Below are positions 1-64,000 of a stretch of DNA of 64,000 nucleotides, piece by piece. The position numbers and the translations under genes were made by a program. The DNA lies in assembly GCA_963722385.1 (NCBI GenBank), contig CAVRKK010000002.1, positions 416,001-480,000 of the forward strand. The letters are read 5' to 3'. A model generated the notes under the pieces. It did no database searches and was not told where the DNA came from. It saw nothing but the letters and a program-made list of their open reading frames with translations. Position 1 is the stretch's first letter, and each line of letters starts with the position of its first letter. This DNA is from an uncultured bacterium. Its GTDB lineage: Bacteria; Babelota; Babeliae; Babelales; Babelaceae.

Positions 1-433
1 TATCGGCGTCTTCATCTTCCTTTTTATAAAATACCCCAGAACTGGCTGATTCAACGACTTCAAATGTGTTTACTGCTCTCGCCAACCACTCTATTTCTTG
101 TATTTTCCGCAGTAGCCATTCTGCAGCAGGAGTTATAGTAAGCGGAAGATTATACCTTATTGCTTTAATAATTATATAATCAATTAATCCAATTTCCCCT
201 GCTTGTACGGCTTCTAGCAAGTCGCTAGTTAAGTCTGAGGCATTTTCCTGAACATAATTTGCCTGTACGAGTGACGTACTATTTACTGTTGCATTTAAAG
301 AACTACCGCCAAGCTGATTGCTCACGATCCTTAAAATTCCCGCTAGACCATCTTCTGAATGTTCCATGGCTATATTAGAAAAATGTATAGCTATAGCAAC
401 ACAACCAACTATCTTCAACCATCCTTTAATCAT
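1..433 (-). CDS. Secreted hypothetical protein, 5' part only (runs off the window start)
   Basis: Manual translation from ATG at 433 (AAGGA upstream): MIKGWLKIVGCVAIAIHFSNIAMEHSEDG... is open to position 1. Signal peptide followed by ME. LLEAVQAGEIGLIDYII resembles a degenerate ankyrin helix. Confidence 0.7.
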   Translation of the reverse strand, partial: MIKGWLKIVGCVAIAIHFSNIAMEHSEDGLAGILRIVSNQLGGSSLNATVNSTSLVQANYVQENASDLTSDLLEAVQAGEIGLIDYIIIKAIRYNLPLTITPAAEWLLRKIQEIEWLARAVNTFEVVESASSGVFYKKEDEDAD

Positions 434-503
434 CTTTATATTCCTTTTTACTATGCATAATCAAACAGCTAACGATTCCATTAGAAAACAAGTTTTCTTT
501 ACA

Positions 504-1650
504 CAGGACTTCCTCAAAATCTCCAAAGATTTGATCTAGCTTGACTTTTGAGTAAAAAAATACTCTCCTAACGGTTGGAAAAAACCAAAAAAAGGAGAGT
601 ATTATGCTTACTAGTAGCACCATATTAACATACCCATTGCTTTTAATTTTGTCGAATGGCAAAAGAAGTTTTCAAAATTTAGGCAGATTAATTGCTAAAA
701 GTGGCGATACAATCAAGCGATACCTTCGGTCATCATCACTAAGCATGGAATTGATGGTGCAATTAGCGAATACTATGTTTTTGAAAAAGAGGCATTTGGT
801 TCTGGTAGTTGATGATACGTCAATCAGAAAAATCTATTCTCGCTTTATGGAGGGCTCTGGACGATTTTATGACACAAAAATTGGGCGATCAATTACTGCC
901 TATAGGCTAATTGCTGCAATAATAACTGACGGTAGGTTTGTAATGCCTATTAATTGCGCATTTATGTTTGCGAAAGAACTTGTATCAGAGTCTGGTAAGA
1001 TAAAATCGAAAGAAGATTTTTTTAAAGAGTTTGTAAAAAATGCAATAAAGGTGTTTCCCGATAAAAAAATTCGCGTAGCAGCTGATGGATTCTATTCATC
1101 GATTAACATTATAAAATGGTGTCTTGATAATAACATTGAATGCGAAATGCGAATGCACAAAAATCGAAGAGTTGAATACAATGGGAAAAGCGTTGTAATA
1201 AGTGAAATAAAAAAGCTAATTCCAGTTGGGAGGCAAATGGCGAAAACAATCAAAGTTATTTGGCATGAAATGCGCGTATACATCACTGCCGTCAAGCGTA
1301 TTGATAAACATAACATCGAAAGCATCGTATATCAGGTTTCGACATACCACGCTTCACCTGATGAACACGCACAAACTTATAAAAAAAGATGGGGCGTGGA
1401 AAAAGTTTTTCGCACTATTAAGCAATATTTAGGTCTGGAGGAGTGCTTTTCGAGAAAATTAGAATCGCACAGCGATCATGTGACTGCTGTCTTTGTGGCT
1501 TACTCAATAGCTCAGTTGGAAATGAGAAAAAGAAAATTAGATACCCCAGAAGACGCTCTTAGAGCTCTTAAGTTTAAAAAATACAATGCTCTAGAACATC
1601 GATTGTCTGCACTGCATCAAATCTTTAACGTTGCTCATGCGTAACTTCTG
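504..1650 (+). mobile_element. IS701/IS4-superfamily insertion sequence
   Basis: Transposase 604-1644 bounded by imperfect inverted ends CAGGACTTCCTCA (504) and TGCGTAACTTCTG (ends 1650; reverse complement CAGAAGTTACGCA). No target duplication visible. Confidence 0.7.
604..1644 (+). CDS. DDE transposase (IS701/IS4-like)
   Basis: VVDDT, AADGFY and YKKRWGVEKVFRTIKQYLG (Y-x2-R-x3-E-x6-K) motifs. Confidence 0.92.
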   Translation: MLTSSTILTYPLLLILSNGKRSFQNLGRLIAKSGDTIKRYLRSSSLSMELMVQLANTMFLKKRHLVLVVDDTSIRKIYSRFMEGSGRFYDTKIGRSITAYRLIAAIITDGRFVMPINCAFMFAKELVSESGKIKSKEDFFKEFVKNAIKVFPDKKIRVAADGFYSSINIIKWCLDNNIECEMRMHKNRRVEYNGKSVVISEIKKLIPVGRQMAKTIKVIWHEMRVYITAVKRIDKHNIESIVYQVSTYHASPDEHAQTYKKRWGVEKVFRTIKQYLGLEECFSRKLESHSDHVTAVFVAYSIAQLEMRKRKLDTPEDALRALKFKKYNALEHRLSALHQIFNVAHA

Positions 1651-1759
1651 GATATAATCCAAAAAACTAATATTTCTGTCTTCCATCTTGGTTCTCCCGG
1701 TTTTTTTTGAGAACCATTATATCTTAGTTTTTTAATTTTTTAAGTGAGCCGGCCCTGGA
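1651..1759 (-). mobile_element. Left-end remnant of an ISAs1-like element
   Basis: Minus strand reads CAGGGCCGGCTCACTTAA, then GATATAAT, GGAG and ATG for MEDRNISFLDYIQK, cut by the IS701-like end. The same terminal sequence recurs at 26876. Confidence 0.55.
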
Positions 1760-2023
1760 AAAAGCATGGATAAGCTCCACTCAGTTTCGAACCAAGCTTA
1801 AAAGGGGCCTTTTCAGGACAGCAAAACAACGCTTAGAACTAGAAGAAGATTGTCAATCAAGAAAACTCAATCTTCAAAAATCATGTCATGAACGTGTTCT
1901 TTGTTTCAGCTTTACTTATTCTTTACGATTCAATATGTGGTCAAAAAAGGAACCCTCGCATTGGATATTAAGCTCGCCTAATCATATTTCTCGAAAGTAT
2001 TTGATTAGATAAGCTCTCTCAGG

Positions 2024-2665
2024 TTATCTAACTATTTCTTCTCCAAAGGCTGTTAATATATCGCCGAGCTGATCTATAGCAAGTGCCGATGGGGCGGAAT
2101 GACCACTTAAGATATCTTTCCAGGTTCTAATACAGTCATCTAAGGATCCTATGGTATAAGGGGGGCACTCCATTCCTATATATTCATTTTTGAGAGCGAT
2201 CTTAACGTAACGGGGATCCTCAAAAGATATCTCTGAATAACCATCCATCTCGAGAAACCTAATAACAAGTTTGCATATTTCTTGGAGTTCGTTCAGGGTT
2301 AATAGGGGAGGAGACACCTGGCGAGATGCAGTATTTTTAAGAGGAGCTGGATTATCAAGTTTATCTGATACTTGACCAAAAGCTGTTAAAATACCTCCAA
2401 GGTCGCTTATTTGCACCCCGCATATCCCATATATACCATCTTCATCACTTAACGTGTTTTTCCAGACTTCAAAATCATGGTCTAAAGAACCCAACATAAT
2501 GGGGGGACATTTTAAAAAACTAGGGTTATCAAAATCTAAATCATCTCGAGACACTTGAGGATAAAAATCCTCAGCAGCGAAAGAAATCTGATTGATATTT
2601 TGTTGCCTAAAATACTGTATAACTATATCAAGAATATGCTGCAATTCTTCAATCGTTAGCTTCAC
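2024..2665 (-). CDS. Putative immunity protein with two tandem homologous domains
   Basis: Starts 1 nt after the toxin stop. Internal repeat LT..EL..I....I.Y/F......ISF...Y...CPP...GSLD....WK..LS......LG.ILTAFG. Paralogous to 58986-59615. Confidence 0.7.
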   Translation of the reverse strand: MKLTIEELQHILDIVIQYFRQQNINQISFAAEDFYPQVSRDDLDFDNPSFLKCPPIMLGSLDHDFEVWKNTLSDEDGIYGICGVQISDLGGILTAFGQVSDKLDNPAPLKNTASRQVSPPLLTLNELQEICKLVIRFLEMDGYSEISFEDPRYVKIALKNEYIGMECPPYTIGSLDDCIRTWKDILSGHSAPSALAIDQLGDILTAFGEEIVR

Positions 2666-2666
2666 G

Positions 2667-3860
2667 CTACCCTCTTCGAGCTAATTCATCAACCGCTTCT
2701 TGAATCTGACCTTGAAAGCCCTTGATCTGTTTGCCTAATTTATCAATTCGTTCTCTAATTATCTTTGTCCTGACTTCTTCTGAACATGCATTTTTTAAAA
2801 GTCCCGCGTTATCGCCTTCATAAGGATTCTTTTTATATGCTTCCAATTTTTCTTCATGCTCTTTCATGACTTTTTGAAAACTACGTATTGATCTTCCAAG
2901 TTCTAACTTAGACTGTTGGCTTAAATTTGTTTGCTTGGGAGGTTGCGTTGTATATTGGTTTCTTTTTCTTCTTGGGTCATTTTCAGGATCTTCACCACCT
3001 GCAGCGGTGCCAGCAAATGATTGCGAAGCATTTTCCTCGGCATACTCATATTCTTCGCCCTCTGACTCATCGGCCGTTGATTCGTCATTGTCAAATCCGG
3101 AATAAGTATTTTGAGATGATCCCGCAAAATTTTCATGATGGTATTCAGGCTTTTTATTGAATTGCTGGCCAAACCTGTCAGCATCAAACTCGGCATACGG
3201 TCCATTTTTTGCTTCTTCACCTGACATGAAATATCCAAAGCCCAGGCCGGCCAGACCAAGAATGCCTACACCGATTCCTATATTCCAAGAAAGAGTTCCG
3301 GTAGCCACGGAACCACCAAACAACCAGGCTACACGCACAACGACCGAAGGCGCTGGCATATAATTGTGCACCAGAATACTATGCTTGCCAACGAAAAAAT
3401 TATGCCAGTTCTCTATCTCAAGTGACATTAAATGGCGTCTACTATTAGAAAAAACCCAAATGCCATTACAACGCATGAGCCCATGCGTACTGCTCACTAA
3501 TATATCATCCCGAGATAAACTATGAGCCTCTACCCAGCGGTTACGGCTGGCAGAATAAAATTTTTGCTGGTAGCCACAGTGAATCATCTCAACGGTTTCT
3601 CGTGTTTTAAAGTCTTCTACAATAACAGCGACGGTGAGTGAAAGCTCAGTATCCATATGTCTCTTGATAACGCTGCTTCTACGAATGTCCCTAAAGTCAA
3701 AGCACATTATGGTATGGCTGTACCCCAGCTCCTCGATTGGTCGAGACCCCGCTATTGTTTGCACGAGTGTCTCACGAGGAAAGCCGTGATTTGCCAAAAG
3801 CGAAGAAAACAGTAACGTAAACGAGAAGACAACGTTAAGCTTTTTGAAAAGAGTACGCAT
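2667..3860 (-). CDS. Secreted Hint-domain polymorphic-toxin-like protein
   Basis: Signal peptide; Hint domain GFPRETLV...HNFFVGKHSILVHN; Gly-rich hydrophobic segment; acidic linker; helical basic C-terminal tip. Confidence 0.8.
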   Translation of the reverse strand: MRTLFKKLNVVFSFTLLFSSLLANHGFPRETLVQTIAGSRPIEELGYSHTIMCFDFRDIRRSSVIKRHMDTELSLTVAVIVEDFKTRETVEMIHCGYQQKFYSASRNRWVEAHSLSRDDILVSSTHGLMRCNGIWVFSNSRRHLMSLEIENWHNFFVGKHSILVHNYMPAPSVVVRVAWLFGGSVATGTLSWNIGIGVGILGLAGLGFGYFMSGEEAKNGPYAEFDADRFGQQFNKKPEYHHENFAGSSQNTYSGFDNDESTADESEGEEYEYAEENASQSFAGTAAGGEDPENDPRRKRNQYTTQPPKQTNLSQQSKLELGRSIRSFQKVMKEHEEKLEAYKKNPYEGDNAGLLKNACSEEVRTKIIRERIDKLGKQIKGFQGQIQEAVDELARRG

Positions 3861-3991
3861 GATCCAGCCCTTTAAAAATTTATGCAGCCCTATTTGTAAA
3901 GAGCGAAGATTTCACAACAGCTGGCACACCAAGCAGCTTACTCTCAGCAGAGAGCGCGACCGATAAATTAAGGAAAAAGATTTTAAGTTAG

Positions 3992-5758
3992 CTATTCAAT
4001 TGCTTTAATGCAATAATTGGTATCCTCACTAGATAGAGTGCTTGAGCTTATATATTCCTTTAGCAATGGCTTGACTAAGCTATTAATATCAGAAGGATTT
4101 AGCTGATGGATTATTAATACAAGTTGCTTATCAAATAGTGCTTTTGTTGCGTCAGTGGATTGGGTAAGTAATTGAGGTAAGAGCCATGTTTGCATATCAT
4201 CGTTGGCAAATGCCATGGAGAGAGTAATAAAAAAATACTGATCTTCATTAAAGTGATACTTCTTGTTAGTTGATGCCTGAACTCTTTCAAGTACTTGAGA
4301 AATAAGGGCATAGGTATCTCGATTCATAGGCAAAATACTCAGCGCATGAGTAATGGTGTGGCTTAGTAAGGCAGGATTTTGCTCATATAACAACACGTCA
4401 GTTATACATTTTTGAGCACTTACTATACTGTTAATTGCTAAAGTACCAGGCTTATCTATAGCTTCAAAAGCATGAGAAAGCGCTGAGCGTGTAATTGCAG
4501 AAATTAACTTTTGTTTTTTCTGCATATTAGTTTCTTGGTAAAAATCAGCAATAAAAGCAGGAATAAGCTCATAAGCGCCGTAGGTACTCAAAATATCTGT
4601 AATAACGGCAAAATTTTGCTCGTTGCTGTATTTCGTCTGCTGCCATACGTTCTGTAGCTTTACTATGCGGGGAATAGTGCTATCATGTAGGTCCTTTATG
4701 ATCTCATCTTCTAACAAACTATATTCCTGGAATAGACCGGTTTCTTCCTCAAGAGTCGTTGCATTAGGGCGGTGGAATAAGAACCTACTGAACGTAGATC
4801 GTGGTAATACAATACCTGGTGGATATACATTAAATCCTTTAAGATAGCAGAAATTAACAAACGTATCACAGCGAAACATTCCTCTAATGATACCTCTTTC
4901 TATTACCAATTGATTTTGGGATTCATCGTAAACAGGCCTTGGAATATAACGACCTTCTATCCATTGAGCTGTTGGGGTATATTCTGGATTAAACTGTATT
5001 TGATTCACTCCTGCTTGAAAAGCACTGGTTGCCTTATCAGCTTCAACTATTTGTTCCTCTTCAAGGCCATAGACTGCCCCCCAGTATGGGCTTATAGTTT
5101 TAAACGTAGTTAGCGGATTAAGTTGAATAACTGGTCTTTCGTTTAATACTTCAAGGACAAAAGCTGCTTCATCGGTCAAATTACTCTTAATCAATCCAAT
5201 ATGCCCGACCCAACCAAAATTAGGGATATTAAAATCTCGGCCCACAACATCTGCCATACAGACCCCTGGCTCTGTTGAACAAAAACTCCCGTATTCAGAG
5301 TTTTTGATGGCTGTTGCTTTTGGACAACGATAGGTAGGCTGCGTAAGTAAGGTAGCTTGATCAATTTCGTGATTGTTATTATCTAAGCAAAAAAACATCC
5401 AATAGGCTACTTGGGGCGAGTCAGGGTGAGCTCGCAATATCTCATAATAGCCAGTTGGGGAAATTGGAAAATCATCAGGCACCATAGGTGCCGTGACCGG
5501 CCCGCGATTTAACCATTGGCAGTCTTTATGTTGAGGTAAATGTGCAATAAAATCTTCAACAATGACATCTTTGTTAGAAGCTTTAAGGTGATATTGAAAG
5601 TGAGGGATCCAACAACTATCACGCTTAATATCCTCTGTTCGATCATACCACTCATTGGCAAATTCAGGTAAGACCTTTTTGCTCAATAAGTCAAGAGATG
5701 TGGCGAGGGTTGAAAGAAATATTAAAATGATTTTTTTGGAAAAAACAAATTTCATCAC
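3992..5758 (-). CDS. Secreted protein with permuted NlpC/P60 (papain-like) domain and helical C-terminus
   Basis: Signal peptide; GWVGHIGL precedes FRCDTFV (His-before-Cys order). Confidence 0.55.
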   Translation of the reverse strand: MMKFVFSKKIILIFLSTLATSLDLLSKKVLPEFANEWYDRTEDIKRDSCWIPHFQYHLKASNKDVIVEDFIAHLPQHKDCQWLNRGPVTAPMVPDDFPISPTGYYEILRAHPDSPQVAYWMFFCLDNNNHEIDQATLLTQPTYRCPKATAIKNSEYGSFCSTEPGVCMADVVGRDFNIPNFGWVGHIGLIKSNLTDEAAFVLEVLNERPVIQLNPLTTFKTISPYWGAVYGLEEEQIVEADKATSAFQAGVNQIQFNPEYTPTAQWIEGRYIPRPVYDESQNQLVIERGIIRGMFRCDTFVNFCYLKGFNVYPPGIVLPRSTFSRFLFHRPNATTLEEETGLFQEYSLLEDEIIKDLHDSTIPRIVKLQNVWQQTKYSNEQNFAVITDILSTYGAYELIPAFIADFYQETNMQKKQKLISAITRSALSHAFEAIDKPGTLAINSIVSAQKCITDVLLYEQNPALLSHTITHALSILPMNRDTYALISQVLERVQASTNKKYHFNEDQYFFITLSMAFANDDMQTWLLPQLLTQSTDATKALFDKQLVLIIHQLNPSDINSLVKPLLKEYISSSTLSSEDTNYCIKAIE

Positions 5759-5953
5759 TAAGCTCCTTTCTATACTTGCACCAAGAAATCTTTATAGGTT
5801 ATCGCAGATAACAAGATTAAACAAGAAATTTCTTCAAGAGGGGTGTAATTAAATCTGTTAGTTGAGTTAACAAGGGGTAGAGAAAGATTAAGAAGCAGTC
5901 TTCAAATTTTAAAATAATGATGTAAAATATAGACTCTGAAGGTAAAAAAGGAG

Positions 5954-6163
5954 ATGGAGTCTATGTATCCAAGTAGTATAAGCATAAGTGAATGGGAAAT
6001 AATCAAGTATTTATTTAAGCCGAGCAGTCCGAGGGGACGCAAACCAGTGCATGATAAAATGGATCTTTTAAATGCAGTGCTATATGTAGTAAAAGGTGGC
6101 ATCCCATGGCGAATGATGCCGACGGATTTCCCGCCATGGAAAACAGTTTATAACAGCACTTGA
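5954..6163 (+). pseudogene. IS5-family transposase N-terminal fragment
   Basis: YPSSISISEW...LNAVLYVVKGGIPWRMMPTDFPPWKTVY; truncated. Confidence 0.9.
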
Positions 6164-6215
6164 TTTAGAAAGCGAGTATGAAATACACACAATTCTCACG
6201 GGGTCGCCCGTAACA

Positions 6216-6355
6216 TGCACCAAAATTATCATTGCTCATCACCTAAAAACAGTTGCCTTAGCCGACAAAATTGTAGTTCTCAATCACGGGGCCATTGAAG
6301 AGGTAGGCAGTCATCAGGTATTATTAGAAAATAAAAGATTATACTATCATTATGG
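6216..6355 (+). pseudogene. C-terminal remnant of an ABC transporter ATPase
   Basis: Manual translation TKIIIAHHLKTVALADKIVVLNHGAIEEVGSHQVLLENKRLY matches the H-loop and tail of ABCB-type exporters. Confidence 0.75.
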
Positions 6356-6363
6356 AATACACC

Positions 6364-8514
6364 ATGAGACTACGAAATTCTTTATTATATGCTTTGCTCG
6401 CGCTTTTCCCAATAAGTAACCAACCAGCTATTTTTGAAAAAATTGCCCAAGAAAACCTTGGCTCAATTATTCCTGAATTTAAAAATGAGCGTACCACCTT
6501 TGAAAGTAGTAGTGAGTACGTTGAAGCACAATTTAACAAATTACTCAATCTTTCATGTTTAGATAAAAGAAGTGCCGTCTTCTCTCTACTCATAGATTAT
6601 GAAAAAAAATCATGATTATCATGATCATGCTCTTGATACCGTCATAGATTACACAACCTGGCAAGACCTCCATCTAGTCAAAGGTACAAAGGCTAGCCCT
6701 GAGACTTACTTAGCAGCAAAAATTGACCGGACCAGCACTGAGATAGGAAAAGTAATATTGTTTAGTATGGTTGCGCAGCCCGCTCTAAAAGAGCTCCCTC
6801 AAAAACAAGCTATCGTGCGAGAACTCGTCAAGTCTCCAGCATTGTTTAATCAACTCGACGAGTTACTAAAAAACTTAAGCGATAAGGAAACGCTTGTTTT
6901 ATCGCTTTTTCAAACAGAGGCTTTTCATTACCTTATAAAGAGCAAAGAGATTAAGATTCCTTGGGCTTCAGGCCTCGAGGACGTGCTCAATAGAAGTAGC
7001 GTGCTCGCTGATGTTAACGAAAGACTTGCGCTGTTAAGAGATGTCTTGCTGACAGGTTCTCAGCTCGGCGCCACCGTTGTCTTGCCCCTCCAGGGTATCG
7101 CTTTAATGGCGAAGTATACACAGAAAACAGGCGATCTCAAGGATTTCGCGCTTAACAGATTGGGAATGTCTCCGGTTATGAGCTTTTTTACTACCTTGGG
7201 ACTACCAACATGGCTTTTAAAACAGGTTGTCTGGAATCGCTGGACTGAAGGAGCTAATAGCATAGCTACCGGCTTTAACTATGGTTCTTTTTGTTACTAT
7301 AGCATTGATATGTTACAAGCGAATATAGTCCTGTTACGATACTTACAAAATATGCTTGCCAACTTTGCGCGTTATATTGAAGCAATGCAATCACTCGAAA
7401 AACTAGTAAGTAGTAATCCTACACTAAAGAAAAATCTTCCCATAATCGATGCTATTCGCCATGTCTTTACTACCACACCGGCGACTTGCCCCGAGTTTCA
7501 GGAATTTCTTGATCTGATGCAAACAAGCACTTTTACGGATGAGTTTTCATTCACCTCATATCTCGGCAGGATTTTGGTAGCCTACCGGCTCGCCCATGAG
7601 CATAAGGAAAAGTTTGTACCAGCACTGATTGCGCTTGGTTATCTTGATGCCTGCATGTCTATTGCTCGCTTATATAAAGAAGGAGAAGGTAAAACAGCCA
7701 GCTGGTGCTTTGCTCACTGTAAAGAGGATAGTGACACACCAATACTTCAAGCCACCGGTTTCTGGAACCCTTTTGTCAATCCTAAAACTGCCGTTACAAA
7801 CTCAATTTCTATGGGTACCAATGGCAACCCACGAACACTGCTTTTGACAGGGCCTAATGCGGGAGGAAAATCAACAGCAATAATAGCCCTGGTTATCTGT
7901 GCTATTCTGGGACTTGGTATTGGATTAGCTCCGGCGCTAGAATTTGTATGCTCCCGTCTCATGCAAATTATGACGTGCTTAAACATTATTGACGACATAG
8001 CTGCAGGCAATTCACATTTCAAAGCCGGCGTACTACGAGCTCAGGAATTGGTAAACATGCCAAAAAATCTTAAAGAGAATGAGTTTTGTCTCACCGCTGT
8101 TGATGAGATATTTAATGATACTACGTATGATGAGGGCGAAGCTGCTGCCTATAGCCTTATCGACACGCTCGGCCGCCACCCCAACAACCTTTGTCTTACC
8201 GCTACCCATTTCCCCATTATCACTACCCTCGAAGAGGAGACAAAAGGTCATTACTTTAAAAACTAAAAGTCTCTGTTATGTATGATAAAGACGGCAAAAT
8301 CTTATACCCTTTTAAAATAGAGCCCGGGATCGCCAATCAAACTGTTGCTCTCAATATACTGAAGCAAGAAGGTTTTGATATCTCCTTTCTTGCCAAAGCT
8401 TATACCATACTGGCTAAGAAAAGAGAATCTGCTCACCCTTTGCCTACAATATACGAAAATATGGGTTCTATCCCTTCTCAAGAATTAGCCGTTTTGAGCT
8501 CAGACTTGATCTGA
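6364..8514 (+). pseudogene. MutS-domain-V-related ATPase with signal peptide, split by two frameshifts
   Basis: Walker A TGPNAGGKST, SHFKA, VDEIFNDT, ATHF, YPFKIEPG. ORFs 6352-6615, 6599-8266 and 8278-8514 join with a +1 in the A8 run (6602-6609) and a -1 near 8263. Confidence 0.8.
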
Positions 8515-8533
8515 TAGCTTTGCTTGAGAGCAG

Positions 8534-9439
8534 CTATTCTATACTTTTTCGCTTAATTATATTTTTTACCTTAAAAAAGTCTTCCCAAACGTTGCCAACG
8601 CTTTGGATGCGCTCAAAAATGTTACTGATGTTATAACTTTGAGATTGGAGCTTTGTATCACTACTTACTTCCTGCCAGGTGATCGGCGTTGCTATCGGTG
8701 CTTTTGGCAGTCCCCTTACGCCATAAGGTGACACTGCCAGATGGCCATAGGTATTGCGCATCGCGTCGATAAATAAGCGCCCCTCACGTGCTTCTTTGCG
8801 TATATCAACCGTGAGCATATCGGGATGCTTGCTCGCAAGATATGCAGCAATCCCGTGGGAATACGTATGAACAAACGCAAAGTTACGGGTTCTTCGTAAG
8901 GGAACCGTAACATGAATTCCACGCGAACCCGTGGTCATGGGGAAAGCAATGAAGCCTAACTCATCAAGCAAGCCTTTGATAAGTAAAGCCGTTTTTTTAA
9001 TCGTCTCAAAGGTGGTCTTTTCGCCGGGATCAAGATCAAAAATCATACGATCAGGGTAATTGAGCTTATCTGCTCTGCTGAGCCATAAGTGGGGCGTTAT
9101 GCACGCCTGGTAAGCGAGATACACAAGAGTTTCAACATTTTGGCACAAAACGTAAGACGTAACGCTACCATCTCTATTGGTAATGGGTGCCCGCTTTATC
9201 CAATCGGGAAAATAATCGGGCGTATTTTTTTGATAGAAGCTCTCGCCCTTTATGCCATCAGGATAACGCAGCATTGCCACCGGATGACCTTTCATCAAAG
9301 GAAGCATAAGTGGCGCAATACGCTGGTAATAGCTTGCGAGATCCTGTTTGGTTATGCCATCACCAGGAAAAAGGATCTTTGTTTTGTTGGTCATCCATTT
9401 GGCATCAAGGCGTGAAGAACTCATGCTTTTCCTTATCAT
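8534..9439 (-). CDS. ligD: Stand-alone LigD polymerase (primase-polymerase) domain
   Basis: ITKQDLASYY, RYPDGI...FYQKN, FDLDP, TGSRGIHV, SPYGVR, PIATPITW. Confidence 0.9.
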   Translation of the reverse strand: MIRKSMSSSRLDAKWMTNKTKILFPGDGITKQDLASYYQRIAPLMLPLMKGHPVAMLRYPDGIKGESFYQKNTPDYFPDWIKRAPITNRDGSVTSYVLCQNVETLVYLAYQACITPHLWLSRADKLNYPDRMIFDLDPGEKTTFETIKKTALLIKGLLDELGFIAFPMTTGSRGIHVTVPLRRTRNFAFVHTYSHGIAAYLASKHPDMLTVDIRKEAREGRLFIDAMRNTYGHLAVSPYGVRGLPKAPIATPITWQEVSSDTKLQSQSYNISNIFERIQSVGNVWEDFFKVKNIIKRKSIE

Positions 9440-10041
9440 GTCTCTCTTCGATAAGCTCTAAGACTAATAGCAACAACAAGCGCCAGAGCAATTAAAAGAG
9501 CAAGAAGCTTGAGCACATTGCTTAAAATATCCCATGCAAAGACATAGCCGGTAATAAGCGTAATGACGCCACCAAAAATAAGCCCGGGTTGCAGAGGGAA
9601 AATTGCCACGAGATAGCCTACCAAGAGTGCAAGCACCCCAGCAGCCAACGTAATATATGTTTGCGTTTTTCTCGGCTTTAAACTCGCATCCTTCAATGCT
9701 TTGTCACGCGCTTGGCGCGTGTGCAATAAAGCACTTTGCGTGGCTTCACGTTGATGCTCAAGGGCTTCTATCTCAGAATGAATTCCTGCCTTTTCCTCAG
9801 GGGTTGCTTTTGCCAAGGAACCGCGTAAGCTTGCTATTTTGCGGTAGATATCCGCAATTTTTCCATCAACATCCCGGCAATGCATATTATCAACCTGACA
9901 AGGGAAATCCTCGAACTGCGGCATAGGTGCTATAACATCAGCAATTTTATTGGTCGTAAGCGGAATAAGGAGTGCAAGAGCAAAAATGACAACAAGATCC
10001 CGAATAAGATGCTGGCTTGATGATAACATGCGGCTATCCAT
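9436..10041 (-). CDS. Membrane protein with coiled-coil loop
   Basis: One N-terminal and three C-terminal hydrophobic helices; 4-nt overlap with the ligD-POL start. Confidence 0.75.
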   Translation of the reverse strand: MDSRMLSSSQHLIRDLVVIFALALLIPLTTNKIADVIAPMPQFEDFPCQVDNMHCRDVDGKIADIYRKIASLRGSLAKATPEEKAGIHSEIEALEHQREATQSALLHTRQARDKALKDASLKPRKTQTYITLAAGVLALLVGYLVAIFPLQPGLIFGGVITLITGYVFAWDILSNVLKLLALLIALALVVAISLRAYRRET

Positions 10042-10223
10042 AAAACAACCCCTTTTTACGCGTAAGTATAGGCTCTAACGATATTGTAGAGAAGTATATA
10101 TAAAAAAAATGAATCAAGACAAGAGTAGAAACATACGCACATTGCAAAATTATTGACAAACTGTAACTGCAGAGACTAGACTAAATTATGATATTTCAAA
10201 ATAATGCTTAAACTGGTGAGGAT

Positions 10224-10613
10224 ATGATGAAACATACGATAACAATAACCGCCCTGCTTTTAGGAAGCACGTTTCTTTTGAGCATTAAAGAACCAAGAGT
10301 TGAAAAACAAGAACACGTAGCTCAATTGCCTAAAGTAACCGGACTGAAAAATGACGTGGAAGCTTTTTTTCATAATGCTAAAGAGAAATTGCATCATCTC
10401 TTCAAAAAATCTTCAGAGGTACGTACCGATATTTTTAGCAAGTCAACGTTTGAGAAGAAGACTCTTGATCCAGCTATACGCCAAGAGCTTGTGCACGCGA
10501 AGAGTGCTCTTACGGAGCTAAAACGCGATATTGAAACAATAGAGAAAGAGCTTGAACGAGCCGACAGGTCCGGGGATTCATTGGCGAGTCCAATAATCGA
10601 TTTGATCGAATGA
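10224..10613 (+). CDS. Secreted hypothetical coiled-coil protein
   Basis: GGTGAGGA RBS; signal peptide. Confidence 0.75.
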   Translation: MMKHTITITALLLGSTFLLSIKEPRVEKQEHVAQLPKVTGLKNDVEAFFHNAKEKLHHLFKKSSEVRTDIFSKSTFEKKTLDPAIRQELVHAKSALTELKRDIETIEKELERADRSGDSLASPIIDLIE

Positions 10614-10671
10614 AATATTTTTTCTTTCGGCCACAATATGGAAAACCCCAATAACTCGTTCATAAAAACCA

Positions 10672-10695
10672 AGCGGCGCTCTCAGGAGCGCCGCT
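10672..10695. terminator. Hairpin between convergent genes
   Basis: AGCGGCGCTC-TCAG-GAGCGCCGCT, 10-bp stem; T-rich tail on the minus strand. Confidence 0.7.
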
Positions 10696-10706
10696 CATAT
10701 TATTGC

Positions 10707-11949
10707 TTAATTCTTATCAAGATCAGCAAGTTTATGAAAGAGTACCATATCATTGCTTATTGCCCACGTAAGCAATGAAGCCTTTTCTTTGGGAGACAAA
10801 TCATCGAGCTTGTTATCTCGTGCAGCTATAAGCAAGTTCAAGAAGTCTTGCGCGTACGGAGCTGGTAACTGGGTCACATTAATAAGCGCCGTAGTGGTAA
10901 CGTCTGCTCCTTTTTGCAAAAGCTCGATCAAAAGTTGCTTTGCGTCTTCAGGATAAAGACGATGCAGCTCGCTTAAAGCCACGCCCGTAGCCGGCGCTCC
11001 AGCTTTAAGTAACATCAAAGGCACGCCGCTCAAATTTCTCCGTATAGCTTCAGCAACAATATCATCATAGTGATATGCCTTAAGTGCAGCACCCTTACCA
11101 ATCAAAAAGTTAATAACATCAATACGTTCTGCCATAATCGCTCGCTCTATTGCATGGCTAGGGATCGCTTCTTGTGGTACATTACTCAAAAGCTCAAAAT
11201 CAAATATACCATCCGCCATCTGTTTGGCTATTACGGTATGTAACGTATTTACCTCGGGCAAATGATCACCAGCTTTAAGAAAAATAGCCATATCGTCAGA
11301 TTTATAGTGCCGTTGTAGCATAAAGTCGAGCGCTTGGTCTCGATTAAAGCCTGTTAGAGCAAAAAGCTTACTCAAAAAATCCCGGCCACATTTCCGATGC
11401 AAATCAAGAACTTGCTTAAGCCCATCATGACTGCATCCTAAAAGCGGGCGAACCACTTCTTCGACACGAGCCAGCGCAGCATCGCACCCTTGCGTGTTTA
11501 ACGTTTCATAAAATGATTTTCTTTCTCTCGTTTTAATTTCTTCATCGGTGAGCGTAACGCCAGCTGATTTAAGCGCATTAATTATCAATTGGTCACCACC
11601 TCGCTCGGCTAATTGGAGCAGGCTTTGTGCTTCGGGGCGCCAGCAAAAGTCTTCTTCACACACAAGCGGACAATAAAGAAATTTTAACGCATTTTTACTT
11701 AAGGCCCTTATATACAAAAGTGCTAGATGCTGTTGCTCAAAAACTATAGCAGTACCTAGTTTTTCAACTGCTTGGGCCCCTAAAAGGGGATCCGTTATCC
11801 GAGCACCTTGTTCAATAAATTTTTCTGCAATGGAATAATTTTGCGACCTTATTGCCTCAAAAAGTGCAATACTAAGCGGGTCACTATTTTGAGCAGCATG
11901 GCAGTGCAAGCCCAAAGGCTAACAACATAAACCACGATAGTAGCTTCAT
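10707..11949 (-). CDS. Degenerate ankyrin-repeat protein; signal peptide frameshifted
   Basis: ALFEAI...FIEQGA, FLIGKGA, LLKAGA, LLQKGAD. ATG at 11949 (MKLLSWFMLLA) is one base out of frame with 10707-11915. Confidence 0.7.
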
Positions 11950-12177
11950 AAAAAACCCTTTCTTATTAATGCTAAGAATGTGAGCTGCTCAAGTTTGAAG
12001 AGTTTGAGCTTCCTCCATTGAGTGTTCATAATATCTCCGCAAGCGTCGACTTTCTCTGGCTCCCAGGGCAGTGCTTGTTATTTTAGCATCATTTGAGTCA
12101 AATACAAGAGCATCTTAAGACGCTCTTGCTAAGTTGTAAGCTCGTAAAACCTAGCTCTAAAAACGTTTATGTAGTTT

Positions 12178-12888
12178 CTAGGTATCGGTACTTTTTTGTA
12201 TATTTGGTGCAAGTCGCTTAAGAGCGACAACTGATGCTAGCTTCATGGTAGCTTGTCGGCGTTGGCTATATGTTTCAGTTTGGTTAATAAGCTCAGCAAG
12301 TTGCAAAAAGGTAGCATTCGAGTCTATAAGCATATACCCATCTGCGTTTCCTAGTGCTTCAAATCCACTTATTGCCCAAAGTGAACTATCATCAGCATAT
12401 CTAACAAAAAAGGTCTGGAGATAAACTTCGGGAGCATAAGGTCTGTCTACTTGTTGCAAGGTAAACGCTATAGCAATAAATGGCCTTCCAGTGTCATCGT
12501 ATCCCCAAATATAAGGACTTTGTGCTTGGAGAAAGTGTTCAACTTTAATCTCCCTCATATAATTACCAAGGCCAAGTGTAAGCCCAACTGTTGGTATAAG
12601 TTCACGCCAGGAAAGAGAAGAGTTTTGTGCCAGTGCTTGGTTGAGAAAGGAAAGAGGCCTTCCTGCCTCTTCTTCTTTTTGTTGTATCTCCAGGGATTTT
12701 TCCTGAGCTGATTTTTCGCAAGAGACCAAAGCGGTTTGATTGGTTTGCAATGAGATTAGGCGAGCATTTAAGGGTTGAAGTCTAACTAGAGATTGGTCGG
12801 CGAATAGCTCAGTGGGATCTTCCATGGTTTGAGCTTGAAAAGCGTAAACAAAAAAGGGGAGATAAAAACTTAACTTTTTTGTAATCAT
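12178..12888 (-). CDS. Secreted hypothetical protein
   Basis: Signal peptide ending AQT followed by MEDP. Confidence 0.75.
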   Translation of the reverse strand: MITKKLSFYLPFFVYAFQAQTMEDPTELFADQSLVRLQPLNARLISLQTNQTALVSCEKSAQEKSLEIQQKEEEAGRPLSFLNQALAQNSSLSWRELIPTVGLTLGLGNYMREIKVEHFLQAQSPYIWGYDDTGRPFIAIAFTLQQVDRPYAPEVYLQTFFVRYADDSSLWAISGFEALGNADGYMLIDSNATFLQLAELINQTETYSQRRQATMKLASVVALKRLAPNIQKSTDT

Positions 12889-13021
12889 AAGAGCTCCGAA
12901 ATACCTATTGACTTAATACACCAAATTAAAAGCTATCTCTGGATAATCGTAATAGCCTTTATGATCTATATCGATCTTTCTTCTATTTTAACAGAACGCT
13001 TAAAGTTTTCAAGATTATAAT

Positions 13022-13110
13022 GTAATTTCAAAACTTGAAAATACCCTCTCAATACGTTTAAGCTAAAATCAAAACGATTTCTTTATTCCTGAACATATCG
13101 ATCAATGTCA
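13022..13110 (+). repeat. Imperfect ~90-bp direct repeat, copy 1
   Basis: Shares TTAAGCTAAAATCAAA and TCCTGAACATA.CGATCAATGTCA with 15721-15811. Confidence 0.75.
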
Positions 13111-13312
13111 TTATACAAGATTGATTAGAAAATTAGCCAATTTAAATTCCCGTATTGTCGTCTAGCAAGCTCGAAAAGACGACTCCATTCAGAAATTTTA
13201 GGCTCGGTCTATTTCTTTTCATATTTTTTTAGAAAGCCTAAGATTTTTGATATGACTGTAGAGGATGTTTTCACCAAATCAGATTAAAAGCACAAGGTTT
13301 TTAGGTTTCTAT

Positions 13313-13753
13313 CTATTTGCGTCTAGCTATTTTAGGTGCTATTGTTGATATTTCTTCTATTTCTCTCTTATATGTCTTAGTTTTTTCTTTTGCTTTAGTA
13401 GCCTTTGTTGACCGTTGAGCTAAATTAGATGTTTTAGGTTTTGCGGCTTCTACAATGGTTAATCTTTCCTCACCCTTTTCGGCAAATATTGAGTAGCCAA
13501 GGCTTTTAAAAATCTTAAACAAGCTTTTAACTCCTGAGTCTGATATACCAGACCGAAGATTTTGTACCGTTGTGGGTGAAATGCCAGCTGTTTTTGCAAG
13601 CTCTCTTACGGATACATCATCATTTTCCATAGCTGCAATAATCATTTCTGACACGAGAAAATCTTTGTAACTTTCTTCATGCTTATTTCGTTCTTTGGGA
13701 GTTAAAGATTCAAGAAAATAATCAACGGTACCCTTATTTTCGTTCCTATTCAT
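13313..13753 (-). CDS. XRE-type HTH antitoxin
   Basis: SVRELAKTAGISPTTVQNLRSG helix-turn-helix; overlaps the toxin stop. Confidence 0.85.
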   Translation of the reverse strand: MNRNENKGTVDYFLESLTPKERNKHEESYKDFLVSEMIIAAMENDDVSVRELAKTAGISPTTVQNLRSGISDSGVKSLFKIFKSLGYSIFAEKGEERLTIVEAAKPKTSNLAQRSTKATKAKEKTKTYKREIEEISTIAPKIARRK

Positions 13754-14129
13754 AGTATCCTCCTAAATTTACCCTTTTTTTATAATCTTCTCTGCGAAAT
13801 AGCGATTTGCTTTTCTCTCCATGAGGCATCTTATTGCTTGCCTTTTGGTATGCATTAGTTACGATTACCTTTGCGCCTTCGAAAAAAAAACAGAGAAATC
13901 TATCATAGTGAGTTTTAAAAGCATATATACCATCACCTTCATGGATAAATTTTTCTTTATTTTTTATCTCTCCTATATCTGCCATATATCTAAAAAGCCT
14001 AATTAGCTTTTCTTGTCTGTCCCCATCAAGCTTATCCCAATATTCTTTGGCTGGCATCTTTTCTTGATTATCGAAGTACCACTCAATGGTTTTTTTGCTG
14101 CCCTTTAAAACGAGATATTTTTTATCCAC
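13746..14129 (-). CDS. RelE/ParE-family (Gp49-like) toxin
   Basis: KFIHEGDGIYAFK...RFLCFF...IVTNAYQK; upstream of the HTH gene (HigBA order). Confidence 0.85.
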   Translation of the reverse strand: MDKKYLVLKGSKKTIEWYFDNQEKMPAKEYWDKLDGDRQEKLIRLFRYMADIGEIKNKEKFIHEGDGIYAFKTHYDRFLCFFFEGAKVIVTNAYQKASNKMPHGEKSKSLFRREDYKKRVNLGGYYE

Positions 14130-14427
14130 TACTACCCTGCCATATAATGGTTCATATAAAAGAGTGTAACATAAATCTTGTACAATATCAAAGAATCAGC
14201 ACCTTTGCAATAGCTCTGCTTCTCCTAAAATTGAATGATGGCCTTCGAGAGTTCTTCAATCTTGTGAGAAACTTGGCATAGCTGTATCAGTTTTAAAGGT
14301 TGCTTATATTTATTTGCCATAGGAAATTGGAATATAAATATTGCCAATTAAAGTTTAAATATGCTACGATAATATTGGAATTCTTAGATAGCTTTAATTT
14401 TGTAAAGTAGGACTCTCCTATATTATC

Positions 14428-15613
14428 ATGCTTTCGATGAAAAGATTAGTATACGTTTTCGTTACCGCAAATATTGTTTTTCTATCCTCAGTTTTTACCA
14501 TAGGCAAGCTGCCTTCTCCAACAGGAAGGTCCGAGGTTGGGACAATGCTTTATTATTTTACTGACAAAAGTAGGCATGAGCCCCATCTCGAAGGGGTTAA
14601 CGATAATAGAGAATTAATTGTTCAGGTGTGGTATCCAGCTGAACCAAAGTCACTTGCAACAAAGGCCTGGTATATAAACCCGCTAAGTATTGCAACCGTA
14701 AAAGAGGATTTAAAAGAAAATTTTAAAGTAACGCTTAACGAGCTTTCCTCCCTTGACCAGATACAAACACATGCTTATAGGAACGTCAAAGTTTCAAAAG
14801 CATGCTCTACCTATCCGGTTATTCTCTTTTCGCCAGGCTTTGGATCTCCTATAAATTTTTATACGAGCTTATTGGAGGAATTGGCAAGCCACGGATATAT
14901 TGTGGTTGCCATTGCCTATCCTTACATTACTAGTGCAGTTGTTTTGCCTAACGGTAAAAAAATGACTTCAATGAGCCTTAAGAGCTTGCAAGAATTGTGA
15001 CAATTAAAAAGCGAAGAGGAAGCAGCTATCTATGAGCAAGAGATATAGATCGACGATATAAAATTTATTGTAAAGGAGCTTGAGCAAATCAACAGCAATG
15101 ATCCTCAAGACATTTTAACAAATAAGCTAGATTTGCAACATTTAGGATTATTTGGACATTCTTTTGGCGATGGTACCTCTATAAGCGCATACATTAGGGT
15201 CATGCAAGGCAGTGGCCGACCTTGATGGCAAACCGCAAGGATTGGCCGCACAAACTGGATTTGCAATACCAGCTCTTTTTGTAACGAGCTCATTACAAAA
15301 AAAGGAAAAAGAGGAGCGTATGCGCCAGCTCTGGCGCGCTATGACGGGTCCTTCTTATTACGCTGTTATTAAAGATGCATTGCATGGATCGTTTACCGAC
15401 CTTTTTCTTTTTGTTCCGTGGAAAGGCGAGCAACTGCTTAAACTTGAGCCAAACCGTGGGATTGAGATAACTCGAGCATTGTTGGTTTACTTTTTCGATA
15501 AATACCTTAAAGATCAAGATGGTCGTTTGGAGCAGATAAGCAAAGAGTTTCCAGAAGTTAGCTTGCAGATAAACAATGCCATAGATCTTTCTCCAAAAGA
15601 AATAATTCTTTGA
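14428..15613 (+). pseudogene. PAF-acetylhydrolase-like alpha/beta hydrolase, disrupted
   Basis: RELIVQVWYP, YPVILFSPG, LASHGYIV, GLFGHSFG and HGSFTD motifs; in-frame stops near 15000 and 15047, plus a frameshift near 15200. Confidence 0.85.
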
Positions 15614-15720
15614 AATCGTATAGTGCATTATACAACAAGTCGTGCTTTTAAGACTGAGATATAAAAGATAGATAATCTTTACCTCGACAAACTCAATTGG
15701 CTATTGGCTAATTAATGCAG

Positions 15721-15811
15721 GTAATTCCAAATGCTGAAAACATCCTCTGAATGCTGCTTAAGCTAAAATCAAACATGATTTCTCGGCTCCTGAACATAGC
15801 GATCAATGTCA
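15721..15811 (+). repeat. Imperfect ~90-bp direct repeat, copy 2
   Basis: Matches 13022-13110. Confidence 0.75.
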
Positions 15812-15997
15812 GCCTTAAAAGCGCTGGGTTGATACATTGCACTATTTTACGAGCTTTCCTATAACCCAAGTATAATTAAGCGCAATCGAAACAAAAAATA
15901 TTTGTAATTTTCAGAAGATTAATCCCAGCAGCGTGCAGTTATACCCGAGACATGCTAAGCTTAAAAAAATCTTTGCGAAACTGTTCGTGGGGCGAGG

Positions 15998-17170
15998 ATG
16001 CCAGATAAAAAGCTTACCATCTGCATGGTTACCAACAACTATATTCCTTATTCAGGAGGGGTCGTAAGTTCTATTCAAGCACTCACCCATGAGCTGCGCT
16101 TGCAAGGCCACCGTGTTGTTATCGTAACACTTGACTTCAACCAAGAACACCATACCGAGCTTGACGTTGAACGCCTTGCCTGTATCGGGCACTTCCATTA
16201 TAAAAAAAATCCCCTTGCACTCCCGGTCTACGCTAAGTATCAAGTAAAAAGGCTCATGGAGCGCTATCGCCCAGACATCGTTCATGTTCACCATCCCTTT
16301 CTCTTAGGGCCGGTGGCCGCTGATGTTGCGCAAGCGCATAACATTCCCGTTATTTTTACGCACCATTCTCTCTATGAGCACTATGCCCATTATGTTCCTT
16401 TGCCTCCTTGGATTGTTCGCCCCCTCGCACGCAGAATGGTGCGAAATTTTTGCCAAACCGTCGACCATGTTATCGTGCCGAGTGATTCAATACGCCGCCA
16501 TTTAGCAATGCAGAACATCTCATGTTCACCCAGTGTTATTGCAAGTGGCATATTACCCATGTTTGTGTCGGAAAATTTTCATCCCAAAGCATGCTTAAAG
16601 GGAAGGCCTGTGAGCCTTTTAAGTGTTTCTCGCTTTGCGCCAGAAAAAAATATTGAATGGCTCCTGGCGATGTTTGCCCAACTGCAAAGTATCAATCCTG
16701 GAGTGGCAATACTCAAGCTTCTCGGCTATGGCAACTGGCTCAGTTGCCTCCAGGAGCTGGCTTATGAAAAGCTGCGCCTACCAAAAGATGCGGTCATCTT
16801 TATCGAAAAGCCAGACAAAAAAGACCTTGTGCAAGCATATCGCCAAGCTGACCTTTTTGTATTTGCCTCACAATCCGAAACTCAGGGACTCGTGATAGCT
16901 GAAGCATTTTCCCAAGGCACCCCCACTATCGCCCTGCGTGGACCAGGAATTGTCGATAGCATACATAACGGCATCAATGGCTTTGTCGTTGATTCAGCAG
17001 GCGAAATGATCGAAAAAATCGAGCAGATTCTTGCTCATGAAAATTTATTCGAGACTTTTCAGAAAAGCGCCTTTGAAAGCGCCCGCTCTTACTTTCCTGA
17101 CTTTACGGCAAACCAGGTCTACGAGGTCTATCAGCAGCAGCTTGAGATCCAAAACCAAAGCCGTGAGTAA
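15998..17170 (+). CDS. Glycosyltransferase family 4 (diacylglycerol glucosyltransferase-like)
   Basis: GGVVSS, HVHHPF, SRFAPEKN, SQSETQGLVIAEA. Confidence 0.9.
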   Translation: MPDKKLTICMVTNNYIPYSGGVVSSIQALTHELRLQGHRVVIVTLDFNQEHHTELDVERLACIGHFHYKKNPLALPVYAKYQVKRLMERYRPDIVHVHHPFLLGPVAADVAQAHNIPVIFTHHSLYEHYAHYVPLPPWIVRPLARRMVRNFCQTVDHVIVPSDSIRRHLAMQNISCSPSVIASGILPMFVSENFHPKACLKGRPVSLLSVSRFAPEKNIEWLLAMFAQLQSINPGVAILKLLGYGNWLSCLQELAYEKLRLPKDAVIFIEKPDKKDLVQAYRQADLFVFASQSETQGLVIAEAFSQGTPTIALRGPGIVDSIHNGINGFVVDSAGEMIEKIEQILAHENLFETFQKSAFESARSYFPDFTANQVYEVYQQQLEIQNQSRE

Positions 17171-17265
17171 GGGTTGCCATTTTTATCATTAATGATACAA
17201 TTAGAAATATAATATTTGCATTTCGCGCGAATTTAACAAAATAAATTATAAAAGGGATAAGTAAT

Positions 17266-19974
17266 ATGCGTTTATCAACTTCTCTATTTTTGGCCTCTCT
17301 GGCTTGTATGATAGGTGCCGCCCTTGGTGCGACGAACAAAGAACCGATCAATCCCGTTTTTAAAACAGTTCTCAATAACGGCCTCACGATTTTGCTGCGC
17401 AAAACGGATACACCACAAAATATTGCCATTCAGCTCTGGTATGGTGTTGGTTCTAAGCATGAGGGTCCGGGACAAAAGGGTATAGCTCATCTTATCGAAC
17501 ATATGCTCTTCAAAGGAACCGAAAAGCTTTCTGAGACGGATATTAAGCTTATTGGTCAAAAATTTTCTGCCTCCTGGAACGCTTCAACAAGCTATGACTA
17601 CACCAACATGGTATTTGAATTTCCTATTGACTCCTGGCAAACAGCTTTTCCCATTTTAGCAGACTGCATGCGCCATTGTTCGTTCAAGCAAGAGCTTTTA
17701 AACAGCGAGCTTAAGGTCGTTATACAAGAACTCAAAATGGGCCGTGATAACCATATAATGCAATTATTTGAGAGTCTCTTGTCCGCCATCTATCCTGGCC
17801 ACCCATACCATTATCCGGTCATCGGTTACAAGCATGACCTCTATAACGTAAGTGCTCAGACGCTTAAATCATTTTATCGCAAACATTATGTGCCAAACAA
17901 CGCAACGTTGGTCGTGGTTGGCAATGTGCTTCCTTCCGAGGTCGTTCGCTTGGCTGAGGAGCATTTTGGCCATATCCCCGCTGACCCCAAATACAAGTCT
18001 GCTGAATTTCCTCTCAGCCGTGACCTCAAATCGCAAGCAGTCACTCTCTACCGCGATATTCAGAACTCAGTTGCCCTTGTCGCTTTCGCTATTCCCGGCA
18101 CTAAGCACAAAAACCATTTTACTCTTAAGCTCCTTGACGAGCTCCTGACCGAAGGCAGAACATCTCGATTGCGCCTCAAGCTTGTTGAATCAGGCCTCGC
18201 TAATACCGTTAAAGCTATGCATGTTGATCTCGTTGAACAGGATATGTATATAATTACCTTTAGCCCAATAAGCCGCGAAAAAATTAAGCAATGTGCCACC
18301 ATTATTCAACATGAGCTCGATTCTATAGCGACGAATGGCTTTGAGCGAAAAGAGCTTGAGCGCGCGGCAAAGCGATGCAACGTTCAGTTCTATACTATGC
18401 TTGAAGATAATAGCTGGCAAGCAGACTTCATAGGTCAGACGTACCTTGCCACCCGCGATGAACATTATATCGACACTATGATGCACCATGATCTTACACG
18501 GGCCAACAACGACATTAAACAGCTCGTGGCCACTTATTTCCGTCCCATTATGAGACATGGCGGTGGTGTGTTGCCGCTTCCCGAAAAAGAAAAAGCAGCA
18601 TGGCAAGCTTTACAGCTGGAATCAGATACCCAAGACACGCTTATCCTAAATGGTAAAACGCGAGAATGCCCTGTCGAGAATGGTCGTTACGTACATACGA
18701 TTCAGCGGCCGGATCGCAAGCCCCAGACTTATGTGCAACCCCAATCGCTCATCTTAAAAAATGGCTTACGGGTCCTGTATCACCATAAACCAAACAGCCC
18801 CTTAGTTCGCTTCGCTCTCAAGCTTAAAGCAGACCAAGACTATGAACCAGCAGACAAGCCGGGGATTTTTACCTGCCTTGCTGATATGCTCCAAGAAAGC
18901 AATACAAAGCGTCAAAAAGCATACGCAAGCGCACAAGCTTTTGATGACATAGCCGCTCGCGTACAATACAACTTTGAGACGGGCAAAATATCGGCAACCG
19001 TGCTCAGCAGCGATCTGCCAACATTGCTCACGCTGCTTTATGAAAAAATAGCCGAGCCGGTCTTCATCAAAGACACGTTAACCAAGGTTAAGTCATGGAT
19101 GCTTGCACGCTATAAAAATACTTGGGACACTCCCGCCTTAATTAGCCGGATGCTTCTTAGACAAGCAGTTTTTAAAGGGCATCCTAAAGGTAATAACCAT
19201 GTTGCCGGACCAACAGACATTGAAAAAATCGCCCTGGCTGATATTACGAGTGCTTATCAACAAATCGTCTCGCCTGATGGCGCAACGTTAATTCTTGTGG
19301 GCGACCTCGGCCACCGTGACCTCCGTGACTTATTGGAACCCACCTTTGGCTTGTGGACTGGCAAGCCAGTACCCGCACTGGAGAGCAGCACCAGCAAGAA
19401 CGTCCAGCCAAAAACTATCACGCACCTGCTCAATCGTGACCAAATAGCTATAAGCCTCGGAACTGCTTCAGTAAGTCTTGACCACCAAGACTTTGACGCA
19501 CTAAGCCTTTATGAATCACTGTTAAAAGACCGCTTATTTTGCCTACGTGAGCACACCGGTGCCTTTTACGGAATTTCTGGCCACCTGCTTCATCAAGCAG
19601 GGCATCAACCTGGCATGGCATCAATAACAACGCTCGTTTCGCCTGATCGGCTTGACGAAGTGCTAAAGCTTCTCCGCGAATTTATTGATAAAGATATCGA
19701 TACGTTGACCGAGCAAGAACTTGAGCTTGCCCGTAATATCCTCGTTGAACAGACTGACCAGCGTTATGCAGATAGCAGCTCTCTGCTTGACACGTTTACT
19801 TTTTTAGCGCAGCATAATTTGCCTTTTGATTACTTCCAGAAACGCCTTGAAAGACTCAAGAGCATTACGCTGCCTACGGTCAAGCAGCTCGTGAAGAAGG
19901 TATTTGCTGCATCATCGATGTATACGGTGCTTGTCGGACGCGTAGAGGCAAAAAGCCCCCCAAGCACCGTATAA
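17266..19974 (+). CDS. M16-family zinc peptidase (two-module, exported)
   Basis: Inverted zincin motif HLIEH, NASTS, YVPNNA; duplicated L.NGL module; signal peptide. Confidence 0.92.
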   Translation: MRLSTSLFLASLACMIGAALGATNKEPINPVFKTVLNNGLTILLRKTDTPQNIAIQLWYGVGSKHEGPGQKGIAHLIEHMLFKGTEKLSETDIKLIGQKFSASWNASTSYDYTNMVFEFPIDSWQTAFPILADCMRHCSFKQELLNSELKVVIQELKMGRDNHIMQLFESLLSAIYPGHPYHYPVIGYKHDLYNVSAQTLKSFYRKHYVPNNATLVVVGNVLPSEVVRLAEEHFGHIPADPKYKSAEFPLSRDLKSQAVTLYRDIQNSVALVAFAIPGTKHKNHFTLKLLDELLTEGRTSRLRLKLVESGLANTVKAMHVDLVEQDMYIITFSPISREKIKQCATIIQHELDSIATNGFERKELERAAKRCNVQFYTMLEDNSWQADFIGQTYLATRDEHYIDTMMHHDLTRANNDIKQLVATYFRPIMRHGGGVLPLPEKEKAAWQALQLESDTQDTLILNGKTRECPVENGRYVHTIQRPDRKPQTYVQPQSLILKNGLRVLYHHKPNSPLVRFALKLKADQDYEPADKPGIFTCLADMLQESNTKRQKAYASAQAFDDIAARVQYNFETGKISATVLSSDLPTLLTLLYEKIAEPVFIKDTLTKVKSWMLARYKNTWDTPALISRMLLRQAVFKGHPKGNNHVAGPTDIEKIALADITSAYQQIVSPDGATLILVGDLGHRDLRDLLEPTFGLWTGKPVPALESSTSKNVQPKTITHLLNRDQIAISLGTASVSLDHQDFDALSLYESLLKDRLFCLREHTGAFYGISGHLLHQAGHQPGMASITTLVSPDRLDEVLKLLREFIDKDIDTLTEQELELARNILVEQTDQRYADSSSLLDTFTFLAQHNLPFDYFQKRLERLKSITLPTVKQLVKKVFAASSMYTVLVGRVEAKSPPSTV

Positions 19975-19991
19975 GCTCTTTTAGAACTTTT

Positions 19992-20414
19992 TTAAGGGTA
20001 TATTTCGCCTTCATCGACGTACCACTCTTCGTCCGAGAACGAGCTGTGATCATGAGAATCAGTAAACTTTACCGCAAATTCAAATTGGGTATCATCATTG
20101 ACAGCCCAGGAATCGGTGAATTTCAATTCTAATTCGATAGCCTCGAGCGCTAGTTCGAGCTTGGCCTTGTAGACACGCAAGCATGATTGACATGATAGCT
20201 GATCATGCTTATCATAAATTTCACAGCTCGCATACTTCACCGTTTTGCCATGGGGAAGTTCTTCTTCAATGGTTTTGCATCGAGCATCGTCGGCACAGTT
20301 TTTGACACAGCGAATATAATCCTTCCGTGCACTTTCAGGGCTCTGGTAAGAGGAGATGCGCGCAACTGGCACCATGAGTAATCCTAGACCAAGTATATTA
20401 AGCATTCGCTTCAT
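19992..20414 (-). CDS. Small Cys-rich secreted hypothetical protein
   Basis: Likely start MKRMLN at 20414; six Cys; repeated KFTDS motif; acidic tail. Confidence 0.6.
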   Translation of the reverse strand: MKRMLNILGLGLLMVPVARISSYQSPESARKDYIRCVKNCADDARCKTIEEELPHGKTVKYASCEIYDKHDQLSCQSCLRVYKAKLELALEAIELELKFTDSWAVNDDTQFEFAVKFTDSHDHSSFSDEEWYVDEGEIYP

Positions 20415-20560
20415 GGGAAAACCCCCGCAGGTAAAGAGTTTATAGAAAATTTGTAGCCCCATCGTAACATAAAAAAAAGCGCTTAACAATGGCTATTTTG
20501 ACCAATAAATCTGCCTTTGCTAAACTATCATTAACAATAGTTGTATCATAGAAAGTATTC

Positions 20561-23026
20561 ATGGAACCGACGTATAATCCACTTACAGCAGAATTGGCAG
20601 CCCAAGCGTTGTGGGAGCAGCACAAAGTCTACACGACTGACCATAATCCCGGGCCCCTTTTTAGTATTGATACGCCCCCGCCAACGGTGTCAGGCGCTCT
20701 CCACATAGGCCACGTTTTTTCGTATACGCAAGCAGACATCATTGCTCGCTATAAGCGCATGCAGGGATTTTCGGTATTTTACCCCTTTGGCTTTGATGAC
20801 AATGGCTTGCCCACGGAGCGATATGTTGAAAAAAAATGCGGCGTAAGCGCATTGCGCGTTGGCCGCACGGCGTTCATAGAGCTCTGTTTAGAGCAAACTG
20901 CTCTTGTAGAGAAAGATTTTGAGCATCTTTGGCGTCGCATGGGCCTTTCTATCGATTGGTCACTTTGCTATTCTACCATCAGCAGCCAATCACGTCGCCT
21001 CTCACAACAATCATTTATAGAATTATACAAAAAGGGCTTTCTCTACCGCAAAGAAGAACCGGCTCCTTATTGCCCTGTCTGCCATACATCGGTCGCGCAG
21101 GCAGAGCTTGAAGATGCGCACAAGCAGTCAGTGTTGAGCGATGTTACCTTTACCTCATCTGATGGCACTCCCCTTGTTATTGCTACGACCAGGCCAGAGC
21201 TCATCGCTTCATGCGTGGCCGTGTTATATAACCCGACCAACATTCGCTACCAGCACTTAAAAAACACCCAGGTGCATGTTCCTCTCTACGGATTTACGGT
21301 ACCCATCTTAGAAGACGAGCGCGTGCTGATCGATAAGGGAACCGGCCTTGTTATGTGCAGTACATTTGGCGATAAAACCGATGTTGAGTGGTTTAAAAAA
21401 TTTAAGCTGCCCTACCGACCTTCGATTGATCGCTCGGGACGCATGACGGAGCGTGCGGGATTTTTAGCAGGTAAAAAAGTGGCAGAAGCACGCCAAGAAA
21501 TACTCCATAAGTTAAAAGAAGAAGGCTTGATCGTAGCAGAAACACCCATTACGCACACCATTAACGTTCACGAGCGCTGCAAAAATGCCATTGAGTACTT
21601 GGCGCTCGCACAATGGTTCTTAAAACTGCTGCCGCACAAAGAGACTTTTCTCGAGCTGGGCAACCGCATCGCCTGGTATCCTGACTTCATGAAATTTCGC
21701 TATAGCAATTGGGTTGAAAATATTAGCTGGGACTGGTGCCTCTCGCGCCAGCGCTTTTTTGGCATACCCTTTCCTGTCTGGTATTGTACACAATGCCAGG
21801 AAATTATTCTTGCTGATGAAAAAAGCCTGCCTATTGACCCGCAAGAGCAAGCAGCTCCGGCATGCACCGCTTGTGGGAGCTCCCAAGCTGTTCCTGATAC
21901 CGATGTTATGGATACGTGGAATACCTCATCCCTTACTCCCTATATCTGTCGCGAGCTCTATCAGGGCCCGCCTGAGCTCTTTATACCGATGAGCATGCGG
22001 CCGCAAGCCCATGATATCATTCGTACTTGGGCCTTTGATACCATTGTTAAGGCATGGATGCATGATGTCACGATCCCCTGGCAAACGATTGTTATTTCCG
22101 GCCACGTTCAAACAACTGAGGGTCAAAAAATTTCAAAGTCGCAAGCCAATAGCCCACTCGTGCCGGAAAATCTCCTTAAGCTTTATCCAGCCGACGTTAT
22201 TCGCTATTGGACCGCCTCAGCCTCACTGGGAAGCGATATCGCATTTTCAGAAACGCAGCTTAAAATTGGCCAGCGCTTAGCCGTTAAGCTTTGGAATGCT
22301 TTCCGGTTTATAAGCGAGCATATTAATGAACATCAGGAAAGCCTCGATCAGCATATAACCGGTATTGCCAATCTTTGGATCATCGAGCGGCTTACACAAG
22401 CTCTCAAAACCTATCATCAGTATTTTGATTCTTATCAATTTAATCTCGCACTAGAGGCGGCAGAGCGCTTTTTTTGGCATGACTTCTGCGATAACTACCT
22501 AGAGCTCGTTAAAGACCTGCTCTTTAATCCTGGTCATTGGCCCGAGCCCGAGGTTGCCTCAACGCGTGCTGCGCTCGCCCATGTTGGCATGCGGATCTTG
22601 CAGCTGTTTGCTGCTTTTATGCCCCATATTACCGAGACCTTATATGGCCAGCTTTTCCAGCATAGGTATAAAGCGATATCGCTCCATCAGGTCCGTTTTG
22701 CTGTTCTTGCCGAGCCAACTATCGCACTTGAGAACATCGAAGCTATCCCCGTACTCCTTGAGATCGTAACACAGGTACGTAAGCTTAAAAGCGATCAGCG
22801 CCTTTCGCTCAAAACCGATCTGCGCACGCTCTATCTAATCAGTGCCGATGCTTACCAAGCAGCGTTAACAAAGGCATTACTGAGCCCCCATGAAAGATTA
22901 ATCGCAGGGGTAACACGGGCCCAGAAGTTTGTCTATCAAGGCTTGAACGACGAGCATCTTACCTCCTCGCTCGAGCAGCGCGAAGATGGCTGGCATGCGT
23001 TTATTATCTTGGCAAAAGCTGCCTAG
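20561..23026 (+). CDS. valS: Valine-tRNA ligase (type 2, archaeal-like)
   Basis: DTPPPTVSGALHIGH, GFDDNGLPTER, WDWCLSRQRFFG, MRPQAHDIIRTW, KISKS; lacks the C-terminal coiled coil. Confidence 0.97.
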   Translation: MEPTYNPLTAELAAQALWEQHKVYTTDHNPGPLFSIDTPPPTVSGALHIGHVFSYTQADIIARYKRMQGFSVFYPFGFDDNGLPTERYVEKKCGVSALRVGRTAFIELCLEQTALVEKDFEHLWRRMGLSIDWSLCYSTISSQSRRLSQQSFIELYKKGFLYRKEEPAPYCPVCHTSVAQAELEDAHKQSVLSDVTFTSSDGTPLVIATTRPELIASCVAVLYNPTNIRYQHLKNTQVHVPLYGFTVPILEDERVLIDKGTGLVMCSTFGDKTDVEWFKKFKLPYRPSIDRSGRMTERAGFLAGKKVAEARQEILHKLKEEGLIVAETPITHTINVHERCKNAIEYLALAQWFLKLLPHKETFLELGNRIAWYPDFMKFRYSNWVENISWDWCLSRQRFFGIPFPVWYCTQCQEIILADEKSLPIDPQEQAAPACTACGSSQAVPDTDVMDTWNTSSLTPYICRELYQGPPELFIPMSMRPQAHDIIRTWAFDTIVKAWMHDVTIPWQTIVISGHVQTTEGQKISKSQANSPLVPENLLKLYPADVIRYWTASASLGSDIAFSETQLKIGQRLAVKLWNAFRFISEHINEHQESLDQHITGIANLWIIERLTQALKTYHQYFDSYQFNLALEAAERFFWHDFCDNYLELVKDLLFNPGHWPEPEVASTRAALAHVGMRILQLFAAFMPHITETLYGQLFQHRYKAISLHQVRFAVLAEPTIALENIEAIPVLLEIVTQVRKLKSDQRLSLKTDLRTLYLISADAYQAALTKALLSPHERLIAGVTRAQKFVYQGLNDEHLTSSLEQREDGWHAFIILAKAA

Positions 23027-23075
23027 GTCCAGCTTTTTTTATAGAGAATATATTGCATGTGCGAGTGCCAAAGCG

Positions 23076-23207
23076 AATTGAATCGCCTACGCGGCTAGCG
23101 GTTAAGGGACATCGTCCCTTAACAATCCCGATGCGTTATGCTTAATGCTTATAAGCTTGGTGAGTAGTTATCGTCCGCCAAAGCGTACGATAACTTACGC
23201 CATTATC
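23076..23207 (+). repeat. Dispersed structured element, copy A (5' part)
   Basis: AATTGAATCGCCT...AAGCTTGGTG...AGTTATCGT...GCGTACGATAACTTACGCCATTATC shared with the copy at 32607. Confidence 0.85.
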
Positions 23208-23239
23208 TGCGCCCGGCACGGGCGCGTGTCTAAGAGTGA

Positions 23240-23927
23240 AATGAATATTAAGGGAACTTCACCAAAAAGAAATTTAAGTGTTGCAAATGACAAGCATAAA
23301 AAGTACCCGTTCATTGCTCGCTATAGACCAATAACTCGAATTAATTGGAGCACCGACATAACCTACATAAAAACCAACCTGGGCACAGTTTATCTTGTTG
23401 CAATTGTTGATTGGCATAGCAGATTTATTATCTCATGGAATATGTCAAATACGATGTGTAAGGAATTTTGTATCGATGCTTTGGTAAGGCGCTTAAGAAA
23501 GATGTGCCAGAAATTTTTAACACGGATCAGGGCTCTCAATTTACTGGAAATTCTTTTGTCTCAATCTTGGTAGAAAATGGCGTACAGCCAAGTATGGATG
23601 GAAAAGGCAGAGCAACGGATAATGCCCAGATTGAGCGATTTTGGCGTTCTGTAAAATGCGAAGAAGTTTATTTGCGCGAACCGAAAAATTTCATTGAGTT
23701 GCAACAGCAGATTAAAAATTACAGCTATTATAATCATGAAAGACCTCACCAGGCACTTCATTATAAAACGCCCACCGAAGTGCATTTTGGCTTAGAGAAA
23801 AAATTTATTGATCAGGAAGGACACTTTATCTATACTGAAACGGAATCGAAATATGTCGAACTACGATAATCAAAAACTATCTTAATTTGACCTAAAAACT
23901 GTCCAAGGTTTTGGGTTCACCCCGGAC
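23240..23927 (+). pseudogene. IS3-family transposase orfB remnant with right end
   Basis: WSTDITYI, DWHSR, TDQGSQF, DNAQIERFWRSVK, YNHERPHQAL; frameshifted; 5' truncated. Confidence 0.9.
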
Positions 23928-23983
23928 AGATGTTAAAGTCAAGCTCGCTACATAATAAGCTTTAAAAATTGATTGAGAGCAGT

Positions 23984-26770
23984 ATGAGGAAAATCAGTTT
24001 GTATATCTTCTTGGTTTTTATTCTCAGCTGTACTTGTGTAAGCTTAGCTGAAGAGCCCGTTACAAGAGAAAGTCTCGAGCAAGAATATCGCGCTCTTCAA
24101 GAAGAAATAGCATCCCGTAAAAAATCGTATTATGTTGATCAATTTTATGAATATTATCATAGCTATGAAGTAGATTGGACTTTTATACAATCACTTTCTA
24201 TTATGGCTTTATCTATAGGTATGCTGGCTTTTATCAATCAGTTACGTACTATGCGGTATCAGCTTGTTAATGAACTTGCATATGTAAGTAAACTTGAGAA
24301 TGTCAACGCAGAAGTTATTGAAATGGCCCAAAAATATCAGAATAGTCTAGGTGAATTGAGTCATGATTACAAAATAATTGCCCTAGACCTTGCTAAGGCA
24401 TTCAGAACGAATCAAGAAGTACACAATCAATTAACTTATCTTGTTCAACAGCTTTGTTTAGATAAACCAAATGCTGAACAGCTTTATATAGGTAGACAAC
24501 CTGTTAGAGCGTCTCCTCGTTCGGTAATACCTTCTCGGTTAATGGGCTTTCTTATGTATGGAGGACAGGTAATTGCTTATCTGAGTATAGCATGGGGGTC
24601 GTATGACATTGCCCATAAGCTCTGGCAATATTATAAGTGGTACCAGAAACTTAAGCCTCTCGAAGAGAGGCTTAAGTTTCTTAGATGGTGTTTGAACAAA
24701 CTTAAAAAGCGTAGCGGCATTTCAAGTAATAACCAAACAGATACGCATGCACCTTTGCCAGATCAACCGTTTATGAATAAGAGCACTACATCTTCTCATC
24801 TTGTGCTAAAGAATGGTGAAGAGTATAATAATTTCTCTCTTGATGAGGATCAATTGGGTAATGGGAAATTGCTATCAAAAGAAATGAATTTGGTATTTAT
24901 GCAACCGCCTCATATAGTATCGGAAAATGGTACAAGAGCTCAAGAGAAAACCAACTTTTTTGATAGATGCGACTTCCAAAAACAAGAAAGTGCTCTTACC
25001 CCCTATCAAGCTCGAAAGAATCCTAAGATATATCGAAGCATACTCTTTAGGCATGCTCATGAGAAATTGCTCAATAAGCCTATACATTCTGCTTATAATG
25101 ACTCAATACGTGTGCCTGCTTTACCTTTCCATTCATATGAAGAACCTGGTTTTCCTGGAAAAGCGTTTTTTAAGCCATCGGTGATGGACAGAGTGCCGCT
25201 AGCTCGTGAAAATTCGGGAAAGGTAGCTGTTATTTTTGTATGGTTTAATCGTATATGGCTGCCTGTTGTGGCAGAACCTCCGCTTGGAAAGCTTGATTTG
25301 AATAGGAATAGCCTACTGTTGCTTGACAATAATGCATTACAGCCGCTTGTTGAGTACAAAGATCCTCAATTATTGCAAGAGAATGATCAACAAGAGCTGC
25401 TTTATCCAGTTATCCTATGGGAAAAACAGCTCCAAGTTTTCTCTGGTTATTGTGCTTATGACGCTGAGCAAATCGCTGCATCAGATGCTTTGCAGGCTTA
25501 TCAGCAAAACTTTACTTCTTGGTATAAAGGTGATAGGGGATGCATACCGCGTGTTCTAGATATATCTGATGCAAAAAATGTAAACGATCATCTATCAGGG
25601 TATCCTGTACCAGGGAATCCTGAGGAGTTATTACAGAAAATGCTCGAAGTGGTATTAGCAGATGAGCATGAAGTAATGCAGCCATATCAAAAAACAATAA
25701 CTGAAAGCGTTATACAACAAGTACCTGGCTTGTTTATCTCTTTTGCTGATTTTCTTGTACACGTACCGGTAGATGACCAAAATGCAGGTTTTCCTGTAGG
25801 GTCTATATCTCAGCCGTTTCTTTACGAAAAAAATGATTCACCTACCAGGGAATCGCGGAGCGATGGCGCCATTCCCCCTCTACAAAATATGACGCATGAG
25901 TATCCTGGTGATCATTTTGTGCATGATCGTATCGATCAACTGAGCATCCCGCTGCTGCCGCAGTCTTCCCCTGATATAGATGAGGAGGAACTGAGTACAC
26001 ATACTCAAGAGCACTCTACGAAGAAACCAATAAGAAACCGCATGCCAAAACATAAGCAAGCTCGGATGGAGGAGCCTATTAAAGAACATCAAGAAGATTC
26101 ACTGCATACTAGTGCCCGGTTTCTAGATAAAGGTGCCCCTACGCTCTCTGACCCTAAAAACGAAACGGTACCTTGGTTAAGTAGAGGTGCACGCCCTATG
26201 GCTTTCCATAAGGAAACTATCCACCAGTCTCAAAGATCGACACGTGTTCAGCCTATAAATAGGCTCTTTTCTGCGGACACATACCCATGGATATCTAACC
26301 CATCACTATCAAGGTCCGTACCTTATCAGATAAAGAGCAACGTTACTACTGAGCAAGCTTATACGCCGGCTCAATCTGTTGAACCAAGCAAAGAGGCTGT
26401 CGAAGCAGTTGGCTTACCAGGTAAGCATGACATGCCTCTTGAGTTAAAGAAAGAAGAAGAAAGATCAATTACGAATGAGAAGCCACCAGAAAAAGAAGAG
26501 GAGCCTGTTTTTTACACTCGGCGTGTTTTGAAGCCTGTGATGATCTATGAGCAGCAAGAACCTACAACGTCAGCCCGAAAGAGAATAAGCTTTACCCGAT
26601 TAACCTCAGTATTGGCGATGCTCTGCATGTTTGTCATTTGGAGGAAAGGTAGTCCACGCTTATTCAAGTTTCCCAAAGCACTAAGCGTGTACCTCAGAAA
26701 AATCATTAACTTTACTTTTGCTCGTCCAAGAGCCAATCTTGCCTTAGATGCAAATATGCTTGCTATATGA
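23984..26770 (+). CDS. Large hypothetical membrane-anchored protein
   Basis: ~930-aa ORF with signal peptide, coiled coil, two hydrophobic segments, long P/S/E-rich region and a C-terminal hydrophobic helix. Confidence 0.75.
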   Translation: MRKISLYIFLVFILSCTCVSLAEEPVTRESLEQEYRALQEEIASRKKSYYVDQFYEYYHSYEVDWTFIQSLSIMALSIGMLAFINQLRTMRYQLVNELAYVSKLENVNAEVIEMAQKYQNSLGELSHDYKIIALDLAKAFRTNQEVHNQLTYLVQQLCLDKPNAEQLYIGRQPVRASPRSVIPSRLMGFLMYGGQVIAYLSIAWGSYDIAHKLWQYYKWYQKLKPLEERLKFLRWCLNKLKKRSGISSNNQTDTHAPLPDQPFMNKSTTSSHLVLKNGEEYNNFSLDEDQLGNGKLLSKEMNLVFMQPPHIVSENGTRAQEKTNFFDRCDFQKQESALTPYQARKNPKIYRSILFRHAHEKLLNKPIHSAYNDSIRVPALPFHSYEEPGFPGKAFFKPSVMDRVPLARENSGKVAVIFVWFNRIWLPVVAEPPLGKLDLNRNSLLLLDNNALQPLVEYKDPQLLQENDQQELLYPVILWEKQLQVFSGYCAYDAEQIAASDALQAYQQNFTSWYKGDRGCIPRVLDISDAKNVNDHLSGYPVPGNPEELLQKMLEVVLADEHEVMQPYQKTITESVIQQVPGLFISFADFLVHVPVDDQNAGFPVGSISQPFLYEKNDSPTRESRSDGAIPPLQNMTHEYPGDHFVHDRIDQLSIPLLPQSSPDIDEEELSTHTQEHSTKKPIRNRMPKHKQARMEEPIKEHQEDSLHTSARFLDKGAPTLSDPKNETVPWLSRGARPMAFHKETIHQSQRSTRVQPINRLFSADTYPWISNPSLSRSVPYQIKSNVTTEQAYTPAQSVEPSKEAVEAVGLPGKHDMPLELKKEEERSITNEKPPEKEEEPVFYTRRVLKPVMIYEQQEPTTSARKRISFTRLTSVLAMLCMFVIWRKGSPRLFKFPKALSVYLRKIINFTFARPRANLALDANMLAI

Positions 26771-26875
26771 ATTGCTGCTTTTATGGTGCAAAGCACCAAC
26801 CCAGCGCTTTTAAACTGGGATATGAGCATCTTGTGCTCTCACTTTTGCTAACACTTTTGTTTACACCCCTTAAAC

Positions 26876-26960
26876 CAGGGCCGGCTCACTTAAAACATTC
26901 ATAATCAACTCTTGCGCCGGAAACCTACTCAATTTAAGGGAAAAAGCGGTATATCTACAA
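26876..26960 (-). mobile_element. Orphan ISAs1-like terminal fragment
   Basis: CAGGGCCGGCTCACTTAAAA is the reverse complement of 1739-1758. Confidence 0.5.
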
Positions 26961-26966
26961 ATCGAG

Positions 26967-27225
26967 GCAAAAGCGTACGATAACTAACGTCATTATCATG
27001 CACAGTATGAGATAAAAATGAATATCGCTTTCAGGAAGATTGCGTTTGCCATAATCATGCGGGACGCATGATTATGGCACTGAAGAGACAAGATCGAGCA
27101 AGTAGCATACAGCCATCAAAATGACGATCAATGGGCGGCAGGGCAGCGGCCCTGCCGCCCGACGCGTAGTCGCGCCCGCGGCGGAGGCGTATTCGCTTTG
27201 GCTAAGTCGACTGCGTAAGCGATTG
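26967..27225 (+). repeat. Dispersed structured element, copy B (3' part)
   Basis: GCGTACGATAACT..., TGCCATAATCATGCG-GGA-CGCATGATTATGGCA and GGGCGGCAGGGC-AGCG-GCCCTGCCGCCC hairpins. Confidence 0.85.
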
Positions 27226-27260
27226 ATCCGATGCAAGTTACCGCCCGCCAGAAGCTCGCT

Positions 27261-28616
27261 TTATCGCAGTACGAGTTGGCTGATGCTACAATAAATAAGC
27301 AGGCCTATGACATCGATAAACGTTGTTAACAGCGGGCCTGCTGAGTGCGCGGGATCGATATTAAGCCTCTTGAGCAATAAGGGCATACATGAGCCGAGCG
27401 TCATTGAAACGATAATGATGGCGGTAAGCGAGAAACTTACCGCTACGCTTCCCCAAAAATAGCGATGAGTAAAATAGACACGAAGAAACAAAAATAAGCC
27501 CAAGACGCAACCTATCAAAAGCGCCATCACGAACTCGCGCATAATAAAGCGAATACGCGTTGACTCGTTTATTTCCCCCGTTGCCATGCCCTGAATCGCA
27601 AACGCTGATGTCTGGCTGCTGGCATTACCGCCCGTACTGACAAGCGTGGTAAGAAAATAGGTTAAAAAACCAGCAAGTAGTACTTGGTAGCGCCTGGTGA
27701 TTATGCTGGAGAGCACTTGAAAAAGAAGCAGCATGACTAATATCGTGCTGCGCTGATAAAAGAGCTTATAAAATGGCGTCTCAAAATAAGTACCCTTAAT
27801 GGGAACAATGGCTGACATCCGGTAAATATCTTCCGTTGCTTCTTCCTCAACAATCTTTACTAAAGCTTCGCTCGTAATAACTCCCAAAAAAACCAAGCTC
27901 TGTCCTACAACAGGCGCAATAGACAGCGAATAGTGGATCATCTTTTGCGCTACCGCCTCCCTATCCTCATCCACCTGAACTACCACCGTGTTGGCACGCA
28001 AAATAGAGCGCAGATACGTCTTGGGATTCTTAAGAACCAAGTCCTCAAGCTTTATATTGCCAACAAGCTTGTTATACGTATCAGTAACAAAAATATATTG
28101 ATGGAGATCTCTATTGGGCTGTAGCCGCTGCAATATCTGAATGCTCTTTTCGACGGTAAAATTCTCGCGCAACGAGAGGACATTGGTTTCCATGATCCCC
28201 CCGGCAGACTCGGGGTTAAATTGTAAAAGCGAAAGCACCTGATCGCGCTCTCGCTTATGCAAAAGATTAAGGTACTGGCCAAGCTCTTCATCAGAGAGCT
28301 CATCAAGAAAGTCTGTCAAGTCAGCTAGCGGCAGGTTGGTCAAGAGATGCCCGCGGTCTGCTTCTTTGAGCGAAGAAAGGCATAACCTTTGCAGGTTCTC
28401 ACTTAATTCCTTGAATACCGCAATCTTGTCCTGGGCCGCGAGCTTGATAAATATGTCCCTCGTATGACTAGCGTCCAAATAAGAAAGAAGCTGCGCAATA
28501 TCGGCAGGATGCAAACTAATAAGCTCTCGCCACAAAGTTGAGCCAACCGGCGGCTGCTCGTTAATAACCGCGTCAATATTGTCCTCAATTTGCTCAAAAA
28601 GCTTATGCATCGACAT
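27261..28616 (-). CDS. mgtE: Magnesium transporter MgtE
   Basis: LHPADIA N-domain, SAGGIM plus CBS pair, TGGNASSQ, DPAHSAGPLLTTFIDV. Confidence 0.95.
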   Translation of the reverse strand: MSMHKLFEQIEDNIDAVINEQPPVGSTLWRELISLHPADIAQLLSYLDASHTRDIFIKLAAQDKIAVFKELSENLQRLCLSSLKEADRGHLLTNLPLADLTDFLDELSDEELGQYLNLLHKRERDQVLSLLQFNPESAGGIMETNVLSLRENFTVEKSIQILQRLQPNRDLHQYIFVTDTYNKLVGNIKLEDLVLKNPKTYLRSILRANTVVVQVDEDREAVAQKMIHYSLSIAPVVGQSLVFLGVITSEALVKIVEEEATEDIYRMSAIVPIKGTYFETPFYKLFYQRSTILVMLLLFQVLSSIITRRYQVLLAGFLTYFLTTLVSTGGNASSQTSAFAIQGMATGEINESTRIRFIMREFVMALLIGCVLGLFLFLRVYFTHRYFWGSVAVSFSLTAIIIVSMTLGSCMPLLLKRLNIDPAHSAGPLLTTFIDVIGLLIYCSISQLVLR

Positions 28617-28754
28617 CGTTAACCTCTCAAGACCATTATACCTAAAGCGTATCGCATTGGGCCTCTATTGTCTATGTGACATTAAAACAAGCCGCTTCCC
28701 AAACGGTCAAAAACAATGTATAATGTACTAACTGAATAATTAAAGGAGATAAAC

Positions 28755-29712
28755 ATGGAGAAAACATTTCTTATTAAGCAGGAGCTCAAGCCCGACCAAC
28801 CCGTTTGCCTCCGTATCCCGGCCACGTATGCTGCCCTAAGAATCGACCATTTCTTAGCGTCAGCATTTGAGGGCTACTCGAGAACCTTTTTTCAAAAGCT
28901 TATCGAGAAGGGGATGCATCACCGTTAACGCGGCCGTTGTCGGCAAGCCCAGCATTTTCATCAAGCCCAGCGATACGGTGACTATCACTCTTCCCGCACG
29001 CCATAAAGAAGCGGTGCATGGTCAGGCCCACGACTTTGGGGTTGAGGTCGTTTATGAACATGAGGAATTTTTGGTCGTCGCTAAGCCAGCTGGCTTAATG
29101 GTTCACCAACCCCATGCTGACGCGACCGCGGTTACGTTGGTTGATTGGCTCATACAAGCCTACCAGGAGCTCGCATTTGTTGGCGAAACTGATAGGCCTG
29201 GCATTATCCACCGCCTTGATAAAGATACTTCAGGGTTATTGCTTATTGCACGTACAGCACGTGCGCATGCCCAGCTGAGTGCTCTTTTTAAAGAGCGAAT
29301 GGTACGCAAAAAGTACCTTGCCATCGCCCAGGGGATTATTGCCCCTCCAGTGGGTACGATTGATTTCAATATTGACCGCCACCCAACACAACCGACAAAA
29401 ATGAGGCATTGCTTTTCTGGTGGACGTGATGCACTTACCCACTATGCCGTCAAAGAATACCTTAATGGCCACAGCTTGCTCGAGCTCAAGCCGGTAACCG
29501 GGCGTACGCATCAGTTACGCGTTCACTGCGCCGCTTTGGGGCACCCGCTTATTGGGGACAGTGTCTATGGAACCGCATCTGCCCTTATGAGACGACAGGC
29601 ATTACACGCCCATTCCTTGGCGTTTGAATTTGAAGGCAATGCCTTCGAGTTTTCTCACAAACCGCCCCCAGATTTTTTAGAAGCGGTGGAATCTCTTCGA
29701 AAAACGCTTTAG
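28755..29712 (+). CDS. rluD: RluA/RluD-family pseudouridine synthase (single +1 frameshift near 28910)
   Basis: HRLDKDTSG, TGRTHQLRVH, RQALHA. The S4 domain (RIDHFL...SRTFFQKLIEKG) starts at ATG 28755 with an AAGGAG RBS, one base out of frame at the G4 run. Confidence 0.85.
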
Positions 29713-30972
29713 CTCGCGCTTTTTATGCTTTTTCTCTAGCTTCTGCTTTTTTTGATTCTTCGCAGGCTGAGCTGGTTGAGCAAACGTGATGATTTCTCGG
29801 TTAATTTTCTTTTCAGGTACAACGTCTTTTTTGGCTACCGTGATTTTATTCATAAGCTTATCAAGCATCGGTATGCTTAATAATGTATACTCATAAGTTT
29901 CGCACGGAACATGTTTAATGCCCAGTTCCGGTTCAGTTACGCCTAGTTTGTAGAGCTCCATCAGCAGTTCGTAATGAGTTTTTGCGCGAACACCGTTAAT
30001 TAACGTAGTAAAGGAATCATAGGAAATAGCAAAGCCAATGTGGCAAAGAATTTCAGCAACATCTTCAGCATGCTTGCTTCCGGTAAGAATACACACATTT
30101 TTTGCCTGCGACGTTAATATATGGTCAGCGAAAAGAAGATCGATGGCAAATGCTTGAAAATCTTCCGAGAGGAAGAAATCGAAAACCGAGTTGAGCATAT
30201 CAAGTTCACGTGCTACCGCCTCTTCAAATTGTTCAAGCGTGTGCTGATAGGAACTTAACGAACCAAATGCACGCTGGAAAAAGCGATGTATAAAAAGCTG
30301 CCAATCCAAATCCAACTCAGGTTGACGGGTAAGCGCGTAGGTGCTTCTCAGCAGATGCGCGATCGCAAGCTTCTCGTAAAATCGCTCAATCTTGCTTCTT
30401 AACCCGTGGGGAATTCCCTGATTGTCCAGTATTCTCGCTATAGCATCAGCAAGGTTGTCCATGATCTTCTTCCACTTGGTGAATATCTCTCCCACCGAAA
30501 TACCGAGAGGCTCAGGAGCCTTTGCCGGGTCGCTAAAGTACCTTTTTTGGTAGCCCTCTACTATCCGTGCTGAAAATATCGCCAGTTCGCGTTCGTCAAG
30601 AAAGACAGTGCCTACCAGATTACGAGCAGGCTTACCGATATAGTAAAGAAGTTTCTCGGCATGATCAATGTGTCGCGGCACGTAATATCTATTTAATTTT
30701 TCGACCAATGGCTCATGATCTAATGGCGGCAATTCGATTAAAAATGCCGCGGTTCCCGACTGGGCAAGCTTTTGGTAAATATCAATCATGGCAGTAATTT
30801 CTTGGTCAAGCGTCTGCCGGTCTTGTGGAACATGCCAATCGTGCCAAATGATCACTCTTCTTTTTGGCCCTGCTGTGCTGTCTAAAATTTGGAAACGTAC
30901 CGGAAATGGCTGCGCTTGGTAACAATAACTGAGACCAAGGACAAATACCACAAATATCACACAGTGCTTCAT
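29677..30972 (-). CDS. Secreted protein, EreA/ChaN/Tiki-like fold, basic C-terminal tail
   Basis: IIWHDWH, FLIE, LDER and TGSKH motif order; signal peptide. Confidence 0.5.
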   Translation of the reverse strand: MKHCVIFVVFVLGLSYCYQAQPFPVRFQILDSTAGPKRRVIIWHDWHVPQDRQTLDQEITAMIDIYQKLAQSGTAAFLIELPPLDHEPLVEKLNRYYVPRHIDHAEKLLYYIGKPARNLVGTVFLDERELAIFSARIVEGYQKRYFSDPAKAPEPLGISVGEIFTKWKKIMDNLADAIARILDNQGIPHGLRSKIERFYEKLAIAHLLRSTYALTRQPELDLDWQLFIHRFFQRAFGSLSSYQHTLEQFEEAVARELDMLNSVFDFFLSEDFQAFAIDLLFADHILTSQAKNVCILTGSKHAEDVAEILCHIGFAISYDSFTTLINGVRAKTHYELLMELYKLGVTEPELGIKHVPCETYEYTLLSIPMLDKLMNKITVAKKDVVPEKKINREIITFAQPAQPAKNQKKQKLEKKHKKRELKRFSKRFHRF

Positions 30973-31116
30973 GCTACTACTCCCCTTTCACCAAAAACCT
31001 GCCTTAGCATATAGGCTTTTCATCAAAAGGCAAGAGTTTGCTTGTGGAGAGAATTTGCAGATTTTTGGCAAGCTGTGCTAACGTAAGAGCACCATTACCA
31101 ATAAAAGAGGAAGCTG

Positions 31117-31734
31117 ATGATACAACGCTATGGGGTAATAGTGATATTAGGCTTTGCGCTTTTTGCAAACGCTGATAACCACTTTCTTAATAATGTGCAC
31201 GCTTATCATATCAAAAAGGCTGAACTTGCAAGTCTTAACAACCCAGCATTTAATGCCTTCGTGGATAAGCTCGCTCGTGAACCATCAAAACTTACCCTAC
31301 AAGATATTTGCAAGCTTCATAACTTGATTTATCGTAGCACAAACAGTCAACAAGCAGGCAAAATACGAACCAGCAAAGTTCGGGTAAATAATATGACGCC
31401 GCCTCAGGCGGCGCGCATCAGGCCTCTCATGCAGCAATTGCTAACCTGGTTGCACCATACTCATGAGCACCCACTTGCAAAAAGCAGCGATTTTCATTTG
31501 AAATTTGTCGATATCCATCCTTTTATCAATGGCAATGGTCGCACAGCTCGAACACTGTTTGCTATATTGCTTCTAAGAAACGGTTATCCGCTACCAACAT
31601 TTTTACCTGAAGAACGAAAAGCCTACGTCAAAGGAATTAATCAGGCATTGATGAAAAAAGATAAAAAACTTTATAACCGTATTATGCTTAATGCGGTCAA
31701 AAGAAGCTTTAAAAATATTAAAGGCAAATATTAA
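31117..31734 (+). CDS. Fic-domain protein with signal peptide
   Basis: HPFINGNGRTAR motif. Confidence 0.9.
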   Translation: MIQRYGVIVILGFALFANADNHFLNNVHAYHIKKAELASLNNPAFNAFVDKLAREPSKLTLQDICKLHNLIYRSTNSQQAGKIRTSKVRVNNMTPPQAARIRPLMQQLLTWLHHTHEHPLAKSSDFHLKFVDIHPFINGNGRTARTLFAILLLRNGYPLPTFLPEERKAYVKGINQALMKKDKKLYNRIMLNAVKRSFKNIKGKY

Positions 31735-31779
31735 CCACTTAATGTTACTATTTTAGCGTTCTACAGACACTTGATGAAT

Positions 31780-32469
31780 TCAGGTTAAAGCTTCTTTGGG
31801 AACACCGCAATATATGCGCGCCTTATGAGCTAATACGCTTCGTCGCTTGAGAATCTCAAATTGATTGAGAAAAGCTTTAATAAGAGAAGCATCATCGAGA
31901 ATTACCACATTTTCCTGGTTACTATCATTGGCTGATCGGGTAAAGTTGAATGAGCCGGTCCATAGGATTGCTCGATTTTGCAGTGTCTTTTTAAACACCA
32001 TAAATTTGTGGTGCATAATGCCAGCTGCTTTATTCTTATTGTTTTTGCCTTGATCGCGTGTTTTAGAATTATAGAGCCACACTGGCAAGCCGCTATCGAT
32101 CAAGTCGCCTACTTTACTATAGGTTCCCTCGCTATTCTCTTGATCAGCAACAAGCTCTACCTTAACCCCACGCTTATGCGCCTCACGCAATGCCCCCGCT
32201 ATATGTCTATTCGTTAATGAAAAGGCAGCCACTGCTATAGATTCTTTTTCTTCTTGTATAAGCGTAATCAGAATATCCTGTACATTATCATCAGGCGAGA
32301 AGAGGGCGCGTTTTATTATGTTATTGTCCCCGCTTGCTGCTAATACCGCAAGCGTGCGATGCGACGCGCTGCCATGCTCCTTTACTTTCCAAGCAGCAAA
32401 GAAAAAGGCGGCGTTAATTGCGCAAAAAACAGCAACCATTGCGCAACGTTGCAAAAAGTGGCGCATCAT
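31780..32469 (-). CDS. Single-domain phospholipase D / Nuc-like protein
   Basis: FSP, MHHKFMVF, WTGSFNFT, NQEN; N-terminal membrane anchor. Confidence 0.9.
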   Translation of the reverse strand: MMRHFLQRCAMVAVFCAINAAFFFAAWKVKEHGSASHRTLAVLAASGDNNIIKRALFSPDDNVQDILITLIQEEKESIAVAAFSLTNRHIAGALREAHKRGVKVELVADQENSEGTYSKVGDLIDSGLPVWLYNSKTRDQGKNNKNKAAGIMHHKFMVFKKTLQNRAILWTGSFNFTRSANDSNQENVVILDDASLIKAFLNQFEILKRRSVLAHKARIYCGVPKEALT

Positions 32470-32606
32470 ATACTTATTCCTATATAGAATTCGTTTTAAT
32501 TAGTGATTAGTATACAAAATTAAGAGCGTTTCTCAACGTCCTTGATTGGGTGGTATTTTGGTCCTCGCAAATTCCGCCAACCTTTAAAGACGATTGCCTT
32601 AAATTG

Positions 32607-33033
32607 AATTGAATCGCCTGCGCGGCGAGCGCCAAAGGGGGTGCCGCCTCCGCTGATCGCTTTTTTACAAAAAGCTGCTACGGACAAGCGTTGCGCTACT
32701 CCGCATCGCTATGTCCTTTGGGATCCCGTAGCGTTGTTGCTTACAAGCTTGGTGTGTGTAGTTATCGTACGCAAAAGCGTACGATAACTTACGCCATTAT
32801 CATGTTCGCTACACTCCATGATAAAAATTTAATATCGCTTTCTATTTTCCGTCAGGAAAATTGCGTTTGCCGTAATCATGCGCCCCGCATGGTTATGGCA
32901 TGAAAAGAGATAAAAGATATAGCAAGTACCGTGAAGCATCAATGGGTGCAGGGCCGCCGCCCTGCTGCCCGCCGCATAGGCGCGCCCGCTGCGTAAGCGT
33001 TCCCGTCATAGCCTTGCCAAAGCCGGCTGCGTA
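32607..33033 (+). repeat. Dispersed structured element, copy C (full length)
   Basis: Contains all modules; hairpins at 32760-32789, 32868-32900 and 32944-32970. Confidence 0.9.
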
Positions 33034-33065
33034 GTCACGCCTGCTGCGTCAGCACTTCAAATTTA

Positions 33066-35840
33066 TTAAGCATGTCCCCGCGCGCCAAAATCTCCCCAGG
33101 CTAGCCAAACACCAGAGACAGGCTCACGAACAACCTGGCCAATGCTCGTGGCGCCCTTAAGATTGAGCACGGTATGCGCTTTATTGAAATATAATTCACC
33201 GTGCGTTTCTGCATCTAGGCGTAAAACCTCAACGGCAGGCTCCTCTCGGACAAACGAGGATCCCGTCAAGAAAGCAACCGCACCATCTGTCGCAAAAAAG
33301 CTTCGATAAAATCCTATATTGAGAAAAAAAGACCTCCCTGCCTTATGAGTAAAATTATCAGGCAGCAGCACTAATGGCTCACGAGCATCCTTATCAAAAA
33401 AATATCGATAGATACGGGCCTGATCATTGGATGCCGACCCACTCACCAGATACACGTTGCCGCCAAACGCAGCATCAAAAGCATACCCCGAAGGCCCAAG
33501 CGCAAACATTCTCGTAACCGCACCAGCACTCGATGGTATGCGTACCTCTTTCCAGTCAGTATTCTTGATATCGTAATCGCATGCCTTACGTGAATAAAAC
33601 AGCCCAGCATCCGTTGCCAATAAAACAATACCATCAGAAACTAACGCATCAAGAAAATACGTATGCTCCCCAAGCTCCTTAGGCCGAACGACCGTTCTAC
33701 CCTTCGCCCGCTTGCCAGACCTCACCGTCTCGGGCGTAAGCTCTATAACCGCACATGCGGTAGGCGTTATTATAATAAGCTTGCCTTGATCAGCACATAC
33801 TGTATGCACGTGCTCATAAGTACCGAGCTTGATAAATTTCATACGCTGGGAAAACCCACTAAAGCCTGATCTTAGGCCTGCTTGCGCGGACCACCCGGTG
33901 CCATCAGGATTCGCCAATACCGCAACGCCACCCGAACCAGCAACAACCAGCCAGCCATATTCCCGATTGGTCACGATGGTAGAAGCAACTATCGGGCCAA
34001 GCTCATTTAATACCCCACCCGTTAAAGAAATTGAATCAACCCCTTCCCTAAAGCCGGCAAGCGACCCTTTGCCTGATTCAAAAAGCCCATTAAACTCTCT
34101 AATCGGCTCAAATAAACCGTGACGGTCATTACCAGTCTCAACCAAAACGACTCGCCGAAATCCTGTCGCTACCAGGAGCGACAGTTGGGTCTCCGCCACC
34201 GTTGAAAACCCAGGGGTTATGGATGAGTATACACGTAAATCTTGAACTTGCGAGGGTACCTGATCGAAAAGTCTGCTTACCCGCTTGGCCAGCGGAAAAT
34301 TCTCATCTTGGCGATTCATAGTATCCCATTGCGAGCGCAGGATATCATATGCCTGCCCATCATCGCCATGCCGCATCTGCCAAAAGCTGCCAGAGATCGG
34401 CTCCAAAGCAAAACCGGCAAGCAATTTATCGGTCCTTAAGGCCGGCTGCCAGCGCGTCCATTGGCTAACCTTCCCTTCGGGGTCAAAGAGTGCCTGAGAA
34501 TGGAAAATACCAGCCTGACCCTCAACGAGAGCAAACACCGCATCCCCTTGCACCGTGAGTTGTATGACCTGACCGGGTAAGCCGCCTTGCCCTACCTGAA
34601 CCTCAGGATCAGCTGGGCATGGCATATGCTCCGGCTTGGTCGCAGGCTCAGTAAAAGCGCGACTTATGAAGGTAAATGGCTCCTGGGAATCATAAAAATC
34701 GACGGGTAGCTGGTCTTTTTTTGCAATCGTCCCCGTCAGGTGCTCTTCAGCACTTTCAACTAGTGGCAACGCCGACACCCTGTAGGCAATAGCGTCATCA
34801 GGGCCAACACCACCAACAACAATCAAATAAGGCAGCCCGGTGGTCGTTCGCATAGACTGGGCACCGTGTATTGCTACGCGAACCGCTGAACCACGGGCAC
34901 CAATGATTCCATTGTCGCTCAGAGCGTCAACAGGAGCAATAGGATAAAATTCAAGCATTCTATTTTTTACGCAACCAACAACAAGAGCGCGGGCTCCATC
35001 ACGTTCATCATCACCACCGACAACATCAAGCGGCACATACAAGCGCTTAACCGGCTCATGCCACAATAAAGGCACCTGATGTGATCCTAAGCTTACCACG
35101 GGGGAACCTATCCTGATGTTGCTGTTTTGGGCATCTAAACGAACAGCCTTATTTTCGCCGATCGCACCCGTGGCTGCATTAAGAAGATTGAGCTTGGGAT
35201 GCTTGACCTTTTTGTCCACAGCCGCTGGCTCGCGATTATAAAAGTAGGCAAGAGCAATATCAAGTGCCGTATCAGCAAGTGCTTGATCATGGGGCCTCAC
35301 ACATGCAAAAACATACGGGTCAGCAGCGGCAATCCCTAAAATCTCCGACGACGCTTGCTGATCGGCATCACGTATCACGGGCGTTTCATACATCCGCATA
35401 GTGGTAATGGTAATTTTGTGATGTTTTTTATCATGTAGGCCGCTATACTCATCAATAAGGCAAAACTTCGCTGGGGCAGCCTTTGTAACGGCGACGGGAT
35501 AATTTTCCATGAAGCACAGATGTTTCATGGCGGCACCTGTTAACGGGTTGGGTTGTTTCTCTTTACCGTTAAGAATTACCTGATTAATCCCGAGAGCACC
35601 AAAGCTTGGCAGGGATTTCCCATCAAATACAAACCCGGCACAGGCAAGAGAATACTCATTGCCTGGAACCTCTTGCTTGGCGCCTACCAACAGCCTTCCC
35701 TGATTTGGCGCAAAAGCAAGCGCCTCAAGCGGAAAGTTAAAAGTGGTTGTTGCGCCATTGCCCTCAAACCGCTGACTGGCAATAAGGCAAATTTGGAACG
35801 CAAGAGAATACAGGAGAATAAATAAAGAAATAATACGCAT
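33066..35840 (-). CDS. Large secreted beta-rich hypothetical protein
   Basis: 924-aa ORF; signal peptide; beta-propeller-like composition. Confidence 0.75.
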   Translation of the reverse strand: MRIISLFILLYSLAFQICLIASQRFEGNGATTTFNFPLEALAFAPNQGRLLVGAKQEVPGNEYSLACAGFVFDGKSLPSFGALGINQVILNGKEKQPNPLTGAAMKHLCFMENYPVAVTKAAPAKFCLIDEYSGLHDKKHHKITITTMRMYETPVIRDADQQASSEILGIAAADPYVFACVRPHDQALADTALDIALAYFYNREPAAVDKKVKHPKLNLLNAATGAIGENKAVRLDAQNSNIRIGSPVVSLGSHQVPLLWHEPVKRLYVPLDVVGGDDERDGARALVVGCVKNRMLEFYPIAPVDALSDNGIIGARGSAVRVAIHGAQSMRTTTGLPYLIVVGGVGPDDAIAYRVSALPLVESAEEHLTGTIAKKDQLPVDFYDSQEPFTFISRAFTEPATKPEHMPCPADPEVQVGQGGLPGQVIQLTVQGDAVFALVEGQAGIFHSQALFDPEGKVSQWTRWQPALRTDKLLAGFALEPISGSFWQMRHGDDGQAYDILRSQWDTMNRQDENFPLAKRVSRLFDQVPSQVQDLRVYSSITPGFSTVAETQLSLLVATGFRRVVLVETGNDRHGLFEPIREFNGLFESGKGSLAGFREGVDSISLTGGVLNELGPIVASTIVTNREYGWLVVAGSGGVAVLANPDGTGWSAQAGLRSGFSGFSQRMKFIKLGTYEHVHTVCADQGKLIIITPTACAVIELTPETVRSGKRAKGRTVVRPKELGEHTYFLDALVSDGIVLLATDAGLFYSRKACDYDIKNTDWKEVRIPSSAGAVTRMFALGPSGYAFDAAFGGNVYLVSGSASNDQARIYRYFFDKDAREPLVLLPDNFTHKAGRSFFLNIGFYRSFFATDGAVAFLTGSSFVREEPAVEVLRLDAETHGELYFNKAHTVLNLKGATSIGQVVREPVSGVWLAWGDFGARGHA

Positions 35841-36029
35841 GGCTGATATCCTAGAAAAAACCTAGATTGTTTTTGTCTTAAGAATAGCGGAAATTAAAAA
35901 TTTGACCATGCTCCTTACAAAAATTTTTGTTTACCTTTTTTCTCGCTTGTCTATTATGGGTTTGTTTGCTTACTTTAATATTACCCCATTTACACAAATA
36001 ATTCTGCACATTTTAATGGTGATAGAATA

Positions 36030-36978
36030 ATGATTACGTATATGAAACTGATAGTATTAATATTAATAGGATATTTCTTGATTATGCCTGTTTATGGGAT
36101 GGAAGGACCGAGAAGGAATAAGCTTGGGGAGCTCAAAAAAGAGAAGGAGAACGAAAATCTTCCAAATCAATCCACTCAAGAAGAGCTTAACAAGAGGTTA
36201 TTCGATGCTGCTAAAACTGGCAGTTTATATAAGGTAAAGAGTTTAATTAATCAAGGTGCTGATGTTAATGCCCAAAATAATAACGGCACGCAGCCTCTTA
36301 ATTTGGCTGCTCAAGAGGGACATTTAGAAGTAGTTAAATGGCTTGTTGAGCATGGTGCCCAGATAAATGAAGAACACAAGGATCAACCTATTATAGCCCA
36401 GTTATTAAAGGGCGAGGATGTACAGCAGAACCAGAATGTAGTCTTTAGAATGATTGCATTAGGAAATAACGATACAGCAAAGAGCGCACTAGCTGAAATA
36501 AGCCACTCAATAAGAAATGATGCGGTATTCTTTAGAGGTAGCAGCAGCTACTAACAATCTATGTATGCTTGAGGAACTTTATACAAGAGCAAGCAATTCT
36601 CCTGGTATTGAGCGAGACCAATTTACAGATATGATTGAGAATACGCTGTATTGGGCAGTAATAGGAAGAAATGAGGAAATAGTAGGCTTTATTCTAGAAA
36701 GAGCTTTTGCATATGCATATGCAAAAGCTCCCGAGCTTAATGTAGAGAGAGTAGGCAGCTTAGCTTTATCACTTACTGCTCGTGCAAGTACACCAGAAGA
36801 TAGATTGGTTTTCGTAAGGATACGAGAAAACTTGGCAACGATTCCTCGATTACTTGTTGCAACTTCTCGTTCACACATGCGAGAAGCACTTAGTAGGCTT
36901 GCATCTATCCTACCACTGCCTACTGAAATAATAGCTCTTATACTCAGCTTTGTTTTAAGGCACAAAAATATTATTTAA
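36030..36978 (+). CDS. Ankyrin-repeat protein with C-terminal F-box-like motif (one frameshift near 36530)
   Basis: GADVNAQNNNGTQPLNLAAQEGHLEVVKWLVEHGA; ORFs 36030-36554 and 36517-36978 overlap out of frame; ends LPLPTEIIALILSF. Confidence 0.75.
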
Positions 36979-37883
36979 CGCGAATTCGATCTAAGCCGGT
37001 AAACCAAAAAAAAGAAAATCGGCTGCAAGAGAGGGCTTTTTTTGCCTAAATGAGTAAGCAATTAAGGCAGAAAAGATGGAGGACAAAAAATTAATTGGGC
37101 TTCTATGTCTGGTATGCTCAATAGAAATAGATGATTTAAGGATGCCGATAGCAGATTCAGCCAACCCGCTCTTTTTAAGCAACAATTTGTCAAAAATATT
37201 CATCAGTATATTCTTCATATTAGTGCGTATTTTGGTAACAAAGTGAACTCCTTTATCATAAAATTCTTGAAATGTATCAGACTTAAGAATATATCCTTTG
37301 TCACCAAAAAGCTTGCCAGTTATTTGCTTTGTTAAGCTATTAAGCACATCATAATTATTATCAGCAATATTGCCTTGAGTTAACAAAAAATCAACAATCT
37401 CGCCAAAATGGTTGAAAACAAGGTGTAATTTAAAACCAAAGAACCAATCAATGCTTGTTTTCCCTCTTTTCGCTATCCCTTTAAAAACTTTGTTGCTGTG
37501 AATTCTTTTGTTGTGGCATACTTTTAGAGACGAGCTGTCTATAAAGGAAATACCCGTGCATTTTCCCAGACATTTCATTCTTAAAAATAGGCTAGAGTGA
37601 GCAATGCGTATTTCATGAGCTCTACGAATCTGTTGTAACTTACTAATTGCTTAAATTCTCCTGTTAACTGTACCAATACATGCTTACAATAATAATCTTT
37701 AAATGTTTTATACCCAGAGCAATGATAATAAATCATAATGGTCATAATCTCACAGAGTTGCAGCCTGCTCTTTCTTTTCCTCTTTTTTCACCTTGCAGAC
37801 AAGCCAGGCATCCACTTTTTTCAACGTCTTCGCAAAAATTCGCAACGTGGTAAAATAGAGTAACGAGCAAAGTACTATCCTTA
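36978..37883 (-). pseudogene. IS982-family transposase remnant with right end
   Basis: FIDSS, WFFGFKLHL, GDKGY, IEHTRHRS; terminal ACGCGAATTCGA at 36978; 5' part frameshifted. Confidence 0.9.
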
Positions 37884-37888
37884 GAATA

Positions 37889-38323
37889 TCAACGTGCTAA
37901 TATTCTATTTTCGCCGCCAGAAACCATCGAGGTTTCTCTTCCTTTTGGATTTTGCGCTTTCACCTTTTTTACGTTTCTTGATTTAACAGCCTCATGTACT
38001 ATTTTTGCAATAGTCTTTAGCGTGGGATTTCCTTTTTTAGAGAAGGCATTATGTACTGTGGCGCGAGCAATATCAGCGCTCTCGGCAACACGCTTCTTAT
38101 TTACCGCAATGAATGAATCGAGAATATTCATAAAATTCTCTGGATCATTATCAATAAGGCATTCCAAAAGCACTTTACCTACAAGCTCTGTATCCCTAAA
38201 TGAGCTTTTCGTATCTACTTCGGGAAGAGATCGAGCAAGCGCTTTGCCAGCGTCACTCCACTTAATTTCCTCCAAATCCTCTAACGAGAAACCGCGCTTT
38301 GTTAATATTCTTTTTTTGCTCAT
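37889..38323 (-). CDS. Addiction-module antidote (HTH)
   Basis: VAESADIARATVHNAFSKKGNPTLKTIAKI; likely start MSKKR. Confidence 0.85.
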   Translation of the reverse strand: MSKKRILTKRGFSLEDLEEIKWSDAGKALARSLPEVDTKSSFRDTELVGKVLLECLIDNDPENFMNILDSFIAVNKKRVAESADIARATVHNAFSKKGNPTLKTIAKIVHEAVKSRNVKKVKAQNPKGRETSMVSGGENRILAR

Positions 38324-38555
38324 TTTTATGTCCACCCAATAATAAGATTATCCCTTTTCTATCAGCATCTTTTATAAAATAAACTCGCCAACCATTTCTC
38401 CAACGCAATTCATACAAACCATTGTTTAGTGATTCTACATCACCTAAATAATTTAAATCTTCTATGCGCCGCATACGGTCTTCAATAATAAGCTGCTCTT
38501 TGCTGGTAAGTTTTTCAAACCATTGCGTATAGCCGGTTTCTTTTTTGATCCTCAC
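38262..38555 (-). CDS. Addiction-module killer protein (RelE-like)
   Basis: GDVESLNNGLYELR...GWRVYF...ILLLGG.K..Q. Confidence 0.88.
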   Translation of the reverse strand: MRIKKETGYTQWFEKLTSKEQLIIEDRMRRIEDLNYLGDVESLNNGLYELRWRNGWRVYFIKDADRKGIILLLGGHKNEQKKNINKARFLVRGFGGN

Positions 38556-38706
38556 GTTTAGCCTATTGCTGCATCATCATGAATTTCACCAATTTGTGTA
38601 TAATATATTATACACATTTCATAGCACAAGGCAACAAGCAAAAAGAACAAACCCGCTTCGAGGTCAGCTATGCGGAACTCCTGTGAGAGTTATGTTTTTT
38701 TATTGT

Positions 38707-38734
38707 AAGCGGGACAGTAGCAACCACCCCGCTT
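38707..38734 (-). terminator. Possible terminator hairpin after the sulfotransferase gene
   Basis: AAGCGGG...CCCGCTT inverted repeat. Confidence 0.4.
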
Positions 38735-38750
38735 TATGCTCATTAAAAAC

Positions 38751-39674
38751 CTACCAGTCAAGATTTGCCTCATAACCGAGATCAATCAGGAGCTGGCCCG
38801 CAATCTCTTTGAATTTTTCTTTATGCTCAGGCTTAAAGTGCCTCTTCCAGCTGCCTATTTGCCCCTTTCTAAAGGTTGCGGTGCCGCCAAATAAACTTTT
38901 TGAGCACCTTTTGAGCTTGTCTACCCGCCGCGATACATTAAGGTGCTTTGCAATGTTATAAAGCTCTTTGAATTGCAGGCTTTGCTTGCCGCCCCCTCGA
39001 GCACCCACCAAGTTTTCAAAGCGCACCGTATAAAAGCGAGGATGGCTCAGCCATGGCAAGAATGGTTGATAATAATCTTTGATGCCTTTAATGCGCTCCA
39101 TAAGCACCTCATTAAAGTAAGACGGATCAGCCTTATAGCGAGCTGCCTCTTCTGGATGCGCCTCCGGGCGCAATACGATCCAGTAGGTCATTGACACCAG
39201 TTGGTCGCGTGGATCCCGCATCATAAGCAAGCCCTTGAACTTATTATTGCTAAAAAATTCCCCGGCTTGCGGCGTATGCCGTATATGTCCACGGTATATT
39301 TCGTGATGCTGATTACGTGGCAATGCTGCAGCACCCACGTCGGTAAATTCACTCACATTGATAATGTCTCTCCCCGTCAAATGTCTTAAGCACTTAGCCA
39401 TCATATGAGTCCCCGATTTAGGAATAGTTACCGCAAAGATGTCTTTCATCGGCAACTTTTTCTGAGGCTTATTTGGCATATGCTTTTTAATGATACGCGG
39501 TTGCTTAACAAGTGGCGGCTTATAAGTCTTTTTTTTCGGCTTCTGGTTGATAGGCTTTTTACCGTTGGCCTGCACCGTAGACTTCTTTTTATTCAGCTTG
39601 TTTACTTTGACTGGCACGGCACCAAGTGAGCCAACACCACCAACAAGCACTATCAGTAGAGCTTTCCTGAACAT
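38751..39674 (-). CDS. Secreted sulfotransferase-domain protein
   Basis: 5'-PSB PKSGT, 3'-PB RDPRD, RFENL, FRKG..G.WK; signal peptide followed by a Lys-rich stretch. Confidence 0.88.
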   Translation of the reverse strand: MFRKALLIVLVGGVGSLGAVPVKVNKLNKKKSTVQANGKKPINQKPKKKTYKPPLVKQPRIIKKHMPNKPQKKLPMKDIFAVTIPKSGTHMMAKCLRHLTGRDIINVSEFTDVGAAALPRNQHHEIYRGHIRHTPQAGEFFSNNKFKGLLMMRDPRDQLVSMTYWIVLRPEAHPEEAARYKADPSYFNEVLMERIKGIKDYYQPFLPWLSHPRFYTVRFENLVGARGGGKQSLQFKELYNIAKHLNVSRRVDKLKRCSKSLFGGTATFRKGQIGSWKRHFKPEHKEKFKEIAGQLLIDLGYEANLDW

Positions 39675-39983
39675 AAGATTTCCCCCCTTGTGTTCTCTGT
39701 GATTCTTATTACTGATAGCATAACTCTTTGGATTAAATAAAAGCAATCTTTTAAATACAAATTACACTTAAACAAGCCTATAAGCACTATTTTCCGCGCA
39801 ATCGAACATCTATATACAAATTTTCAACTTGCCAATTAAGCGATGGCGCAACCTGCGCTTGTTTCAGAAAATTAGCGCCAAGCTGTGCATCCAGCCGGCA
39901 AGGAAAGAATAATCAGAAATGTTGACGGAGAGAAAATTATATTTTAAGATCTTATTAATTTTTGAACATAAGGATGTTGAGCG

Positions 39984-42275
39984 ATGATAAAAATCTTATT
40001 AGTTTTACTGAATTGCCTACTACCCTTTCTTGTAAGCTTAAAATTTTATGCTACCTGCACTGTGAAATCAGCTACTTCGTATGCTTTACCTTCTGGTTCT
40101 ACAGCTCCCGTTTCTTTAGCTTATTCACCAAATGGTTCATATCTTGCTACTGCGAACTCTAGCTCAAACAATGTAACAATATTTCAGGTAGGGCCAGGAA
40201 GCACTTTGAGTGGAATATCATATCCTTTACCCTCTGGTTCTACCCTTTGTGATGGAGGAATTTTTTCTTTTTCGGGAGCCTACTTTGCTACGGCTAATTA
40301 TGGCTCAAATAATGTAACTCTTTTTACCGTGGGATTGGATGGAAGCTTAAATTCTGGTAGTTCTACAAGTTTACCTTCTGGCTCTACTGCCACTGATAAT
40401 ATAGCGTTTTCACCTGATGATCAATATTTAGCTTCTTCTAATACAGATTCAAATAATGTAACAATATTTACGGTGGAAGCAGGAGGAACATTAAGTGCTG
40501 GTACTTCTTATCCCTTGCCATCTGGTTCTACATCCCCCTATCCAATAATTTTCACACCTTCTGGTACTTACCTAATTGTTGCTAATAGTGGTTCAAATGA
40601 TGTAACAGTATTTACGGTGGAAGCAGGAGGAACATTAAGTGCTGGCACTTCCTATCCTTTGCCATCTGGTTCTAGCGATCCTATTACCATGGTGTTATCA
40701 TCTGATGGTAATTATCTAGCTATTTCTAATCAAGGTTCAAGTGATGTAACGATATTTCAAGTAGAGGCAGGAGGAATATTAAGTGGTGGTGTTTCCTATC
40801 CCCTGCCTGCTGGTTCTACAGGTTGTGATGCCTTAGCATTCTCACCAGACGGTTCTTATCTTGTTACGTCCAACAACAGCTCAAATAATATTACTATATT
40901 CCAAGTAGGGACAGGAGGAGCGTTATCAGGAGCAATTTCATATGCATTACCAAGTGGATCTACAGGGCCTGCTTCAGTAGCATTTTCACCAAACGGCTTC
41001 TATTTTGCTACTGCTAACACGGGGTTATCGAATGATGTTACTGTTTTTAGCGTTCTCAATTGTTCTACAAGCTTAGCAGAACCGGCAACTTCTTATCTTT
41101 TACCAGCTGGATCACGTGAGCCGGATTCAGTAACTTTTTCAAGAGATGGATTACATCTAGCAACAGCCAACTATAACACGAGTGATGTAACGCTCTTTAA
41201 GGTAGACTCGATGGGTATACTCAACAATCAAACAACGTTTCCATTACCATCTGGCTCGCTATCCCCAACGAGTCTCGCTTTTTCGTTTAATACTCTATAC
41301 CTAGCAACCACTAATAGTAAATCCAATGATGTTACTCTCTTTAAAGTAGAAGAGGGACAATTGGTAGGAGATATTTCGTATGCCTTGCCTGCAAACTCTA
41401 CTCAGCCCACTTCGTTAAGTTTTGCACCTGATGATGCATATTTGGCAGTTGTAAATAGCGAATCGAACGATATAACCATGTTTAATGTAACAATGGAAGG
41501 GCTGACAAACGCCCTTTCTTATGCGTTACCGATAGGGTCTTTAATGCCAGTAGCTGTGGCCTTTTCCCCGGATGGTTCCTATCTTGCGACAGCAAACATC
41601 GGTTCAAATGATGTAGCACTTTTTAATATAACAAATGGAATGTTGAGCGCTACATCCATTCAGGCGCTTCCGACAACTTCTACGAAACCTCGTTCACTCG
41701 TTTTTATCTCTTCAAGTGGAAATTTATTTATTGCTACCGTTAATAGTGATTCAAACGATATAACAATCTTTCCTATTAAAGCTAAAGCAGGAATAGTAGA
41801 CGCAGGTACATCATATCCGCTACCTGTAGCAAATGTTAACCCTCTTTTTATCGCAGCATCAACTAATGGTGCATATCTTGCTACTGCTAATAGTGGGTCA
41901 AATACTATTACCGTGTTCACGGTTACAAATGGTGTTTTAGATCAGGGTACCTCTTATGCACTACCTGCTCAGTCAAGCACAGATGTGGCAATAGCGTTTT
42001 CGTCAGTGTCTTTAAGCAATGGCAATACTTTAGCCGCTACGGCTAACAGCGAATCAAACGACGTATCAGTTTTTTCGCTTATAAATACTTCGGGAGACGG
42101 TGGTAGCAGCCTACCCTTAGGCGTTATTATAGGAACTACGGTAGGAATTCCTGTAGGTTGTGCTACGCTAACAGCGATAGTTGCTATAGGATTTTTATTA
42201 TATAGGTACCTCCATACGTATAAAGGTAGAGCAAGCGTTAATTTTAGCGATAAAGAACCAGCAGATAATCTTTGA
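39984..42275 (+). CDS. Double beta-propeller (lactonase-like repeat) surface protein with C-terminal TM anchor
   Basis: About 14 repeats of ~46 aa, SY.LP.GS..P...AFSPDG.YLA.AN..SN.VT.F; signal peptide; TM near the C-terminus. Confidence 0.85.
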   Translation: MIKILLVLLNCLLPFLVSLKFYATCTVKSATSYALPSGSTAPVSLAYSPNGSYLATANSSSNNVTIFQVGPGSTLSGISYPLPSGSTLCDGGIFSFSGAYFATANYGSNNVTLFTVGLDGSLNSGSSTSLPSGSTATDNIAFSPDDQYLASSNTDSNNVTIFTVEAGGTLSAGTSYPLPSGSTSPYPIIFTPSGTYLIVANSGSNDVTVFTVEAGGTLSAGTSYPLPSGSSDPITMVLSSDGNYLAISNQGSSDVTIFQVEAGGILSGGVSYPLPAGSTGCDALAFSPDGSYLVTSNNSSNNITIFQVGTGGALSGAISYALPSGSTGPASVAFSPNGFYFATANTGLSNDVTVFSVLNCSTSLAEPATSYLLPAGSREPDSVTFSRDGLHLATANYNTSDVTLFKVDSMGILNNQTTFPLPSGSLSPTSLAFSFNTLYLATTNSKSNDVTLFKVEEGQLVGDISYALPANSTQPTSLSFAPDDAYLAVVNSESNDITMFNVTMEGLTNALSYALPIGSLMPVAVAFSPDGSYLATANIGSNDVALFNITNGMLSATSIQALPTTSTKPRSLVFISSSGNLFIATVNSDSNDITIFPIKAKAGIVDAGTSYPLPVANVNPLFIAASTNGAYLATANSGSNTITVFTVTNGVLDQGTSYALPAQSSTDVAIAFSSVSLSNGNTLAATANSESNDVSVFSLINTSGDGGSSLPLGVIIGTTVGIPVGCATLTAIVAIGFLLYRYLHTYKGRASVNFSDKEPADNL

Positions 42276-42459
42276 GTAAAGGAATTAGTCTTGCTATCTG
42301 TCCTTCACTTGTACAATCTCTAAAACCAATATTTACGGTCAAATACCAGCGCTTTTTATAAAGCAAAACAGGTTAGCAATCAACTAACCATTGCTTTTGA
42401 GCAGCATGCAGCTTATTATACTTAAAATAGGAACATACGCTTTATAAAAGGGCAGTAGT

Positions 42460-42666
42460 ATGACAAGCCATGAACTCCAAACGCAAAGAATTCGCGGTAT
42501 TCTTTTTGTTATCGGCGGCGGCCTTCTTTTACTTTATAGCCTCGGCTATATCCAAAAATTCGGTTCAACGGTATTGATGATTTTATCCCTTTGCTTGATA
42601 GTCGGTGGCTTCATAGAAGCCGGATTCTATCGCTTTTTTCTACCCACTAATAAGCCCGCTCAGTAA
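42460..42666 (+). CDS. Small two-TM membrane protein
   Basis: RGILFVIGGGLLLLYSLG; paralogous to the next gene. Confidence 0.75.
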   Translation: MTSHELQTQRIRGILFVIGGGLLLLYSLGYIQKFGSTVLMILSLCLIVGGFIEAGFYRFFLPTNKPAQ

Positions 42667-42750
42667 TTCCTATTGAAAAATATAGAATATCTTGTATGAC
42701 TTTGATTATACTATAAGAGTATATTTCATAATCAAGAAAGGAGATCATGT

Positions 42751-43014
42751 ATGCTCGATAACGGAAACAACGCGCGGACCTTGCGAGGGACGCTGATTAT
42801 GATTGCTGGTGGAGCTCTCTTGCTCCATACGCTTGATTTAATTCAGGCCGGCCTCTCTTTTGTACTCATTGTGGTGGCTGTTTCTGCCATTGTGTATGGT
42901 GCCTATATATCAGGACTCTATACTTTTGTGAGAAATTTTATAAGCAAGCGAGGCCATCTGAAGCCCACAATGACGCCCGAGCAATCAAAAGAACCGAGCG
43001 AAAAACAACATTAA
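42751..43014 (+). CDS. Small two-TM membrane protein
   Basis: RGTLIMIAGGALLLHTLD; AAGGAG RBS. Confidence 0.8.
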   Translation: MLDNGNNARTLRGTLIMIAGGALLLHTLDLIQAGLSFVLIVVAVSAIVYGAYISGLYTFVRNFISKRGHLKPTMTPEQSKEPSEKQH

Positions 43015-43020
43015 TAATCA

Positions 43021-46000
43021 TCAGAAGGGCGGCGCCTGTTGAGAATTTGTTTCTTGCTGATTAAGCTTAATAATACGAGTGGGCACCGCAACTCGAATAC
43101 CCGCTTGGCGCAGTGCGCGCACGATTTCTAAGCGTACCACCGATGCGATTTCCCACTGTTCGAGCACCTTGTCACCTGTCAAGTAAGCACGAATCATGAA
43201 CTGGAAGCCATTATCCACAAAGTCCCACAAAAACACCAACGGCACCGGTGTCTTAAGAACATTGATATTGGCATCTAACACTTTCGTAATAAGTGCCCGG
43301 ACTTGGTCAGGGTCTGCTCCATAAGGAACCGTCAGCATAATATCGTTAAGCGCAAAGAACGTTGGCGAATAACTCCAGTTGATCACTGGCCGCGTAATAA
43401 TCTGGGCATTCGGCACAATAATAGTAACACTGTTTTTTCTGCGTAAAACAACTGAGCGTGGCGTAATATGGCGGACAACCCCCGTCGTATTTTCGTCCAA
43501 CATAATTAAGTCGCCAATCTTGATAGGGCGCTGCACCAAAATAATAAAATAGGAGAAGAAATCAAGCAAGGGATCCTTTACGGCAAATCCCAATGCACCC
43601 AGCAACAATACAAACTGCGAAGCAAATGATTGAAGGCCTACCGATTTAAAGCCTACCAGAAGTGCTATAAAGATGACGGCGTAACGCGTAAAGGTGAATA
43701 CGGTATTCTGAATGCCTGAGCTTACCAAAAGTGGATCAAATATACGGCGCAGCAAAATATTATTAACGATATAGGCGATGACCAAGCCTGTTATGAAAAA
43801 GAGAATGACCCTTAAGAAGGCAAGAGGCGTCACCGATAACCGGCGTCCCATTTCATCAGCTCCAGGACTGTAGAGTTCATAATGTAGCCAACCCAAGATA
43901 TCGCCGATACCAAAGGCATAGCCAAGAACTTTGGCTCCCAAAATGATACCGAGCAGGGTAAACGCACAGAATATGGCAACGACAAAAAAGCCATACCACG
44001 TTCTTGCGGCATTAAAGCGTTCCAATACTTTTTCACCATCACCATAATAAAAGAAAAGATCGGCCGAAACGCGCCTAATGCGCGTATAGATATACGATAG
44101 CACGGGGATAAGCAGGGCGATAATAATGAGGCGTGAAAGAACGAACAAGACCTGCTTGCCATAGCCCACGTAGGGATTGGCCATAACAATAATAGTAATA
44201 AGCAAGAGCCATAAGAAATAGTAATAGTGACTAACGTGATCGTATACCCACTCCCATAAAGGGGTAGTACGAGGAATAAGGCTTAAAATCCACTCTTTGC
44301 TAATCAGGCTCATAAGAGCAAGCTGCAGTGCGATATAATTAATTGCCAATAAGATGGCAGGCACCGCCGATGCATGATAGTTGCCCGTGATAAACGCTTG
44401 CCTGAAAAAGAAGAGCATAATCGTGATATAAACAAATGGGGGAATAACCAATAAAAAGCGCGACTTGTAAGAGTCGCTCACAAAGGGTTGGTTGAGGCGA
44501 TCGTTGGCAACCATCAACTCGGCCAAGAAGCGGTATGCGATATAAAGCATGTAGGGAATAGAGGCTAAATAAAAAAGCGCCGCAAGATAGACGTTGGTAA
44601 TAACTTCGTAATAAACCAACGCATACAGAATAAACCACAGATATATGCTTATGAGATGCTCATTTACAAAACCACCTATAAACGAGCCAAGCAAGCGTAC
44701 GCTCGACCGCATAAAATAGCCGCCTGGGGCACGCGCCAAGTAATCTCTCAGCTCGGGCAAGTAAATACGAAGTATCCAAAATACAAGCAGCGCAATCAAT
44801 ATTCTTAGTACCAACAACAAGAGCAGAGAAGGGTGCTGGTATTTGGCCATCCACTGGTACAACGGGATAAGACTCATGGTGCGCCAGTACGTCACCAGCC
44901 CCGTCCAGATATCTTCAATAAACCGCTTGATATCGGGGAAAAAGTTCGTGAGTTCCGGCCAGGTAATTGACAAGGATGATCGGCGCCAAAAACTCTTCGT
45001 TCCCACTTCTAAGATAACATTATCAATACGCTTAATTGTATCCTCGAGAACCGCAATGCTGGTCGAATAAACTTCGATTAATTTTGCGGTTAAATACATC
45101 CTACGCCTAATTTGCTCTTCGGCGTCATGCATGCGTTGTACGCATGTCGCATATTGCTCGCCATGATCTTTAAAGTCTTCCTGAATATTTTTGAGGGAAT
45201 CGGAAAGCTTTTTAATGCGATCCAGCATGGTATTGAGTTCTTGAAGAAGCGACAGCGCGCGGGTACGCTTTTCAGTCAGGAGCGCAAGATCGCTTTGAAT
45301 TTCGGCTTTTGGCGTCTCGTATGACTTAACCTGCTGCTCGAGAACGTTCGCGCTAAATCCCAACCGACGCGTCGTTAACGTATGCCAAGAGCGAATAATA
45401 GATGTTTGGATTTCCTCCTGGCGTAATTTTGCTTTTTCAAGCTCTATTTTTGCTTCTTTATTTTCACGCTCTACATCAACAACAGCTTCTTCCAGGCCTG
45501 TATACCCAAGGGTGCAGAGAGCAGTCCATTCCTGCATCGAGCGGGGCGTCTTTTCCCAATCGCTCACGGCGGTAAACTCAGGCGCTGCTAACCCAAGCTT
45601 TTCAGCAGTTTCAGCAGCTTTTTTGCGTATCTCGCTTTTCGTAAAGTCGATGGCTCGAATTTCTCCTGTGAGCTGCTCTCGAACCGATGCTGCCTCATTA
45701 CGCTTGCGCTCCAGTTCAGCTTCGGCCTTGCGCACCGACGCATCATCGACGTAGAGAGAACGCTTAATAGTATCATAAGAAGCTCTTATTTTTGCTAGTT
45801 GAGCGCGAACAATCATTATGTTGGTATCAAGAAATCCTATACGTTGCTCAGCCTCTTTTACTTTAGCTTCTGCTAAAATTTTTTTATCGGCGATCAGGCG
45901 CTTCTGCAAGTCAATCAACTCGCCTTGTTGCTCGTGACTCATGCCACCAAGCGATTGAGCACGAACAAACTCTTCTTGCTGTCGTGTTTTTTCTTGGTAA

Positions 46001-46548
46001 TCCTCTTCAAGCATGGCGCGTGCGCGCTTGCGCTTATGAGCATCATCGTAGGCCGCAATTCTACTTTTTTCAAGATCAGCTAAGCGGGTTTTTATCGAGA
46101 GCAAGCGCCTGCCAAACTCCTCAAATTCGTCAAAGCTATAAAAAGCTTTAACCTGTATACTGAGCTTGGAGAAATCAGGGTCGCTTTTGTATTCATAAAG
46201 CTGCTTAAGGTGCTCCTCAAGCAAGATATTATATTGTTGGCGCGCATGCTCGATTTCACTTAAAATCTGATAATCCTGCGTAATGAGCGATATTTTTTTA
46301 TTTAAAAATTCATGCTCAGTCCCTGTTGTTTGAGCAAGCTGGGCCCTCAATACTTTGAGCTCAGCACTCCGAGCCGCGAGCTCGGCAGCCTCTGACGGTA
46401 TTCTGCCAGATTCAGCCTTTTCTCGTTCAAGAGCTGCCAGCTGCTTTTCGATAGAATTGATCGACAAAAGCTGGGCTTGCGGCTGAATACCCACTAAACC
46501 CTTAAAGGCGCATAACATTATTACAAGGATACATCTGGTAAAATTCAT
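43021..46548 (-). CDS. Large MscS-family (MscK-like) mechanosensitive channel
   Basis: Long periplasmic coiled coil, multiple TMs, RPIKIGD, IIVPN, INWS, VPYGAD. Confidence 0.9.
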   Translation of the reverse strand: MNFTRCILVIMLCAFKGLVGIQPQAQLLSINSIEKQLAALEREKAESGRIPSEAAELAARSAELKVLRAQLAQTTGTEHEFLNKKISLITQDYQILSEIEHARQQYNILLEEHLKQLYEYKSDPDFSKLSIQVKAFYSFDEFEEFGRRLLSIKTRLADLEKSRIAAYDDAHKRKRARAMLEEDYQEKTRQQEEFVRAQSLGGMSHEQQGELIDLQKRLIADKKILAEAKVKEAEQRIGFLDTNIMIVRAQLAKIRASYDTIKRSLYVDDASVRKAEAELERKRNEAASVREQLTGEIRAIDFTKSEIRKKAAETAEKLGLAAPEFTAVSDWEKTPRSMQEWTALCTLGYTGLEEAVVDVERENKEAKIELEKAKLRQEEIQTSIIRSWHTLTTRRLGFSANVLEQQVKSYETPKAEIQSDLALLTEKRTRALSLLQELNTMLDRIKKLSDSLKNIQEDFKDHGEQYATCVQRMHDAEEQIRRRMYLTAKLIEVYSTSIAVLEDTIKRIDNVILEVGTKSFWRRSSLSITWPELTNFFPDIKRFIEDIWTGLVTYWRTMSLIPLYQWMAKYQHPSLLLLLVLRILIALLVFWILRIYLPELRDYLARAPGGYFMRSSVRLLGSFIGGFVNEHLISIYLWFILYALVYYEVITNVYLAALFYLASIPYMLYIAYRFLAELMVANDRLNQPFVSDSYKSRFLLVIPPFVYITIMLFFFRQAFITGNYHASAVPAILLAINYIALQLALMSLISKEWILSLIPRTTPLWEWVYDHVSHYYYFLWLLLITIIVMANPYVGYGKQVLFVLSRLIIIALLIPVLSYIYTRIRRVSADLFFYYGDGEKVLERFNAARTWYGFFVVAIFCAFTLLGIILGAKVLGYAFGIGDILGWLHYELYSPGADEMGRRLSVTPLAFLRVILFFITGLVIAYIVNNILLRRIFDPLLVSSGIQNTVFTFTRYAVIFIALLVGFKSVGLQSFASQFVLLLGALGFAVKDPLLDFFSYFIILVQRPIKIGDLIMLDENTTGVVRHITPRSVVLRRKNSVTIIVPNAQIITRPVINWSYSPTFFALNDIMLTVPYGADPDQVRALITKVLDANINVLKTPVPLVFLWDFVDNGFQFMIRAYLTGDKVLEQWEIASVVRLEIVRALRQAGIRVAVPTRIIKLNQQETNSQQAPPF

Positions 46549-47156
46549 AAGATAACATCCGAATGCTTGGCAAAGGAAAACGTTTTTAAGCGAGCATTGT
46601 TGTTCAGGGAAGCGAGCGTATCAGCAAGCCACTGAGTAAGCTTGCCCTCACACTCAGCATTCATATGTATATCAAGCACACTGGTATCACTGCGAGAGAT
46701 GAGATTAAATAAGCGGGCGTCATATGCTTCTTCGCATGGATACAGGCCCAATATAAATAACATTTTACAAAGAAAAATAGTTTTAAAAAGTGATGCATTT
46801 ACGGGAGCTTTTAAAGCAGTATACAAAGGAGAAAAGAGCCGAAAGAATGTTTCTGGCTCATGCCCATAGGGTACATAAGAAGCGCAAACCTCGAGCACAC
46901 GATGGAGAAATAATATGTCTTCACTGACCCATCCAACGGGCAAGGCGAGCGGCTCAACATGATTAATAACAAACATATCACGCCAATTTTCAAGGTCATA
47001 TTGAACAAACATGCCGTGGGCGACCTGAGCAAGCTGTTCACGCTTTTCTGGCACACACATAATCTTACCTCGTACATGATCAAGCATCAGCACCCTACGC
47101 TTGGGCAACCAAGCGCGAAGAATGATGCCCTGTGAAGATTGCAAAACGTTACGCAT
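46545..47156 (-). CDS. recO: RecO-like DNA repair protein
   Basis: QGIILR...LDHVRGKI OB-fold N-terminus; KMLFILGLYP; divergent. Confidence 0.6.
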   Translation of the reverse strand: MRNVLQSSQGIILRAWLPKRRVLMLDHVRGKIMCVPEKREQLAQVAHGMFVQYDLENWRDMFVINHVEPLALPVGWVSEDILFLHRVLEVCASYVPYGHEPETFFRLFSPLYTALKAPVNASLFKTIFLCKMLFILGLYPCEEAYDARLFNLISRSDTSVLDIHMNAECEGKLTQWLADTLASLNNNARLKTFSFAKHSDVIL

Positions 47157-47343
47157 GGTTGTATAAGCAAAAAACCCTAGACTACATCACAGTTTATAAC
47201 TTTAGCAAATTTTTTCGAAAATGGCTATTACCTTAAATTCGCCACTTTTCTGTGGACAGCCCAAAAAAACATTGCTCATGCTCAAATTTCAGAAAGCTCC
47301 CCAATGGTTGCACATTTGTCGAGCGTATGGGGATGAATATCGC

Positions 47344-47801
47344 CTATGTGGCCGACTTCGCCAAGGCTACGATGGGAACGCTTACGCAGCGGGCGCGCCT
47401 GTGCGGCGTGCAGCAGGGCGGCGGCCCTGCCCCGTTGCCTAATTTATTTTTCTCTACATGCCTGTCTTTTATTTTTCCATGCTATAACCATGCGTGGCGC
47501 ATGCTTATAGCTATCGCAATTCTCCTAACGGAGAATAGAAAATATGGGTTTTTTATCATGAAGCGCAGCGTACATGATAATGGCGTAAGTTATCGTCTGC
47601 TTTTGCAGACGATAACTACTCACCAAGCTTATAAGCACGTCGCATCGGGATCCCAAAGGACATATCGATGCGGAGTAGCGCAACGCTTGTCCGTAGCAGC
47701 TTTTTGTAAAAAAAACGATCAGCGGAGGCGGGACCCCCTTTGGCGCTAGCCGCCACAGCCCTGCGAAGCGTTTGCGCGAAGAAGAGGCAGGCGATTCAAT
47801 T
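47344..47801 (-). repeat. Dispersed structured element, copy D (full length, inverted)
   Basis: Reverse complement matches copy C module by module. Confidence 0.9.
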
Positions 47802-47964
47802 TGCTGCTTAACGCTTCCCTGCTATTTCGCTTATCGCTTCATTAATTTTGTTGAAAAGAGCACGCCATAAGATTACTATTAAGAGTAATAGAGTCCCCTT
47901 TACCGCATGCTTAAGCGTTTTTGCAATTCTGGCCATGGTGCTTTTGCAAAGGCTGGCGAAGTGC

Positions 47965-49179
47965 ATGAGCTACGAGACAATTTGTATTATGAATAGAGAG
48001 CAACCGAATCTTAGCTTATCGCCCGCGCTTACCATCAATGTACCTACAGACATATCGGCGCGTGCGTGGTGCCAAATAAGCGCCTCAGCTTTTGCTCACA
48101 ATATTACCGTTATCAAGCAAGCGCTTGGTCAGAACGCACTGGCTATGGTTATTAAATCTAATGCCTATGGGCATGGCTTAGAGCTTATGGCAACCTTGGC
48201 AAACAGCAACCCATCAATCGCAATGCTGTGCACAACATCTTTGGCCGAAGCAGAGCAATTAATAACCTATGGTGTCAACAAGCCGATTTTGGCGCTCTAT
48301 GATCCATTTTTCTCATTATCGAGCCTGCAACATAGTAATGTGCGTCTAGGAGTCTATAGCTACGCAATGCTCGATAAAGTTGCTCACGCAGCTCGACTTT
48401 TAGGCAAAAAGATACCAATACACCTCAAGATCGATACGGGTATGACGCGCTATGGCATTTCGGCCGAAAGCATTCATCACTTTCTAGCTCATGCTGCCAA
48501 GCTGCCTATCATCCTTGAGGGCCTCTTTACCCACCTCGCCGACAAGAGCACTGACGATGACACCATTTCTTGCAAGCAACTTGAGCTTTTTGAGAAAGTT
48601 GTTCGCACATTTAAATCGCACGGCTACGAGATCCCCTTTGTTCATGCGCTTTCTTCTGGCGCCTTACATATGGGCGCAGATTATCCCTTTTTGACCATGG
48701 CGCGCGTTGGAAGTCACTGTTACGGGTTAGTCTATGACGAGCTCGACAATAAGCGTATGTATCACCAGAACCCCTCATGGCGACTTAAGCCACTCCTTGC
48801 CTGGAAGGCGAAGCTCGCCGGCATAAAAAAAGTCCCCGCTGGCGCAGCCATTAGTTATAATAGAACCTATATTGCACAAGCACCCATGACCATCGGTATG
48901 CTGCCCATCGGTTACGCCGACGGACTACCACGGTCGCTGAGCAACAAAAGCTTCGTTATCATTAACCACAAAAAGGCTCCTCTTGTTGGGCTGATCAGCA
49001 TGAACCTCGCAAGCATCGATCTCACCCATATCCCCGAAGCTTCACTCAATGATGAAGTTCTCGTCATGGGACCGCATACTGGCATCACCGCGCATGATAG
49101 GGCACAACAATGCTCAACGCTTCCCATCGATATAACGACAGCAATTAATCCCGCCTTATTGCGCACCTTAGCCGATTAA
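47965..49179 (+). CDS. alr: Alanine racemase
   Basis: IKSNAYGHG (PLP lysine), HLKIDTGMTR, ISYN, IGYADG. Start uncertain (47965 or 47989). Confidence 0.93.
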   Translation: MSYETICIMNREQPNLSLSPALTINVPTDISARAWCQISASAFAHNITVIKQALGQNALAMVIKSNAYGHGLELMATLANSNPSIAMLCTTSLAEAEQLITYGVNKPILALYDPFFSLSSLQHSNVRLGVYSYAMLDKVAHAARLLGKKIPIHLKIDTGMTRYGISAESIHHFLAHAAKLPIILEGLFTHLADKSTDDDTISCKQLELFEKVVRTFKSHGYEIPFVHALSSGALHMGADYPFLTMARVGSHCYGLVYDELDNKRMYHQNPSWRLKPLLAWKAKLAGIKKVPAGAAISYNRTYIAQAPMTIGMLPIGYADGLPRSLSNKSFVIINHKKAPLVGLISMNLASIDLTHIPEASLNDEVLVMGPHTGITAHDRAQQCSTLPIDITTAINPALLRTLAD

Positions 49180-49196
49180 GCAAAAATAAGTCAGAA

Positions 49197-49883
49197 TTAT
49201 TTCTTCTCTTTTTGATGGTACTGTTCGATCAGAGAAGCATGGTCTACTGTTTTCTTAAGCCAGGTATACCATATATCCAGCATTTCATCATCACTCATAC
49301 GCCATGGCAAGGAGGATGCATGCAACCGTGTCACAACATCATAGAGACAAATAGCAACGCTGGCCGCTACATTAAAGCTCTGGGTTAATCCGTACATAGG
49401 AATGGCCACATAGGCGTCCGCGTTATTTTGCGCATAGCCGCTAATCCCATTACTTTCTGATCCGAAAACAAGCGCTATTTTTTTGTCGAGAGAAAGCTGC
49501 CCGATAAACTGCCCTTGCGCATGGGGCATGGTGGCAACTATCTGATAGCCCTTAGCCTTCAGGGCATCAAAGCACCGCTGGGTTGCCTCCCCTTCTATGC
49601 CACGAAAGCGCGTGATCGTTAGCCACTGGTCTGAACCCTTCGTGACGCTGCGCCTGACCCGGTTGGGATCAGCAAAAGAGTCTACAATATAGGCATCCTG
49701 CACCCCAAAACACTCGATCGAGCGCAGTGCAGCACTCATATTAAGCTCTTGATGAATATTTTCAAGCACAACGGTCACATAGCGCGTGCGATCACGCGCA
49801 ATACGTTGGAGCTTTTCCCACTTTTCAGCCGTTACGTACCGCGACAACGAGCATATAAGTTCACGTTTTTCGTTAATGTCCAT
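49197..49883 (-). CDS. trmH: TrmH/SpoU-family RNA methyltransferase
   Basis: N.SAALRS.ECFG, FGSE..GIS, IPMYG..QSFNV. Confidence 0.9.
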   Translation of the reverse strand: MDINEKRELICSLSRYVTAEKWEKLQRIARDRTRYVTVVLENIHQELNMSAALRSIECFGVQDAYIVDSFADPNRVRRSVTKGSDQWLTITRFRGIEGEATQRCFDALKAKGYQIVATMPHAQGQFIGQLSLDKKIALVFGSESNGISGYAQNNADAYVAIPMYGLTQSFNVAASVAICLYDVVTRLHASSLPWRMSDDEMLDIWYTWLKKTVDHASLIEQYHQKEKK

Positions 49884-49895
49884 AAAACCTAATAA

Positions 49896-51464
49896 TTACA
49901 ATAAACTAAAACCAAAAGGCATATACGAAAGGACCGTACCAACATCATCATCGTCAAAGCGGAAACCAGCTCCTAAAAAGAAATTGCTGTTATGCCTGCT
50001 TACAAAATCATCGGCGCCAAAGACAAAATAAAGATTAGGACCAAAAAAGACACGGTTGATCCACTTAAGATGGGGTCGGTCATCATTAATGCGCAAGCGG
50101 CCCCTAAAATCCCAAGCCTCAAACGAGCTGACCCAGCCAAAAATATCATTCCTGATTGGTATTTGTACATCAAGCGCCACGCCAAATGTGCTTTCAAAAA
50201 GCCCCCCGCGCAGGCCATAGTCGCCAAAAATTTTTCCGAACTGCAAATTCCATAACCATTGATCGAATATCCGTGCTTGCTCAAACCGTGGAAAGCGAGA
50301 ATGGCGCTTGCCCCGCTGCTCTTTGTGGCGATGACCGGGGAGACCATAAAATTCTTCGCGGGCGATAAAGCCTGTTTGGCGGTATACAAGGCCACCAAGG
50401 TAAAAATAGTCGGGCGCTGGGTACATACGCGCATCGAAGTAAGCCTTAAATTCGTTAAAATTCGTATGTTCGGCGCGGCCAAGCATAGACTCGATATGGT
50501 TGTCGCTCATAAATCGCATGTTATACCATGAGGAAAGCGTGTCCTTAACGTTGCCGATAGTCCCTTTAACACCCTCGCCAAGCTCCTCATCATTGATAAG
50601 TTGGCTCAACGCCCCCTTGCCTTCGTTAATCTTGCGTGCTACCTGCTCAACCTGCTGGCTAGCGCGAGTACACTGTTGACTGACATTGGTTATGTGCGAA
50701 TCAAGTGATTGTGCAAGATTATTAATAGTCTGCTCAACTGCTGGCACAACATGGCCCGAAAGCCGTTGCGTTAGCTCTTGTACTCCTTGCATTATTACCG
50801 GCAATTGCTTGCTCAAGTCACTGACTACTGCCGCTAAATTATGCACTGCCTTATCAACAGATTCCTCATGACGTGCCACGAATGCGTTAATCGACTGTGT
50901 AGCCTCAGTAAGACTGCGTGCCGCATCAATTAACTGCCTCATCATTTCTTGAGCAGTTGCACCATTTTGCGCTGTGCAGAATGTTTGGTGGGCAGTTGAC
51001 GCGAGGGTGGAAATTTGGGTAATACTTGTCTGCATTTGACCAAGCAGCGCGTCCAAAGACGCTACATCAGGAGCTCCCTGTATAACCGCGCCCTCCTCAA
51101 GAATAGCATGCCCCGGCGTCCCGGGAATAACCTCCAAATACTTTTCACCTAATATGCCATCTTGCCGTATCACACCGGTGGCATCACGGCGAAGCATGCA
51201 CTCTTTTAATATCATGATCATTGCGCAAACACGATGCTGATCAGGAACTAAGGTAATCGAATCAACCCAACCCACCTTCATGCCAAATGCTTTGACGTCA
51301 GCTTTTTTATGAAGACCAGCAGCATCGGTAAAGCAAATAGAATAATTCCTATACTTGCTGCGATCTAAGCGAAAAAAACCAATTTGAAATGTCATGTAAA
51401 AAAAGGTAGCAAAAGCTATGGCCATGAAAAGGCCAACGGCGGTTTCAGTTTTAAAATTGAACAT
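49896..51464 (-). CDS. mlaD: Long MlaD/MCE protein with coiled coil and C-terminal beta-strand domain
   Basis: N-terminal TM, FTDAAGL...V...GMKVG.V, GILGEKYLEVIPG. Confidence 0.88.
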   Translation of the reverse strand: MFNFKTETAVGLFMAIAFATFFYMTFQIGFFRLDRSKYRNYSICFTDAAGLHKKADVKAFGMKVGWVDSITLVPDQHRVCAMIMILKECMLRRDATGVIRQDGILGEKYLEVIPGTPGHAILEEGAVIQGAPDVASLDALLGQMQTSITQISTLASTAHQTFCTAQNGATAQEMMRQLIDAARSLTEATQSINAFVARHEESVDKAVHNLAAVVSDLSKQLPVIMQGVQELTQRLSGHVVPAVEQTINNLAQSLDSHITNVSQQCTRASQQVEQVARKINEGKGALSQLINDEELGEGVKGTIGNVKDTLSSWYNMRFMSDNHIESMLGRAEHTNFNEFKAYFDARMYPAPDYFYLGGLVYRQTGFIAREEFYGLPGHRHKEQRGKRHSRFPRFEQARIFDQWLWNLQFGKIFGDYGLRGGLFESTFGVALDVQIPIRNDIFGWVSSFEAWDFRGRLRINDDRPHLKWINRVFFGPNLYFVFGADDFVSRHNSNFFLGAGFRFDDDDVGTVLSYMPFGFSLL

Positions 51465-51482
51465 ATACCATGATTTTCAAGC

Positions 51483-52574
51483 TTAGAGCCAATAGAGCTT
51501 TTTCAGTAAAAAAGGATGACTTTTATCTGCTGCATTCTTGTTCTTTTCTATGAGCGCGCACACTTTTTGTGTCACCGAGCCCACTTTTCCATAGGATACC
51601 ACAGAAAAGGCCTTTGCTTCAAATCGGCTTGTAAAAAGCTGCCTGAACGGCTCGGGTACCGCGCGGTACTTCATGCCCAGAATTGCCGCTAACGGCTCAC
51701 CCCAAGACTCTTGCCACTCAATTTTAGGCGATTTTAACAGGTTTACGAGTAAAGAGACCGGCGGCTTCTCTATGTTTTGGCCAGCAAGGAGGCGCAAGCC
51801 TATAACGCGGCTCACTGCTCGCGAAAGGAGCAAGGGGTTAATAGTCGGCTCGTTGGTCGAGACGGTAAACAGGTCTGAAAGAAATAGTTTATCGCTGGTG
51901 TCAGGACTCATAAAGAACTGTTCTTGTACCTGGGCAATCTCAGGCACGCTTAAAAGCTGGCTTACGTCGTCGAGCGGCTGGGGATGCTTGCTAAAATAGC
52001 GCGAAAGCGCCCGCTCGAGCGCAACAGGCTTTTGCTGAGCGCGTTCGAAATACCCTTTAAGCCCCTCGGTCATAAGCTGCAGGAGTTGCTTCGTCTGAAT
52101 GGGGGCTTGTGCTACAAATTTCTTCTCTTTAAAATCATAGAGCTTATTGAGGTTGATTTTGCCTTCCTCGCAACTTATATAGATGCTACATTGACCATCA
52201 ATACCATCGACCGCTTGAGTAAAATTAAACGTCTGCCACTGATTGAGCACCTTGAGCAGAACATCCACGGCTGCTTTCTCTTTTTCTTCGCTTGAGTCGC
52301 CTTTTTGCTCTTTTTGCTCAGCTGATTGCTTATCGCTCGGCTCGGCCGATTTTTTTTCCTGGCCTGCTTTAAGATCGAGCTGCGCCAGACGGCTCATGGC
52401 AATCTCAACCCCTCCCCGAGCAATCAAGCGCGCTTTTTCAACATCGATCCATACCTTGCTCAAGTGCCGATAAGCGCTTACCCGGTTAATCACCAAGGAG
52501 ATCAACAAAGCGCTTGTAGCAATGACCATCATGGTCAAAATAAGAACGAAGCCCTGTAATCGGCCGGTAGCCAT
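51483..52574 (-). CDS. gspK: T2SS minor pseudopilin GspK
   Basis: GFVLI prepilin-like N-terminus; EEGKINLN. Confidence 0.85.
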   Translation of the reverse strand: MATGRLQGFVLILTMMVIATSALLISLVINRVSAYRHLSKVWIDVEKARLIARGGVEIAMSRLAQLDLKAGQEKKSAEPSDKQSAEQKEQKGDSSEEKEKAAVDVLLKVLNQWQTFNFTQAVDGIDGQCSIYISCEEGKINLNKLYDFKEKKFVAQAPIQTKQLLQLMTEGLKGYFERAQQKPVALERALSRYFSKHPQPLDDVSQLLSVPEIAQVQEQFFMSPDTSDKLFLSDLFTVSTNEPTINPLLLSRAVSRVIGLRLLAGQNIEKPPVSLLVNLLKSPKIEWQESWGEPLAAILGMKYRAVPEPFRQLFTSRFEAKAFSVVSYGKVGSVTQKVCALIEKNKNAADKSHPFLLKKLYWL

Positions 52575-52577
52575 CTC

Positions 52578-53510
52578 TTACCCCTTTGCTGCTGAGTCGA
52601 CCTTCAGTGATTTTGCTGCTTGTTGAAGAGCCTGTTCAGGCGCTGGTTTACTTTCTTCTTGCACTTGCATAAGCGGCCCTGCCGCGATAGGTATCAGCAA
52701 CTTAAAAGGAGATTCTCGCTTGTGCCGGCTATCGAGTATTACCCCTTTGACCTCAACGTATTCGGGGATAAGGCTCTTTTTGCTTTTCACGCGCTCTTGG
52801 TCATGCCAGCTCGTTAAGCGTTCGTACTCTTTTGGCTTCGGCTTTTCTTCTTTTTGTTGCTTGCCTGCTGGCACGCTTTGCTTTTTTTCCTCTTTCTTTT
52901 CTTCAGCCTTCGACACAATACACGTAACGCTAAAAGCTTGTATGTTCTGCAGTATCGTATACCCTGTCAGCTTATTTTTTCTTCGAGCCTCGTTAAATTT
53001 TTTGAAATCAAGCTCAGGAGACTCATAACGCTTGAGCTGCCAGAGCTTAGAGCCCGTAGGACGCTCCAAGCTATACGTGATACGTACCACGCGTGGCGTC
53101 GTTTCACCATAGATCACAAGTGGGTTAGTGCTCACAAATGAAAAGAGCGGCTTGGTCGTTGCAGGTGCAGCAGCGCGCGCAATATTGTCCAATCCTTCGA
53201 CCATAAATATATTTTTAAGTCGCTTTTTTTCTTGCTCTTCTTTCTTTTTTGGTTGCTCGCTTTTGGCTGTTTGCTTGGCGTCCGCCTGCTCAGTTTTCTG
53301 AGGAATTGCTTGCAGCGGGACAAAAGCACCGCTTACATCTTTAGTAAGACGATCACCAAAAAACACGAGCTGGGTTTGCGTTTCAATCAACGAATCAATA
53401 ACGCGTACGGTCTGATTCGCTTGATACAGCGACCGATAGAGCAAAACTGATAAAATACTTGCAATGGCCAACCCTACAACAAGGTCAAGCAGGCTTATCC
53501 CGGGTCTCAT
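52578..53510 (-). CDS. gspJ: T2SS minor pseudopilin GspJ
   Basis: GISLLDL N-terminus; LTKDVSGA; operon position. Confidence 0.8.
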   Translation of the reverse strand: MRPGISLLDLVVGLAIASILSVLLYRSLYQANQTVRVIDSLIETQTQLVFFGDRLTKDVSGAFVPLQAIPQKTEQADAKQTAKSEQPKKKEEQEKKRLKNIFMVEGLDNIARAAAPATTKPLFSFVSTNPLVIYGETTPRVVRITYSLERPTGSKLWQLKRYESPELDFKKFNEARRKNKLTGYTILQNIQAFSVTCIVSKAEEKKEEKKQSVPAGKQQKEEKPKPKEYERLTSWHDQERVKSKKSLIPEYVEVKGVILDSRHKRESPFKLLIPIAAGPLMQVQEESKPAPEQALQQAAKSLKVDSAAKG

Positions 53511-53907
53511 CTTTCAACTCTGGCTTATATATAAATGTTACAAATCGGTCCTGCATGCTCGTTCGAGCACGCGCTTTCGGGCCACGCCCCTCCCATTGGG
53601 CACTCACGCGCTCGATCATGAGATCTTTGAGCTTAAAGAGCGAAGATTCTTTTGGGGGACGCTTGTGCTCATAGGTGAGCTTAAGGTTGAGCTCTTTATT
53701 TTCGGAGATAACTTTTTTGCCGGTTTCGGGCTCTTTCACGCGGGCCTCATTAAAAAATGCCACCACCTCACGTATACGTTTCAAGCGCTCACTGCTTTGA
53801 ACGGCAGTACGCATCAGCCCTATTTGAAGCCCCGATAAAGCAGTCAGCACGAGGCCGATAATGGCCAAAGAAATCATCACCTCAATTAACGTAAAGCCCT
53901 GTTTCAT
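53485..53907 (-). CDS. gspI: T2SS minor pseudopilin GspI
   Basis: GFTLIEVM. Confidence 0.82.
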   Translation of the reverse strand: MKQGFTLIEVMISLAIIGLVLTALSGLQIGLMRTAVQSSERLKRIREVVAFFNEARVKEPETGKKVISENKELNLKLTYEHKRPPKESSLFKLKDLMIERVSAQWEGRGPKARARTSMQDRFVTFIYKPELKDETRDKPA

Positions 53908-54428
53908 GATACACTAAATTGCGCCGTAAAAGGGTTGAGTACAAAGGAATAAACACGCGGGCGATCACGTTCGCGCATCGTGATCGTAACTTCTTGAGCA
54001 AGCCCCTCGGGAACTATATAAAACCAGGCGCTCGTTGACCGAATCCCCTCGCCCTCCGTAATAAGATTTTTACCCTTAATAAAAAACTGGTCAACCGTTA
54101 CGCCGGGCTCAATCGAAAACTGTGTTTTAGCGTAAGGCACCGAGACTGCTTTAAATTGAATAACGCCGCGTGAGTCACGCTTGCCCGAGTCTACCTCAAG
54201 AGCGACCAGCGCTCGTTTAAAATCGAAAATAATACGGTGCAACTTGCCCGTGACGAGGGCATCAACCTGCGCTATGCGCATCAGGCCATTCAATTGCTGC
54301 ACCACTTTTTTATCAAGGGGAACAGGGCGTCGGCGCAGTCGAGGTACCGTGATGGCTGCCACAATCGCCAAAATGCCCAGGACAACCATCAACTCAAGCA
54401 ATGAAAAGCCGCTATTCCTCTTGTGCAT
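53904..54428 (-). CDS. gspH: T2SS minor pseudopilin GspH
   Basis: Start MHKRNSGFSLLEL at 54428. Confidence 0.82.
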   Translation of the reverse strand: MHKRNSGFSLLELMVVLGILAIVAAITVPRLRRRPVPLDKKVVQQLNGLMRIAQVDALVTGKLHRIIFDFKRALVALEVDSGKRDSRGVIQFKAVSVPYAKTQFSIEPGVTVDQFFIKGKNLITEGEGIRSTSAWFYIVPEGLAQEVTITMRERDRPRVYSFVLNPFTAQFSVS

Positions 54429-54834
54429 AAATCCATTCTTCTTGCGGGCTTCCTTCGCCGTGCGGGCCCCAAGAGTAAAGCTCATAAGGCGGTTGCGTGC
54501 CCTTTGGATGCAGGTTATATACGAGCTCGTTTTTCCAACCATCAAGCGGCTCTCTCGTAAGATAAGGGCCTTCCCAACGCCTAGCCAGTTTTTCATCGGC
54601 TGGCGGGGTCTTGAGCTCGTTGAGTGCTGCTGGATAGGCACTCACGTCAGCATGGAATGAATGGATAGCGTTTTGCACCGTATTAAGCGTCGTTTTAGTA
54701 GCTTGTTTTCGTGCTTTACTCATATAGCTCGTAATATTAGGCACCACGAGAGCTGCTAAAATACCCATAATAGTAACCGCGATAATAATTTCGATAAGCG
54801 TAAAGCCATCGTGTGCAGCGCGTAACATTCTCAT
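54412..54834 (-). CDS. gspG: T2SS major pseudopilin GspG
   Basis: GFTLIEI, VVPN, YP...L..L, WEGPYL, DGW. Confidence 0.92.
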   Translation of the reverse strand: MRMLRAAHDGFTLIEIIIAVTIMGILAALVVPNITSYMSKARKQATKTTLNTVQNAIHSFHADVSAYPAALNELKTPPADEKLARRWEGPYLTREPLDGWKNELVYNLHPKGTQPPYELYSWGPHGEGSPQEEWIYAQEE

Positions 54835-54860
54835 AAATACTCCTTATCATACGTAATTGT

Positions 54861-56078
54861 TTAAACACCTTCTGCAAGCGTGCCCGCTTTTATCAGCGGT
54901 AGCACTATCGATATTACAATAAATCCAACGATAAGCGCCATAACCACGGTCATGAGTGGGCCGAGCTTACTTGAGAGGCTATCTGAAAAGTCGGTCAATT
55001 CGCGCTCATAGTACTCGGCAACGGTGGTAAGCATGGTATCAAGCTGGCCACTTTGCTCACCCGTGCTAATCAAATAAATGGCGACGGGTGGGAAAAGATT
55101 TGTCTTCTTTAGGTATTCAGCAATACGTCCTTGCTTAATAATATTTTCTCGTGCTTCATTAAGCGTACGGGCCAATATCTTATTGTCGACGATCTTGCTC
55201 ACGATAGCCAGCGCTTCGGCAAGATTGACGCCGCCTTCGATCAACATACCTAGGGTTCGGCTGAATTGTACCACAGCGCCCATTTTGGCAAAATAGCGAA
55301 CGATGGGGATTTTCAGCTTAAGCGTATCAATAACACGCCGGCCAACTTCTGTCGAGCGCCACCAACGCAGCAAGAAAAAGAGCCCTACAACGCCCCCAAT
55401 AAGCAGAAGGTAATAGGTCCTCATGAGCCAAGAGAGCCACAGAAGCATGCGGGTCGGCAAAGGAAGTTGGACGTTTTCGCTGGCAAACGTTTCGGCAATA
55501 CGGGGCACCACAAAATTGAGGAGTCCTATCACAATCAGCATGATAAAGCCGAGCTGAAAAAGAGGGTAGCTTAACGCTCCGCGGACGCGGCGGGTAACAT
55601 CTTCTCGGCGTTCCAGATACGTCGTCAATCTATTGAGGATAGTTTCAAGCTTGCCGGAAGCCTCGCCAGCACGTACAAGCTGGGTATAGGTAGCATCAAA
55701 TACCTGGGGGTATGCCTCGAGTGAATCGGCAAGCGTGCGCCCCTCTTTAATATTATCACGTAACGCTATAACAATGGTGCGCAAGGAGCCCTCGGTTTGA
55801 TCTACCAAGAGGTCGAGTGCCTGAAGCAGCGGAACTCCAGACTTGAGCAAGAGAGCGAGCTGTTTAGTAAAAAATATTTTGTCGCGTATGCTCACGCGAC
55901 GGACAAACAATAACCGCCAGGACCAACGGCCACCAGCGCTTGTCATGGGGCTAATTTTAACCGGGTACAAGCCCATCTTGACGAGGTTCGTACGCGCGGC
56001 GTTCGGAGAAGCAGCATCAACGTTGCCGCTTACTCTTTTGCCATCTTTTGACAGCGCTTGGTAGGAATATAATGCCAT
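54861..56078 (-). CDS. gspF: T2SS inner-membrane platform protein GspF
   Basis: FTKQLALLLKSGVPL, AGEASGKL, ALSYP, GEQSGQLD. Confidence 0.95.
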   Translation of the reverse strand: MALYSYQALSKDGKRVSGNVDAASPNAARTNLVKMGLYPVKISPMTSAGGRWSWRLLFVRRVSIRDKIFFTKQLALLLKSGVPLLQALDLLVDQTEGSLRTIVIALRDNIKEGRTLADSLEAYPQVFDATYTQLVRAGEASGKLETILNRLTTYLERREDVTRRVRGALSYPLFQLGFIMLIVIGLLNFVVPRIAETFASENVQLPLPTRMLLWLSWLMRTYYLLLIGGVVGLFFLLRWWRSTEVGRRVIDTLKLKIPIVRYFAKMGAVVQFSRTLGMLIEGGVNLAEALAIVSKIVDNKILARTLNEARENIIKQGRIAEYLKKTNLFPPVAIYLISTGEQSGQLDTMLTTVAEYYERELTDFSDSLSSKLGPLMTVVMALIVGFIVISIVLPLIKAGTLAEGV

Positions 56079-56174
56079 GCCAAGCCTCTCTTAATGTATT
56101 ACAAGAACAGCTTGTAAGATTCTTTCTTTATGATACCATTTTTTATAGTTCGTTTACTAGAGGGGTAAAATCAC

Positions 56175-57116
56175 ATGAGATATACGCGCTGGGTCTTATT
56201 GTTGTGTATAATCCCTTTTCAGGCAATTTCCCGAGTACTCGATCCTGAGCAAGACCCTGACATAACGCCCTTTCTGAGGCCTATCGAATTGACCACTGAG
56301 GGCATTACTCATTTTTGGGCATGTTATAACGACCCTTTCTATAGCATGGTGCTCCCGCGCTCAAGTATTAACCTGATGGACCTGCTCACTTACCTGAAAG
56401 GCCAAGATGATCCCCACAGCTTTGGATATACGATTCTTGAGCTTTTTCACCTTAAGTGGAAAGAGTGCCGCTGGCATAATGCGACTGCTTTAGCACAACT
56501 TCTTGATCAGCTGCCGGTACTCATCGGCGACCTTTTCGCCAAAAAGCGGGATGAGAAAGAGCTTTTAAATAATTACCTGCACGAGCGTTTTTATGGCCCC
56601 CATGGACCGCAAGATCTGTCTATTCCAGCGCGTGACCTTAAGGAATTTCTTGCCCAGCTTACTGATGATATGTATGAGAAAGTATTCCGTCCCGCGCTTA
56701 CCGCTCACGAGCTTGGGCAGCTCGTTGTACGATTTCTAGAAAGTATAACTGAAAAAGTTATTTGGAATGCGCAAGATGGTATACGTTCGTGGAAGACGTT
56801 CAAGCTTATAGGGTATCAACTTGAAAAGCTTTACGAAGGCGGCATTGTTCCTACCTTAGATATACTTAACCATGTGATCTGGTCGCTTGTTCATCGCTAC
56901 TGTTATTTTATTGAGCTTTCTGGCTCAGCGCTGCCGCTTGCTTGCTATATTGAAATGCAAAAAGAGCTTGAGGAGGGCGGGGCAGACTTCTTGAATTACG
57001 AAGATAATGATAAAAATATCAGGCCTAAAAGAGAAGTTCTTACTAAAGCACTACTCGCCGGACAAGCAAAGTCACTCGCCTATACAAAAAACATTCTCAC
57101 TGATGCCGTAATCTAG
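56175..57116 (+). CDS. Secreted hypothetical helical protein
   Basis: 313-aa ORF; signal peptide; GAGGGG RBS. Confidence 0.75.
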   Translation: MRYTRWVLLLCIIPFQAISRVLDPEQDPDITPFLRPIELTTEGITHFWACYNDPFYSMVLPRSSINLMDLLTYLKGQDDPHSFGYTILELFHLKWKECRWHNATALAQLLDQLPVLIGDLFAKKRDEKELLNNYLHERFYGPHGPQDLSIPARDLKEFLAQLTDDMYEKVFRPALTAHELGQLVVRFLESITEKVIWNAQDGIRSWKTFKLIGYQLEKLYEGGIVPTLDILNHVIWSLVHRYCYFIELSGSALPLACYIEMQKELEEGGADFLNYEDNDKNIRPKREVLTKALLAGQAKSLAYTKNILTDAVI

Positions 57117-57152
57117 CTCCCTAATGGCAACACATTCATCGACCGAGCAGCA

Positions 57153-57354
57153 AATCGCTTGCGCGGCCGACTTCTTCGCCAAGCTACGACGGGGACGCTT
57201 ACGCAGCGGGCGCGCCTGTGCGGCGTGCAGCAGGGCGGCGGCCCTGCACCCACACCAGAGGGATTTTTGCTTTACAGCCTACCTTCGCGTGCCTAATGCC
57301 ATAACCATGCGGGGCGCATGATTATGGCAAACGCAATTTTCCTGACGGAAAATA
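57153..57354 (-). repeat. Dispersed structured element, copy E (3' part, inverted)
   Basis: Matches the 3' modules of copies B, C and D. Confidence 0.85.
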
Positions 57355-57791
57355 AATTCTTTTGTGCAGTAAACCTCTCTACCAAAATATTTAATAAATA
57401 AAAGTCTGATGAGGCCCTCCGTAGTTGCTCGGCGCGTCCTTCGAGGACGCAAGATGCACGAGTAGGGCCGCTTGAAAGGGTCCAGGGGGAACCCTTGGCG
57501 CACGGGATGCAAGGGGGTTTGCGAGAACCCCACTTGCCGCCGACCGCGGAGGTCATTTGCTGCCCGCCGCATAGGCGTTAACTCCAAGGAACCGCTGGTG
57601 CACCGAATGCAAATGTGATTCTATCCTAGCCTGCATCAGCATTCGCGCTTTCTTTGTTATTTGCCTAACTAAAATATTTTGAGTATTCTTACCACAATTT
57701 AATTTTTATAATGGCTGTAGCTCTAGACCTCATAACAAGATCATACGTTAACATAAGAAATAGGCTGCATAAATTCTTAAGGTCGGGAATC

Positions 57792-58975
57792 ATGTATAGC
57801 ACCCTTCTCAAAAAACTTAACCTTGTCTTCTCGTTCACGTTACTGTTTTCTTCGCTTTTGGCAAATCACGGTTTTCCTCGTGAGACACTCGTGCAAACAA
57901 TAGCGGGGTCTCGACCAATCGAGGAGCTAGGGTACAGCCATACCATAATGTGCTTTGATTTCGAGGATGTCCATAGAAGCAGCGTTATCAAGAGACATAC
58001 TGATACTGAGCTTTCACTTACCGTCGCTGTTATTGTAGAAGACTTTAAAACACGGGAAACCGTTGAGATGATTCACTGTGGCTACCAACAAAAATTTTAT
58101 TCTGCCAGCCGTAACCGCTGGGTAGAGGCTCAAAATTTATGTCAGGATGATATATTAGTGAGCAGTACTCATGGGCTCATGCGTTGTAATGGTATTTGGG
58201 TTTTTTCTAGTGGTAGACGCCATTTAATGTCACTTGAGATAGAGAACTGGCATAATTTTTTCGTTGGCAAGCATAGCATTCTGGTGCACAATTATATGCC
58301 AGCGCCTTCGGTCGTTGTGCGTGTAGCCTGGTTGTTCGGTGGTTCAGTAGCTACCGGAACCCTTTCTTGGAATGTAGGAATCGGCATTGGCATTCTTGGT
58401 CTTGCTGGCTTAGGCTTTGGATATTTCATGTCAGGCGAAGAAGCAAAAAATGGACCGTATGCCGAATTCGACGCTGACAGGTTTGGCCAGCAATTCAATA
58501 AAAAGCCCGAATACCATCATGAAAATTTTGCGGGATCATCTCAAAATACTTATGCTGGCTTCGGCAATGACGAATCAACGACTGAAGAGCCAGGTAGCGA
58601 AGAATATGAGCATACCGAGGAAACTACTTCGCAATCATTTGCCAGCACCGCTGCAGGTGGCGAAGACCTGAACATGATCCAAGAAGAAAAAGAAACCATA
58701 CACCACAACCTCCTAAGCAAACAAATTTAAGCCAACAGTCTAAGTTAGAACTCGGAAGATCAATACGTAGCTTTCAAAGACTCATAAAAGAACATGAACA
58801 AAAATTAGAAGCATATAAAAAGAATCCTTATGAACATGACAATGAGGGATACTTAAAAAATGCACCATCAAATGAAATAAGGAAAAAAATTATTAAAAGA
58901 AGAATCGAAATCTTAGGAGAACAGATTACAAATTTTCATAAGGATATAGCGAAGGCAGTCGATGAATTAGCTTGA
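57792..58975 (+). pseudogene. Second Hint-domain toxin, -1 frameshift at ~58667
   Basis: Near-identical to 2667-3860 through the Hint and TM regions. GAC-CT replaces GAT-CCT. The tip continues in the shifted frame (...LGRSIRSFQRLIKEHEQKLEAYKKNPYEHDNEGYLKNAPSNEIRKKII...DELA*). Confidence 0.85.
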
Positions 58976-58985
58976 AGAGGATAGC

Positions 58986-59615
58986 ATGAAGCTAACAATT
59001 GACGAATTAGAGCATATTTTTGATCTGACCATCGAATATTATAAACAGCGGGATATTAGAAAGATCTCTTTCCCTAGCCATGATTATTACCCGCGAGTTT
59101 TGTTTAAAAATTTAGACTTTGATAATCCTGAATTTTTGAAATGTCCGCACATAGGACTTGGCTCCCTAATGGATGATTTAGAGGCATGGAAAAATATTTT
59201 AAGCGATATTGACAGACTGCCCTGTATGGTAGATGTCGATAGCCTGGGCGCTATATTAACAGCATTTGCCCAAGTTGCCTACACTAATGAACAGCCATCA
59301 ACAAGAAAAATACCCATGCCTACACTCACCATTGGTGAACTAGAAGAGATCTTCGTCATATTAATACGGTATCTCAAGCAGTGGAGTTATGAAGAAATAT
59401 CTTTTAACGACCCTCGTTATATTAAGATATCGCTCAAAAACGAATACATTTACCTCGATTGTCCACCTTATACCATAGGCTCTTTAGATAACTGTATTCA
59501 AGCCTGGAAAAAGATTTTGGCAGGTAAATCTAAATCATCCATGAATGATATCGAAATGCTTGGCGATATCTTAACAGGCATAGCACAAAATGCGTTTTAT
59601 CATGCATGTCATTAA
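58986..59615 (+). CDS. Putative immunity protein (tandem domains), paralog of 2024-2665
   Basis: MKLTIDELEH...LDFDNPEFLKCP...GSL...EISFNDPRYIKISLKNEYI...CPPYTIGSLD. Confidence 0.75.
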   Translation: MKLTIDELEHIFDLTIEYYKQRDIRKISFPSHDYYPRVLFKNLDFDNPEFLKCPHIGLGSLMDDLEAWKNILSDIDRLPCMVDVDSLGAILTAFAQVAYTNEQPSTRKIPMPTLTIGELEEIFVILIRYLKQWSYEEISFNDPRYIKISLKNEYIYLDCPPYTIGSLDNCIQAWKKILAGKSKSSMNDIEMLGDILTGIAQNAFYHACH

Positions 59616-59625
59616 GAGCATAGAC

Positions 59626-59835
59626 ATGGGACTAACAGTCGTTCAGCTGGAGCAAGCTTTTGCTTTGATTATCGCTTACTTTAGACAAAAAGATATCAAA
59701 AAGATCGCTTTTCCTAGCCATGATTATTACCCCGAAGTTTGGCATGAAGATCTGGATTTTGATAATCCCGAATTTCTCAAATGTCCAGACGCGGGCTGGA
59801 AAAAGATTTTAAGTAAGGTTTTTATCAAAACTTAG
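59626..59835 (+). pseudogene. Third, internally deleted immunity copy
   Basis: FPSHDYYP...LDFDNPEFLKCP joined to WKKIL after only three residues (DAG). Confidence 0.75.
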
Positions 59836-59968
59836 AAACCTTAAAAACGGAACTTTTTATTTTCCCAAGCTTTAAAAATTCTTAGTTGACAACTATTTGT
59901 ATTATACGTACGCTAGGACTTATAAATACGCTCTTTATTATCGAAAAAAAGTGTTGAAGGATCCGTAT

Positions 59969-62173
59969 ATGGAAGTATTTACTATCAAAGGCTTCCCGAC
60001 TAAGGTCGGTCTCAGCATATTGCTTTTGTTTACTCCTTCATTCACCATTGGTATGGAATGGACGAATTCTCGCAGGTCAACCAGTCCAAGCATTTTAAGA
60101 AAGCGGGAGGAAGCGACAACGCTTCTGTGGAATGCCGCAGCAAGTGGCGACATAGCAGCAGCAAAAAGTGCTTTAAAGAAGGGAGCTTGCATTACGAATA
60201 CTGATCATTTGCAAAGGCAAGCCTTACACCTTGCTGTTGCCAACGGCCATTTACGGTTTGTTAAGTGGCTTTTTTCAAAAGGTGCCAACATTGAAGAACC
60301 TGGCACTCAAGGGCGCAGGCCGCTTCATATAGCTGCTGCGGGTGACCACAAGGATATTGTTAGTTGGTTGCTTGAGCACGGAGCTAAAGTCAATTATTGG
60401 GACTATGACGGTTTACAGCCTATACATTGTGCTGCATCACAAGGTCATTTAGATATCATCAAACTGCTTAAAGAACATGGCGCTCAGATTAATCCAAATA
60501 CAGATCAAACACATATTAAAACACCACTTCATGAAGCAGCGCGAGCTGGTAACAAAGAAATAGTGCAATGGCTACTCGATAACGGTGCTTTTGTGAGCGC
60601 TTGGGATGAACAAGGAAGAGAGCCTCTTCATTTAGCAGCAGGAAGTGACCAAGAAGCTATCGTAAAGCTCCTTGTAATAAAAGGTGCTCATGTTAATGCG
60701 CAAGATAGCGAAGGCAAATCGCCAACCCATTATGCAGCAGAAATAGGAAGCTTAAAAATGCTCCAATTGCTCAGAGGTCTTGGTGCCAGTATTGATGTTG
60801 GCACAAGATCGGGTAAACAGCCAATTCATAGCGCTGCAGCAAATGGCCATCTTGAGGTTGTCCAATGGCTTCTCAAACAAGGAATCGTCAACATTAATGC
60901 TCAAACTGAATATGGTTTGACACCTCTTGATTATGCTGTTATGGAAGCCCGTTTGCCGGTAGTTGTGTGGCTTCTTGAGCAAAATGCCAGTAAAGAAAGC
61001 ACTGCTTTTCCTCTCCATGAAGCTATTTCTAAAAGAAGAGGGGATATAACCAAAATCATTGAATGTCTCCTTAATCATGGATTTGATATTAATAGCGTGG
61101 ATGATAAAGGGAGAACGTTAGTGCATAGGGCTGCTGTTGTGGGCGACCTTGATATGATTATATGGCTTAAGCAGCACGGGGCGTGCATTACTATTCAAGA
61201 TACAGCAGGTTTACAACCTCTTCATTACGCTGCTCAAGGAAAGCGATTGGCGATTGCGCAATGGCTCGTTGAGCATGATGCTGATCTTAATACACAGGAC
61301 ATGTATGGTTGGAGTCCGCTTTGTCATGCAGTGTCAGTAGGCAATATGGAGCTTGTTATGCTTCTTTTAGCGCGTGGTGCACGTATTGATTTGACGGATA
61401 TTTTGCGGCGAAAGCCTTTAGATATAGCTCAAGAAAAGGGGCGTCGCGAGATTATTGACCTGCTTATTTATTATACTGAGTTTGCCCCGGGCAACAGTGA
61501 AGCAAACTCAGAGCGAAAGAAAGAAAAAGAGCTCGAAGAAGTTCCAACAAGCCGAGAAAAAATGAACAATGAGCTCTTCGAAAACATACGCCGGGGGCAA
61601 CTAGAGCTTGTTGAAGTAGCCTTACGTGCTAGAGCTGAAGTTACTATTTATAATGAAAGTGGTTTTTTGCCCATACATGTTGCAGTAGAGGGGGGAAATC
61701 TTGCTATTGTACGTTGTCTTTACCAGTATGGAGCTGACTTGCGTGCTGAAAGCCGTGACGGCCAACAGCCTATCCATATTGCTTCGCGCGCAGGCCACGC
61801 TGAAATAGTACAGTTTCTGCTTAATCAACAGATCAAAGTTGATGTTTGTACGAGGGATGGAAAGCAGCCGATTCACTGCGCTGCAGAGGGAGGATCGGTA
61901 AGCGTTATAGCAGAGCTTATCGAACGAGGAGCTGCGCTCGATTCATGCGATAATCAGCAATTTCAGCCGTTACACAGCGCTGCCCGGCATGGACATTGTG
62001 ATGCAGTTCGCTACCTTGTAGGCTGTGGTGCAGATGTCAATGCCCGAGATGGAAGAGGCTTAAGAGCAGAACTTATCGCTGCCCAAAATGGACATTACAG
62101 CATAGCTGCATTCTTGGCTCAAAATGGAAGAGCCACTTCTTCTCGCTCGGTGAGAAATCTAGCCTCTTTTTAA
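59969..62173 (+). CDS. Multi-ankyrin-repeat protein
   Basis: Roughly 18-19 PLH.AA..G....V..LL..GA repeats in two blocks; hydrophobic leader ending TIG-ME. Confidence 0.95.
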   Translation: MEVFTIKGFPTKVGLSILLLFTPSFTIGMEWTNSRRSTSPSILRKREEATTLLWNAAASGDIAAAKSALKKGACITNTDHLQRQALHLAVANGHLRFVKWLFSKGANIEEPGTQGRRPLHIAAAGDHKDIVSWLLEHGAKVNYWDYDGLQPIHCAASQGHLDIIKLLKEHGAQINPNTDQTHIKTPLHEAARAGNKEIVQWLLDNGAFVSAWDEQGREPLHLAAGSDQEAIVKLLVIKGAHVNAQDSEGKSPTHYAAEIGSLKMLQLLRGLGASIDVGTRSGKQPIHSAAANGHLEVVQWLLKQGIVNINAQTEYGLTPLDYAVMEARLPVVVWLLEQNASKESTAFPLHEAISKRRGDITKIIECLLNHGFDINSVDDKGRTLVHRAAVVGDLDMIIWLKQHGACITIQDTAGLQPLHYAAQGKRLAIAQWLVEHDADLNTQDMYGWSPLCHAVSVGNMELVMLLLARGARIDLTDILRRKPLDIAQEKGRREIIDLLIYYTEFAPGNSEANSERKKEKELEEVPTSREKMNNELFENIRRGQLELVEVALRARAEVTIYNESGFLPIHVAVEGGNLAIVRCLYQYGADLRAESRDGQQPIHIASRAGHAEIVQFLLNQQIKVDVCTRDGKQPIHCAAEGGSVSVIAELIERGAALDSCDNQQFQPLHSAARHGHCDAVRYLVGCGADVNARDGRGLRAELIAAQNGHYSIAAFLAQNGRATSSRSVRNLASF

Positions 62174-62284
62174 AAGAGGAATGTCAACCAATTAGCTGCA
62201 TATGTTAGGCAAGACCTCTCCTCGATCAGCGAAGCTTTGCGTCATAATTTATCGTGCTTAATAGCTCGTAAGAAAGCCGCTCTT

Positions 62285-63655
62285 CTAGAAACCATACCTA
62301 CTGCCCAAGAAAGGTACGCTTCTAATTTGAGCTGTCCTTATCTCAGGTGAGCTTGGTTGGAACGGTAATTGTGCTGTTTGTTGAGGATTGAGATAGCGCC
62401 TGAGAATATTTCGAATTCTTTCAGCGCGACTTGAAGTCCTGAGGTTTTGAAATAGGTTGTGGTGAAATTGCATTATGGGAGCTGCATCAAGAGGCACTAT
62501 TTGCTGAGCCTGTGTCATCTTATATGCTAGTCTGAGGATAAAGCTGAGGATATCCGGACTTAAGAGCGCGACAGAAATTTTCAGGCTGGTGGTAAAAACA
62601 GAGCACCATTCTGAACCAGATAATTCCGTTAAATCAAACATAGCAAGCGCTTCCATATCACCTTGTTTAACAGCGGTGAGGAATGCCCTATATAAAGTTT
62701 CTGGAGTCAGATATGCAAAGGCTAAAGGCTGAAAGAAAAAGCGCAGGGTGATTTTGCTTTGGGTAGCTACCGCTAGGTTGAATGCATCATTTAGTTTAGT
62801 GATTATGGATTTACGATCTTCTTGCCTTAATTCCTTATCTAATTCGATGACGTATTGCTTAAGAATCTCCAGCGTTTCTTTTATGTTACCCAAAATGAGA
62901 GATTGAGATAAGGAGGGAACCTTTAGCTTAAAGAGCCCTGTAGAAAAATCGGGCATTGTGTAGATACCCGTGTTAAAGAGATCACCTAAAAGGTGAGAGC
63001 TTTCAGATCCAGGGGCAAAATGATAGTGTGTTAAAAGCCAGATAATCAATTGGGAGCTGCGTTGGGCTTCTACCGTGCGGGGTTGAGTTTGCTGGTGAAT
63101 GCTTATTACTTTTTTCAATATTAATGGAGCAAAGATTTTGAAATTAAAATATTCAGCCAGAAGTTCGAAAGCGCTTAAATCCATAACCTTGAATAAGGTA
63201 ATCCAATCAGATTTTGAAATACTTGCCCCAAATTCTAAGAGTAGCCGGACTGTAGCTAAATCTTTGCGAATTAAGGCCCAGCTAAGTGGCGTGGAACGTT
63301 CGGTAAAGACATTGGGATTGGCGCCTCGTTCGAGCGTATTTCGTAATTTTTCTAGCTTTTCTTCGGCCAAAACTGAAGAATCATTGATTAACGCAATTTC
63401 AAATTCTGTTTGCGCTTCCTTGGGTGGTAATTGATAGGGAATAGCTAATCCTTGCGACTCTCTTTGGCTACCGACAGAATTTTTTAATGCCGACGTTTCT
63501 TGGTGTTCTTGTCGAGAACCAAGATATTGCTGTAGGTTTTTATTAAGCTTCCGACATTTCTCGTGGCGTCGTTTTTTGGATTGTTGCTGTTCTTTCTCCA
63601 TAGCAATATTGTTAAAACAAACGCTTACAATTATCAAAAAAATGAATTTTTTCAT
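62285..63655 (-). CDS. Secreted ankyrin-containing protein
   Basis: Start MKKFIF; NIA-ME; GANPN...TPLSWAL...LLLEFGA. Confidence 0.85.
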   Translation of the reverse strand: MKKFIFLIIVSVCFNNIAMEKEQQQSKKRRHEKCRKLNKNLQQYLGSRQEHQETSALKNSVGSQRESQGLAIPYQLPPKEAQTEFEIALINDSSVLAEEKLEKLRNTLERGANPNVFTERSTPLSWALIRKDLATVRLLLEFGASISKSDWITLFKVMDLSAFELLAEYFNFKIFAPLILKKVISIHQQTQPRTVEAQRSSQLIIWLLTHYHFAPGSESSHLLGDLFNTGIYTMPDFSTGLFKLKVPSLSQSLILGNIKETLEILKQYVIELDKELRQEDRKSIITKLNDAFNLAVATQSKITLRFFFQPLAFAYLTPETLYRAFLTAVKQGDMEALAMFDLTELSGSEWCSVFTTSLKISVALLSPDILSFILRLAYKMTQAQQIVPLDAAPIMQFHHNLFQNLRTSSRAERIRNILRRYLNPQQTAQLPFQPSSPEIRTAQIRSVPFLGSRYGF

Positions 63656-64000
63656 CGAAGTCTCCAAATATTCAAAAATTTGACTCTGCAATAAGAAATA
63701 AAGGGGTCTTTAAATTATTCCTGAAAAAAGTGTGTAAGTAAAGAATTGAGGTCACTAAATAGCGGCTTACCAAGTAAGTCCAAGTTGGAATAATAGTTAG
63801 GATTATAGATTAACGTTAAATGTATTAATTCCTGAATAGTATTGTATCTTTCTTGCATCACAGGAGGAAGAGCTTTATGTCGAAATAAGTTATGGAAAAA
63901 ATCTAATGCAGAAAGTATATCAAATTAATCCATTCGACCGCTACTAACTAAAGAAGTGACGAAATCTAAGATATTCTTAGTAGCATCTGTATTTAAGAGA

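What the first reader, a model, noticed from the sequence alone, without database searches (positions are those of the whole stretch)
32607..33033. Dispersed ~430-nt modular element with covarying stems: candidate new structured RNA or ssDNA mobile repeat (5 copies)
Seen: five intergenic copies (23076-23207, 26967-27225, 32607-33033, 47344-47801 rc, 57153-57354 rc) share an ordered series of hairpins separated by divergent AT-rich linkers. Stems covary. Copy C reads AGTTATCGT-AC-GC/aaaa/GC-GT-ACGATAACT and copy D reads AGTTATCGT-CT-GC/aaaa/GC-AG-ACGATAACT. Copy B has GCCATAA..TTATGGC and copy D has GCTATAA..TTATAGC. Copy C mismatches in the 32868-32900 stem are G-U wobbles on this strand only. 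The CCAAAGG..CCTTTGG-closed domain of C and D is replaced by a simple GTTAAGGGA/TCCCTTAAC hairpin in A, and D has an extra insert near the 5' end. Inference: selection acts on single-stranded structure, as in a large ncRNA or a REP/REPIN/BIME-like HUH substrate. It is far longer than typical REPs, I do not recognise it as a known family, and no cognate enzyme lies in the window.
Basis: partly seen in the sequence, partly recalled or inferred. Interest (0 to 1): 0.82.

Follow-up and report, generated by a model that had tools for sequence, protein, structure and literature searches.

The report
Triplex-ended mobile DNA hairpin repeat
The five stretches are copies of a gene-less, hairpin-rich DNA repeat found at about 55 places in this genome; each end is predicted to fold into a short three-stranded helix whose layout also occurs at E. 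coli's replication-stalling sites and right behind some phage gene-diversification targets, so the ends likely expose the repeat as single-stranded DNA during chromosome copying.

Summary
Observation confirmed; the large-ncRNA reading is not supported. The five copies belong to about 55 intergenic mosaic repeats (300-600 bp, three subfamilies). Stems covary (20 of 75 pairs). There is no Rfam match, target duplication, gene-orientation bias or cognate enzyme. Both ends are one module in inverted orientation, each on its own strand: purine run, 1 nt, 3-bp stem, purine/pyrimidine hairpin, then small GCRNA-loop caps. The upstream run mirrors the hairpin's purines in one register only; in a blind phage scan the base opposite an A:T pair was A or T in 16 of 16 full modules, as a purine-motif triplex requires. 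The same core is the polymerase-blocking 'G4' of E. coli RRS, and follows the variable repeat in 8 of 39 phage hits (verified DGRs; baseline 0 of 134). Best model: the ends stall lagging-strand synthesis, so the body is single-stranded in either orientation and spreads by recombination-type copying. Folding, stalling and spread are inferred. This scan noted the family, the triplex idea and the RRS hairpin before, in other windows of this genome; the blind triple test and the DGR link are added here.

The parts
32615..33037 (+). Copy C, complete subfamily-I element with a nested insert
   Evidence: part limits read from the ruler
32615..32727 (-). Left end module, laid out on the minus strand: 5-nt third-strand run (32723-32727), 1 nt, 3-bp stem, purine/pyrimidine hairpin (4 of 5 predicted triples intact in C), cap hairpin with GCRNA loop (32615-32627)
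   Evidence: sequence; same layout in other copies; triplex fold predicted, not measured
32644..32714 (.). Nested ~70-nt two-hairpin insert in the loop of the left module (present in C and D, absent in A)
32760..32789 (.). Internal hairpin 1 with a conserved internal mismatch
32797..32824 (.). Internal hairpin 2 (invariant 8-bp stem, variable loop)
32844..32861 (.). Internal hairpin 3 (covarying)
32869..32899 (+). Internal hairpin 4, long covarying stem; G-T 15 versus A-C 4 cells on this strand
32900..32943 (.). A-rich variable linker
32944..32999 (+). Right end module: third-strand run 32944-32946, 1 nt, 3-bp stem 32948-32950, purines 32951-32953 paired to 32960-32962, caps 32970-32982 and 32987-32999
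   Evidence: triplex fold predicted
23069..23207 (+). Copy A, 5' part only, followed by IS3 remnants
26967..27230 (+). Copy B, 3' two-thirds only
47349..47805 (-). Copy D, complete, two nested inserts
57150..57577 (-). Copy E, subfamily II: same right half, different left half, two caps at the left end

Best explanation
This is a non-coding, mosaic DNA repeat present at about 55 intergenic sites, whose two inverted ends are predicted to fold into a short purine-motif triplex hairpin with a small cap, likely stalling lagging-strand synthesis so that the element's body is single-stranded at a passing fork whichever way it points, which would let it be copied and reshuffled by recombination. Shown: copy number, covarying stems, inverted end layout, register-specific mirror covariation, lineage-specific sites, mosaicism, the same core at RRS and behind DGR variable repeats. 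Inferred: that the triplex forms; that 3-5 triples block a polymerase as RRS does; that the exposed strand drives spread. Geometry (inference from established fork polarity): a block on the lagging template leaves unreplicated the DNA 5' of it, which is the element body here and the variable repeat in a DGR. Whether host recombination suffices or an unseen trans-acting nuclease is needed is open.
For: Mirror register test over 61 end types from six genome groups: with a 4-nt spacer an A in the hairpin faces A/T in 32 of 33 cells and a G faces G in 108 of 124; other spacers give 21/31 and 63/109, 13/35 and 110/164, 6/41 and 96/208. Blind test with the upstream bases free: 16 of 104 phage contexts have a perfect 5-nt mirror, 13 with A and 3 with T at the variable place, none with G or C. 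The upstream G run was free in the GTDB scan and present in 138 of 149 ends. E. coli RRS has the same core, blocks Pol I/II/IV in vitro and makes lagging-strand gaps (PMC11194060). 8 of 39 phage hits follow a variable repeat with an A-specific template repeat, against 0 of 134 low-mirror controls; DGR editing prefers the variable repeat on the lagging template (PMC12875486). Orientation is skewed to replication the same way in two genomes (17 of 49, p 0.044; 2 of 14, p 0.013). Neighbouring copies share identical 5' halves and cluster (17 of 47 gaps under 8 kb versus 10.1 expected, p 0.0075). 6 of 67 syntenic gaps are occupied, none in both genomes.
Against: No physical test of folding or stalling; the triplexes here have only 3-5 triples, fewer than the 6-15 of catalogued intrastrand triplexes (PMC4666352), and need one base to span a 3-bp stem. 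Cells are related types, not independent events, and include a few misregistered tandem contexts. The second blind pattern gave only 3 of 103 perfect mirrors. Some ends break the mirror. RRS shares only the core: no other similarity to the repeat, and its authors assign the block to a G-quadruplex. BPP-1 homing was orientation-independent in one study (PMC3240598) and its hairpin has a GRNA loop, not this layout. Only 1 of 26 A-containing mirror hits is a DGR; the core also sits in rolling-circle replicons, where a priming role is as plausible. The orientation skew is weak with local skew (18 of 49, p 0.085) and is also expected of HUH insertion. No empty allele was seen in four metagenome runs.
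Confidence: 0.45

Rival explanations
1. A REPIN/BIME-like non-autonomous element: the folded ends are binding and cleavage sites for a trans-acting single-strand transposase or nuclease that is lost or unrecognised; the triplex is a recognition shape and no stalling is needed.
For: Two inverted structured ends, no target duplication (35 copies, 4.29 versus 4.42 nt), tandem end units in Clostridia, replication-linked orientation, patchy presence (9 of 261 genomes). Nested inserts carry a G-N-A-G tag before a hairpin, as REPs do (read; the REP rule is recalled).
Against: The genome's Y1 protein is IS200-type (154 bits) and below the RAYT cut-off (33 versus 80); no repeat near Y1, IscB or RT genes; Y1 in 4 of 9 positive and 6 of 21 negative genomes; DUF559 in 0 of 9; RT in 0 of 5; no shared enzyme in 80 flanked loci.
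Confidence: 0.3
2. The end module is a single-strand priming or primosome-loading signal; two inverted copies would prime copying of both strands of the body inward, as in two-site plasmid origins.
For: The core lies next to Rep, capsid or Mob genes in small replicons (L403, L441, L451, L464, L512); inverted two-strand layout.
Against: Strand relative to the replicon's genes is mixed; the one tested natural instance (RRS) blocks rather than primes synthesis; 0 phage hits for the full capped module.
Confidence: 0.12
3. A large structured non-coding RNA or retro-mobile RNA repeat.
For: Covarying stems; G-T over A-C on one strand in one internal stem (15 versus 4) and the right cap (3 versus 0); short tandem repeats at the left flank resemble retro-tails.
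Against: Ends laid out on opposite strands; unrelated middles in relatives; uncorrelated halves; no gene-orientation bias (15/15/10/9); no Rfam match while true HEARO RNAs were found; no intact RT.
Confidence: 0.08
4. Neutral relics of an old element whose stems are kept symmetric by hairpin-templated repair and gene conversion.
For: Median identity 67-84%, many truncated copies, mosaicism.
Against: Template switching makes inverted, not mirror, symmetry (established mechanism), and the mirror recurs in unrelated phyla and phages.
Confidence: 0.05

Closest known systems
E. coli Replication Risk Sequences, RRS / TRIP1 (PMC11194060 abstract, sections 4, 20, 25 and passages; PMC13308219, PMC10287960, PMC10888264 passages)
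   Same: The site that blocks polymerases has the same core: purine run, 1 nt, 3-bp stem, purine/pyrimidine hairpin. It is also a dispersed intergenic repeat (13 places in one Klebsiella record) whose 3-bp stem covaries.
   Different: One module per element, five G triples, no GCRNA cap, no other sequence similarity; fixed position and near-essential in E. coli; described as a G-quadruplex, with 'triplex' absent from all four main texts.
DGR target hairpin/cruciform (PMC3240598 parts 1 and 3 of 7 and passages; PMC12875486 passages)
   Same: A GC-rich hairpin directly 3' of the DNA to be acted on; the core of this element holds that place in 8 of 39 phage loci; G...A-closed small loops.
   Different: BPP-1 type is a plain 7-10-bp stem with a 4-nt GRNA loop; no template repeat or DGR RT goes with these copies.
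BoxC / PIT / TM intrastrand triplex repeats (PMC4666352 parts 1 and 3 of 10)
   Same: Dispersed intergenic purine-motif triplex repeats, often in inverted pairs, tied to rearrangement.
   Different: TM is Y-R-R with 9-10-nt stems and a 3-nt loop; here R-R-Y with 3-5 triples, an extra 3-bp stem and a cap, enclosing a 250-500-bp hairpin body.
REP / BIME / REPIN with RAYT (defining features recalled, not read here)
   Same: Non-coding, mosaic, inverted structured ends, no target duplication, intergenic, lineage-specific.
   Different: No GTAG-type tag at the foot of the end hairpin, much longer body, no RAYT in the genome.

Membership tests
Rfam ncRNA (incl. HEARO/omega RNA) | Match to a covariance model | tested here: not met
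   HEARO was found only at the two IscB genes
Large structured ncRNA | One strand, conserved whole structure across species | tested here: not met
   ends on opposite strands; unrelated middles
Large structured ncRNA | Discrete transcript | not testable with these tools
   no RNA holder listed
REPIN/BIME | Two inverted palindromic units around a spacer, intergenic, many copies | tested here: met
REPIN/BIME | RAYT gene flanked by the repeat | tested here: not met
REPIN/BIME | GTAG-type tag 5' of the end hairpin (recalled) | tested here: not met
   end layouts; a tag-like word occurs only in nested inserts and cap loops
MITE of a DDE transposon | Target-site duplication and sequence-conserved terminal inverted repeats | tested here: not met
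   ends conserve shape, not sequence
BoxC/PIT/TM triplex repeat | Mirror purine tract plus pairing pyrimidine tract on one strand | tested here: met
BoxC/PIT/TM triplex repeat | Stems 6-15 nt; TM consensus in Y-R-R order | tested here: not met
   3-5 triples, R-R-Y versus PMC4666352
RRS/TRIP1 | Homology to the 222-bp repeat | tested here: not met
RRS/TRIP1 | Polymerase block and lagging-strand gap | not testable with these tools
   bench test needed; orientation skew is indirect
DGR target | DGR-type RT in the genome and a template/variable repeat pair | tested here: not met
   only a group II-like RT fragment; RT in 0 of 5 relatives; template/variable pairs beside this genome's copies were not searched

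The most novel reading that the evidence does not exclude
One undescribed single-strand DNA fold (short purine triplex on a 3-bp foot, often capped) is a general bacterial 'make a gap here' signal. It is the true blocking structure of E. coli RRS (not a G-quadruplex), the target-exposing element of a class of DGRs, and, doubled and inverted, it lets these repeats force themselves single-stranded at every fork and spread with host recombination alone, with no transposase.
Probability: 0.25. Interest if true: 0.87.

Novelty: new variant of a known kind. Interest (0 to 1): 0.66.

Why it matters
The repeat family by itself is an ordinary kind of bacterial mosaic repeat. Its end module is the valuable part: base-triple covariation in DNA across phyla and phages is rare evidence for a selected triplex, and it ties together two open questions with short, cheap tests: what structure makes RRS stall the replisome, and what the element behind a DGR variable repeat does. 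Natural A-containing variants cannot form a G-quadruplex, so they are ready-made reagents to tell triplex from quadruplex. If the doubled layout works as proposed, it would be a way for a repeat to spread without its own enzyme.

Tried and rejected
Rfam at gathering and E-value thresholds: nothing on the repeat. HEARO/IscB, IS200 ends, RT fragment: no similarity. GIY-YIG: one UvrC-sized frame and one broken small gene, not linked. DUF559, RT and Y1 co-occurrence: none. Shared genes around 80 GTDB loci and inside outward-facing end pairs: housekeeping genes only. Target duplication: none. Terminator or leader role: no gene-orientation bias. Full capped pattern in viral contigs: 0 hits; a looser one gave 82 chance coding hits. 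Plasmid BLAST of the end: no informative hit. Sequencing runs: no RNA holder listed; contigs of four DNA runs showed mosaic joins between copies but no empty site, and contigs cannot show absence. One search had an offset bug and the left-cap and left-stem rows were misregistered: both discarded. The end-to-end pairing proposed was rejected as a by-product of the symmetric ends (many G-U or broken pairs). RRS relatives across Enterobacteriaceae could not be sampled beyond E. coli and Klebsiella records. Genome-wide counts of the nested inserts were not obtained. Searches that found no description of this family or fold.

Full report
Observation. The five copies are real and at the stated places. 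BLAST finds 50 loci in the 1.6-Mb genome; a profile gives 83 hits that merge to 50 loci, two of which are halves of one element, and 0 hits in the reversed genome. Five to six more fragments appear with the second subfamily's left half, so about 55 sites. Copy C folds far better than shuffles on both strands (z -6.5, -5.5). In 18 complete subfamily-I copies (of 49 elements; chosen for completeness), 20 of 75 consensus pairs show double-sided changes. Rfam has nothing for it, while two true HEARO RNAs were found at the genome's IscB genes.

Anatomy. Complete copies are 300-600 bp. At least three subfamilies share the right half and differ in the left; one element has right-type ends on both sides (L034). 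Every end follows one layout on the strand whose 3' end it forms: a 3-5-nt purine run, one base, a 3-bp stem, a purine tract paired to a pyrimidine tract, three bases, then one to three 4-bp caps with a GCRNA loop. The right end reads this way on the plus strand and the left end on the minus strand. Small two-hairpin inserts nest in loops of some copies. Relatives keep the ends and change the middle: G001 has a 230-bp family; a phylum scan matched 9 of 261 genomes, control 0, with elements visible in G051, G052, G059, G008, G100, G184 and a more divergent form in G223. BLAST of the whole copy hit only 1 of 40 relatives.

The triplex test. The upstream run is a mirror image of the hairpin's purine tract: GGG/GGG/CCC, AGG/GGA/TCC, AAG/GAA/TTC, GAG/GAG/CTC, and five-base forms. 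In a GTDB scan that left these bases free, 138 of 149 distinct ends had the G run (the scan stopped at 131 of about 560 stretches; Binatia, Clostridia, Phycisphaerae, Chloroflexi). Over 61 end types, only the 4-nt spacer gives a match: A faces A or T in 32 of 33 cells, G faces G in 108 of 124; spacers of 3, 5 and 6 give 21/31 and 63/109, 13/35 and 110/164, 6/41 and 96/208 (two loci with G001's end type and six probable chance loci were left out; cells are related, not independent). In a blind phage scan for a hairpin with one A in its tract, 16 of 104 contexts had a perfect five-base mirror (chance well under 1), 13 with A and 3 with T at the variable place and none with G or C. Tolerating both A and T is the rule of the antiparallel purine motif (PMC4666352), which also fixes the strand. 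A second pattern gave only 3 of 103, and several natural ends break the mirror. The 3-bp stem also covaries, so one base must span it or the two forms alternate; this is a prediction without a measured structure.

Where else the core occurs. A text search for the core led to E. coli RRS. Its polymerase-blocking site has five purines, one base, the 3-bp stem and a five-pair G:C hairpin, and the G tract is predicted to be paired; nothing else in RRS resembles our repeat. RRS blocks Pol I, II and IV and makes lagging-strand gaps when that strand is the lagging template (PMC11194060); its papers call the site a G-quadruplex and do not use the word triplex. RRS is itself multi-copy (13 places in one Klebsiella record) with a compensatory change in the 3-bp stem. 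In phages, 8 of 39 loci with the G-only core lie directly after a variable repeat whose template repeat differs almost only at adenines and lacks the module; an RT gene was confirmed beside three of the four checked families. They fall into about four families, and one A-containing module is a ninth case. Low-mirror controls gave 0 of 134 (slightly different window size). Others sit beside Rep, capsid or Mob genes of small replicons, many beside ordinary phage genes. DGR homing needs a hairpin at this place (PMC3240598) and in E. coli prefers the variable repeat on the lagging template (PMC12875486), though the earlier study saw no orientation effect.

Mobility. Of 67 gene pairs adjacent in both G000 and the 400 kb of G001 that I fetched, 3 gaps hold an element only in G000, 3 only in G001, none in both. 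There is no target duplication and no bias to flanking genes. Identity of 5' and 3' halves is uncorrelated, neighbours 2-7 kb apart have identical 5' halves, and copies cluster: local copying and exchange. The strand bearing the right end is the G-rich strand in 17 of 49 copies in G000 and 2 of 14 in G001, so the left module tends to lie on the lagging template; replichores were inferred from GC skew only. No helper was found.

Mechanism. A block on the lagging template leaves unreplicated the DNA 5' of it. In RRS that is the measured gap, in a DGR it would be the variable repeat, and here, with one module at the 3' end of each strand, it would be the element body in either orientation. That would explain selection on internal hairpins, mosaic halves and local spread. 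I put mobile DNA rather than RNA at about 0.9, the triplex fold at about 0.75, and the whole chain at 0.45; an unseen trans-acting nuclease (0.3) and a priming role (0.12) are the main rivals.

Standing. As a repeat it works like REPIN/BIME but fails the RAYT and tag tests; it is not BoxC/TM by stem length and order, and not RRS by homology. The family, the triplex idea, the RRS hairpin and the sister genome's orientation were noted earlier by this scan in other windows, and mirrored G tracts behind DGR targets in another genome; those are unchecked notes, not support. Nine literature searches found no description of this family or of this fold; the library lacks most subscription papers, and supplements were not read.

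Noticed in passing
L376, L378, L380, L386 (E. coli record NZ_CP134663.1): Four RRS copies are split at the same position by a ~1.38-kb IS110-family element (family from my reading of the protein; gene in two ORFs): an IS that appears to target RRS.
   Followed up: partly
L008:1233-1462 and L009:1889-2212: Two IscB genes with HEARO RNAs; the second RNA carries a ~100-nt palindromic insert and its gene lacks part of the N-terminus.
   Followed up: no
L332, L347, L357 around 2500-2545: In these phage DGRs a GCRNA-loop cap precedes the triplex core instead of following it.
   Followed up: no
L512, L451, L441, L403, L464: The core lies in small replicons: a microvirus (capsid plus Rep), a Rep_ORF2 contig, a helicase-Rep contig and two Mob_Pre plasmids.
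   Followed up: partly
window 23145-23869 and 36991-37578: IS3 remnants cut copy A; a partial IS982 transposase lies at 36991-37578.
   Followed up: no
G052:C3:75541-75681; L164, L229: Caps alone (25-bp period) or whole end modules (40-41-bp period) form tandem arrays.
   Followed up: no
left flanks of many copies, e.g. window 32605-32614: One to four tandem 5-nt units lie just outside the left cap, in variable number.
   Followed up: no
L038, L017: Two copies abut tRNA-Arg genes.
   Followed up: no
window 20561-23026, 31117-31734, 31780-32469: ValRS scoring best with model PRK13208, a Fic-domain protein, and a phospholipase-D-type nuclease next to copy C.
   Followed up: no
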